This document shows, piece by piece, positions 1 through 64,000 of a DNA stretch of 64,000 nt. The notes below the pieces were generated by a model, which did not search any database, was not told where the DNA came from, and saw nothing but the letters and a program-made list of their open reading frames with translations. Positions within the stretch are counted from its first letter, which is position 1; every line of letters begins with the position of its first letter. A program made the position numbers and the translations under genes. The stretch comes from Lytechinus pictus (taxonomy: Eukaryota): NCBI RefSeq assembly GCF_037042905.1, contig NC_087245.1, positions 10,294,001-10,358,000 on the forward strand, written 5' to 3'.

Positions 1-227
1 CATACGTGGCATCCGACGTAGCACCATACTCAACAGGCCGGGTTGAATCGTCACTTTCATACATGATATTCTTTCCACCTCTTTATCAATTTGCCTTTAA
101 CTAGTCCTATTCGAAGCTATTGTTCTAATGTTCTCAAATTTTCGGTCTTAAATTTGACTTACCAGTCTGCAAAAGTCAAAAATAACTATAAAATTCTCCA
201 ATTCCAGGGAAGACGTGTCTATATCTT

Positions 228-269
228 GATAATGACGAGCGCCCTCCCGATAATGACGAGCGCCCTCCC
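228..269. repeat. Perfect 21-bp tandem duplication
   Basis: GATAATGACGAGCGCCCTCCC at 228-248 and 249-269. Confidence 0.95.
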
Positions 270-357
270 TTGCTGTTAATCTTAATCATTTCTGGGGAAG
301 AGGAATTAGAGTAAGAAAGACATGGTGACGACTTTTATAAACCTTCCAGACAAGATA

Positions 358-504
358 CAGGGGTCGCGGAATGGTTTTCAAAGAGGGGGGGGGGGGGGGG
401 TGACCATGCTAAAAATCACAATCATATAACATTTTTTCGTTTTTGTACACAGTTTTGGAAAAAAAAGCCCCCCAGCCTCCCCCCCCCCCGTTTCCGCGGC
501 CCCT
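358..504. mobile_element. Short non-autonomous TIR element (hAT-like MITE with poly-G/poly-C)
   Basis: Termini CAGGGGTCGCGGAA (358) and TTCCGCGGCCCCT (492-504) are inverted. It has internal G- and C-tracts, and a flanking direct repeat AAGATA at 352-357 and 505-510. Confidence 0.8.
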
Positions 505-2599
505 AAGATATGCAACTAAATGTAATTAATTATTGTCTTGTTGTTTTAAACATTCAAGTGTTCCACTTATTCGCGGTCTCGCTGACAACATTGCATATGC
601 ATGATTTTTTTTAAGCAGCAGAGTACAGGTCTCTTATTAATTCTGACTGAATTTCATCTTCCAAACTTTCTCATGCTGTCGATAAAAATACTACCAGTAC
701 TTGAATGAAGAAGATTCATGTGCTTCATACCCAATTGTGCAATAGCGCCACCTACAATCCAGTGATTTTTCTTGCACGACACTTATTCTTTATAGATAAG
801 ATGAATGTATATACCCATTTACTCAACCTGATGACCATGACCTCGTATATCTTTATAGATCAATAATTGGTTGAGTACTGATGCGGTGAACAGGGTTTGA
901 ACCAAACCCAGTGCCGTAGTATACGGGGTGTTTCTTGATGCTTCTCTGAAACCGACCCCGTTCCTCGTAGCTCTTTAGACCCCTTCTGACTCATCGATAA
1001 GAGATGATTGTGGGATTATTGGCAGATTTAACTCGTCCCATTTCCCGTTCATCTCAAATCTTCTTTCATCATAATTGTACAATTTTCCTCATATGAATTT
1101 CAATTAAAAATCGTCATCTCCATCGCTTCATTCTCTTACGTGACTAGTATTTCACAAGCATGCCATTATCCAAGTAATCATAAGACCCATCCCAACCCCT
1201 CTGTCTCTCTTTGTCTATGCCCGCCTCTCTCCCTGCTCCCCCTCTCTCTCGGCACCCTTTCTGCCCCTATCTCTCTTTCTTCAAGGGTTATCATGTGTTT
1301 TGAACTCTTTTAAAGGAAGTACTAATGATTTTTTTTTCAATTATCTCATCCCCTTGTAATTCAGCAATTTCTTTCACACACACACCTGTTTAACATAATT
1401 TAATTTAAAATTTCGGCGTAGAGGTTAAATAATCAGTGAATTGCATTTTATTTTTTGATTTCATTTCCTTTATGCCCATTTCCAACATCATGAACATTGT
1501 AAATCAGAAATATAGGGATTGAAATTCACAAATACATGCAATGTATTTTACAATTAAATCATCAATAAGAATAATTCAGTTCACAGTAATCATGTTGAAT
1601 ATTATGGGACTCCTGAAAAGCAGAGCCTATATATAGAGAGAACACTCCACCTATAATATTACATTTTACTTCAATAAAGAAAATGCGCTCCATCAGGTTC
1701 TTTCTCCTTCTAAATCGATATCAAATATCAACTTTCAAACTACACTGAAACTGGACTTATACATAAAGGAAAACTGTTATGAGAGCATTATAAACTGTTT
1801 GCATTCGATATTGATCACCACAAAATCGATATATTTTTCATTGATTTTCCACAGTGTATTTCATTACTGTATTACCCTGATTAACAGGTACAAAGCGTCT
1901 TTAAATAACTGAAAGAAACCATTCCCAAATTGCGTGAAAACACTGCTGATGATACTCGACACGCAATTTACAAGTATGTCTGTATAAGTCTATATGGTAA
2001 TTGTTCGTTCATTCAAGTAATTCTCGACAAGTAGACTCGATACTGACCCCAATCAAATAGAATGCCTTTCACGGCTATTGCTCGCCTTTCATTTCATCAT
2101 GCTAATGTGTCGCATCTTCCTGTCTTCATTGCCAGAGGGTTTCCCGCCATATCAGGCGCTGAAATGACGACACCCTTCCAAACGAGAGTTAAAGACAGAA
2201 TTATTTTATCTGATCTTAATATCTGTGCATTTTAAAATATATTGAATAGTTGTCAATATATGTAAATGTAAGCATCTTTTAGGAACTGTTATTCAAATTT
2301 GAGATTACTTCGTGGTTTATGCCAAGGAAGTAACAGACTCTACCATGTCTACATCCAACTGTGTAGCCACCGCAGGTGTGGGTACACACAAATTCATTCG
2401 TCTTTATTATTATTAGCAAATGAAAGAATAAAAACATGACAGGTGCATAATTCTTGGAAACAAATATTTCGCAATGATTTCGCGTTCACTTCTCAACGCA
2501 CATGGACATATCTTCATGATTTTCTCAATGTCGAAAACTATGAGATACAACATATATCCTGTATCCTGATGCAAAAGAAAATATATTCTTCCTTTAAAA

Positions 2600-3060
2600 T
2601 TGATTGAAATTGCACCAAGCAATCACACTATATCGGGTATCGTTCAGTTTAAAATGAAACGTGGTCTTGGTTTCTAATCAAATAGGCGCCTATACTGATT
2701 TAACCCTATATGAGATACAATCCCATCAAATGAATATTGACCAGTCTCTACTCCGAATAGTCTACCAACTACTTGAGTAAGGTTCTGCTGAGTAAACTGA
2801 GAAAGGCATTTCGACAACAACGTTTCTGGATGTACTTTAAGAGATTCGTCGTTATATTTTTGTTCGTTTCTTAATTTATTGGAATGGGATGTCCTTTTTG
2901 TCTCATTCAGTATGTAATTCTGCCAAAGTTCTTTTGTATTTTTATCAAAACTAATAAACTTTCGAAACGCTATTGTATGATCAGTCGGCGACATCATCTA
3001 TATCAATTTCATACGATATGCTATCCTTTTCATAAGAAATATTGCCAAACAATGTAAGAT
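2600..3060 (-). mobile_element. Degraded LINE ORF2 C-terminal remnant (L2/CR1 group)
   Basis: Minus frame reads LWQNYI..NKLRNEQKY..HPETLL..LSQFTQQNLTQVVGRLF, then ETKTTFHF. This resembles the NKLRTY..E.YL..L..FR...H.L..E.GR..EDE.HF pattern at the end of non-LTR ORF2. The match is by eye and degenerate. Confidence 0.4.
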
Positions 3061-3369
3061 GAATTATTGTTCAGGGAATATAATTATGGCGTGATGAGCA
3101 ATCTCAATGTTGGACTCTAAGGTCGAATTGTATCTCTTTTGGTATCTATAGTGGTAGCAATTCTACCTGATGTAAATGAGGGAGATTGAGGCTTTCTGCT
3201 TTCTGACATTTTCTTGTGGAGGAGATGCAATTGCTCTCCAGAGACGGCCTGAGTACAAATATATTTATGAGATAAACAAGACAACTTTGTCTAAAACCGA
3301 AGTCACCAACAAAGATTCAGTTACTTTTGTCATTGTCTTTGTTTCTTCTTTTCCCTCCTCTTTGCGAGG

Positions 3370-3635
3370 AGTACAGGTGAACCGTCTGGTTTATTTTCTG
3401 TGCCATTTACAAAAAATAAATTCCATTTCTATCTGCCTACAAGCAACTCGGACGCGTTAATAGTTTTCAGCATTTGTAACCTCTTTCTGTCGTGGAAGGT
3501 CTCGACATTGCCTCCAGAAAAAAGGTAAAGTTGTTTCCAAAATGCAATTTCATCCTTGCAGCTCGTAGGATTCAGCGATTCTCTTGCCTTTGACAAAGTG
3601 ACGATCTAGTAACGAGGTTTGGGTTTTTTCACAGT
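3370..3635 (-). mobile_element. Degraded LINE ORF1-like remnant
   Basis: Frameshifted minus-strand pieces PKPR.IV / FVKGKR / ILRAARMKL..FTFFLE / ETFHDRKRLQMLK..KWNLFFVNG resemble the RRM-end/CTD motifs of L1-type ORF1p (PRPIIV.F, ILRAAR, IFI.ED, KL.VNG). Confidence 0.4.
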
Positions 3636-4345
3636 GCAGTATATAGCTACCTATAGTATTAAGGAAGAACATGGACATCAAATATTCTTCTTCAATGGTG
3701 GCGCTACTAGCGCATCTTATTACATTAATTGTCACTTGTCCTTACTAGGGAGATCTTTACAGGCAGAACTGATAATATGGGGAGCAAAGATGTATAAAGA
3801 GTATGTTAAATTTTCTTGTTCAATGTGAGCCTACAACAATCTTATCACGCAGACCAAATACATGATGTAACATGAAGTTGTCCCAAACTTTGAACTAAAT
3901 CTTGAAGTGAGTAAAATTGGAGTGTTCATGGAACAAAAAAGTCATACAGGTAACTCTTTAGTATAGGCCTAAACAATTCCCCATTTTGCAATCCGCATCT
4001 TATTTCCCTGATCTGGCCTAGAGCTGAGTTGGTCTAATATAATGGTTTTTGTACCATGTTACTATTTGTTGGTACATCGCTTACATACGACATTTCAAGT
4101 TTTTTTAAATCTGCCCGGGGGCATGGGGAGGGGATAAGAAGAAGATCTACCACGCCATATACCATGACCCAGAAATGTCTAATTAACCGTTCCATTTACA
4201 ACCAAAAACAGGAGATGTCTTTCGAGGGGGAAAAAATACCGCCCGCATATATACCCTTCCCCCATGTATGATAAGAGAAACCCATTATGGACAATAATAA
4301 CGAAGGTAAGTGATATCATCTAATGGCTTCAAGGGACGACATCAC

Positions 4346-4359
4346 GTTGCTATGGCAAC
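4346..4359. promoter_or_regulatory. RFX X-box-like motif
   Basis: GTTGCTATGGCAAC, a near-perfect palindrome fitting the GTNNCY-AT-RGNAAC X-box consensus. Function untested. Confidence 0.45.
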
Positions 4360-6072
4360 TGCTGGCGTAACGAGGGTGATGTTGCTTGCGGGGGCACTAC
4401 ACATTTACAGAAAATAAAGTGCATGAGATTCCCCTTTCTCCTCTTAGATGATAGGTTGGTTTCTTGAGTTATATAGATACTCCTTCCGAATTCAATGCAT
4501 TAACTTTATTTTGATCTATTCCGATCGAAATTTACGTTACCCCGAAACAAAATATAGGCCAATAAACATCTTCCTCTATACGAGTGGGTTTTCAATTTTC
4601 ATTCTTGTACTTCATTTAAGGATTATATACCAATGCATAATATCCAACTTGCAGAAGAACAGTAATTATTATCGGTTTTCTTTTTGCACAGCCTTTTGTT
4701 CTTCTTCTTCTTCTTTTTTTTCAGTTATGCTTGTACGAGTGCGCAATGTTTATCAATATATTCTTTTGTCAAGAAGACGCAGTAGCAATATGAAATTGTC
4801 CGCTGTTGGAAGAGCTGAGTGATGCAGAAAAGAAGGTGTAGTGAATATATTTCAAGGAGATGGGAGGAGGATGGTGATTGTTTTCAGGTCTCAAGTGGGA
4901 AAATGAGAGAACTTGGAAGAGATGTAAGATCAAAAGGTATACCGATTTTCCATCATCAATTTTGATGAACATGGTGATGACGATAAGTTGAAGCGAGAAC
5001 AACCTTTGTATTTCCCCATGGACAAAAGATAATCCACAATCTGGATGGGGGAGGGGTGTAGTTGATGAGCAATTTTTCAAATTTATGCTCTGTTCTTGAA
5101 CATTAATGATAGTTGACTGGAATAAACTGTGGATATTTTTTGTTCAATCTGGAAATGACTGGCGGAGGTTTTTCCAAAAAAAAACATAGATAGATTTATT
5201 TCATATTTTACGAGTTGTTTTGGTACAATTCCTGATAAAAAATAAAAGGAACATTATGAACTGAAAATTTATGTGAAATAAAGAGAAATTCATGTTTAAT
5301 CTTGAGTTACATTTTAGGTGCGCAGACATGGGGAATGTCGTCAGAAAAACAAAATGATAAACAAAAAAGAAAAGTTGCTGTTGCTAACAAATCTCAATTT
5401 AACGAACCTTTTTTGGCATGTGAACGCAGCACCCCCTAAAAATCTTGGGGTGCTTCACAGCACACGGTCCAGCACCCTCGATTCCCAGGGCTATGATCAG
5501 TCTTGCCACAGTCCTCCAGATTTGCTAATATGAAATGTATCATTCTAAATGCAAAGGAGCTTATGTGGTCCATATTCAGACTCATCTCAGAGTGAGATGA
5601 GGGACCGGTCATTTTGGTGTGGGATTTATATTTTTGAAAGTGCATTAGGCCTATAGCTCCTTCTGGACTGAACAGTATTTATATATTCTAGAAATTTTCT
5701 AAATCCACATATTTACTGTTCCCAGACATTTCCAATCATTTCATATGTTTTGCTTTATATATGGCAAGCTTCAGTATTAACCAAGTTTTTAATGCTTTAT
5801 AATTATGTTTAGTGCATGTTTAGTTATCATTATTTTCCAGTCATTTGTATGTGTTTAGCTTTTAACATTAATAAATCATGTATTCATTTTCTTGTGCTCG
5901 ATTGGCCATTATAGAAACATGTATTTACTTTGACATTTTACTTTTTCATGTTCACATTTACTATTACCATGTATGCACCGCTTTGTTCGAATTACCGATA
6001 GATAGTTCATGTTGTATGTTATTGATGTTTTTGAGAACGGTAGATAATTTCTTCGTCTTTTTCTTATTATCA

Positions 6073-6624
6073 TCAGTTTCATCCGCATCCAGACGTCTCC
6101 GCTCCCACACCTCTGCACATCTTCAACTGCTGCCCGGACCAAGAACTAAAACCAACTACGGTGACAGATCCTTCTCAGTTATTGCCCCGAAGCTCTGGAA
6201 CAATCTCCCCATTAATGTACGTGAGGCATCATCGTTACAACTGTTTAAGTCCCTCCTTAAAACCCACCTCTTTTAATAATTAATTTTCGCTTCTTTTGTT
6301 CTGTATGAAATTATCCCCCTTAGTTAATTAGCATTATCATATTGTGTTCGGATTTTTTTAAGTCGGATTGTAAGCTTAGTTATTATAGGATTATTTAAAT
6401 TTACATACATGATTATCGACCCGTTATATTTAAGTTGTGTATTCATCGATTATCTCTTTATTTGTACGTATGATTAATTTTTCGTAATTTTGTTTTCACT
6501 TTCAGTTCCTTTGTTGTTCTTTTTCTGAGATATCTTGTATTTTCCCCCTTCTTTCTTAGCGCTTTGAAACTTTTGTATAAAGCGCTCTATAAATTTTGTA
6601 TATTATTATTATTATTATTATTAT
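6073..6624 (+). mobile_element. 5'-truncated L2-clade LINE 3' end
   Basis: Peptide RRLRS..PRTKTNYGDRSFSVIAPKLWNNLPINVREASSLQLFKSLLKTHLF* (stop 6274-6276) is the typical L2 ORF2 C-terminus. The 3' UTR ends in an AGCGCTTT..AAAGCGCT stem (6558-6586), TATAAAT and an (ATT)n tail. Confidence 0.92.
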
Positions 6625-6844
6625 CATTGTTATTCTTTTTTTCTTCTTCTTTTCTTCTTCTGTTATCTTCTCCGTTGTCTTTTTCTTCTCCTTCTCACTT
6701 TTCCCTTCTTCTTCTTCCTTTTTTCTTCTCCTCCCCTCCTCTTCACCTTTCAATGATTCCTTTGTAATATTTCATTGATGCTTCTGTTTAGGTTAACATA
6801 TTTTTTCATATATATTGTTCGTTAAACACTGGTTGTTAAATTAT

Positions 6845-6940
6845 GTTCCACACGGCCCCAATGGAAATCAGTCTGCGAGCTGTTTGGGCTTTTTAACCGT
6901 GTATAAATAAAATCAATCTTATCTTAATCTTATCTTATCT
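6845..6940 (+). mobile_element. Second non-LTR retroposon 3' tail
   Basis: Short GC-richer segment CACGG..CCGTG followed by AATAAA and an (ATCTT)n microsatellite tail. Confidence 0.4.
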
Positions 6941-7635
6941 CAATAGATGTAAATCTCACTCCAAAACGACTGGTCCCTCGTCTCACTCTTAGAGGAGTAT
7001 GATAAGGGACCAGATTACATACAGTGGTCTCAGCTTTCAAACAGCCTTAACTTTCTTATTCTAGATCGATTTATTCCAAACTTTCATCAACCTCATTTTG
7101 TAAAACCAAGGTTGGATTCCCAGCGTCATATTTGATGCATTAAGATGTAGAAAAAAAGATATGGGAAAAGGGGTCAAGCCGTCATAATTTCATTTGGAAA
7201 CGATTATTCTGACAATGACATAGGCAATTGTAATTTTAATCGTTACAACGATCATTATAGTTTCATATTCATTTTATGAAGATGAGTACCATGACATACC
7301 TCCGAAATTCCAAACGTTGATTAATGCACAATTGTTTTACACTATACTTTACAAATTCAAGATCATAAGTACCAAACAATGACGTATCTAGAACTAATTA
7401 TTGTTTTAAAAGATAAAAAAGACAACAAAATTAGATTGATAAGTCTAATTACTTACTAAAGATAATAACCAATGAATAAATAAACAGAAAACGCAAATTT
7501 GCCTTAGAGAACTAATTTTCGTCATTATCCATTTCACCCAATAATAAACATATACTGTATAGCAATGTAACAACAAGTTTTGACGAATTAGGCTTAATAT
7601 GTAATTTCCCAAAAATATAGAACAAGGAAATATCA

Positions 7636-7935
7636 CTAATATTCCTGATTAAAAAGGGGTACGTAGCTCCGTGCAGCTCCATCATCCAACATCACTTCTT
7701 TTGTTTCCATGACGACCAGAGTCGCTTCCAGGAGAGCGGCAAACTTCAAAGCCGGGTTCAAAATTGGATATTTTAGCTCCTGAATAATGTCGGCAACCGA
7801 GCCCTTTGAGACCGCTACTTCCACGGAAAGCCCTGGCTTCAACACGATTTCCAGTTCGGTCCTCCATGATAGTGTAGTTATAAGGCTCTCGAATTCTCAG
7901 ATCCAACAAGTGAATTCCTCACATATGCTTCGGAT
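7636..7935 (-). pseudogene. Candidate coding exon or pseudo-exon of unknown protein (one in-frame TGA)
   Basis: Acceptor-like TATCCTTTTGTAG precedes 7935. The 100-codon frame IRSICEEFTCWI*EFESLITTLSWRTELEIVLKPGLSVEVAVSKGSVADIIQELKYPILNPALKFAALLEATLVVMETKEVMLDDGAARSYVPLFNQEY* has protein-like composition and raised GC. No homologue recognised. Confidence 0.25.
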
Positions 7936-8169
7936 CTACAAAAGGATAGAATTTGATAATGCTAAGGTTAACATTAAAAGGCAGTTGTATAATTTTGCTT
8001 AAAACCTGAAACGGAAGTCAAGGGTAATGTACAAACCACCAAAACTTTTGTGTAGAAAACACAAACCTATAAGTTTCAACGCATGTGCATGGGTTTATAT
8101 TTCCTATTTTAATTGAAGTGAAACATGAATTTGCGTGCATACCATTATATAAATTAAGCAAATGGTATT

Positions 8170-8310
8170 GGGGTATCGTGGTCTAGTGGTTGAGGCACCG
8201 GCATTTTAAGCGGGAGGCCCGGGTTCGATTCCCGGCAGAGACATTTTCTCGGCTTCACCAATAATTGTTCCACAGGTAGTAGCCCTCGGAAACCTTGATT
8301 AAGCTACGCC
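8170..8310 (+). mobile_element. tRNA-derived SINE head
   Basis: A-box TGGTCTAGTGG (8179-8189), B-box GGTTCGATTCC (8222-8232) and T-arm CCGGG/CCCGG are present. The acceptor and anticodon stems do not close. Confidence 0.75.
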
Positions 8311-8374
8311 TACCATTGTTCTCTTCATTCATTTCTCTCACAAAATATCTAAAGCTGTTGTACATGTATAATTT

Positions 8375-8462
8375 CACACACACACACACACACACACCCG
8401 CCCGCACACACACACCCTCACACACCCCCACACACCCTTACACACACATATATATATATATA
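8375..8462. repeat. (CA)n/(TA)n compound microsatellite
   Basis: Directly visible. Confidence 0.9.
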
Positions 8463-9925
8463 TTGGCAGGACCAATACTAAAAAATAATAAAATAAGAGC
8501 ATATTAGCTGTCCAAGATCGTTACTTTGGCCTAAAAATAAAACCATACATTACATTTTAGTTTGATGCTTCTCCCCTCATACTTGTACAAAATATACAAG
8601 AACATGAAATCTCGGGTAACTAAACTCGGGTAACCAAATATGACCGATATTTGCCCAGCTTTGATGTGAAAGAATCAGCCGCCTTCCTCCCAACCGAGAG
8701 ATCCATTTCCAACACGGTCAGTCTACATGGTGTATAGTCAACCAAGAGGATAATACAGGGGGGGGGGGGGGAGCTATTTCCCCCTTCCCTATGACAGATA
8801 ATTAACATCCAAATTTAGAGTTGTGATTTCCTTTTTAGGTAATCTCTGTTTCTCTCTCTCTCTCAATATTATTTTTGTATTGTACATGTTGTAGTCGTTT
8901 CCCCTGAAGTCCTCCGACAGGACTTGATCTTTCATGTTTTGCCTCATCCCCTGATGTAAAAAATATTCTGGATCCGCCTTCGTCCCAGAAGTTTTGTTTT
9001 CCATAAAATGGTATCAGATTCCAAATAAATGCCCCCCTGTTAGAACACTCAGTAATGCTATCATGTCACATTACAAACACTTAGTCATGGATGTAATTGA
9101 AGAAGCTCTGTTCGAAAAAAAAAATCGCTTAAACCACTATCGCGATACGCTTCGTCGCATAAAATAAAACAATGCACATATTGAAGACAAATTTGCTTAA
9201 AATGAACTGACTTCGGGGAGAGGAATAAAAATTAACTACCGTCTTCAAATAATAATGAAAAATTATATCCAGCTTTAATATTATGATGAGTCATCCAGAC
9301 TTGTGATCTTGACTCACAGTCTAACTTTTAAACTTCTCTTTGTTTTTTTTTAATGATTAAAACTCAAGTGCACTTAATATTGCTTGCACTTTTTATAAAC
9401 CAAAATAGAAAGAATAGGAATAGCGACATGAATTAGTTAGTGGTATACGTTTAATGAAGATCTGCAATTATTTAATTCAATCTCAAGTGCATTCTTACGA
9501 CTTAGGATCTATCTCTGTTTAGAAACAGAAGAAAGCATTTTGTAGTTTGACGTTCCCATATTCTCTTTGCCTGTTGCCTCTCGTATTCTGTCTCCCCCTC
9601 CCCTCTCTCTCTCCTTCTGTCGCTCCCTGTAAAAAAGTCCCACTACTTGAAAAATCAGGGGGGGGGTCCATGCATGTCCCCATGTAGCCTTACCCTTTGT
9701 CATCAAACTTCGTGAATCTCTTATCTTCGACCAAGTATATAGCAGACATTCAAGTAGAACCATCCCAGTGGAATGACTCGCTATGTCATGATGTTGAGAG
9801 ATAAAGTATAAATTTCACTTTTCGCTGCATATGACATTTGCTTTTCTCAGACACTCTTGCTAAACTCGATATCGCTTTCAGTCTGGTATCATTCCCCTGA
9901 GAGAAATACCATGGTGTGAGTCTAT

Positions 9926-10119
9926 CAGATATGAGGCAGATCCAAGAAGGGGGGGGGGGGTCAGGGGGATGCGACCTCTCAATTCATTTCGCAAATTGTC
10001 TTTGAGCCTGTTAATGAGAAATAGTTGCCCCCTTTTTAGTGATTTCATTGTTCGTGCAGTCTTGTGAGAAAATATAATTGATGTGCCCAGTGTTTTGTGA
10101 AATCCTGGATCCGCACCTG
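9926..10119. mobile_element. hAT-like poly-G MITE (GGCGGATCC family), degenerate
   Basis: Left GGCAGATCCAAG followed by a G-tract, right CTGGATCCGCACCTG. Possible TSD GAGTCTAT/AAGTCTTT (6/8). Confidence 0.55.
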
Positions 10120-10688
10120 AAGTCTTTTGTATGGAATAAATTAAGACCACCAATGTCATAAATGTATCAGAGAGATTTTGTGCACCACCCCTCTGTTAAA
10201 GTTGTAAATGTTGCACTTTACGATACAATTTTCATTTCATCTGACAATGAATACAAACATTGAAAGTGAATTACCTTTAGTATTATACATACAAAAAATA
10301 ATGTAGGTTTTAAGGTCTGTGTTATGATTGTAACACGGTTAGGTGATATCAGGTGAAGATATTAACATGTCGGACCACGAACACGCAAAAATTATGATAC
10401 CATAAAAAAAAAATAGTTAAAAAATATTCAAGGTAAGTTTGTAACTCTTAATTCTGAATATATATCACCTACAACTTAATATTATCCATAGCCATTTGGA
10501 GAAATATTAATTCAATCTGTATTTTGAATAAATAAATCAAACTTCTATTTACATTGTGTTCCTTAAATTTCTTGTTAATACATTTGACTTTGTCATGCTA
10601 TGTTTATCATAATTATGTACAAATGTGAAACAAATCAATAAATCAAATTAAATCAAATCAATTGTTTTTGGTAAATGAAACGAAATTA

Positions 10689-10810
10689 GAAGAGAGAGAG
10701 AGGGAGAGACAAAAGGAGATAGGGAGGGAGAGGGGGAGGGAGAGGGAGAGAGTGAGAGAGAGGGAGGGGGAAGGGGAGAGGGAGAGAAGGGGAAGATGGG
10801 GGAGAGAGTG
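10689..10810. repeat. (GA)/(GGGA) polypurine tract
   Basis: Directly visible; it explains ORF 10658-10969. Confidence 0.9.
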
Positions 10811-11919
10811 AGATTCAGAACTAGAAGAAGAGGGACGAGGGGCGCATGACAGAGTGACTATAAAGGGAAAAGATCGAATATACGTTAATGGAGAGGAACA
10901 ACTCTTTAGAGATGGGGGCAAAAGGTCCAGATGAAGTGGTGTAAAAAGAGACGCTCTACCATTCATCATCTACCCCTAACCTTCTCCCAGATGGGCGGGG
11001 ATTAACCTCGTTTCCACGTTCAAGAATGGAACCATTAAAGTGAAAATTAGATTCTTGGGAAACGTGGTAAATTTCCAGATCTTCCCATACTCTACACAAC
11101 CACGTCCATGTATATTCATTGTGGTAAATATTATGAGAGTCTGGTTAAAATGTCAAATGAAAGTTTTCTATTTAATGATCTCGAATTTCAAGTCTGAAAA
11201 GATATACTTATAACTGACTCATGTCGGAGGTTTTCAAGAATTTCCGTTTCGTTAATATCGCTTATCGTGTTTATTCGGGATCTTTTGAATAGTTTTAATG
11301 CAATTTAGCAAAATTTCAGATTTAAATCAAACCTCTCAAAATAAAGTCGCGTTGTGTTCAGTTTAAAATGTTATGCCGCCATTTACATTAATATAAAACT
11401 ACAATGAATCTTTCGTACTGTCACAGCACAAATGACGAAGATCTCAACAATCGGGGAAAACATTCTCCAAGCTTTGCTTTGCTTTGCTTTTGTTCATTCT
11501 GTTGAAATGGAAATGGAATGAAAATGTTCAAGATCGAATCTTCAATCTTGAACTATATCTTTAAATGAGCAAATCGAAAGAGACGAATGGAGGAAGAGGA
11601 ATGAAATATGGGAAGAGAGAAGAAAAAATTGAGAACAAAGACTAAACCCATCAATCTCAATGTTTTGAGACGGAGGTCCGTGGAGGAAGCTAAAATAAAC
11701 CAAGGGCTTATGATTGCTATGAAAGCTGAGAGCTTCGTCGTCTGCGGCGAGTAAAGGATCCCGAGTTCTTTTAAACGTCTCACGATTTAAAAGAAAGATC
11801 TTCAAATGAAAATTACTGATGCAACTAAATTCATGGTCAAAATAGCAACTGATAATATACGAGCAGACCTGAATATCTAAAGATATCATCATGCATAATG
11901 TGTATTGTTTGATGATTAA

Positions 11920-12110
11920 GTTATCATTACCATCATCATCATCATTAGCATTATTATTGTTGTAGTAGTTATTATCATCATTATGGTCATGATCATGATT
12001 GTTATTATTCTTACGATTGTTCTTTTAATATTATTTCTATCATCATCATCGTCGTCATCATCGTCATCATCATCATCATCATCATCATCGTCATAATCAT
12101 CATCATCACT
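11920..12110. repeat. Degenerate (CAT)n/(TAT)n microsatellite
   Basis: Directly visible. Confidence 0.85.
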
Positions 12111-15100
12111 ATTCTGTTAATCGTTGTTAGTGTACTTTATCTTGAGCTTCATCATTATACAAACACTTTGATCACTTCGGATACTCGGTATTTGGTTATT
12201 TCTGATGATGATTTTCTGCAATTTCTTTCGTTATTATTTTATGGTTATAGGGTACTTGCCACTTTGGAAGCAGTTTATTTGGTGATTCATATTAATTGTT
12301 ATTTCTTATGTCTCTATCTGTTAGGTTTATCGACTGCCTTAATGGGGTGTTACAGATATCAATTTTAAAGATATGTTAAGCCATCATTAGCATAATTTTC
12401 ACCCAGAGTCATTTGCTGTTTTTCATCTCATAAATCAGAACTTTCCATTAACGAAGATTACCGAATTCCACCTGCACGATATCGTTCAAAGACTTGAATA
12501 CTTTGACAATACATTATAAGAGTGGGACTTCTCAACCAGAAATAGGTTGTCTTGAGTTGTAATTTAGGCATCGTGATACAGATTCGATGAGTCTATGCGA
12601 ATTATTACCATAATGTGGCCCCCAGCGTTAAAAAGTTGCAATTTAGGTTTCTTTTCATTTCATTTCCTGTTCAGCGTGCGCCATTAAGACTTGATGTAAG
12701 CTCCTGAATGCGCCATACATTTCTTGGTCTTTTAAATAGGAGTAAAGCTCTCAGTCCCACGAACCTAAATTAATGTGACCCAGAAGATTCAGAGTACCAT
12801 GACGTAAGAAACCTGGCTTGAGATATTCGGTTGTAACGTAGGCCTATATACTGTAGAACAGGGGATGTACTTGGGTTTTACATCTGATGTTAGATTAAGG
12901 TGTCAGATAATTTAAGAAAAAAAATATTAGTAATAATATGTCAACATAGCTTTCTCCTTATATTCCCCGCTCTCTTACACTCTTAATAAAGTCTATACAG
13001 TATTTCTTATTACTTACAATAAATGCCCTGTTAACATTCTTTGCTGTTGGCTATATATTCCTAAAAGTGTATTTTACCATATTTCTCTGTTTTCCCTTTT
13101 TTATATTGCGCTTTGAAACATGATGTATTTCGGGAGAAAGTACCACATCTTCGTAGATACAGAAAGTTTTTTATACATATATATAAAATCAAACCTAAAT
13201 GCCGAATACTTAAATCTCCGACACATAATAAGCATCCTCTGAAAGTATCACTGTTGGAAATGACCTCTCTAAACAACAATAGAATATTACTTACTTTTTC
13301 TTGTTGGATTCTGTTGAAATTCATCTCTCTTTTTTATCTTTAGTGTCCACAACCATGGACCAACAACTCACGGAATATTCATATAACTTTATTGCAATCT
13401 TTATTTTAACAAAATATTATCAGAAATATAAAATCCAGATTTGTTTGGATGTAGGTAGGCCTAATTATTGCCAAATAAAAACAAGGAATGGAATGGAATG
13501 GAAATGACAGTCACAGAAGTGCATATTGCCGATTATATATATACGTTTTATGTAAAACTCGTTTCACTAACTGAGCACTATTTACCCAACCTGGGCGAAT
13601 GGAATTATAATTGAAATAGCGCCATCTACATTCTGCTGCCTCGTATTGGAAAAAGCATAGCCGCCGGGAGGAACATTTAGAGATAAAATCTCTGTCATCA
13701 TGATTATAAATTTGCTGCTAAACTAAATTCAGTAAATTAAATCCTAAAACAAAATGATCCTCGTCTCACTTAACAATTTTTTAAAGCAAATTCAGTCAAA
13801 CATTTCAGAGTCAAACACTAAGTTCAGACCAAAATAATAAAGTATATCGTTAGGAGTATACATTAAGCTTATTTCTTTAGAAATGGACCATAACATGCAT
13901 GGGCATACCAGCATTATGTATTACATTTCGATTTCGATTAATAAAGGCTGTCACTCAAAAGAATCTCAGCAAACCTGACTGAATGATTAAGTCTGTTATC
14001 ACTAAGTTAGGGGGAACATCTTCCCAAATGAGTTGCCCCCGCCCCCCCCCCCCTTGAATTTGCGCTTTACATCCCAGTCCTCATGAATAAACTCAATGAT
14101 CTCTTGACAAACAATTGTTTTCCCTACTTTCACCTTTAGAATACTGGAACTCTTACCCCATACCATTATGAGAGGAATAAAGTACCAAAGGTTCGTAGTT
14201 CCATTTTACAGTGCATAATTTATTACAACAATTCAGAGTGATTCAACACGCAGTTCGTTGCCTCAGTAGCTCTCCGAGATTTCATTGCACTCACTGAACG
14301 AAAATTACACATATTAAGAATTATGATTATGTATGACCTAATAATGAATAAATCCATGTAGCAGATGATTATATTAAATGGATGTTTTCTTCAAATACTA
14401 ATTTGCAATCCAAGTCTTTTTCGTTGCTTCTTGAAGATATGTTTTATATGTTTTACATTAGATGGAACAGGAAGATCTAACGTAGATGTCGAAGTATCGG
14501 AATATTATTCGTGTATTTATGATGTGAGGATGGGCGTGTGCGTGTGTGTGTACATTTTCATGTATTTATAGATGAATGTATTTCCATTTATTTTTTTCAT
14601 CTATCTTAGTATTTACATGTTAACTTATTCATTTATCTATCCATGAAACAGTTTCTTATATTTGAGTTAAAAACGCCCGAAGAACAATCTTTTCTGACTC
14701 TTTACACTAATTTATGACATTAACTAAATATTTTCACCCCCCTTTAAAGATGAAGTCAAAAGCGAAGTTGACATCTTTTCGGGATCTCCCCTGTTCTGTG
14801 CCATGATGTAGATAATCAAGACTCTTCTCGTTTCAGTTGATGTCCGTATCATCCTAGACCTATATAGAAAAATATGCCGAAGATGACGAAAATTGGGAGA
14901 TGGATCTGTGTCTGTGGGTGCGTGGGTTTGTGGGAAGGTTTGGGGGCGAAAAATTATAATAATCGTAACGACCACCATCATAACAAAATAAACAAGTTTT
15001 ATTCCGAATATCTCTCAACTAAAAAATCTTGACTATGTGCTCACAAGTTAGAATATATCTATTCAGTTACCCATTTATTGATTGTTGATTGCCCCTGATT

Positions 15101-15695
15101 TGAGTCAGGAAATGAGGCATTCATAAAGGATTTAGAATTCTTTGGTAATTTATTGGACCATTCTCAGTCTCATTTTACCCTCTGTCATAATTATAATCAT
15201 ACGTGCCATAATGATAAGGTTGAAGCGAGTGAAAAAAAACCTAGATGGTACGCCTGTACCCTGATCTACATCATGTATTCTGTTCTGTTTGATCACCATC
15301 TAATAAAATCACTTCGTGATGCTGCATGAGCGAATATTTCTCTGTCCTTGTCTGTCAATAAGTCTAAACTCTGAATCTATCTCTCTTCTTCCATCTCTCC
15401 CCCCTCTCTCTCTCTTCTCAATCCTTCTTTCTCTTTCTCTTCATTCCTCTCCCCTCTTTTTACTTTCCATTTTCCTCTTCATTTGCCTTCAGCATCATTT
15501 CACCTACCTCATTATGCCCCTTTCCGGACACTATATAAATTCGTTTTACCCCATCAAGTTCGCTTAAAATATTTGGTACCCAAGGTCATAATGTGCTTCT
15601 GGTTTCCTACTTTAAACCATAAAAGTTGTATTAATTATGCATAATTAAACGCTTTATCGACTCCCTTTGAATGCTGCTTGTTGTATAAATCCTTA

Positions 15696-15999
15696 GGCCC
15701 GTATTCTGAAGTCGGGTTTAACTTAAACTCAGGTTTAAAGTTGTGGTTTAAGTATGGACAGCCAATTGTTACATAAATCACTAACAACAGAAATATCATA
15801 CATCAGCTCATTCGGCTCTCAAATCATTCATAATTGTCTAGGAAGTATAAGTAGATAATTGTCTTCACCATCGATGAATCAGGATAGAGCACAGTAAACA
15901 TAAGAAACATACAACTTAATACAATTTTTGACACTTTTGGCTTCCCATAATTTTAGCACAGAGTTTATCTAAGATAAACCTGACTTCAGAATACGAGCC
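15696..15999. mobile_element. PIF/Harbinger-type MITE
   Basis: 25-bp TIRs GGCCCGTATTCTGAAGTCGGGTTTA / TAAACCTGACTTCAGAATACGAGCC (2 mismatches). TTA TSD at 15693-15695 and 16000-16002. Confidence 0.9.
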
Positions 16000-16029
16000 T
16001 TAGACATGATATTTCTCGGTATACTTCTT

Positions 16030-16104
16030 CTACTGCTACTGCTGCTGTTGTCACTACTACTACCACCAAAACCACTACCACTCTCACCACCACCACCACC
16101 AACA

Positions 16105-16192
<88 letters not shown>

Positions 16193-16208
16193 TACTACTA
16201 CTACTACA
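16030..16208. repeat. (ACT)n microsatellite with (CAC)/(CTG) flank
   Basis: Pure (ACT)n run at about 16105-16192; it explains the poly-Thr ORF. Confidence 0.95.
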
Positions 16209-17282
16209 TATCCATAATGATACAATTATACATTTTAATTAAAAGAGTATAATATGTTCTGTCTCTCTCTCCCCCTCTCATTCTTACTCTCTATCTCCCC
16301 CCTCTCTCTCTCCCTATTTTCCTCTTGTCCACCCCTGTCCCTCTTTTGAAGCTTTCTCTTTCTTCATCCACCCCTCTCTTGCAGCCCCTGTATAGGCCTA
16401 TATATCACCCTATTTTTTATATCTCCCTTTATCTTCTTTAATTTGGTGATAATTAATGCGCTTCTACTTAAAAAAAATAGTTTAAGTTAATCAATTTCAC
16501 CATTTTCCAATGAAGATCTATATTGAACAAATTGAATAATATCACTCTAACCGACTAATCCATTTACTCTCTGTCTTGAGTCTTAAACAATTACACAAAT
16601 CCGTTGTCAATCATCAAAATGAAAGACTTTACATCGGAATGTAAAACGCATGATCTGAATGTTTAGAATTAACATAATTTACTCAACGCCCCCCCCCACA
16701 ACACACACCCACACGCGCTCACATTTACATCAACAACGCCACCCCACTCCCAAACCCCCTGCCAAACCCATGTCATGGCGTTCTGACCTTTCCTTGGGAC
16801 TAAACAAACAGGATCTAAATCATACTTAAATATTGTTTACTTTGGTGCTGAATCTAGCCCAATTAGTCCAATTCTTGGGCGTCCTGGATCAAAAAACTTG
16901 TAGAGATTCTTAAATCAAGAACACTGTTATTCCAACTGACAAGCTCATTCATACGTAGGTGGGTTGGAAAGCTAGCCTTGTTCGCATGCTCTCTGTTAAA
17001 AAAAATATTCATCTGTTTTCATATTTCAGCATCGATCATTTCAGTTTCCGACAGTGTAGATCTCGATTTATCTAATTTCGCAGGTAAAATTACTAGTTTA
17101 ATTATATAGTTGCTTTCGAAAATTGTTATCAATTGAAATTGAATTTATTATTATTATTATTTTCATTATGCGTTTTAAACAAATTAAAATAAAGTTAAGA
17201 TTATATTGTCTGGCATAAGATCATTGAGTCTCATAAAATATTTCAGAACATCAAAATATACTATCGAAGAACAAAATAAGTA

Positions 17283-17419
17283 CAGGGCTTCAACCTCCAA
17301 CTTATGTTTCGATAAACGTATAGAAAAGCTTAAAAATGAGTGTGATTTTGATTGTGATTTTTTATTGCATGGCCGCCCCCCCCCCCCCCTCCATTGTCAA
17401 AAGCATTCCGCGGCCCCTG
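17283..17419. mobile_element. Partial copy of the 358-504 MITE family
   Basis: C-tract followed by the same right terminus TTCCGCGGCCCCTG. The left end CAGGG is weak. Confidence 0.55.
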
Positions 17420-20400
17420 TACTATAAGTTTATATTTCAGTAATAAATTGTTTTCTTAACTAATTTATTATATGCCTTAAAGTCGCGACGAGACGTACTG
17501 GAAAAGAGGCTAGTTTTAGAACCAATAATCTTCCCCAGAGGCGATAAGTATAAAGGATGGTCCAGTGTAGGGTAATGCCCCCTGCTCTTCGAAGAATTGA
17601 CGAAAAGTGCCTTTTAAAATTAATAATGATGAAATAAGTCTCTTCACACGACAGAGTGAAACATAAAGTTAACCAACCACAAAACCTTTACTTGTATTAT
17701 GTTTATGGGCGGCCATTAGGGGGTATTGTCATTTGAACGTATAAACAATTAACTACATTAATAAAAAGCGAATAAAAGCAACATTATTAATCGACAACAT
17801 TAAGTTTGATACTTAGTATCAATGATAATTATGGAAGCAGTTCCTATCTTTTTTTAAAAACTGTTTTATGTTTATTGAAAAATAAGTAAATACTTTACAA
17901 TTCCTTTTGCGTTTCTAATTACTTTATTGTTGTTTTGTTTTCTGTTCATTTGAATGGATCATCCTAGAATTATATTCATTATTAAAAAATATATATACTT
18001 CCATTTTGAAATTTGTCATTGATTGATTGATCTCTCGTTTAAATTGAAAAGTCGTCAACATGTATTATTTCTGCTTGGTTTATTATTAATTTGTTTTCAA
18101 ATCTACCAAAATTTTGGCATTAATAAAAACCCATTTGTGCAATTTGTTAACTCTAAGTTATGCCGTGTCGTGTGAATAGAACTATATGTAGATAGACAAG
18201 GTGATAATGCCTCCCAAACGGATGTATTATTGGTTTGATGGACAGTTTAAAATCCTTTAATGGGATTGGTGGATCTTTATTCTTGGTTCAGTGGGGGTGG
18301 AATCCAGAGAACTTGAAGGTTTCTCTGGTTTAGGCTAATGGGGGTAACTATACTTAGCTGATTGCTTTCATTGTTCTAATGCTGAGTGCTGAGTGATGGA
18401 CTATATTTTGTCTCGTACTTGGGTATGTTTTCTTGTTATTTAGTCGGAAGTGGGAGTGGGGGTCTTCCAGAGGTCAAGTCCACCTTAACCATCGAATTAC
18501 TCATTTTGCATTTATCATATGATATTTCGAATAATTGTCTGTCTGCTTTCAATGAACAACATTGTTTGTAAATAATGGAACACTTAAAAACTGCATTAAG
18601 GTTTTGGCAAAATTGATAGAATTTTCATTTTTAAAGTATGAATACATTGTCGGATGATATTAAAAGAAGACTTAATAAAAAACAAATTGTGATTAAGAAT
18701 ACGATGTAAATATTTTAAGGGGTAAGATCTACAAATAAAATGTTAAACATTTTTCGTGTAATTATTTTTCGGCTAAAAAGGCATGATACGAATGTTTTCT
18801 ATTTCGTATATTGTTTTCTGACATAAAAACTTTATGTTCACATCGCCTTTATTAATAAAAGGATTAATATTATCTGTACAGAGACTTAGAGAGGGCGTGA
18901 AATTCGATTAGCTTTTGAATTGAGAGGGGGAGATAGGAAGAGTAAATGAATACATGTTCATTACTTAGTTTAAGATATACTTTTCTATTCCAAGACCGTA
19001 TGCTTTCAAAATAAACCTTCAGACATGAGAGAGCCCGAAACCTCCCGCACTGGACTCCTATAATATATAGCTCCCTCTCTTGGAAAAAATAAGATAAACT
19101 AACGAAAAATTGATTGATATAGAACTTATTATGAAATATTACACACAATTTTTTTGTATTGTTTGTTGTTGATAGCTTGTTAAAGACCTATAAAACATAG
19201 ACACAAGTAAAGTCTGGTATAAACCTATATCCTGGTCTAAAAAACAACAACAACGTATATCAAAATCGGAAATAGACAGAAGAAGCCTTTTTATAGGCTC
19301 AATATGGTATCTTACGCATTTCGTTCTCCTCTCCCTGTTGAGAAAAAAGAGAGGGGAAACATAGCTACTTGTATGGTTAGAAGAAATAGTTTATCAAAAT
19401 ATGCCATAGGCTTCGATTGTCCACAACATTTCGCTTGATTTAATCCTAACAAAAGATTGTATTCCTACAATCATGCCAATATGTTCGCATTCTCTCTTTC
19501 TCTCTCTCTCTCTTTCTGATATTCTCCTTCCTATTTATATTGGATGTAAGTTGGGAATGTCATTTCATTAAAAAAAATCACAGATGAGAAGGCCTATTTG
19601 AGATTGTGATAGCGTGTGTATGGTGGATGTTGAGAAAACGATACATTATTTCGTTACAGTTTTTTTGAATTTGCTCATACCCGTTTACCGATTCATTTCT
19701 TGATCATTCTTTCGTGTGTTTTCTCTTTCACTTAGTGCATTGTTTATTTTCATTCATTTACTTCTTGAAATTCTATCTGATATTCTCTATACTCATTCCA
19801 TTTTATTGATTCAATTATAAGTATGATTTGCCTTTTGAGGAATGAATTTATTAAACTATAATTTTCGCCTGCTATATGGGTACATGGTTTAGCAAGAGGT
19901 AGATAAAGATTGATGATAACAACTAAAACAACAAGAATCCTGTGATAAAAGTTTATAAAAAGTATATGATATCCTGAAAAAAAAAGAAATAATATTCGTC
20001 GTAGCGAAGATCTCTCTTGCATCTAGGTTGGTCTTTAACCCCCTTCCAAGCCCCCACCCCTTCCCACAAGAAATCCCCCTTTTTTTTTTATGTATGAAAT
20101 ACTCTGCCCCAGTAATCTACATCTTCAGCATTTTTAAGCTTTTAATCAATGTTGTTATTGTTGTTGTTTATTATTGTACTACTTAATTTTTGTTGACCCT
20201 ATTCCCATCTATAACGATTTGTTTGGTTAATCCATTATCCATTTAATTTTTGAAAGAAAATGTAATATTTCACAGAGACTGCCAGAGAACAGAGTGAGCT
20301 TATTAATATCCTCTTTCTAATAACAATAACATGAGAGGGGGAGGAACCTGGAAATAAAAGCGCCTGTATCGTTTGATGATGATAACAAGGCACCGCTAGG

Positions 20401-23400
20401 ATGATAGGTGATAATGACAATAGCAGTTTGAAAATTGCGCTATTCTATGAAATATATATATATCCTTTATTTCCATTGGGATTTAGACAGTACTATCTAC
20501 CCGTATAAAGGGGGTATAGACAGTGCTATTGACTGGGGATAAGTGTATAATGTACTATTTTGACATGATATATCACCAGGCGAACGACCACAATAACGAT
20601 GAACTTTTTGATGGAGTTCACTGAAATCTCATTAGTTCCCCAATTCACACACAGGATTTTAATTCTGTTACGTTTAAGTCGGTCACACAGCAGTATAAAT
20701 TAAATACCATTGGAAATGTATCAATTTGTCAACAATAAAGGAAACAATAAAGGAAAATAAAAGTTAATAATGAATTAAATTTTATATAGATTACTCCCTG
20801 CAGACTAGACTAAATAATTTGAGTAATTCTAACTTTAAAACCTTGCTTATCATGCAATCTGACAAAAATCTGTGCCAGTAGAACGGTTAGGGGAACCTGA
20901 ATTTTTCGAAATTTGGGGGGCACTCGAAAACGAGTGGCTTTCAGACTGACGAGATGAGTTGTTATAATAGGACATATTACATAATACTGCAAGAGAGAGT
21001 AGCGAGAGATCATTGAAAATAAAACAGGTTAGTCAAAGTAGATTTTAATCACGGGTTCAAATTTCAGAGAAAAATGGGCAATTATTAAAAAATAGGCAAA
21101 TATCAGAGGATAATATACCTACACGCTATGCAATTTTGTATAATTATTTACGTCTGGGCCGACATTTAACTCCATCATCCGAAAGACGTGACAAGGACTC
21201 GAACCTAGCAACTTCTCCCTGCAGCTTGGATTCCAGGTGCACTGCACAGTGCCCAAGTCTATTTACCGCTATCCTACCCCCCAAAAAAAACCCACAACAA
21301 CAAAAATCCAGTATAAGTTTGACTTATGAATTTGTGCTTCTTGGTGTGGTTGGTTTTGTGACTGCATTTCTGAGCGAAAGGTTTATGTTCTGTGGAACAT
21401 ACTGACTATTGATTGACACAATGTCTTGACATTTATTCCTATAATCCTTTAAGACCCATTCTTATGATACATCTCACCTGCCAGTTAATTTCCCAATGTG
21501 AATTGGGCCCTTGGGGCTCAAACAAAAACCGAGGATACCATTTAGGCACGTGAAAACCTTGTTTTAATTTATTCGCCCTCGCTAATGGGTCTCATTTTCG
21601 AGCCCATTATCTGGTGGGACCAGCGAGGCATCTAAGAACGATTCGACATTCAGATGTCAGATATAGATACAATGTAAGGAAGATTTATTGGATGTTATCT
21701 CTTTGTGAAGAAGACCGATTATCCAAGGGTGCTCGGTTGAGATTTATTTTATTTTTCTGTCAACATTGTGAGAGAGGATTCTTTTTTCAGACACTGATCG
21801 AGGATAAAAGAGTTCACGGACAACCTTACTTTACAGAGGCGCCGATGTTCAGTGCTCGAGGGATAGGGGTGGGGGAGGGGGCATCCCTGCGGTTAGCTGG
21901 TGTCAAAGGTTCATGGTTCAATATTCTACAGAATGCTTATAAACGAGATTTTTTTGTTACATATTATAGGCGCAGACGTGCATGGACCTAGTCTAGCGGT
22001 TTGTGGTCCACCGCTTGATGAACCGAGGCCAGGACAAGGATTCAAGACTTATCATAATCACAATGGTATACAGTATTCGTACAAAATGAGAAAAGGCAAC
22101 CAGAATGGATGAAAATAATCATTCAAGGTATATGTTTAGATTGTTGCATGTAACTAGATTGATGAACATGTAAAAGGACATGCATCACACAATGCAAACA
22201 GGACATCTCAATTCGTTTTTCATTTTCTGAAAATGTGGGTCCCATCTAATATTTTTAATACAAAGCAAAGAAGAATTCAGAGTTGATATTTATTTCATAT
22301 AGTAATGGAAATATAAATGAAGTATTTGCTATATCATATATGGACGCGACGCTGATAAAGGCAAGTTTTGTGAAATGTCATTATAACTAAAAATACAAAG
22401 ACAGACATAAAGGCTACATGAATGTACCAGAAAAGTCATCATCCCCTTTCTGTAAACCATCGCATGACAACCCTCAATAAGGAAGTGCGTCTACCCTCTC
22501 TGTCTTTTTAACCCTCTCTCATTCCAAAGTTATGATTCGTCTGTTATTTACCTAAATCGAACGATTTGATTTCCAAAACGAAATGACATCTTCATTTCTG
22601 TCTAATCCACGGCGTATGATTGATACTTCTGCCTTTACGGCCTCTCATCTTTTGTGAACCCTCTAAAAATGAAAAAAAAAATAGGAATCTGCTCCGTCGC
22701 CTTTTGTTAGCACGAAATTAGAGCTGACAACTCGGACAAGCCTCCTATTCAAGAGGGGAATAATAAATGCGTCTGCCCTTTCTTTCTCAATGTTTCATTC
22801 CAATATGCCTGGAGAGTGAGAGAGAGAGAAGAGAAATGAAAGAGGGGGGGGGGAGGGTGTATATCACTTCTGTTTCTCTTATGGTTGTTAAAATTGTCAC
22901 CGAAACATTAATCATGACTATTCGTGTGATTTTATATCACTCAAAGACCAATCAAAGAAAACAACAACAAAGAGTGGGGTCTTAACTTACTAAATTGGTT
23001 TATCAGATTATATTTAATCACAAGAGAGCAACGTACCAACCATAATTCCTTCATAAGAATTAAATTGCATGCCAATTTCTTACCAAATCACATGCTTATC
23101 ATGAGCGAGCTCATCGACCGAGAAAAAAAGGTGAGACTGTAATTTCATCATCAAATTAGACTATCTAGCCTAAGCATGGCAACTCTTATACATCTACAAA
23201 AAAATTTCAAGATCTTTTAATTTTAGTTGCCGATCAAACATTGAAAAAAAAAATGATTCGCGTCAGTATGTATACGCTTTTTTTCATCCTCAGAAGACAT
23301 TTTTTTTTTTTTTTTTGGGGGGGGGGGTACACTTAGGGTTGAGGCAAGGGCGGAAAACCGAACGTATTCTATTCGTGGTAACAGCAACAGTAAAGAGATC

Positions 23401-24054
23401 GTCAGTTCAAGGTGGGCCTCCTTTCTTGTGGTTTGCTATTCATCCTTCAACAACTTCTGTGCCATTTTATAAGCATAGAGGTTAATAGAGCCCGAAGTTA
23501 AGTTTTTTTATTTTGCTCAACTCTACCCTTTTGCTCATTTCCTTCATGTGTCTCATAACATTTATATATATATATATATGATATCCCGCGTTAATGGATA
23601 CACTATGCCTTCCTCCCGACGAAGGACCATTGAAGGGCCTGTAAGGCCCTGACTCGAGTTTTAAACGTGTACCCTATCATCATGATCCGGACTTTGAAAT
23701 GACAAATTCTCCGGCGAGTTTTTGTCTATATATTTTTCTTCTTTCTCGGCCCTCTATCTCATTACAAATAATTGGAAATACTTCATTATATGAAAAATGG
23801 GATAATTACACTATGGCCCTGGACAGCGGCACCCCCAATATCTTCCTTTGGGGTGCTGCGTGTATTATCTTCTGTAGACAGCACCCCCTGGGATTCTGGA
23901 AGGTGTTTTAAAAAAATGAGAAATCTAACCCAAATGACCTTCATTTTGTAGTGAACCCCCTTTTTTTCTTGCTTTTCAAATTTCTCGGACCCAAAATGAT
24001 CTCCATTTTGTAGTGGAAATCCCTTTTTGAGGGAGGGGGGGGGGGGGGGGGCCT

Positions 24055-25108
24055 AGAATTCGTACGTTTTTCGTAAGAATGCCTTGAGTTATTCTTTCGT
24101 CAGACTTAGGGCCATTTTATGATTTCTGTTTTCGCAAGATATTCATAGTACGTGGAACTCACGGCAATCTCAAGTCATTCGTACAAAGATTTTACGAATT
24201 TGTCTATATTTTGTCGGATTGTAAGGAATACGCTACCGTGACATGTCGAAAACTATGTAACTGTAGAAAGTTTGATACTTTCAAAATGGCATATCTCTCA
24301 CTCCCTTTTTTTGTAAAAACAATCATTGTCACCGAAAAAATCAACGACCTTTTGTTCTGTGGTGGCATTAAATTCATTTTCTCCTTCTTTGGTTTTCCCG
24401 TTACCTCATCTTCCTCACAATCACCCTGTCGTCTTGATGGTTCTCCCTCGTCGTGTTCGTCCTCGTCATGTTCCACCACCACCTCCTAGTCACTTCCAAT
24501 GTCCATCAATTCTTGATGAAGAGGCTGTTGCTGCAGCTCTCCCCCTTTCGCTCCTTCCTCATCATCTCTCTCATTTCTTTTCTTCCCGTCGCCCTTTTCC
24601 CTTTGAGAGATTTCCCTTTAGATCGCACATTTCTTCAATAGGTGATACGTATTTGTTGAACTCCACGAGCAGAGTGAAGATTGAACTACGCGCGTTTGGC
24701 TTTATTATCCTCTAAAACTACACGAACGCCTTACAAACTCCAAGAGTCGCCCGTAAGAGCGCCGTACGAATTATCAGTTCGTAAGGTGTTCTTACGAACG
24801 CCTTAAGAGCACTCTACGAACAACTTAAGGCCTTCTTACGATCATCGTAAGAATAAAGGCTTCTAGAATTGTATTCTGATCCTAAACAATCGTGGTTCTT
24901 ATGATGTGCGTACGGCCGCCTTACGAAGAGATGGTTTCGTACGAAGTTGAAAAATAATCTTTGACAAGACCATCGACCAAACTGCGAACACACGAACGGT
25001 CTACGAACGCTGGTCTCGTACGGCCTTCTTGAGAAGATCTTACGAAATGGTCTAAAAATCGTTCGTACGGCGTTCGTAGCAGTTCGTACTGGCATTTGTG
25101 ACCGAGCC
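24055..25108 (-). mobile_element. Non-autonomous Harbinger-like element with CGTAAG/CGTACG subterminal repeats and a decayed Myb/MADF-like ORF start
   Basis: The minus-strand terminus is GGCTCGGTCACAAATG at 25108. TACGAA/CTTACG/CGTAAG motifs are dense at 24720-25090 and 24055-24200. An internal acidic peptide is followed by (frameshifted) MNLMPP.EQKVVDFFGDNDCFY.K.SERY. Confidence 0.55.
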
Positions 25109-26232
25109 TATAAGGCCATGTGTTTGATTACAATAACTTATATTATAAAAAAATAACGAAGCACATTTATCTTGACTTTTAGCAGGGCTGATGTTACGCA
25201 CTCTGCATGCATTTCAATATTAGCAAAATTCATGCAAGGTTCTCATTTACCCCACTTGGATTGAAAGCAGATATCTAGAATTCAAAATAGTGCCCTAAAT
25301 AAAATAAAAAAATGAAAAGATAGGGATAGCTCATGCTAGTCAAACAGCATTATTTCCCGCACGGATCTCCCCCAAAAGCATCAGAGTATAACTTCCTTTC
25401 ACCCTCTATACTCCCCACACCGTACCAATCACCGTGCATTCGTCATAACTTCTTGACCATGTTGATAAGACCGTATCAGCTACTGCACTTCGTCCGTGTA
25501 GCTTCCGTGTTTACATCAGGAAGGAGAATCTGGATGGCGGATTTTGGTGAGACCAACCACGCAATTATTGGAAACCGATCTAAGAGACATCCATTAGGGA
25601 CAAGACAATGATGAAAGAGTCAAAGAAAAAAGAGTGAATCTGATCAAGGGGAATGCCTAAAATAATAAATCACCATGGACCGCCATCTAATTCGGCTGCG
25701 ATAATTGTGATTGCTCTCTTATAACTTTCTTCCATTGTGATTCTTTAATTTAGCACCCCCCCCCCTCTTACTCTCTCCCTCAATCTTTTTATTTCATCTT
25801 CTGCTGTGTTTGGACTGTGTTTATGGCCGCAGGCATTCCGAACAATTGGGATTTCACCAAAAAATATGGTGTCAACTAGGGTCAAATTCAGGGAACCAGT
25901 TTGCCTTGGGCCTGTCCCCAATCAACTATAGGTCCCAAGCGATGACATTGGCATCGGCCCCATGAACTTCACACCGTGTTGGGTTTCCTTCACAAACATT
26001 CCCATTCGTCCTATCGCGGCAGAGTATCGCTTACTACTGGCGACAGAGCCGAAATTCAAGGATGTTTTGTCCTCGTCAATAATGTAACATGCTCAAAATG
26101 GACCCCCTCAACGGGCTTCAAACCAAGAACCTATAAGCAGCGAGAAACGTGAATATCCCCTTGCCTGAAAGAAATCTCTTGCCCAAAAAATCTTAAAGCC
26201 AGAGTCCAAAGTTATTACAGTGGCCTATTATG

Positions 26233-26365
26233 CAGGCACAGATCCAGGGGTGGGGGACAAAGGAGGCACGGTGGGAACGTGTCTTTTCTTTTGGGGGGAT
26301 TTTTTTTGCACTTTTTTTGGGGGGAGGTGCATGCCGCCTTTTAGTAAATCATGGATTCGCCTACG
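26233..26365. mobile_element. Degenerate GGCGGATCC-family poly-G MITE
   Basis: CAGGCACAGATCCAGGGG ... TGGATTCGCCT termini. No clear TSD. Confidence 0.45.
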
Positions 26366-27261
26366 AGAAATATCAATAATGTTTCAATTCATTTAGAGAA
26401 TATAACTGTTATTGATTAAAGTAACTAGATAAGGATATAGTTGCGATTGATCAATGAGGAGGGGCCAAATCATGCTTATGTTTATGAAACTAAACTTACT
26501 GATATGATTTCTAATAACACAATACGTAAGAATAATAAGTGTATGATCAACTACCTCATATAGCATTCAATCGTGCTGTTCGTATTACTGTTTTGTGAAA
26601 CTAAGCAAAAATGTTAAAGTGCCATAACCCTCTGACTTTACATGATTTTTGTTTTTCTTTTCAGTGTAATGTCTGTATTTTCTTCTTTAATTCAGAGCGA
26701 TTTATGTCGGGGTGGAATTGCTATAGTCAACTGGTTATAGTAACGTATCAGTACCACACCAAGAGGAGGGATAGGAGCTTCATATTATCACGATGGTAAA
26801 TAATACTTTATCGTCATAGAAAAGTTTGTTTCCCCTGGCTCTGTTTGCTCGCTCGTAATTGAAAAAAATGATTTCGGACAGCTACCAATACAAATACTGG
26901 ACAAATACGATGTCATGAAAACATCGTCTTAGCAAGGCATGAACGGTGTGCAAAGATGTAATATTTTCTATACTAGTGCCAAAATTCCTTCTCGAAATAA
27001 GACAGGAGAGCAATGTTTTTGTTTTATTATCATTTTCGAAGAAAATTGAATGTGTATGGGCCTTTGCCTTTCAGAAACCTCTTAAAAGTCCCCGTTCCAA
27101 TTAGCATTCGAATTAGATATCAGACTGAGATAGAACGTCTAGTGTCCAAACCAATTCATTCTACATTCGAGGGAATGTTTATTCCGTCCTGCTAGTCTGC
27201 AACCTATTTGAAGTCTTAAAAATAATTCATTAAATTGTTCAAGTTGAATAGATCTGCCTAA

Positions 27262-27412
27262 TGGTGGCGTATCCATGGGTGGGAGCCCTGCTCTTGGAGG
27301 AAAAATATGACAATTGTATCATTTTTCGGGCCCACCCTCTGTCTCCAAGGGGGGGGGGGGCTGAAAGGAGTGATGGGGCCCGCACCCTTGGACAATCCTG
27401 GATCCGCCGGTG
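27262..27412. mobile_element. Degenerate GGCGGATCC-family poly-G MITE
   Basis: GGTGGCGTATCC ... CTGGATCCGCCGGTG termini with an internal G-tract. No clear TSD. Confidence 0.5.
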
Positions 27413-28727
27413 CTTGAGAAACTTTCTCTTCTTTTCTCTCTATATATCTCTCATTTTACTCCTTCTTTCCCTTCCGCTTCTTTTCACACCTTCCCTCTAT
27501 CTTTCTATCGCCATGATCGCGTTTCCCCTTACATGCCTTATGTTTATTTCTTCTCTTCATTTTCTTATGCTTTGTCTAGCGTGTTAATGAGACGAGGTCT
27601 GGGGCGGCGGAGTGTTAAATGTAATCTTCGTTTGAAAAATCAGCCACTATGGTGCATTAATGTATTCAGACAACATGAAAATCGAAGGGGAGGTGAGGGT
27701 TGTCCTTTCGTTCTAGGGACATTGATGTCATCTTGTGTCACATTTCCACATTCTTTTATTGATTAATCAGTTTAATGACGCGCCATGTTGAATTCGTACA
27801 CAGTCATCTTGTTCTTTCCTATCTCTCGTTATATTCTGTTCGAGCATGATGCATGAACGTTAAAAACAGTTGCCATTAATCTGAGCGGGTGGGGTGGGGG
27901 GGGGATACCATGCTTGATGACATCCACAAAACAATGTCTTAGTTTACCCATTTTTACTTAAATTCTTTTTTTTTTTTTGGGGGGGGGGGTCTTGGGTCCC
28001 TATCAACGCCATCTGTACTAATTGACTCATTTTTTTTTGTTTTTCATCAATTTTATTTATGTCCTTTTTTACATTCCCCCAGCTGTATCAATTTGTTGAA
28101 AATAATGAAAGGTGTAATTTTTGCATATCTATTAATAAATATTAATCTATTATTCTTCTGCTTATTACATGATATTTACAAAATGATCATTATGTGTAGA
28201 TAATTTCGACTATCTGTTTGTTGTATCTGTTAAGAGCCATCTCACTTACCCCGAAAATGTTAAAAATGAAATTAAATGATTATTCTGACTCCATGACGCT
28301 TGAGTTATCTCTCTATAGCCGAAGAAACCAAACACACACGCACACATTCCCCCACACGCACATAGCCCACACACTCACGCACATAGCAAAATGTAATTGA
28401 ATACCAAAATTTTGCATGTTTCAGGGCAGGCAGTGTGATAAGCAATTCGATAGACAAAGAGAAATGCCCGAAATACGTCTGCCCCTTAGAAATGCCTTTC
28501 ACTACTGTTAAAAAAAAAAAAAAAAATCAAATTTCCATCAAACCATGATCTATTTTACAGATAAGACCCCGAGTAGTCCTATTTTTACGGGCCAAGGGCC
28601 AATAGGTTAAAGATGATTTGAGCCGTGCGATTTGGTAGCAGAGACCAAGACCTAATTTATTGAAAATATGTTTCTCTTGCCCCATGTCTTCTTGTGTCCA
28701 TATCTATAGATTTAGTAGTAGGCAAAC

Positions 28728-28980
28728 TTGAAGGTCAAGACTACCCCAGCCAAGAGTTAAGTTAAATGAATGGAGAAAAATCAAACAAGAAAAACACTGG
28801 AAATTTCTCTGATCGATATTGGATGTAACATGAGAAAGTTATGTCATTTTCAATTTCGTTTATTTTCACGAAACAATGTAGGCGTACATATGTACATCAT
28901 GGGCTTGTAACTAATGTTGCTGTTTCACACTGCAGTTTTTTAAAATAACTTTCTTGCTATATTTTTACATAGAATAACTG
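28728..28980 (+). mobile_element. Fragment of an abundant TTAAAGG-starting (Kolobok-like) repeat
   Basis: TTGAAGGTCAAGACTACCCCAG..GAGAAAAATCAAAC..GAAAGTTATGTCATTTT resembles a common TTAA-flanked repeat as I recall it. Weaker related pieces occur near 44800-45150 and 59700-59830. Confidence 0.4.
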
Positions 28981-31900
28981 TCGGCTAATCATTATAATAG
29001 AGACTTGGAAGGTGCAAGACATACACATGTAAACAAACTTGTAACACAAGCAAATGACTCAACATAATAACAAAGTATTTAGTATTTTTTTTCCAAAGAC
29101 TACATGAAATTCCAGGAAATGTATTTTTCATTTTTCTGAGAAAAAAATGCTGAAAAAGGGTGAATTCTGGTGTAATGAAAAGACAGTAAAAGAAAGAAAT
29201 AAATAAATTTATCATTCCAGGTGAATTAAGCTTATTTTATTATAACAATTGTAAGGCCAACTGTTGCAAGGTTGGTGTACTGATTCAGTTATATCGATTA
29301 GCCGACATGAACTGACAACATAATGATTATTAATGTATACCATCTCTCCTTCAAATCATTTTTTTCTCTTTCTCTCCTCTCCTCTGCGCTCTCTGTCTGT
29401 TTGTCTTTCTCTGCTTTCTCTCTCCCTCTCTCTAATTATTTTTTGTATACCTGAGACGTATTTCGAGGATTTCATCAATATTCGTCTCAAACATTTTAAA
29501 GAAACGATCATTTTCTGTATCATTACAACATAATAAAAACAACTACTTGATTGTAATATCACTGGAACAATGGTTTATCGAGTATCATTGTATATAGTTT
29601 AAGAATTGTTAAGAATAGTTTACATGGTTTAGGAATATTATTATTTTAAAACGATTGATATCAATATGACAATAAACTGGTAAGTATAATAGTAGTTCGT
29701 ATTGATGATGCTCAGTATACTACATAATTATATCAACAACCATCACTCATTATCTTTATAAGTTACCAGATAGTCTCAAATAAAATGAATTTGCAAAGCA
29801 ATGTCTATCCATTAACAAAAGTAGAAAAACATACACATGCCAATGCAACTTTGAAATTGCACCGTGCATGCATATTTAAAATAGGAATGAAAGATTCCCT
29901 ACTTTCATTTTTTTTGTATTCCAATCTGATTAATTACCTGTTCCAAATATGCCAATTTGGAACATTGGACGTAATATATTGATAGCAGTCTGTTCTCTGT
30001 ACAATACCGCTAATTGATATGGTCAAAATCACTATGCAGACATCGAAGAATAAATTGATAATTGGTAGGGGATGACCATGGTATATTTCATTAAAATGAT
30101 AATGCAAAAAAAAAAGAATGCAAGTACCATAGAGATTATTTCTATGGCAGGTACAGATGGGTGGTTTTTCTTTACAATATTTACCACTTTTTTGTGTATT
30201 TTGCATAATTTTGACTCTACACGCCAGTTACTATATTTGTTCTCTATATTTCTAGCTGTGTTTCATTGTCATCTCTATTGCTGTTTAATATTTCTAATAT
30301 CTCACTATCTGACCATTGACTACATGAAGCTATTTCTTGTTATTGTTGTTTCTATATTTTTCTTTGACTATTTTACTTTCAGTATTACAAAATATAACTC
30401 GAATGTATATGTTGAATGTATAAATAATGAAATCGGGAAAATGATATACACTTTGCATGCTCAACCCACATTCTGTCATACATCTTAGCACAAAGTCATG
30501 CAACACACGATAAATCCACCAGTCGAAACGAATCTGATAAAATCTACCACAGAAGTGATGACATGTATTAAAATATGTAAAGAAAAATCCTTAAAGAACG
30601 AAAAATAATTCTTAGACAGTGATAAAACTAGAGTGCCCGTACACATCAGTGGAAAATGTAAACTGGTAAAACCGAGCCCCGACGAACCAAGGGTGCATTG
30701 TGTGTTATTTGGGGCAAGGCCGCCCCTATTCTGTGGTATTTAGGGAACACAATAGGGGCGAATTTAGGGTAGGGGATGGAAAGGCAAAGAAAAGAATAGA
30801 AAATATTAAGATGTTAAACGTTATCGGATACTCGACAATGCTCGAGAGTATTCTAGCACTACAATAAAGCCCATTCATGTTTCTTTCCTTTTCTCTATTT
30901 TTCTCACCCAATCGCCTTCCCCTCTCGCCATTGCGCTCTCTTCTCTCTCCGTATCTGCTTCTCTCTTTTTTTCTTCTGAAAATATTACCCAGTAATTTCT
31001 CTCAACCCATCTCTTTGATATTGCAAACTGGTGGGTGTTTCCTATATACAAGTTGCGCATGACATGTGACCTGTTCTCGGGTACCAAATTAAATTCAAAA
31101 TCATTGTTATTACCGTCAGTTAAAGTTGAACTTGAAATCCAGCATTTGTAAACAAAAATCCTGTCGTTAACAAGAACTTGAATGAAATTACTATAATTTG
31201 TCGAAATTTGATTTGGGTTACACAAAATTGATTTTCATGTGTTACAATCAACTTCAGTTACAACATGGAAAATCGAGGTTTCATATTCAGCAAAAGACTG
31301 AGCCATCATCCCTAGAAGGACGTATTAACTTGTAAAACACCATCCGGTTTGAAAGACTGAATTAATTTCATAATAACATTAGAACCAGCTCATAAATCAC
31401 AATAAATGCTCTTTTACAAAATAAAAGTATGATGTTTATCTATAGTCTTAAGTCTAGTCGTATCATTCATCCAAGTCTACCGTTATACACAGTCCAGTAG
31501 AAATGAATAAATAGGACGCTCATGAATATGAAAATTAAATATGAATCAGAAATATTGAAGAACGAATAATTACTGAGACGTGGATAGCTAAATAAGCTCT
31601 CTGCCCAGCCGTTATATATACATTAATCACTTGTTAAATTGTTGTACTTTGACCCGAATTGCGAGTAAAATAGGGTCATAATGTTTGGTAATTTAATGAA
31701 AAAAACTGTTTGATTTCCATTCCCCCCCTAGTTTAAAGTCCAAAATAAAATATTAAAAGAACATTGGAATCTCATGCACAGATTGATTTTATTTTAAGAG
31801 GTTTTTTTTGTTAGAAATGAAAAACATTGAAAGTTAACCAAAATTATAGAGCTTCAAGTCTTTCGTCAAGCCTAATGTGATTTTTTTCTACGAAGCAATG

Positions 31901-32635
31901 GCTTAGCGGCACTAAATAAACCTAATCCTAGTAAACTAATAACAAACATATTTATTGATATGCACAATGAGACTAATTAATTAAGAAATTGGTAATCATT
32001 TTCATGGTCTCGTTCTTGATGTTTCTTAACATGATAATTTGTCGATTTTAACACCGCTACGATTTCTATTTACATAAAATTTCACATCGGAACATAATAA
32101 CGTTTGGATCGACATTATTCATCTGATTAATGGCCTTACTTTTATTCCTTATTCCTTTTCAAACGAAAATTAATGACATGCTGGGGTGTAAACCCATATT
32201 GCATGGATATTTAATAACCAGAAAGGACTAATCGGTCGGTAAGCCTCAAAGGAACCATTAACCTGATTTGGAGTGAACGGTAAGTCAAAATGACTCGGTT
32301 AATCAGAATAACCGTAATTAACTCTTCTATAATTCAAAGCTCGCCGCCACGTGCAACTGTAATGACAGGTTTTTAGATTGTCGCAATTTAAATGACAATA
32401 ACGCCACATTCAGGAGGCAAAACACTTTGTGTTATCCTGTACATAGCTCCCTTAATAAGTCCAGTTATCACCCCTTGATATAAAGTGATTATGACAAATA
32501 TTCATGTTCTCCGACTGAACTAAATTTGATTGAAAGTATACTAGTTTTCTAAATATAAATTTCTATCAATAAAGATAATTAAAAGCAATACAGGAAAAGA
32601 GGTGAGCAAGAAACGAAACTGTAAGAAGGTTTATA

Positions 32636-33938
32636 CAGTGGCGTACCGTGGGTCACGGCATTGGGGGGGCACCAGCAATTTTTTTTAGTCACTCAATACC
32701 CAGGTATACGAGCGCGAAGCGCAAGCTGAAAATTGTTTGTTGTTCAGACCCAAAAAATTGACAAATTACACACATTTTGTAATCATGATACGTACCTGTC
32801 TCACTAAGCAAACAATGTGAGCGCGAAGCGCGAGCTGATTTTTTTGGTATATATTGACCCCAAACAGGGACATTTTAAAGACATTTTTAAGGAATTCACG
32901 AAGAGCATACATATCTCACCATAGTCATCTAATGCGAGCGCCAAGCGCGTGTTGATTTTTTGGAATTCCATCGAAACACATGAAGTACTTTTTGTGGTCA
33001 TTGTAATCATGAACATGATACGTATCTCACTATTCAAATATCGCGCGTGCGAAGCGCGAGCTAAAAAATATTGGATATTCAGGCCTGAAAAGGGGCATCT
33101 TGTTTGTAAACTGGGTGTTGTGGTGTGCGCCTGTAATCCAAGCTATGTGGGGAAGTTACAAATTGTTGCAGAGGTTCGAGCCCTGGTCACGTCTTTCGGA
33201 TGGTGACGTTAAAGGTCGGTCCCAGACGTAAATAATCATATCTGATTGATGCACGTCTGACAAAACTAAAAAACACACACTCTTGTTTATAGGAATTCAT
33301 TGAGACCATATAGGCCTACGTATTTCACTAACAAAATAATGCGAAGGCGAACTGCTCGCTAAAAAATGATATTCAGACTAGAAAAAGAGACATTTCAAGA
33401 ACTGTTTTTTTAGGAATTCGTGAAGAGCAGACATATCTCATCAATTCACTAATGCGAACGTAAGCACGGACTGGAAATATTTTATTTTCAGACAATAAAA
33501 GGGGGCAATCATTTCAAGTAGTTATAAAAAAGAAGCCTATGTAACTACATAAAATAAGAAAAGCTCGAAGTGCGAGGAAATATATTTGGTATACATTGAC
33601 TTGAAGATGGGATGTTTTAGTACGATTTAATTCCATTGAACAAGATTTATCTCATTAAACAGAGAATGTGAGCACCAGAAATGATGAAAACATATAGGCC
33701 CTAAGTAAATTATGTTTCATAAAGTTATGAAAAATATTTCTTATGTAATATAATATATATGGTATAATATATAACATAATATAGTATGATGTAATATACA
33801 ATAATTTCTTTCCCCCCCACTACGTTTCTCGTTCTTTCACCCCTCTTTTTCTCAATTTCGCCCCGGTTTTTTCTCCAGCCGATGGGGGGGGGGGGGGCTA
33901 TACCCCCGTGTCCCCCCTCCCCCGTAGTTACACCACTG
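32636..33938. mobile_element. Non-autonomous hAT-like DNA transposon (1.3 kb) with internal ~110-120-bp repeats
   Basis: TIR CAGTGGCGTA / TACACCACTG. 8-bp TSD GGTTTATA (32628-32635) / GGTGTATA (33939-33946). GAGCGCGAAGCGCGAGCTG-like units recur at about 32709, 32817, 32934, 33042, 33341, 33454 and 33562. Confidence 0.85.
33106..33280 (+). mobile_element. SINE with 7SL RNA (SRP Alu-domain)-like head and Deu/Nin-like core
   Basis: Perfect TSD TCTTGTTT (33098-33105, 33281-33288). Head CTGGGTGTTGTGGTGTGCGCCTGTAATCCAAGCTA, B-box GGTTCGAGCC, core GTCTTTCGGATGGTGACGTTAAAGGTCGGTCCC, 3' hairpin CAGACGT..ACGTCTG, and tail AAAACTAAAAAACACACAC. Confidence 0.8.
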
Positions 33939-34124
33939 GGTGTATATGATAAATCACAGAGAAGGGGCGTAAAGGTGTACCCTACCATGTTTACTATAGA
34001 TCAGTTACTGGCTGAGGTTTGACAGGCATTCCCATGAACGGGTCTTCAATATAGGAAATGCTTCCAAAACCCCTCTCGCTTCAATTACCTTCTGTCCTAT
34101 AGAAGATGCTCCTCTAATGGGATC

Positions 34125-34138
34125 GTTGTCATGGTAAC
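34125..34138. promoter_or_regulatory. RFX X-box-like motif
   Basis: GTTGTCATGGTAAC. Confidence 0.4.
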
Positions 34139-37100
34139 GCACATTATCAAGATGACGTTGTATCATGCGATAACACTGGAACTGCATCATGACAATCTAT
34201 CTTCTTTTTGTAGTTTGTGTCGAATGACAAAGTGACTTGCTTTATCAGTTAAAGTTAGAAGAATCATTCAAGGTAGATTCGTTGATACTATAATGCATTT
34301 GTAAAGTCAATGGTTAAACTTCAACAATATTAGAAGGATATGAGATCTCAGGAGGGTTTCATAAATCTGACAGTTACCAAGGGAAATGTGCACCAAAAAT
34401 AATTGATTAAGAATATAGCATATCTGAACTATCCAATGCTAACTGCCGATCCTGGTTAATCCAAATTCTGTTGAAAAAAAAAATGGTTTTGACATTTTAC
34501 CATCGGCAATTTTCAAACTTCTTACAATTCATAATCATTACTAAAATCATACTTACCAATAAGTTGTAAGAAATTATTCTTCATTTTGACAACGAGAATT
34601 ACGATGTATACAACATGCATGCTTTTAAACCTGTATGCACAGTATCATTTATTTCGGATGATATAAACATTTCATTTTACAACTCATTTGATATGCAAGA
34701 AGAGCAAGGAGAGGGTTTGCTTGGAGTATCAACCGGTTATTGGAAAATGAAATGAATATGGATGTAGACATCTCGTCTGCTAAAAGATATTCTTTGTATT
34801 GGGCCGAAAAGGTCTTGACAGTCTTATATATGGGATTTCATTTTAATCGAGATCTTGTCTGGCTCCAAACTCATCGATTTTTTAAAAGTTACATCTTTAT
34901 TTACGTTCAGAATATTCTAAGAGATTACTTATAAATGCATTTACATTAATAATTCCATTTGATTAAGATATTCAATTTAAGGAACTAGTTCATAAGATAA
35001 TATTGTTGTGAAATTATGGAAACAAGTCTCCAGCAAATTAGTCTTACAAGTTTATGAAATCGCGTTGCTTTCTTTGTTGTTGCTTTAGGGGCGCTTAGAA
35101 GTACAATACGGTACATTCCAAGGGACCAACTCCATATATTATACGTTAAATTTCCCATATCAGTCACAGTTCTCTTATCACTTATTTCACATTGAAAAGT
35201 AGGCCTGCTTATAAGCACCCCTTTCAAATTAACGACGTGTGAAGGGGGGGGGGCGCAATTTTTAAATTAAATATTTGGGTAAATTAAAACTTATTTGTTT
35301 AAATTAGATTATTTTTGTATTATGTTATTTTCATGAATTTCCTTGAAAGCTTAAACGATTTTGTCCTTTTTACCAGTAGATAAGAATAATGACAAAAATC
35401 CTAAACACCGATAAATAGGGGGTCATTGCGGAACAATCATTATCTTGAATGTCGAACTGGGACAAAATATTCAAAAAACATGTTTTGGGCTCACTCGCTT
35501 CTCTCGTTCCCTATTTTCAGAAGTACATTGTAACCAATAACTCACCCCTTGTATAACATGTATGACGTTTTGTTCCACTAATCACACAGCTGATTTAAAT
35601 CATTATGGAGAAGATGAACAGTAAAGCATATTGTTTGGGGATGACATTATAATGTACACTCCTAAGCCCATTGTAATGTTTCCAAACCTTGTTTGTATTT
35701 TAATGTAATTAAAATTTTCATACTCGATGACGTTTCCCTCTGTTGTGATGAGGAAATGAACCATGTCTAATTGCCTTAGTAGATTCTGAATAACGCATGA
35801 GTGAAAAATTCCCCAACTTGCGAAAATCAATTTCAGGATTCCACTTGTATTGGTACATTATTTCGAATCACATTCGCCCTAATACAAGATGCACCCATGC
35901 AATAATCTTCCTATCTGGCAATGTTCATCATTATGCACGCCTTCAGATGCAAGGCTCACGGCGAGACGCGTGTACAAAAACAAACGTTATCCTTTCGCTT
36001 GGCTGGCACCGTCCCGTGCAATTTGCCATGCTAGTCACGAGAAATTTCAAAATGAAATTGCTTTCCTATTATTAAATGTCTAAATTTATCTGCTAGGGGT
36101 ATCCTTCCGTTGAGTTGATATAAAGACGTGGCACTGTGTCACTCTGAAGCGATGTCCCGAGTAAATAGAATCAATGGTGACTCATCGTCCAATTCGTTTC
36201 TGGTTTTCATGGTTTTAGAAAGCAGAGGGAAGTATTTTCCATGTTGCCATTAGCATAAAGCTGAAATCATAATTATGTAAGAACAAGATTATGAGAAATT
36301 GTTAGGAAATCATAATACTCTTTCAAACAAATAATATCACTGTGTGATGAAACCAAGGACTGGCAATGAAAGTAGCATGATAGAATGGGAATATAATATT
36401 GTTGTCCTTCAGTGGAAATCCATGCTTCAGTTTTATTTCTGTAATATTATTCAATATCATTAAAAAATTGCTATCATATCATCCATATTTTCACGATTAC
36501 AATTATTTTATGCTCGTTTTTGTTTTGGTTTTTATGTTATCATTATCATCGTCATCACGATTTTCCGTTATCATAATGATTGTATAAATCGTTATAATGA
36601 TTAACAATACATTCCTGTTTTAAGAATGTAAAATCTGGAGACCTATATTATCTTACAAAATAAATTTTCTTGTTGCCAAAGAATCACATATTACATCATA
36701 TTAAGAATTTGTACTCGGGGCCATTCAACGAACTTCAACCTTTCCTACAACTTAGTGCATTTTTGAGGGAAAATCGTCACCCCTTGATTCGAATTCATTT
36801 GCTTAAAATGATGCAAAAGTTGTCAATCTAAAAAAAATTACGCCGGTATCATATTACTTTACCAAACTAATCAATTGATTACATTGATGACTTTGATACA
36901 TAAGAAGAAACATGAACGGATTTCGATCATCTTTACTCAAATGTTTTTTTTATCGGGGAAACATAACCAGTTCAATACATGGTATATTTACGATGCAAGA
37001 TTCACAACGTCACGAGACTCTATCGCATTCTGTAGATTGTTTTCCTCTTGAAATAAGGTCTTATCATAATATGGAATCAAGAAGATGGCTGATAAGAGCA

Positions 37101-37980
37101 GCTCGGAATTTCAAGATAAATTGACTCCCGGTGAAAAACGTCCAAGTTCACGAACTCTTTCCAATCAAACATGCGCACTCATGTGCGTATAGTGGGGACC
37201 AGGCAGCGAGCCCACTTTACATGGCTGGCAGTTGTCGACAAAACGCGTGATAAAAGACTGCAAATCGTCAGTAAATAATAAGAAGCCCCCCCCCATCAGT
37301 ATCGTATCAGAAATATGAGTTCAATCAAATGGCAAGAAAATGGTCAGCACTAATAACATTTATCAAGACTGGAGTGTGCATGACATAGGACGCATTTATG
37401 TTTGAGGCCCACAAGTGTTGGCTTATTGCTGGTGTGGGTAAAAATTAGTCATTGAGGAAATGCTCCCCTGGAGTAAACTTTAGGTGTGTTTTTTTTTACA
37501 TAATGGGGGGGGGGGGAGAGCCCCTCACCCATCCGCTATGTCCGGTGTGTAATATTCGGCTCACTATGCGATATTTCTAATTATCGATAGCATGAACGAA
37601 GGTAACAATAAATTTGTACAAATGCATAATTGACCAAAAATTTAATGAAAAAAATATTTACAGATTGAAACATATTATGAATTATGATGGAAACTTAAGA
37701 TAATTTTCATACTTCCAAAGACAGGGATTAAACATAAATGATTTTCATTTGATAGAGACAATTTATAAAACTATTCCAGTCAGCCGGAAACGAAATATGA
37801 AAATATATTTAAAAAAGGCTTCTCTTAGGGAAGAAATATCGTTTATATCTGGGAATCTTTTTAATCAATAGATGAGTTAGTATCTAAAAATGTTTATGCA
37901 AATTTTAGGAAATGTAACTTCGCAATACCTGATGTTTTCGAAAGGTTAAAAACAAATAAAATTTTTCCTATGAAAAGATC

Positions 37981-38878
37981 GAACACGGTGTAGATTTAAA
38001 GGATGAAGGAAAAAAGGAACGTTTAATCAATCATTTTGTAATCTTTGTAAAAATTTTAATCTTCAAAGGGAGGGAAAAGGGCGCACTCTTAACCATGGAT
38101 GAAATTAAAAGGAAATTTAAAGAAGAATGGGAAGAAAAAAGGCTGGCGTTGGATAGAGGCAAGATGTCTCTACATATAAGGAAATGGGAAAATCTAAATT
38201 AAAGGAATATATAGGGAGAGAGAGGCAGAGGTACACTCTTAAAAATGTTGGGCAACATACGGTCCACACAACAATTGGTTAAAACTTTATCCAATTCTGG
38301 GTAGTTTTACACCAATAATGTGTGCTTTGGGTGAAAACTACACATTATTGGTGTAAAACTACCCAGAATTGGATAAAGTTTTAACCAATTGTTGTGTGGA
38401 CCGTATGTTGCCCAACATTTTTAAGAGTGTATATATAGAGCGAGAGACAAAACCACAAAACAAAACAAAAATCAATCAAATAAAAACACATACTTTTTTC
38501 TAAAAAAAAAAATTTGCAGAAAAAGCATGAATACAATACGGGGAATTGATGTCCCTTCCATGTAGAGTAGGCATAAAGGGGAGGGTGCTCTATACCTGGG
38601 GAGGGGGGGGGGGTGAGGTAGAACATCTCTGTTTTATTCATTGTTTTTTTTTCTCTCCTGTCATTTAATACATCTTGTTAATATTTCATTTTGTAATTGT
38701 TGAAACGCACAATTGTCAGTATCAATTTCCGGTATCTTTCAAGTTTGAATATTTTGTATAATTATATGGGATATGGATTTATTGTATAATTTATAATCAT
38801 GTTTCAAATGATTTGTACAAATTGTTCATGAAATGTGTATTTGGATTTGAGAGAATACAATAAAAACATCCTAAAAAA
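37981..38878 (+). mobile_element. L1/Tx1-type LINE 3' end (ORF2 C-terminus plus probable 3' UTR)
   Basis: 37981-38202 reads EHGVDLKDEGKKERLINHFVIFVKILIFKGREKGALLTMDEIKRKFKEEWEEKRLALDRGKMSLHIRKWENLN*, matching the LINH..L..K..I.K.R...E...A..R.K...H..KW terminus. AATAAA and an A-rich end lie near 38860-38878. Confidence 0.75.
38234..38429. mobile_element. Perfect hairpin MITE, CACTA/EnSpm-like (CAC..GTG termini, TA TSD)
   Basis: 38232-38323 is the exact reverse complement of 38340-38431 (92 bp including TA), with a 16-nt spacer. Termini CACTCTTAAAAA / TTTTTAAGAGTG. Confidence 0.93.
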
Positions 38879-39951
38879 GGTAAGTATTTTATTTCATGAA
38901 ATTTTATTTCCAATATTTTTAACATACTATTTCAACAATGATCAAAATTTTAGAGTTAAATTTCTACATAAGTTACCAAATTAGAGTTAAGTTACTACAT
39001 GGCACATCAAGAAGGAACCATATGTCATTCACGTGTATGATTCAAGAAAAAAAATATTGCCATGAACGGCCAACCATAATATTACTGAGATTAAATAACG
39101 CGTTTCCGGTTGGTCAATCTAGTCTGAATCACGTGATTAAATTAATAGGCCTACCAATAATTCCCAGACTCCAATAACAAACTTCGGAGACAGATCAGGA
39201 TGCCGGTCAATTCAAATATTGAAAATATGCTTTGTTTAGTCAGATTGTAAAAGAGAAATAATATAAAAAGGATTCATATTAATTGATAACGATTTTATGG
39301 TCGTGATGGTAGGTCTACTGTTAATTTACATTGAGATTAGATGTGTCCGGTACCTAACTGTATGTATTCCCATGATTCCCGGGTGATATTTATGGTGTCT
39401 GGCGATTGATGCCGTATAATTGTCTATGATTCATCGGATCGTATATTGAATGAAAACAATTTTTCTCTCTTACACTTGTAATTCTGTCCGCTGGAAATGT
39501 AATGGGTTTGTTTTAATCAGCCTAATTAACTATCGACCGTATTAAATCAATAATAGCGACCCGTTCGTGATGTGAAGTAGAAAATGAAGTCATCATGGGC
39601 TGGTTCCTAGGGTTCTCGGATTGTGGCCAAAGATCAAAATTATGATGACCTAATAGAGGATGAAATCATGTAGACACAATTTTTAAAGACATTTTCATTA
39701 TCATGCCATTTGCTACGACATCAAATCAATGATTTACGTTTATTTATTTTCCTTATGATGATAATAATATTTATAATAATAAAATAATACAAAATAATAA
39801 ATGATGATAATAATAAATAATGATGATTATAATGACAATACACGTAATAAGTAAGATATTCAAAATTGTGATAGAGCTTATAACATTGTATTAAAATACA
39901 ACATTGTATTAAATACGGTGTTATAAGAGCTGCGTACTATTACCCAGTGTA

Positions 39952-42412
39952 CCGACCGCACAGAAACGTTGTTAGTGCTAACAGAGCACTAACAGCACTG
40001 TTAGCGAGGTTTTGCCCGCACAGAAGCATAATGTTAGCCCAATCACTAGCTAGCGCTGTTAGACTAACATTACAAGGTCGCACAGAAGCTAACATTAGCG
40101 CTAATGTTTGAACTATTCACTAACAGTGCCAAGGGCACCGATAGTGACAATGTTAGTGAATATCTATTGCGTGTCTTGCGTAAAACTTGTATATCAAGTG
40201 CTTTAAAATAGACCTAGATAGAATTAAAAGGGTACTCCAGTCCAGGGGCGGATCCAGTTTCTTCCAAAAGGGGCCCGGAAAGGGGGAGGGGGCACATTTT
40301 CCCGAGAAAGAGTATGACAAGCAAAAAAAAGGTTTACGTCTAAAATTGAAGGTATTGTTGTCCCAACAAAAACTGACATGCAAAAAAGGGTCTTTTATTG
40401 CTTGAAAGGGGGGGGGGGGCACACTTGGGTAAAAATGGCTGGCATGTTTATATTAAAAATTTTGATTACTGCTTTGGATCCGCCAATGCTCCAATCCCCA
40501 ATACGTGTGGGAGAAAACAGAATGAAATTAGATGAGAAGGCTGTAATTACAATCAATAACATAATTCTTAAATGGAAAATAATGAAGAATAATAAATAAA
40601 ATATGAATTGAATGAAGTGAATACTGTACAGTATTTTTGAAAACATTGATGCCTATCATGCCACCATGAATATCCTAGAATAGAATTACGAAGCCAAGTC
40701 CGATTTTCTCATTTTATGATTATTATTACTGTTGTTATTACCTTGTTTCCCCCATTATGTACATGTTGTGATTATGATTGTGATTGCAAAACCAATATAA
40801 GTCATGAATAGAAAAGGTCCCATACCCCATTCCCCTTTTCCTGATTTGACCGTGAACTGGTAAATTTATGTTTCAACACTACACGTAGGCCTATGTAAAA
40901 CTTGTAAATGGTCATGATGATTACTGAAGCAGTGGTCATATTTACTTTCAACTGTAAGGACAAATTCAGTTTAAATGAACACGATTTCATATACAAACAT
41001 GGACCTATGAAGAGATGGACATCCATCGCTTAGATAATGAATTCACTAACAGGTGACTGTAATTGTCATCTGAATAACATTCTCTTCATACTAGTCTTCT
41101 TTGGTCCTATGATGGTCACCGTGAGAAGGGACTGAAGCAGTTAGTGATTGGACATTTATATTTCACAAATTATATGCGCAGTTGATAACAAATCAATGAA
41201 ATAATGGAAAATTGATGTGCAGTTTTTGTTAACCTTTGGTAATCTTAGTTCCATGTGTTTTATTTGGGGAAATGTCCGCATATTTTAATATAGAGGCAAT
41301 ATTGTGATTGATTGTTATTGATACCATTTAAAATTCAATTTTCCCAAGTTTCTCCATAATATTCCAGATATACGTGGCACACAACATTTATAGATCGTGT
41401 ATCTCTCAGTGTTATTGAGGTCCTTATGTCTGAGCGGTAGTTAGCGGATCGAATAATATCATATTTTATATCATAAAAATTGTCTGCTCCTCAAGTTTGC
41501 TGCTCCATTATTATGAAGCATGTTGACTGAAAGGCAAATGCTGAAACAGGGTATCTGCCAACAAAAATCAGGACCGGGAAACTGTTCCGTATTTGAGTGA
41601 TCAGATACCCTTGGTAGTAATGGTAATTGCTAATGTAACAACACCTGTATGTTCTCATTAAGATGCACATAACCAGATGACGGTGACTATCATTGGATCA
41701 AAGAAATACTCGCGTTAATCGTCCATCTTTTTCATTGGTCCATGATAAAAATTATGAAGTGGGGAAATGACAAATGACATCATCAGCTCGCCTATATAGT
41801 AAATATAATATGTAATATAATTTTTACGTAAATTATGCAAAACTATATCACATATTTTTTAATGCCTTTTTTATTTGATTAATGTTCAATTGTTTGTATG
41901 ACTATACTCCACATCATGCTTCCCGATATACACCTCCATAGACGGAAGTCATTCTTCCACTCTACGAGCTAGCAAACATATACAGCCCCCTTCCCCTATC
42001 AAACAATTATTGACTTTTGCCGTTAATATATAATTTTTTCATCGATGTTAAGGTCTATGTATTATGTTAAAACATGGACCTACTATGGTTAAAATAATCA
42101 GAATTCAGTAATTTACACCGCGGTACAATGTCATCACAAAGTTAGAATTAATGGTGCAAATCCGAACCCTGGGTTAATGGGAATAATACATTGAGCCTAT
42201 GGGATAAAGGCCCTTATATTGTATCAATCCACACATAGATCACTATAGTACGTCATAGATTTTGCCTAACTATAAGGCTCAAACCCACTATCAACACCTG
42301 TGCTTAACAGCGCTTTCTGTGCGTTCATTCTGCTCATGATGTTAGTGGCTGATTTGTTAGTGACTTGTTAGCACTAACAACACCTTCACTAACAGTGTTT
42401 CTGTGCGGTCGC
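39952..42412. mobile_element. 2.46-kb TIR element with GCACAGAA/CTAACA subterminal repeats
   Basis: CGACCGCACAGAAAC (39953-39967) and GTTTCTGTGCGGTCG (42397-42411) are exact inverted copies flanked by TA. GCACAGAA and TGTTAG/CTAACA motifs repeat at both ends. Confidence 0.75.
40243..40488. mobile_element. hAT-like poly-G MITE nested in the 2.46-kb element
   Basis: CAGGGGCGGATCCA ... TGGATCCGCCAATG. 8-bp TSD CTCCAGTC / CTCCAATC. Confidence 0.85.
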
Positions 42413-42449
42413 TACAGGATAATTATATCCTTACTATTATCCTTCCTAC

Positions 42450-42560
42450 TACCGAATACCCATTTATTACACCAGAGCGGAGAGATAAATACCTTGCCAA
42501 GGGACGCGAATGTTTGGTGAAATTTGAACCCCGGTCCTTTTGGTTGATAGTCCGCGGAGA
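42450..42560 (-). mobile_element. Degenerate tRNA/CORE-like SINE fragment
   Basis: The minus strand has B-box GGTTCAAAT, then GTCCCTTGGCAAGGTATTTATC and TAAATGGGTA, colinear with the SINE at 49905-50180. Confidence 0.6.
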
Positions 42561-44611
42561 TATTATGTTGAAAAGCGATTGACAAATTTTTAATCTACAA
42601 AATAAAATCGAGAACGAGGTATATTTCGTCAGAACGTATTGCAAGCAAATCGGAAAGAGATAAGAAGTGTAATATTAGGCATTCAGTATCGAGAAATGCA
42701 TAACCTATATACAAATACTTATAATTCCCAAGTTAATTCTTCGTCAAATTTTATTTCCATATGTATATAAATCAATTTTCAAACGGGGTCTTGGTGTATC
42801 AAAAGTTTTTTCTAATAAAGTTGTTGCCGTATGATGTAAAACATAGACAAGAACATTGATATCTGTTGTGTACATCCATGCGTGCACGTTGTAGGCCATA
42901 TTAATGCAGTCTGTACCTCGTGTGTCTTTTTTGTAACTTGAAGAATGTAGCTCATGGGTCGTGTGACATCGTAGAGGCTGTTGCTTGTGGGTCGTAATGG
43001 CAAATATTGCTCGCGTGGTGTACGACATTTAGTCTAACTTGTGGGCAGCCTGATATCGTATGAGGGCTTGTAGCCCGCTACAGTATACCTCGTGGGCCAC
43101 ACGAGATTGATAAGTCTCAGGGTGTAGCTCGTGACGACTTAAGAAGGTTGTAGATCGCGGGTCGTACGATTCATCGTTATTGCACGTGTGGATCGAAGGG
43201 ACACCTCGATCGTCAGAATCTCCGAAACATATACTTTGAATAATTAATTTAACCGAGATAATAAACAGAGAAATGAAAAACCCTAACCGGATACTAAACT
43301 ATAATCTGCTATTGAGAAACCAGCTTATGCTGGGTGTTGCGGCGGAAACTTCTCAAAGTTTGGGTTAATCTCGCTTTATCAAGTGATAAAAACAAACGTC
43401 CTTTCTCAAATCCCAGTTGTTTCTTGCAGCTTGGCAGGTGTTCAAGGCCAATGCCACAAACCCGACACATTTATCCCCTTTTGTAACGAAAAAATAGGAA
43501 ATGGGGACATTTTTTCACACAACGAAATAAAAAGATACAGATGGCAAAGTCATTAACACGCTTTACATCTGAAAGTTATCAATAAATCTTCTGTGTACTA
43601 CTTCCTTAGCCTTCGAGAAAAAGGAGCACTTACAAAGTATTTATAAGTCTCTAGTGGATAATGCCATGACATTGAATCTGTGAACTCTGTGAAAAAAAAC
43701 TTATATGATGGGCTGTTTTTAAGGGTATGATAAATCCTACATGCAGAATGAACAGTATATTCTGAATTATGGATATAGGATCATCACTTTCTTTTTAAGA
43801 TACTGTTCAGTTTGGATTTGAGTAAATTTGATATTTGACACCTGTACACCTCAACTTTATACAAATTTTGGTATCTTTCTCTTCTTTTCTTGAATACGTT
43901 CTCTTTCAAGTATATAAATTTCTATAGTACGAAGTCTATTTATTGATTTTGGCTGTTATTGTAGATGGAGACATCTCGATGGCCAAGATGACTAAGAATC
44001 GAATTTTGCGACCATTGAAGGCATGGCCGTGCGCAGAAATTTTTCGTTGGGGCACAGGACGTGTAAAAAATTGTCTTCGAATTCGAGAACCAAAAGGAAA
44101 GAGAGTTTGGAAACAAAATATCTTCAAGTATTTAAGTAAAAGAAATAGCGAATGGTGTTGGTCGGGGGGGGGGGGGTAATTAATACAGGGCCATCAGTTG
44201 GGCAAGGATATTATGATGGTCTGTTGTGACCACTGGGATCAACAATTTTCTCCGTTTTCCTTTTCTATGTTGATTCTTTTTTAAACTAACACCACTACCA
44301 TGACTGCGCATTTGAAATCACCACGATCACAAAGATATATTCTTATTTTCATGTGACGATGTGGCGATACATTAAACGACCACCCCTTTAAGTGGGAAAT
44401 AAAGACGACCTTACGTGACCCCCGGATTGCCCCGAGTACTGCATCGCCCTCTCGTCACCTCGCCGCATCTGGATGCTGTGTGAAACTGTCGTTCCCTTGT
44501 GAAACCTAAGCCACAGTTCACTATTCAGTCACCAAGTCCTTCTGGGTTTCCACCAAGGAGACCTATATAAAGAAAGCGAATGAAATGAGGTTACTTCAGC
44601 TACGAGGATGA

Positions 44612-44790
44612 AAGAAGGGCTCTGCTCACCCCCCACCCCGATCCAATGCATGTCATGGTAGATGGTAGATGAGAGTAACCAGAGACCTTAGAAGGTGCTC
44701 TACTCACCCCCATCCCCCCATCCCCTGGTTATGCTGGTAGATGATAGTGAAGGTGGGGTGGGTATACTCTAACCATAGACTTTAGAAGGT
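44612..44790. repeat. Degenerate tandem repeat, unit ~75-95 bp
   Basis: GAAGG(T)GCTCT(G/A)CTCACCCC..TGGTAGATGA..TAACCA(G/T)AGAC(C/T)TTAGAAGGTG occurs about twice. Confidence 0.6.
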
Positions 44791-47700
44791 GATTTGGATG
44801 AAAGTGGAAAATCAAACCATTAAAACGGTTATCCAAATTGGAGGAAAAATGGCTAAACTTTTTAGGGGTTGAAGCATTATGAAGTCTGCATAGTTGAATA
44901 AATGATAAAAGTTGGTGTCCTAAAATTGATGAGTGTGCCGATGATTACAAGCCCGCTTATTCTGTTGTAACATAATAAGGGGCATGTTCTTTTAAATCCT
45001 GTTATTCAAGAATGTTACACAGTTTGATCTTCTTTGGACGTATCAACTGCACACTTTCCCGGGGGAAGGGGGGGGGGGGGGAGTCGGTATGAACATCCAT
45101 AAAGGAGCATGTGACATCAGCTAACTAACTTATTTTCATATACTAGACTATGTATACCATGAAAACCGTTTTCCTCTTCTGCTTTTTTCCCGGGCTTTTT
45201 TCTTGATGCATCATTCATTCTTTTTTTCATTTGAGTGAAGTGTGGAGGCGGTCACAATCGCACCACCCTGGATCTACTATCATTACCATGTTGTATGTGG
45301 TTTAGATTTACAGCACTTAAAATATAATTGCTTTAAAATCATACTCGACAATTTGGTCTTCAGAGAATAGGTGACCGGGAGCGTGAAAATATGTCTGACG
45401 GGTTTTTTTCTTCAATACTTTGTTGGTTGGGGTGGCTGAAGTACAGGATTGCGACCTTGGTGTAGGATATAAAGCGAAAAAACATTGACATGACTATAAT
45501 GTAGACATCAGTTTTTCAATAAAGATCTTGGTAAGGGTGGTGATACTAGATGGAGGGAGGGGTGATCGCCCCTATGTAATCAAAGGATAAAAAGAGCAGC
45601 CAAAATATTTTACTTCAGAGGTGGAAACGGAGTTTTTCAAATTATAAACACGAGGAAGATTTTCCTCATTGTTACATTATGTTTGATTGTGTATACTCAT
45701 TACGTCAAGTAATCATATGTATCTTCAGCTGTATATACAAATTATCGATTTGCAACGCATTTTACAAACATATTGAAAATATAACTGTAGGCCTATGTTT
45801 TGACATACTTTATTTCGGGTATAAACAAAAGTTACGCCGAACGATGGAAAGAAACTTTGAATTCTTAAATACATTACAAAAAGTCTTTATTTCCCGAACT
45901 TTGTTGTGTGTTGTATTCAATTCATATTAATATTTTTCATATTGATACAATAATACAGGGAGAAAAAATAATAATTCGTGCAGACACTTTCAAGATATTT
46001 GCGACTGAAAAAAATAATTAATCTTAGTACATGGAATAAAATAGAGACGATGTTACCGGTCGCTTTATTTTTCACCCTTTTTATCACTAAATTATGATTT
46101 CGGGTTCAGTTTTTTAGGGCTTTATGTTTAGCACATAACCACACACACAAATGTGACCTTGCAGCTAAGATTTTTAAAAGTCAAATAAATTTTAACCAAT
46201 GCCTTTATATTAAGACCGGGTATTAAGAATGTCATAAATAACTGATGAAGTACAAACCTGTTGAAATTATGATCAGCATGATGATCATAGATTGCTAAAG
46301 ACAGATTTTTCTTTGAAATAATACTACGACCATCTGCTGTGGTTTTCTGAAGTAACAGATTCAGAAGATTCAAAATGTATTGACCTTGTCTATTTTCGGT
46401 AGGTTGGAATCCCTGATGAAGCAAAGATAGACTTATCATCCGGCTTATCATAGAAGATTGATTAGTGCATCATCGATCGTAATCTCGGGATAAGAAAATT
46501 GTTCTGAAATATGGATTTGACCTAATTTCGACTTGCCGTCGTTTGCATGATAATTCTTTAAATCAATCATTAGAGAAGGGATAATAGGCCTATCCTTTTC
46601 AGGTTGAGATCTATGTGTAAATCATCCTCAGATGTTTAATTGATGTTATCGAATCTGATTTTATAGCTGGTCAATTCTGAACTGGAACAATGAGAGAGAG
46701 AGAGAGAGAGAAAGAGAGGGAGGGCAGACAAACAGAGACAAAGGAACAGGGGGAAGGGTGGGGGCATCCGGGCAAATTTGGGAATATACAAAGGAAGGCA
46801 ACAATTGACCTCTAAGACCTAGGTTTAATTTCAATGGGATACATGTCAGCGTATTTATAATGTTATATAAGAAAATGAAGAAACAAGTAATTTCAAACGA
46901 TAGTTCAACAGCTTTAAGCAATGCTGTAGTTGTTTTGAAATAATCGGCCCCAATTTTAGAAAATAATATGTCCTTATTCGACAAAGAGACTGTCTCTGCA
47001 AGGTCCCTCATTCGTTCTTCGAGTTTAAATTTCATTTTTTCCACTTTTTTTTAAATTTTCATCTTTTGAGAAAAAAAATCCTGTTTAGTTAATATCAGTG
47101 TAATAATGGCAGACAGGGAAAGCAGACATGAAAGGAGAGAAATGGAGACCTAGAAATTTGTAGTTCATCTTTCTGCCCGTTCTCTGATCTCTATACATGT
47201 TATTAAACACCACGTTTACCAGATGCCTATTATAATACCATTGATTCACACATCAATCTTACTATGATCTGAATACCAATTATATAGGCTATAACACTTT
47301 TAACATTTGTACCGGTTTAAGAGAATACAAAAACCGCAACTTTTTCGCCGGGATTGATGACTGATTTTAATAGACTCATTAACAAGTAATATTCGAGAAT
47401 TTGATGATGGATGTGACTATTATGACCCAGTAAGCCATTTTTTTCTCAAAAAAGTTGATCACTATTCAGGGTGGGTAATCTGACCGGTGAATGGCCTAAT
47501 TTCTACCTACACCCTCCCTCAGTTGTCATAAGGGACTATTTTCTTTACAAAAAAATCCGGCGTTCAGTCTAATATTGGTATTAGAAATGAATGTATGTGT
47601 TTATTAGAGGACAAGATGATGTACATTATTGCGAAACAAACGATGAAGATGTCACTTATATTCACATTATTTCAAGCAAGGCAAATACAAACATACCATG

Positions 47701-49904
47701 GGGCACATGATTACATTTTACGGGGGTTGAATATCATTCAAACGCAGATCTAAACAAAAAAAAATTCAAAATAACCAAAATGATTTATTTTGAAGAGCGC
47801 AGAACCAACGGGCATCATTTTCGAGTGTGATGAAAATATGAACAGAATTCGTTACTCATATATCAGAGCGTCCCACGAGAAGCGACACTACCATGGCTAT
47901 CCAAATCAGTTATGATTCAATCTGGTAAAATCGACCAGATTCTAGTTTCAAAGGTATCTTGACTAGACCACCTGATCCCAAGTGTTTCTTGATTATTTCG
48001 AAATTTTCGAAAAAAAAATAAAGTACGCTATTTTGGACTCGATACGAAAATTAGAAGGGGCAACTAAACCTCTATCTGGATCATGATCTTTTTGTGTTTT
48101 AAAAAACTACCCCCAACAACATCAGATGGAAAAAAATACTTAAAATACCGGGACCCCACAGTCCCAGAGTAAGATGTTGAAGTGGAGTGAACCCTTTATC
48201 ATCATGATCATAACATTTCTGAAGGCAAATTCCTTTCAATTCCTTCCCTCCGCCCCTATCTTGTGATCTATTTTTCATCCCCTCTGGTTCAATGTCGAGG
48301 CGAAGAGGGCACTTTGATGCGTGCCCCGATGACCTGGACAAATTCCTTATTGTCATATTGACGGCCAATTTCAACTGAAAGGTCATCTTTTAGGGTCTGT
48401 TTGATGGCTTCCATCTCCCCAATTTTGTGACCCCATAAAAACGTCTACTTTCACTGAAAGGTTTAGACCCCTTGTCATAGTTACCAGGGAGTTGGGTGTT
48501 GGCACACATTCAGTCATTTCTGATGGTTCACGTGTCTGAATGCCATAATAATGTAAGAATTCAATAATATTAAGCAAATTCAACTGTGCATTCCAACTAA
48601 ACCAGAGTATATTGCGTTTATAAACTAAATTATACCCTATACTATAGGGGGAATGAAGTTAATACAATGGGCCTATAATATTGGTAGGAAATATATACAG
48701 TCAAAATAAGATTTAGGGAATGTCAGGCCGTGTCGGTATCAGCTATTTGGTGATCTTCAAACGGGTCCTGCATAATATTATTTATGGTTATTTACTCCTT
48801 CTAATCCATTCTTATGCAGAGCGCCACTGTCAAAGAGGCAACACATGGGTATTCACTTTTTTATTTCTTCGTGTCTCTCGGCTGGAGATTGAACCCAAGA
48901 CCTTTAGTTTCCACCACCAACCCCCCCCCCCCCCCCATGATTGTATTGCTTCAGTTCACTGATGAGACCGTTGAATCGCTAAACCCTGATCATGCTGATG
49001 AAGGGGTCAGGATAAGCTGGATAGATACTGACATGTTAATGGGAAATATAATCAGATGAATTAACTTCACCCATACTGACAGATTTATGTCAGGGTTAAA
49101 AGCATTTTTCTTTTAGGAATGGCGCCTATTTGAATATATTAATAGATAAATAAAAAATATATATCATGTCAATCATTTCGCAACCATAAACATAAAATAT
49201 TTTGAATGGGAGTTTGGAGAATAAAATTTAATGCAATTATAACAATTATTTTTCACGTATTTTACCATACGTTTACCATACTATTAACATGAGTGATATC
49301 AAAACGTCATATCGATTTTGTAAGATATCGCAAAGGATTCGTTCAATACGTTTTCAGTAGTAGCAAATTAAAGGCAGTACTATAGGATTCCCTGAAGTAT
49401 TGGGACAGTGCTTGACCATACCACCATCTCCCACTGTTTTTATTCCATCCTTTCATTACGAAGGAGATTCAAATCTATTGACATTCCCCTGAGTTTCTAA
49501 TCTCACACATTAAAGAATTTAGATTAACATTTTGAGATGAGAACTTTTGATTTAATTGACCTCCGATTTTTGTTTTCACATCTCTCATGTCTATAAAGAT
49601 GTATGCAGCATCCCCATCTTCAAGAGCTTCCTGAAGATTAAATCGCGGAATAGATACCAAGATGGCGGAGCAAGTGAGATGTGGTTCTCGAAGAGGGCTT
49701 TTAAAATTACTTTTATATCAGTTTTACGATTACTCATCAAGTATCCAGGTCAATGGATTTGATTACTTTTGTCGATTCTTCAGACTTCCCATTTATTTAA
49801 GATTGTTTACCCAGTAGCAGTGAACATGATAGGTCCAATCATATTCAAGCTTATATCCATCTGAATTTTCATTTTCAAATTTTATAATATAAACAAAATA
49901 ATAA

Positions 49905-50180
49905 ATGAATAAAAGAATATAGGATTTGTATGGCGCACGTATCCACCTTGCTAGGTGCTCAAGGCGCAGTGTATTTCCCCGGCTATAAGCTAGTCTATAT
50001 GGATTCCGGTGCGCACAACTTTTTTGAGGAATTACTTCCTGTCGGTACCCATTTACCTCCCCTGGGTTGAGTGCAGCACAATGTGGGTAAATTTCTTGCT
50101 GAAGTAAACACGCCATGGCTTGGAATCGAACCCATGTCCTTCAGATTGAAAGACGAGAGTCTTAACCCCTAGACCACGAC
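49905..50180 (-). mobile_element. Near full-length tRNA-derived CORE-like SINE with L2-type tail
   Basis: Minus strand: A-box TGGTCTAGGGG, B-box GGTTCGATTCC, core CTTCAGCAAGAAATTTACCCAC..CAACCCAGGGGAGGTAAATGGGTACC, tail GCGCCTTGAGCACC..GTGCGCCATACAAAT and a T/A-rich end. Confidence 0.88.
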
Positions 50181-52947
50181 CACGACCAAATAGATCAAAA
50201 ACACACAAAAGTTATATGACAGGGGTCGGTATGACCAGTGATCTTACCGGCATCTTTTTTTCGGCTTGGGTGTCATGGATGTGATTATACGTCCTCCACT
50301 GTCTCTTTAGAAAATTAAAAAGCGCCCCCATGACAAGCTCCATTGCTTCGCTCCCTCGCTTTCGAGTTTCTTCAATTTTTATGCGTTTTACCCCCAGGAA
50401 AAAAATTATGCGTACGACCATGCTCTCCCTCTCTATTCATATCTTTTTTGCCCCATTTGTGTTCTCTAGCGCCAGTTGCACAAGCGCCCGTGCCGCCCCA
50501 CCCTCGATACACCATTGCTTTTTAGGTCAAATTTACTACAACCGGTCGATCTGAGTGGAGAGGAGGAAGCCGCGGCGACACTATCGGAATTTACACCAGG
50601 TTATTGACACCCCAAACCTTACCACCGCTTCTTTCAAGAAAATGACTCACCTCCAAAATTCTCATGGTTTACCTTTTGACGTTTAATATTAGATGAAGAA
50701 AGTGAAGAATCTGTTAGTCATAGTCAATTTGAATTTCTGTGTCGAATCGGGCAGCTGGTATTTGCATTTTCTTGAATCATGGGAGATATATTTCTTTTAT
50801 TTTATTACAGGTGAGCTCTTGGTAATGATGGCTTTTGAGATCCTCCGAACAGCAACTTCTAAAGTGTTTCAAAGCGGGCCATTTGCATCTCCGGTCATCT
50901 CGGGCACCGCTGGGAACTTGAATAATTACAGTCGATGCCTTCAGTTCTTCATCCCACCGTTAAGGTGTTGTGGTATGGGGATTCGATAAATGATATTAGC
51001 AGACATTTTGGCAGCGCTTTCCTGCAGTTTGCCTCAAGGAGTGTCAGAAACCCTTGCACAACAATCAAATCAGTGTAAATTTGAGATTCATGAATTCTTC
51101 AGCAGCCATCTAAATTTTATGAATCACAAGAAGATACTACTGTCCCCCGATATATCACCATTCATTTTCCAGCTATCTTATTTTAATGATGGTCCTATCT
51201 TCTTTAGATATGAACTCCTATATCTATTAATGTTTACCGGTTTGTTTTCTTCAAACTGTTTATGTTCAAGTCCCCTTAAGCTCTACTCTCTTTCCCCTCT
51301 CCCTCCCCCTCTATAGTATATTTTACCCCTTCAACGAGCGATATCGCATTAAGCTTAATGAAAGTATTGTATTAGCTAGCACATCCTCTATATCAATTTG
51401 CAAAGTGTGGAATTCTCTACACACGAATACACATCCTAAACCCAGCTTACAATACCCATAATCTACACTACATAATTTTCATGAACGATTATCTTTCTGA
51501 AGAACTATTAGATCTATATACCCTTCATGATATCTTACCCTTTTTTAAACCGATGAAAGTTAAGCTTTGGATACGGGATGAAAGGGTAGGGATGTGATGG
51601 TGGAAGTGAATATTCAAAGTTTTCAGATGAACTGTCACTCATGACTGACTGATTGAGGAGTTAGGTCAAACCCATATTCATGATCATTGCCTCTTGTCAA
51701 GACCGTAAACAATTATTGGATTATTTTTTTGTGGGAAAAATCTATTCACCGATGATTTAATTGAATTCATTCTTGAAAGACGAATTATTTATCGCACATT
51801 GCTCGACGTGTAAGTCGCTTACATCGCTGTACAGACACTACAAATGAATTTCCAAATCATAATAAATCTTAAATTCTTGATGTCAGACTATATATCTTCT
51901 CTATTAAGTGGGGAGAATGCACCTGCTACTAGGGAAGACATCCCGTAAGAGGAAGATGCGAGTTGAATCCCCAATCTCCTTCTTTCGTTACCTATCACAA
52001 GATGATGAGGGCCAAAAATGAATGACTCATTCAAGCGCGAGAAAATCGGTTTCGCGCTCACTTTTCGGGTTGCCATTTTGTAACATCTTGTTACGATCCA
52101 TTCCAGTCATGTCGGTGCACTATTTCCGTACAATCCATCACTCGCCAAACTCACTTGGCAAATTTATCAAGGTGGGTTCCCACTGGCAGTCCTTTAAAAA
52201 GGGTTCCAGGTATATGCATGCATGTGACATATAATCACGTGACCTATGACATGCTTCATTGTATATGTTTGCACAATTTAGAATTCAAGCATAATCACAG
52301 ACGAATACCTGTCCAATTAACCAGGGAGTGTTCTACGAATGAAGAAATCAAACAAAATTTACCTGAAAATAATCACAAACAAACGCAACATGAATATGAA
52401 AAAGACCCACCTACAATGTGACAGAAAAAATATATTGCAATATTGAGCCACATTTCAATTTCACTGTTTGTTGCTTATGCCATTGCTCTTTTGTATCTGA
52501 ATGCTGGTGTTGATGTTTGGACCGTAATCATGCTGATAAGAACTCGTTGAGAAATGTGATCTCCAAACTCCGAGTTATACAAGTGCACCACAGACCAGAT
52601 GTAGGCTCATGTGAGACAGTGGGAACGATACAATATATCTCTCAACATTTCACTGTCAGTAGTGTTGGTAAAGAAGTACGTTTTCTTCCCTCCATATTAA
52701 CCCATTCATTCTCGCCCAAGGTGGAATAACATCGAAGAGTTACAGTTCACACCAGCGTTTAGACATGACTCTATAATCTCGTCTTATACGCAAAATATTC
52801 ATGATGATGATGTTGTTAGCCCCCTTCATTATTTTGAAATTCCCATAGTCATTAGGTTAAGGCATGCTAATTTCCGTTCTGACTGTGTCTTACTACGATA
52901 TTAAACTGTTTTAGCAGGCACTTTTTTTAATAATCTGTGTTTGTGTA

Positions 52948-53187
52948 AACTCTGAAATATATTGGGTAAAAATACTCCATGAGGGTATTTATGTGACCAG
53001 CCAACTTTGGACATTTTCATCTATCCAGTGTGATGAAAATTTTGCCCATTCCAAAGTAATTGCTTCTTATTTTTAACCTTACTGGATAATATGCTCTCCG
53101 CATTGGGAAAAATACTGCCCCAACTCGGATGGACACACAATTACCCTCGTGTTGGTTAAAATTTTACCCAATTTTTTTTTTACAGTG
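52948..53187. mobile_element. CACTA/EnSpm-like MITE, diverged
   Basis: Right end TTTTACCCAATTTTTTTTTTACAGTG+TA, left end TA+AACTCTGAAATATATTGGGTAAAAA. GAGGGTA..TGTG / CACA..TACCCTC are also inverted. Confidence 0.7.
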
Positions 53188-53809
53188 TATTGTCTGAATA
53201 CTGAGAGATTACCGGATTTATTGCCCCATCCGACCCATTCCCTGTCAGTTTTTATGTGTAAATTCACTAATGCTTATGAAAAAACTTTTTGATCAGCTTC
53301 AATAAAAATGGATGACCCACCCCACACTAGAACAGTAAGGGATGGGTTAAGCATCTTATATAATAATCAAAGCCCCCTTTTCTCACAAATTATCAATAAG
53401 TAGCAATCATAATCTCGTAAATTCTCGTTCTCGTTTCCCTCGTCCAAAATTAGTCTGAGTCATATTCTGCCCCCGGAAAAACAAAACATATTTGTCTTAG
53501 CCATATCCAGTTATCATTTTTGATGAATGAAGATGTCTTCCAGAACTCGGTTGGAGATGGCAGTCTTGGTCTCTTACTATTTATCTTAATAATGCCCCCA
53601 TCTCTGTCACATTTCCAACAGATCACTTACCAATTAGGAGAGCGTATATCATCACCAACATGCAAAGTCTGTCGCGACGCAGGGAAGATATGACTCAATC
53701 AATCACCACATTTAAGAATAATATTTTCAAGTTTATTTCAACTTGTCTTCTTCGAATCTATGTATCTCCATTTGACTCATCCTTAAATGATTTCATAGGG
53801 AATAAGGTA

Positions 53810-54290
53810 CAATCTTTCGTACTTTATAATGACATTATGATGCATAGCACACAAAACAAAACCTTTTATTTATGTTTGTTCGAATTTTCCAAAATGTGTC
53901 ATTTTAGACATGTCTGTGCGATATTAAAATGTAAATGGCATAATTTTACCAAGGAGTTACATTTGTATCGGAATTCCATTTAAACTGTGTTCAATTCTAG
54001 AAAAGGATTTTTTTTTTAAATTAATGTTTTAGGGTTTGGACATGTAAATTAAAATGTAAAATGTTAGAACGAACGGGGACTAGCCTTGATAGGCCTTCGG
54101 TCTTTGCTGGTCCCCTGCATCCGGTACATGTATGTTGTGCTTTCATTTGTTGTAATTGTTATCTCTAAAATTGTATTTTGCTTTTTTATCCCTTGCCTCT
54201 TTATGATATTTTTAAATATTGTTTTATCATGTTAAATGTATGATTTTATCTTGGATGCAAATAAAAGGCCATATCGGCCAATCAATCAAT
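53810..54290 (+). mobile_element. Degraded L2/CR1-group LINE 3' end
   Basis: HSTQNKTFYL..KWHNFTKEL resembles HNTR..F.LP..K.WN.LP.EL. Hairpin GGGGACTAGC..GCTGGTCCCC at 54075-54115, then AATAAA and a (CAAT)n tail. Confidence 0.45.
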
Positions 54291-57200
54291 TTTAAAAAGG
54301 GCACCGTACATTCCCATATGGAATGCATCTAGGATGGTGCATGCCATCTGTAATCGACCTCTGTCCGGAATGAATTGTTTATTTGCCATCAATTAGCCCT
54401 AGTAGATTGTATGTAGAGGCCTCTCAATCAACAAGCAAACTCTGATTTGACCGGGTGAAGGGATGTTGATTTGTTTTGCCCTCATTTATCTTAAAATATG
54501 ATCGCCATGTTTTCTTTGTGAATGATAAAACTAAAATTGGCTGCTGTTTGCATAGAGACAGTAATACTGGAATAATTCAATTATGCTGACCTTTAATTGA
54601 CAATGCAATTTTAAAGAAAACTCTACAAATGCAAAAACAAATATTTATTTGTTGAATGTTTTGGTTTTTCTGAGAGAATATTTTGTATGACTTTAAATGA
54701 ATTTCTATTTATAAACCGTCGCGACGAGTCGTTTATCAAAAAGGATTTTTACGGAGAAACAAACAAAAAGTCATTTCAAAAGGCCTAGAATTTCAAGACT
54801 GAAAACAAAGAAGATATCATTCAGTTTGCACTATCCCATTACGACGTTTGCAAGTCATGTTGAACCCATGCACATAAGAATGGCAGTTTCCCACTTGGTA
54901 ATTGTCCAAACTGCCATAACAGTGTGGTAACACGCCCTCTCTTGTTCTCATCTACTAATTTATCCAGATTCGCCTTATCAACAACAAAACAAAGTTTGCA
55001 ACTGTATTTTATTAGATATTTATCCCTGTATGTATACCCTATACTGAATCAATGGCAGGTAACATTTGAAACTGACAAATGAAGCATGTAACAGCTTAAA
55101 GATTAGTTTTTTTTATCGTGAAAGCGTAACAAAAATTGCTTATGTTCAGCTCCCGTTGAATGACAATTTGTAAATAAATCATCAAGGGGCGATATTAAAA
55201 GTTTACATGCTTCTTAACATCCGAATAGTAACATTGTGTGTAAATGCAGCTCAGGCGCTCCTTGTAATTATTTCTCACTACATTCATGACATTAATCAAT
55301 TGATAAAGAGGTCCATCGTACGGACCAATGTTCAAGTTTTCCCCACGCGGTGAGAATAATTGATTAATCAGCTTAGCGTAATTACCCTATTGGATGGTAT
55401 CATAAAGAGACATTGTATGGTTGTTTGAACAGCTTGGTGACATGCAGACGAAAGACCATGGGGATATTACGTAATTATCTAACATTCATTTTGTAAACAT
55501 TAAATGTCTGATGGCGGGGCTACTGTCTGATAGCCGGTTAAAGGTTAGTCGAGAGAAGCGCAACAACATGAATACGCAAAGGTCAATTGGTCTTATCTAA
55601 ATTTTCTGATAAAATTTGACTAAAAAACAAACAAACAAACAACAACATGTGGATTGGCTAAAATAAAATAATTCATTTTCTCTTTAATTTTCTTCTCCTT
55701 CATTCTAGCAGCTGATTTGCAATCAAGAAAATCCCATCTATCTAAGAGTCGCCATTTAGGCCCTTATCCTTTAGCTGGTAATCTTTGTTGTAACTGCATG
55801 AACTGACTAATAACGTTGTCATGAAAGAGTGCATGGCCCTTTTGGCCTTTGACCAGCCTCGGGTTTTATTTGTCGATTCGGATCATGATCACATTTTATA
55901 TATCGTCTTTGTTTGCATAGTATCCTGAACGAGGTTCAATGTGTAAACATGCTTGTATAGTGGTTATATCAAGGAATTACCATACAAGTGTGTTCATGAT
56001 TGTGCACCAGTCGTGCCAGTGAACCATTAGCGTTATTCACGATGTGTTGCCCGTTTGATCTTGATTTATGCGGGTAACTACTGTGTAAACGTGCTTTTAG
56101 ATTTCCTCGATATATTCTTAATCCGATTTTCTGTGATTTATCACTCATTGATAATCTATCGGCGATACACAACTAGCTCTCTTACACAATTTTATATATA
56201 TAATCTTTTAGATTGCAAAGGTTTTAAGAATTCAAATGTTTAGTGTTACTCGATGTTCTTCACTGTTGAAAATTGAGCTCAGATAATAAATTGAATAAAT
56301 AAATTTGCACATTACATGATTTAAGGGAGGGTCTAAAAGGTTACAAATACCAAATTCCAGTGGCATTTCCATGGGACAAAGTTGCCCCCTTTTTAAAGTT
56401 ATTTCATTTTTTTTTTGCTTTCTCGTATTTTTGGGGGGCTGATATTGCCGACTACAAGGTTTTTTTTTCCTTTGTTGATTTTTTTTCCTCAACAAAGTTG
56501 GACGATTTTCTGCCCTCATCATCTGTATGTCCTGGATTCGCAACTGCCCAATATTAAATTAAAAAATTAACATTTTGTCATGATATCACCGGAAAACATG
56601 CATGTATGAACTAAAATAGGGGAATGTTGTTTTAATAGATTAATCATTATAATGTTAATTTGTTGATCATACCGAATATGCAATATCCATATCTTCGCAA
56701 GATATGAATGCACTTTCGCGATAGCTTCCTTAAACACATACCTACCCCTCCCCTTCCGTCTTTCTCTCCCCCTCTCTCTTACTCCCTCACTCCCTCTCGC
56801 TTCCCCTCTCTCCTCCATCTAACTTTATATCTTTCTTGGATCTTCATTTGATTCGATCACTTTTATCAAAATACACATACATGACATTATCTGGATATTG
56901 GCAATAACGTATTCTTTTGACATACGCATGCAATATATTGTATCAATTTCCTGTCAATAAAAAAAAATGTTTTCCTTTCAATGAGAGACATATCGGATCA
57001 AGGATTTTAGAATTTATGTAGCAAAATACGCAACTATAATACTTAAAGCATGAAGTACATGAAGAAAAGATGAAAATGCATCGTGATGTTTTAAAAATTT
57101 AATTACTTCTGTACATGTCATGGCAAATTTGCAAAATCCGGGGCCAACAACATGTTGACCCAAATTAATTATTAAAAGAACGATTGATATAATAAGGATA

Positions 57201-57675
57201 CTTACATACACGAAAAAGATAACTGGGTAAGGTTTAACATGAGATAGGTATCTTATGAATATCTGTTAAATTGTACAAAAACTTGGGTAATGTCGAAAAG
57301 AATGACCTAACCCTTATCACTCACATCTCTGAAAATGAAATATGATTACCAGATAAAATTGACCTATTATAGGACGCAAATAGACAGGAAGTTAATGGAG
57401 AAATGGATGCTTTATTCCCTATTTTGAAAGGTCTTGGATTATTTTTGAAAGGTCAACTGCATTAGAGACATCAGCTGTATACAGTCAGTGAGATGTTATC
57501 TATATAGTGATGTCTAGAAACCCTGGTAGTATTATGAAAGGCAATTGGATCGTCTCCATGCATATACTAACGGTCCCCTGTATCACATTACCCACACCAG
57601 CCTGTCGGTGACAGCTCCTCCCCCATCCCCCATTTCTGTCTCCCACACTCTCCCCCTCTGCCCCAAAATATTCAG

Positions 57676-57944
57676 GGCCCCGTCTTACAAAGAGTTACGA
57701 TTGATCCAATCTATCGTAACTCTATGGAAATCCCTCAGTGTCATAATTTTTTCTACAGGAAATATGCACCATGTCCTTTGTAAACGAAGAAAAGCACAGT
57801 GAATTTGGAAGAAAACAATGAATGCATGAATATACATCATAGTTAGAAAATATTTGAACAAACATGAATAATAGATGATGACGTTGCTGGCCGTCCATAG
57901 TTGTGATTGATCAGATCAATCGCAACTCTTTGTAAGATGGGGCC
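57676..57944. mobile_element. PIF/Harbinger-type MITE
   Basis: ~50-bp imperfect TIRs GGCCCCGTCTTACAAAGAGTTACGATTGATC / GATCAATCGCAACTCTTTGTAAGATGGGGCC, flanked by CAG and CTG (CWG). Confidence 0.88.
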
Positions 57945-58441
57945 CTGGTCTTTGATTTCCCATAACCTCTACTAACACACACACACTCTCTCTTTCCAGT
58001 TCCTTTGATAATAGGCCTATATGTACAGGATGTAGGAATTTGGATCCGTCGATATTCATGTTATGTGTGAGCTTTCGTGGTAAGATTGACTGCGTATTTT
58101 TCTTTCTTGTTTCACTGTTGTGACTTCATCTCATCATCTGACTTCCGACTTCAATATAATAAATCTTGTATGCTCTAAACAGGGACATGAATGTTCGTAT
58201 TTTATTTTTATTTGATTGAGTTTAAAATCCTTGCAATCTGACTGCCATAAAGTCATGTAACACACAAAAAGGGATTATGAAACTATATACATGCAACCAA
58301 ACACGAACCACACACATTACTTTCTTTATCACTCTCTTCGAAGCCACCCCCTCCATAAAAGAAAATAAAACCCATCATATATGGTTGTATCGGGCTACCG
58401 CGAGCTCCAGGTAAATAATCAGGTTGTCTCCGTCTTATAGC

Positions 58442-58455
58442 GTCGTCATGGCAAC
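58442..58455. promoter_or_regulatory. RFX X-box-like motif
   Basis: GTCGTCATGGCAAC. Confidence 0.35.
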
Positions 58456-61400
58456 TGCAACAATGTCTACCTCACGAAATATCGATATTATTGTGTAACG
58501 TGCATAAGACGGAGCTATTGGTGTTTGTACAATCTATTTTTGTCAGGGTAAGGAAAATTTCGCTGAAGGAAACACGAACCATTTTATGACTTTAATAGCT
58601 TTATGATCAAGAAAATACCCAAGAAAAGAGCAATAATGAAAATTATTTTAAAATCAAAATTCAATGTTGACGTCAAGTTGGTTATAAGTTAAGCATAATG
58701 AGATAAAAGTATTAAAAAATCTTTAAAAGCAAGGTTTTGATTTTTTAAATGATTTTGTTATGTGTGTGGTAGACTTACCCGCTATCGTTAATTCTATCTT
58801 TCTATTAACGTCCCTTATTATATTCCATCCCTCCCCTTCACATCAATCTCCAATCCAGGAACTCGTTTCAGATCTCCTATAAACTCAATTTATAAATGTT
58901 CTTCCACGGTACATATATCTTTGAAGCTGATCATTGTTTACTGTCTAAACTAACTGGGTTGTGTTCATTCGCTCTGTGGGGGCAATGGGGGGCAATACTG
59001 TGTTTGTAGGCCCATGGCAGATTTCTTAAGCATGTCAAGTGTAGTCTCGCGTCCCAATTTGTTCCACTTAAGTTCCTCGTGTTTTAACAAATCTGGGAAC
59101 TTACAGAAAGATTAATATCTCTGCATATTATATATTATGTATTGAGGGTTGAGGAGCGTATATCGTAGGCCTTTAGTAAGGTATCTATCTATTCTGCTAA
59201 AGCTACCCAAACATTGTAACCATGAAGGTGGTGATAACTCGATTATCGAGCGTAACATCAGGATACTTTTAGGTTCTTGACAAAACAAGCATGAACTTTT
59301 CCAAGGTTTTCATAACACGATCACGACAAATCAATGTTTTCTTTCCATGTTAGAAATAGTGTTTGGACAATGCTTCAAGTCTTAACCATAAGTTTTATCT
59401 AGCTCTAATTGTGATTTTTGTTTTGTTGGCACTCTCTATTCTACAGATGTCTTAAGTACAAATCATTGTAAGCAATGATAAAGATTAATGTATTTATACG
59501 TATACAACAATATACTCAAGTAATCCAAGTTTTAAAAGGTAAACACATGCACAAAAACATACAGTAAATAATAATTACAGTGCAACTGGAACATGTATGT
59601 ACTTAGCCTTCCAAATATAGGCCTATGTGCTGCAGATTACATAATCAACCGTCTGAACTGTCCCAGACAGTATTCCTATTCGTTTGACCAGAATTTATTC
59701 ATTAAAGAAAGAGAAAATCGCCCTGGTAAAGTTATACGCTAGCTTTAAATAAAAAAATGATAATATGGATGGATCCTGTTGGTGAAAATGCACCAGATTA
59801 GAATCAACATCAAGAAATTATGACGTTCTAAAACCTTCATCTTTCGTTACTGACAAAGTATGTGAAATACAGAGAAGTGTAATTCAAGCGCATGAGTGTG
59901 AATGTATTAATGAAAAGGAAAATAACTAAGCAACGTTTGATATTGCTTTGGTTCAGAATAGACCGAAGGTTATTTGGTGATAAACGTCATGTGAAAATGC
60001 TGTTTGACTGATTCTTAATTAAAAACCCCACCTTCTTTAGCTCAGTTTGTACCTCATATTTTCATATTCTGTTGAACTAACTAATTATGATATTGAATGA
60101 CATTTTAGATTTTCCCTTTAAGCTGAACCAGGACACTCAACTCTCCTCGGACCAGCGAGACCGCACTAATACACCCTCTCAAAAGGGACCCTCAATACCC
60201 CCGCATCTCAAAAGTGACCCTACAATTGAAATCTGAGTGCCTACCATTGATGAGCTAACAAAGAAAGCCATTAGGGAGTAGCCAAAGAGTAGGATCTAGT
60301 GACCATTGTCTGGCCGGTCATTTGTCTAGCTGCTGGTCTTAAGTACTCCACTTTCTTCTTCTTCTTTTTAAGCCCCTAGTTTATTCCACACTCAGCTTAT
60401 ATCTTACTTTAGCTAGTCATGCGATTACAACGTGAAAAAAAAAGAATGATCTGTACATGAAGATGCCATTCATTGTAATCATATATACACTCCACTGTAA
60501 TGTAGATTAGCATTTAAAGGGGTTGGAGAGAACAAAAATAATTACATGTATAAGTTGAAACTGATAACAAATAAAAATCATTTATATTTGCAAGCATGAT
60601 GTATATCTAAGAAGGGAAGCGATATGTTTTCAGGAGTTTCTTAAAATCGACCAATGAGTTTTGTCAATAAGCGTTAAGAATCGGTGATCCTAAATGGATC
60701 AATAATAATTTCAACACACAGTAGATTTCATTCGTAAGATAATTGAAATAATAATTGACATCATAAATGGTTGGTTGAGATGCAGAGCATTCCTAGGATA
60801 CATGTATGAAAGGTATGGGTTGTCTATATTGTATTTTGAAAGAGCTATATTGCAAATAGGGAGCCATTAACATGGCATACCACAATCTGCATAATACATG
60901 TATATCAAAGTGGACTATTTTGTTTTCATTCTTATCTCTCTGCTGATAATGTTAATGTGTGAAGCTATCTCTTTAGTCCGATGCCTTCCTTTAGATGTGT
61001 CTAGCTGATGGCGTGATTTTGCACATTCCTTTTCAGTTTTTCCTATACATTTTGTCAGCTTCCAGTCAAAATTATAGTGCATTCGATCACACAGAGTATT
61101 GTATTTTGGTGGTATTCATCGTTGCCTTGTATTTTATGAGCCTGTTGGGTCCAGAGTTCCTTACCTCTTCACATCAATGACAGAAGCATTATTTAGAGAA
61201 CATAATCACCGAAGTAATATGAGGCTAATTATTTAAGTATATGGCCTAGTGGAAAACAAGTCACATACATGACATAGTGATCGGATTCAAAAGGAAGTAC
61301 AGAACACAATAGGCCTATAGACAATTTGTATATGCATAAGGGGGGGGGGTGTCTTCAAACAATTTTCACATTTAATGATGTAAATTAATTTGTTTTGTAG

Positions 61401-63759
61401 AGAACTAGAAATGAATGTCCCTACATCATTCGATGAAACTGACATAGCTTGGGTGGGAAATTTGGTTGAATACGAATCTGAAAATGACAAATTTTGAATG
61501 GAAAACAGTTCCTTAAATCACTTTCAAATCTTATTCCAAACACCATAACCCAGTTGATGATGCTACAATAATGATATCGGTGTGTTATTTAAATCACTTT
61601 TCTTTGCTAATGATGCATCTGGTGTTGTTTAGAAGTTTGTTAGCAAAATCAACACGGCTGTCTCCAATTATTCGACACCAGCAAGCACGTTGGCATCAGA
61701 CCCCTATACATCTTGACTCTGTTGATATCTTCCAAAGATGATGCCATTAAGCATAGCGGATGCGAGGGATCGTGCGTTGTTGCAAAGTACGGTTTCTGAA
61801 AGCTTAAGGAGGTATTAACCTGGTATAAGCACGTAAGAGGACCCGTCCCAAGGGGGTTGCAACCACAATGCAAAGGAAATGAAATTCTCCAAAGTTTCAA
61901 AAAGGAACGCAAATGAATTGGAGAACAAGACTTTTGTGTCATCAGCAAACATTTGCGCTTTGTTCATCTAATCGTGTTTGGAAATACATCTAGACCTATG
62001 TGTAATAAAGCACGAATGTGATTTGCTAGACATGGATGTAGTAGTGATGTAGATTAATTGTTATCTAGCTTCGCTGTATCTCTAGACCCCCCCCCCCTTT
62101 TTTCTCTCTCTTTCTCTCTCTCTCCCTCTCTCCCCCTTCCCTCTCTTCATCTTGCGCCCATATTATTCGTCTTCTCTGCACCACTTTCTAATCAAGAGTA
62201 CTTGTATGTCTTCTTCCATTGAAAGATCGTGTATTCATGAAGCCATCATCCTCCTTCGCAGTATACACAGCTCATATCTTTACACATCTAAGCCAGTGTG
62301 TATATATTTCCATGTTAAGATGTTTACATTCTCAACTTTCATTTTCTACGAGGTTAAAGGGAAATAGAGTGCTGTGGAACATTGGGTAATAATATTCATG
62401 ATATTGATGATCCTTTGGAAATATATTAGAGCAGAAGTATTGTTAAAATTACAATAATCATTACAATGATACAATAATCAGAAAAATCAAATTCGGTGTT
62501 CAAATTTGTTGTATATATATTTTTTTGGTTATCGGGCTATTAAAGTGACACGTTTCAATGAACTTTTTCACGTACTTCACAACCATGTTCATTCTAATTT
62601 GCACAGTGTTCAACAATTTTTGTCATATACGTTTTTCACGTTTGACTTTTATCTTGGCTGCTCCATAGAGAGCAATATAAAATATGACAAGGGGGCTAAA
62701 TTTGATAGCCCATATGTAATGATTGTTAGCGTAAAATAATTATCTGCAGGTTTATTAAAATTTCGATTCGGGAATCCAACGCAATATTATACGATAATAT
62801 TATTTTTTGAGCTGTGGTATGTTTCTACCGTGGTGGGCCTATCGTATTTCCATTGTAGGACCAGTATTATTATACACCACAAAAGGAACCAAATAACTTT
62901 CGGTTCATTATGAAGCAGTATAACATCCTACAAAGAAAAAATACACGATAAATAACACTACTTACTTGATAGTTGATGATCTCATTGGAACCTCACATGA
63001 AGCTATACTGGGATGATAGATGAAGTGAACCAGCAAATGGAGTATCATACATAGTGCAGAGATATTGTTTGGTATACATATACCAATCAGTGTTATATAT
63101 TGTAAATATCTATGTATATATGTATATGGCAAGAAACTTTTTATTTTGAATATGAATGATATAAATTGCCCCTCTTCTTTTAAATTCGAGCAAATTGTTT
63201 TTCAAAATTCCTAAATCGTGCTGACACACAATTTTATGGGGGGAAAATGTTACCAGTTGATTTTCATTTATTCGTATTTCTCAATTTTTACGTGGATTAT
63301 TTGCTTCGAAGTAAACATTTTTCTTCAAATTATTATTTCACATATGAATTGATCGAGAACAACTATTTAATCAGACATAATACGTGCAATACGTCCCCTG
63401 TATAATTGTTATTCTTTCACGCTTGATGATCATCCCTTCCTACAGAAGCCCAGACTGCCTATAAAACCTTTGTTATGACTGATTTAAAGCCTCCAATGGT
63501 CATTACCGAGCTTTAAATCATGTTAAGGAGATAATTAGTTGTAATTATTTGGCATTGAAAAGGGCGATGTCATTTGCCAGATCAGATGGTACAGAGTACA
63601 GTGCTCGTTGCTCGTTGATGTGAAATTTCTGAGAGAATTCACCGAAGTGGAAAATAAATAAAAGGAGGAGGCGGTAATTCTGATGGATTTGCCCCGTAGG
63701 ATTATTCCATCTATTCATATCGATAAAGGAAGGTCGATGAAAAGATACCTACTTGTGTG

Positions 63760-63773
63760 GTTGCGATGGTAAC
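63760..63773. promoter_or_regulatory. RFX X-box-like motif
   Basis: GTTGCGATGGTAAC. Confidence 0.35.
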
Positions 63774-64000
63774 GTGGACCTTAAGGTGATCTTTTGAAAC
63801 CATGGTTATTACCACGTCAACATAAGGTAACATCAATCGATTGCCACATACCCTGGGATGAAGGCTGGATAAGTGAAAATAGAGATGGTGACATGACCAG
63901 ATGGAGATGGACGGAGAGAGGAAGAGAAAGACACACGAACAGAGATAGAGAGAGAGAGGAAGAGAGAAAGGGAGATTTATATAAATTATGTGTGTGTATA

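Follow-up and report, generated by a model that had tools for sequence, protein, structure and literature searches.

Does a sea-urchin genome hold a SINE whose head was taken from 7SL RNA? The question is raised by a 175-bp insert at positions 33106-33280 of a 64,000-nt stretch of Lytechinus pictus DNA (the window), which the original prediction read as an Alu-like, 7SL-derived element with a Deu/Nin core. SINEs have arisen from tRNA hundreds of times. Births from 7SL RNA are extremely rare: PMC7245038 and the available portions of PMC13023118 record them in no lineage other than supraprimates, one shrew mole and one hagfish. The known sea-urchin element with a Deu/Nin core, SINE2-3_SP, is described in excerpts of PMC3747384 and PMC5804259 as a tRNA-headed SINE with a CR1 partner. 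We conclude that the insert is very probably a copy of a young and abundant sea-urchin SINE, which is a chimera of four parts: a 7SL head, a hairpin carrying a B box, the 5' block of a Nin-DC/Deu domain, and a terminal unit of stem-loop, A-rich stretch and (AC)n (Table 1).

Table 1. Features of the element and related sequences in the window
Feature	Positions	Strand	Basis
Left TSD copy, TCTTGTTT	33098..33105	+	Direct reading; array-spacing arithmetic
Four extra bases, GTAA, between TSD and first base of the SINE	33106..33109	+	Reading and comparison with other copies
Head (nt 1-48) attributed to 7SL RNA: Alu-domain helices 2, 3 and 4 and UGUAAU turn	33110..33157	+	Rfam, blastn, shuffles, consensus
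Linker and hairpin with B-box motif GGTTCGAGCCC (33173-33183)	33158..33190	+	Direct reading; T-arm-like by motif only
Truncated Nin-DC/Deu-type core: 5' block GTCTTTCGGATG...GGTCCC, then ACGTAAA block overlapping the hairpin	33191..33237	+	Motif; by-eye comparison
3' stem-loop CAGACGT...ACGTCTG with inner AUCA/UGAU stem	33223..33259	+	Both predicted folds; kept in all aligned copies
A-rich stretch and short (AC)n tail	33260..33280	+	Reading; (AC)n length differs between copies
Right TSD copy, TCTTGTTT	33281..33288	+	Direct reading
Second, old copy of the same lineage, tail missing or decayed	21139..21255	-	75% identity to consensus over SINE nt 3-131

The insertion and its family

The insert is bounded on either side by an identical 8-bp repeat, TCTTGTTT, and interrupts a degenerate array of ~110-bp units with unit spacings of 109, 117 and 109. 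The spacing that spans the insert measures 298, that is, one unit of ~115 plus 183, the latter being the sum of the 175-bp insert and the 8-bp TSD. This arithmetic supports a clean insertion, and the discrete 175-bp element with a perfect TSD that had been predicted is borne out on both counts. The same cannot be said of the host, which had been taken for a DNA transposon: TRF detected no array in the host sequence, and a search of the host array for convincing terminal inverted repeats found none. The extra bases ahead of the SINE have counterparts elsewhere in the family, where 0-7 bases separate the TSD from ACTGGG; in copies lacking them the SINE begins at the A of ACTGGG. The window copy is slightly decayed, with 6 differences from the family consensus in 171 nt.

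When up to three mismatches are allowed, a 34-mer from the core occurs at 1,570 places in the 812-Mb genome (788+782) and a 35-mer from the head at 1,256 (646+610), while the reversed-pattern controls for core and head gave no match at all. This genome also carries a strong Bindin gene (Pfam Bindin, 236.7 bits), whereas the same model found nothing in any of 14 control genomes; it is thus that of an echinoid, and the invertebrate host named in the original prediction holds. The family thus comprises roughly 1,300-1,600 copies. A DNA search returned 41 matches spread over many contigs, and tandem arrays hold a minority of the copies. The unit, at ~171 nt, is shorter than 1 kb, and the copy number lies above the minimum of 100 that the consulted part of the SINEBase paper (PMC3531059) sets for a family. 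Of 62 full-length copies, 19 stand between exact repeats of at least 7 nt, in a few cases likely by chance; the repeat directly adjoins ACTGGG in 6 copies, and one copy (L106) has a TSD of ~30 bp. Truncation at the 5' end is also seen, down to the last ~30 nt. The general hallmarks of SINEs, namely TSDs, a 3' repeat tail and 5' truncations, are therefore all present in a dispersed family, and the earlier reservation that the element might be single-copy falls away.

This family is young. A 169-nt consensus is identical to 6 of the 29 best other copies, and most of the others are 1 nt off, an age distribution that is biased because the copies examined were picked by similarity or pattern.

Chimeras of small RNAs are known among retrocopies (PMC7245038), and the copies could in principle be independent products of template switching between 7SL RNA and a SINE or LINE RNA instead of offspring of a SINE master gene. 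Independent chimeras would vary in their junctions, but more than 1,200 copies have junctions identical to the base, and diagnostic changes are shared within subfamilies. The uniformity of the junctions refutes this reading, to which we assign practically no probability, and descent from a master gene is retained in what follows.

The head and its likeness to the host's 7SL RNA

In a search of 2.5 kb with all 4,227 Rfam families, Metazoa_SRP matched positions 33110-33167 with 27.2 bits (E 1.5e-4). Four other copies of the SINE match the same model over helices 2-4 with 29.5-34.9 bits. Every one of these scores is far under the gathering score of the family, 70, and the seven full 7SL genes of the genome reach 272-283 bits. 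Direct comparison with these genes is more telling. The window head is identical to the host's own 7SL genes at 32 of 36 positions by blastn, and nt 1-30 of the family consensus agree with one gene (L037) at 30 of 30 positions and with the other six at 29 of 30, the species-specific GTTGTGG included. Over nt 1-48 the consensus is 82% identical to the host's 7SL, and local alignment gives scores of 64-67, against 20.5 on average and 36 at most for shuffled sequences, none of 500 reaching the observed value. In nt 1-30 the window copy differs from the commonest 7SL gene at three positions, all C>T at CpG, and its two private changes in the head, at 33116 and 33124, are likewise CpG C>T decay.

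SINEBase asks for at least 60% identity over at least 60 nt, and nt 1-60 agree with 7SL in 44 of 61 columns (72%) for gene L031 and in 47 of 63 (75%) for L037, an identity that sits mostly in nt 1-48, the remainder not being significant. The 5' part derives, as in SINE1 elements, from the 5' end of 7SL RNA. As judged from these sequence comparisons, nt 1-48 of the SINE are a copy of the 7SL RNA of its host and begin with the first base of that RNA. The 7SL-derived head that had been predicted is thus upheld, both by the Metazoa_SRP match and by alignment to the host's 7SL genes, which fit it better than the human 7SL used in the original prediction.

In the Rfam structure, the head can be accommodated with its UGUAAU turn and helices 2, 3 and 4, apart from a single non-pair that is present also in the host's own 7SL gene, and the covariance-model alignment confirmed the proposed ACU/AGU closing helix. 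T3 and A42 of the SINE are shared with only one of the seven 7SL genes, L037, and make up a compensatory U-A pair within helix 2. In the predicted minimum free energy (MFE) fold of the isolated head, helices 3 and 4 form and helix 2 does not; the MFE of the whole SINE RNA is no more stable than that of shuffles (z -0.17 and +0.42), which neither supports nor excludes an Alu fold. By the Rfam alignment, the predicted Alu-domain fold is kept in its 5' domain with helices 2-4 but not in its 3' part, where 7SL similarity is not significant.

One may ask whether the head could come from a tRNA or another sequence that resembles the 5' end of 7SL by convergence. The element does carry a tRNA-type B box, the mascRNA model, which is tRNA-like, aligns the T-arm-like hairpin of the old copy very weakly (E 6.3), and the Nin/Deu SINEs described in the consulted parts of PMC4758252, PMC4824008 and PMC3747384 all have tRNA or 5S heads. 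Such convergence is nevertheless highly improbable given a head identical over 30 of 30 positions to a 7SL gene of the same genome, down to GTTGTGG. No tRNA was found in the element by ARAGORN (0 genes) or by Rfam (E<=10 for the window, E<=1 for other copies). A search for a tRNA-headed parent with the same core, by the exact pattern of core, B box and A box, met only 2 places in the genome, both of them mutated copies of this SINE. Derivation of the head from 7SL RNA remains the reading on which the rest of the analysis is built.

The middle and 3' parts of the element

The likeness to 7SL stops at about nt 48. When the linker and B-box region of four subfamilies (the main, L039-, L031- and L114-types) was compared with 7SL nt 45-130 and with nt 45 to the end, the observed score was reached by 29 to 484 of 500 dinucleotide shuffles, and an origin of the B box from the B-box region of 7SL was rejected. 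The B box announced in the original prediction is accordingly there as a motif, GGTTCGAGCCC, but the region around it has no significant similarity to 7SL. With no such similarity past nt 48, the Alu domain is without its defining 3' half, and in none of the four subfamilies is the 3' part of 7SL retained after a central deletion, as it is in SINE1 elements. The covariance model aligns UCCUGGUCACGUCUUUC to the 3' end of 7SL poorly, with several non-pairs.

Other sources within or beside the 7SL gene were considered for the middle of the element. Nucleotides 49-100 of the SINE are collinear with nt ~138-181 of the 7SL S domain, with 34 matches in 49 columns; the score is reached by 7 of 500 shuffles for two 7SL genes and by 38 of 500 for a third. 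This likeness is weak and post hoc, and published Nin domains match the same stretch better, so that we treat it as chance. Derivation of the B-box hairpin from the 3' flank of a 7SL gene, in which the motif GGTTCGAGTC occurs, was also rejected, since 45-237 of 500 whole-flank shuffles reach the score, as do 249-1,192 of 2,000 when the B box is held fixed and its flanks are shuffled. Exact B box and A box alone occur together at 4 places in the genome, one of them tRNA-like, one unrelated and two being copies of the SINE; these box patterns were exact, and diverged parents would thus be missed. The SINE itself has the B box only and lacks the tRNA head with A and B boxes that characterizes SINE2 elements.

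Downstream of the hairpin, the core motif GTCTTTCGGATGGTGACGTTAAA (33191-33213) is unique, with 0 occurrences expected by chance. Comparison by eye with the Nin sequences Nla_Nin, Lsa_Nin_1, Pan_1-3 and Lottia_Nin, as given in the consulted portion of supplementary file 4 of PMC4758252, revealed that GTCTTTCGGATG is identical to the published Nin consensus at 12 of 12 positions, and that about 26 of 33 columns agree through GGTCCC, after which ACGTAAA follows. The Deu/Nin core proposed for this element can therefore be recognized, at the level of a by-eye match to published consensus sequences, as the 5' block of the Nin-DC/Deu domain. By this match the element has the central domain of the Nin-DC/Deu superfamily, combined with a head other than the tRNA or 5S heads of described members. 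The 3' hairpin and the A/(AC)n tail are likewise present as predicted. The stem-loop is presumably the site recognized by the reverse transcriptase of a partner LINE.

Several approaches to this partner were taken. Tail or core patterns in which five SINE-specific bases were forbidden matched at 55, 29 and 79 places, and those inspected were SINE copies that carried indels, were truncated at the 5' end or belonged to other subfamilies. L073 has no upstream reverse-transcriptase ORF. The one recurrent non-SINE flank, upstream in L107-L109, proved to be a segmental duplication at three loci, and a CR1-like LINE in L002 was discarded as a partner, its 3' UTR being unrelated. A blastn-short search of all retrieved sequence yielded a sole related tail, at L088:740-764, within a tail-like stem-loop (L088:740-775) that shows a compensatory AGGCG/CGCCT change; no ORF lies upstream of it. 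Tail and core patterns and blastn-short thus did not reveal a partner LINE in this genome.

Propagation, relatives and significance

The consensus contains no run of four T, so that the whole unit can be transcribed; it carries a canonical B-box motif, and its 5' end coincides with 7SL +1. RNA polymerase III would be expected to start at the base corresponding to 7SL +1, directed jointly by the 5' element that came from 7SL and by the B box ~60 nt downstream. The RNA would then be taken up by the reverse transcriptase of a stringent-type LINE, most likely of the CR1/L2 kind, through its 3' stem-loop and tail, and target-primed reverse transcription would copy it into new sites, giving short TSDs of variable length and 5'-truncated copies. 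The retained 5' Alu domain might bind SRP9/14 and so bring the RNA to ribosomes engaged in making the LINE protein, a model to which we give an even chance.

The opposing view is that the head is a promoter and initiation module and nothing else, which replaced the A-box half of a tRNA, does not dock to SRP9/14 or ribosomes and resembles Alu only superficially. In its favor, the element has no more than 48 nt of 7SL and none of the 3' strand of the Alu domain, its B box is located beyond the 7SL part, and the MFE folds show no specially stable structure. Moreover, the available sections of PMC4758252 describe the heads of Nin/Deu SINEs as freely swapped, pieces of 5S rRNA and of LINE 5' UTRs among them. 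The piece retained here is, however, no arbitrary stretch but exactly the 5' domain, i.e., helices 2-4 and the U-turn, and a compensatory change keeps the helix-2 pair. In addition, the master lineage still has a head that agrees with 7SL at every position over 30 nt, whereas decay has left old copies with about 75-80% identity. In human 7SL, the isolated 50-nt 5' domain binds SRP9/14. With these points on either side, a purely promoter-type head strikes us as quite conceivable, at slightly under even odds.

The closest parallel to the sea-urchin SINE is SINE1-1_EBu (Ebu1-1) of the hagfish Eptatretus burgeri (Kojima 2020, PMC7245038). Both are non-mammalian, both took the head from the 7SL of their own host, and both are young and combine a piece of 7SL with portions of an older SINE, in about two thousand copies or fewer. 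Both also end in a LINE-type tail with a microsatellite and no poly(A), which implies a stringent, non-L1 partner in either case. The hagfish element, from a vertebrate, has ~96 nt of the 5' part of 7SL and ~44 nt resembling the 3' end, so that a full Alu domain is possible, whereas its echinoderm counterpart has nt 1-48 and a separate B-box hairpin. The bodies differ as well, being RTE-derived with a known RTE partner in SINE1-1_EBu and formed by the Nin-DC/Deu block in the sea urchin.

With Alu, FLAM and B1 of supraprimates and Urop of the shrew mole, as presented in the accessible part of PMC13023118, the sea-urchin SINE shares a 5' end that is 7SL from +1, conserved helices 2-4 and U-turn, and, putatively, an internal promoter of the A/B type. 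Those elements consist of 7SL only, its 5' and 3' parts being joined across a central deletion of ~183 nt, with a poly(A) added, and are moved by L1. The present element, in contrast, does without the 3' part of 7SL; its B-box hairpin is foreign, and a Nin core and a stem-loop/(AC)n tail follow. Chimeras of modules derived from 7SL and from tRNA SINEs are also known in Tu type II of tree shrews and GarnAlu of the bushbaby (PMC7245038); there, complete monomers descending from a single supraprimate SINE1 ancestor were fused, whereas here one hybrid head has an independent origin. The prediction of an independently evolved chimeric SINE1 is thus right as to the 7SL head and the chimeric build but fails on the 7SL 3' part, which every described SINE1 keeps and which is absent here.

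Within the same host group, SINE2-3_SP of Strongylocentrotus purpuratus has a central domain of the Deu/Nin type, as far as the portions consulted of PMC5804259, PMC4824008 and PMC3747384 go. It is possible that it was the donor of the body and tail. The tRNA-derived head listed for it in the same portions sets it apart. This matters for the further question of whether the family has been catalogued before, for instance among the SINE2-n_SP of Repbase or automatically in Dfam, its head having been classed as tRNA-type or unknown; only the 7SL origin would then be new. Sea-urchin SINEs were listed early, as SINE2-1 to SINE2-8_SP according to the available text of PMC4824008 and PMC3747384, with SINE2-3_SP among them as a Deu/Nin SINE, and a family of ~1,500 copies is hard to miss. 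We nevertheless regard prior cataloguing as unlikely, if well short of negligible, because the head given for SINE2-3_SP in the consulted section of PMC3747384 is of tRNA type, and because a Repbase curator in 2020 (PMC7245038) and the SINEBase authors in 2026 (PMC13023118), in the portions at hand, know no 7SL SINE outside supraprimates and hagfish. Nor did a full-text search of the literature return a 7SL SINE from an echinoderm or any other invertebrate.

Every independent birth of a SINE from 7SL serves as a natural test of what the element gains from its 7SL piece. The sea-urchin case would be the first outside vertebrates and the most minimal, with only helices 2-4 and the U-turn kept; with a foreign B box, a Nin/Deu core and a tail of the stringent type joined to them, it sets the 5' domain apart from what remains of the Alu domain elsewhere. 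We tentatively propose, at somewhat less than an even chance, that a SINE with a 7SL head, reduced to the 48-nt 5' Alu domain, was here born independently and for the first time in an invertebrate, that this domain alone, as a platform for SRP9/14, is the selected unit, that docking helps SINEs of stringent non-L1 LINEs, and that the "Alu trick" is general to deuterostomes and not peculiar to vertebrates or to L1. It becomes testable whether SRP9/14 binding or mere promoter function is the selected trait and whether there is a benefit with non-L1 LINE partners, and sea urchins are experimentally tractable for such tests. Finally, as the family is young and many of its copies equal the consensus, it may serve as a presence/absence marker in echinoids.

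The 7SL-derived head

In the L. pictus genome, the Rfam model Metazoa_SRP identifies seven full-length 7SL genes (272–283 bits). Six of them start ACCGGGCGTTGTGGCGTGCGCCTGTAATCC, while the seventh, at locus L037 on contig 12, starts ACTGGG and looks like a real gene since its upstream boxes are those of the other 7SL genes. The same model matches the window copy of the SINE with 27.2 bits (E 1.5e-4) and four other copies with 29.5–34.9 bits. In all five it aligns helices 2, 3 and 4 together with the UGUAAU turn, the rest of its 299 positions being deleted; scores far under the gathering score of 70 are expected for such a 48-nt piece. The first 30 nt of the family consensus are identical to L037 and match the other six genes at 29 of 30 positions, and nt 1–48 are 82 % identical to own 7SL. 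Local alignment of these 48 nt with own 7SL scores 64–67, compared to 20.5 +/- 3 for dinucleotide shuffles, none of which (0/500) reaches this value. As for a tRNA, ARAGORN finds none in the element and Rfam gives no match at E<=10 or E<=1. The original prediction of a 7SL-derived head that has kept the 5' helices of the Alu domain is thus well founded.

T3 and A42 are both present in the SINE and, among the seven 7SL genes, in L037 only; they pair in helix 2 and represent a compensatory change with respect to C3-G42 of the other six. Judged from sequence, a 7SL gene of the L037 type is the most likely donor of the head. The CpG decay that had been read into the head holds for two changes private to the window copy but not for a third C-to-T change (position 3), which is family-wide.

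Past nt 48, no significant 7SL similarity is found in any of four subfamilies, and the covariance model has to accept several non-pairs to place UCCUGGUCACGUCUUUC on the 3' end of 7SL. Of the Alu fold, the element therefore retains the 5' domain only, and its B box is not demonstrably derived from 7SL. The B-box hairpin has the appearance of a tRNA T-arm, though no tRNA model supports it, and exact-pattern searches of the genome found no A-box-bearing parent. A derivation from the 3' flank of the 7SL genes was rejected since there is no likeness beyond the B box itself and none above chance. A 7SL S-domain origin of nt 53–100 was also discarded, the collinear match being weak (7/500 shuffles reach its score) and more readily accounted for by the Nin domain.

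In the contig 10 cluster, three of the seven 7SL genes (regions L031:875-1460, L035:1292-1464 and L036:1313-1464) each have a diverged SINE copy, 84–87 % identical to the consensus, about 37 nt upstream of 7SL +1. It separates the box CCCTCAATA(C/G)GACAATAAA from the box ATAT.TCCTTAATTTCGC, which are contiguous in L033 and L034. In L031 this box-plus-SINE unit occurs twice, at a distance of 413 bp, and the common 5' flank of all four upstream copies (two in L031, one each in L035 and L036) marks them as one insertion, duplicated later along with the genes. On the other side, 20–45 nt downstream of the terminator T-run, six of the seven genes (L031-L036) have a B-box-like GGTTCGAGTC followed by (A)GGTGTC. 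This motif forms a perfect CCTGG/CCAGG hairpin in three genes and is absent from L037; possibly, 7SL genes of echinoids have it as a conserved element on their downstream side.

Insertion, family size and age

Reading the window sequence bears out a 175-bp insert bracketed by an 8-bp TSD, with GTAA as extra bases between the TSD and ACTGGG. The insert lies in a degenerate array of ~110-bp units with repeat spacings of 109, 117 and 109 bp. Repeats on either side of it are 298 bp apart, a ~115-bp unit plus 183 bp (175 for the insert and 8 for one TSD copy), which is the value predicted by a clean insertion. That the array belongs to a DNA transposon could not be confirmed: TRF does not report it as a tandem repeat, nor could convincing terminal inverted repeats be made out.

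Features of the SINE family and of a second SINE in the window
Feature	Position	Strand	Remarks
TSD TCTTGTTT	33098-33105, 33281-33288		read directly
Insert (window copy)	33106-33280		
Metazoa_SRP match	33110-33167		
B box GGTTCGAGCCC	33173-33183	+	inside short hairpin; read directly
3' stem-loop	33223-33259	+	predicted in both folds; invariant in aligned copies
Old copy of the SINE lineage	21139-21255	-	75 % to consensus, lowest identity in sample; head already CCAAGCT type; tail missing
Probable tRNA-derived SINE	8173-8400	+	tRNA-like head

The element is one member of a family. When the genome (812 Mb, 368 contigs) was searched at DNA level, 1,680 first-look candidates came up, and all 40 scored matches other than the window copy are 90–97 % identical. 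With up to 3 mismatches allowed, a 34-nt core stretch is found at 788+782 = 1,570 places and a 35-nt head stretch including the SINE-specific CCAAGCTA at 646+610 = 1,256, while reversed-pattern controls yield 0 for both. Apart from the window copy, the 29 best copies include six that are exactly the 169-nt majority consensus, and most of the rest are one base off. Against a consensus-identical copy, the window copy shows 6 changes in 171 positions, including two C-to-T changes at CpG in the head. Identity to the consensus spans 75–100 % in the sampled copies, a biased sample since it was picked by similarity or pattern; the old copy at its lower end shows the lineage to be far older than its young burst.

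An exact flanking repeat of at least 7 nt occurs in 19 of the 62 full-length copies examined, a few likely by chance. In six copies whose repeat directly adjoins the element, the start is the A of ACTGGG, and other copies have 1–7 extra bases there. The TSD of one copy (L106) measures ~30 bp, while truncation has left several copies with no more than their last ~30 nt. LINE-mediated retroposition is marked by such TSDs, short and variable in length, by loss of 5' sequence and by a microsatellite tail.

Copies also occur head to tail with a spacing of ~170–190 bp (L016:1501-1863, L039:1500-1869), likewise on contig 2 (17634231, 17634402, 17634571). Many further copies (L009, L015, L047, L072, L088, L096, L099) share the same ~110-bp flanking context, with GGGTCTGGAACAAAGACTAC upstream and TATTCAATGTTGAAAAGATTGCGGGGTCT downstream. 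These arrangements suggest that part of the family multiplied as a tandem or composite repeat rather than by retroposition.

A distinct subfamily is present with the same flanks at L114 (contig 1) and L115 (contig 8). Its head, CCAGCTAAC, is without the extra A and hence nearer 7SL, and its B-box hairpin is different and perfectly paired (GATTCAG...GGTTCGAAA...CTGAATC). Its tail variant, GTCTGTAAAAACC, recurs in a 5'-truncated copy within a segmental duplication that covers three loci (L107-L109).

Host and known 7SL-derived SINEs

The Bindin family of adhesion proteins, from sea-urchin sperm, is not known outside echinoids or echinoderms. Its Pfam model matches two adjacent exons of the genome with 236.7 and 53.1 bits and none of 14 control genomes, in agreement with the proposed invertebrate, here echinoid, host. 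According to papers of 2020 (PMC7245038) and 2026 (PMC13023118), no 7SL-derived SINEs are known beyond those of supraprimates, one shrew mole and a hagfish. A full-text literature search returned no report of one in an echinoderm or any invertebrate; the family consensus may be deposited in Repbase or Dfam already under a tRNA-type name. Alu, B1, Urop and hagfish SINE1-1_EBu have a central deletion but retain the 5' as well as the 3' part of 7SL (PMC7245038; PMC13023118), whereas the sea-urchin element has the 5' domain only. The absence of the 3' part is its main difference from them. The evidence supports a real feature and, with corrections, the original interpretation: a 7SL-headed SINE set apart by having the 5' domain only and a putative hybrid promoter, by its Nin core and stringent-type tail, and by its occurrence in an invertebrate.

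Core, 3' end and mode of propagation

The Deu/Nin-type core was recognized correctly. By eye, its first 12 bases are identical to the Nucella, Littorina, Potamopyrgus and Lottia SINE consensuses (PMC4758252, supplementary file 4), about 26 of 33 columns agree through GGTCCC, and the ACGTAAA block that follows matches the portion of the Nin domain beyond its variable region. The predicted 3' hairpin is likewise present, followed by an A-rich stretch and then (AC)n. On sequence, the element proves to be a composite retroposon whose RNA would start at the 7SL +1 base and end with the stem-loop and (AC)n tail.

Pol III would transcribe the SINE by means of the 5' element taken from 7SL together with the B box downstream of it; a T4 run is absent from the consensus. 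A stringent-type LINE would then recognize the 3' stem-loop and reverse-transcribe the SINE RNA. Three points make a LINE of CR1/L2 type our best guess for the partner: TSDs, where there are any, are short; the tail consists of a hairpin and a microsatellite; and the known sea-urchin Deu/Nin element SINE2-3_SP is listed with a CR1 partner (PMC3747384).

Along the master lineage the 7SL piece has stayed 7SL-identical, whereas it has decayed in old copies. In human SRP, the SRP9/14 binding site lies in the 7SL part corresponding to the retained piece. These two points give about an even chance that the piece recruits SRP9/14, as in Alu; the rival reading is that it would serve as promoter module only, with no SRP9/14 recruitment.

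Tail and core pattern searches of the genome, and a sequence search of the extracted loci, yielded no partner LINE. A CR1-like copy at L002:1193-3169 (-), comprising an endonuclease remnant, the start of an RVT_1 domain and a CR1-type C-terminal region, was rejected because its 3' UTR is unlike the SINE tail; it is interrupted at 1501-1671 by an antisense SINE copy. In the segment 8173-8400, a tRNA-like head scores 37.2 bits with Rfam tRNA, above the gathering score (no call by ARAGORN); behind it come ~130 nt and then an extended (AC)n tract. This is probably a copy of an ordinary tRNA-derived SINE sharing the (AC)n tail type of the 7SL-headed family. Finally, L088:740-795 contains a stem-loop with the loop of the SINE tail and a compensatory stem change (AGGCG...CGCCT vs AGACG...CGTCT); no SINE head or core lies upstream, and an (AAC)n tail follows. 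This may represent the tail either of a related SINE or of the LINE lineage mobilizing the family.
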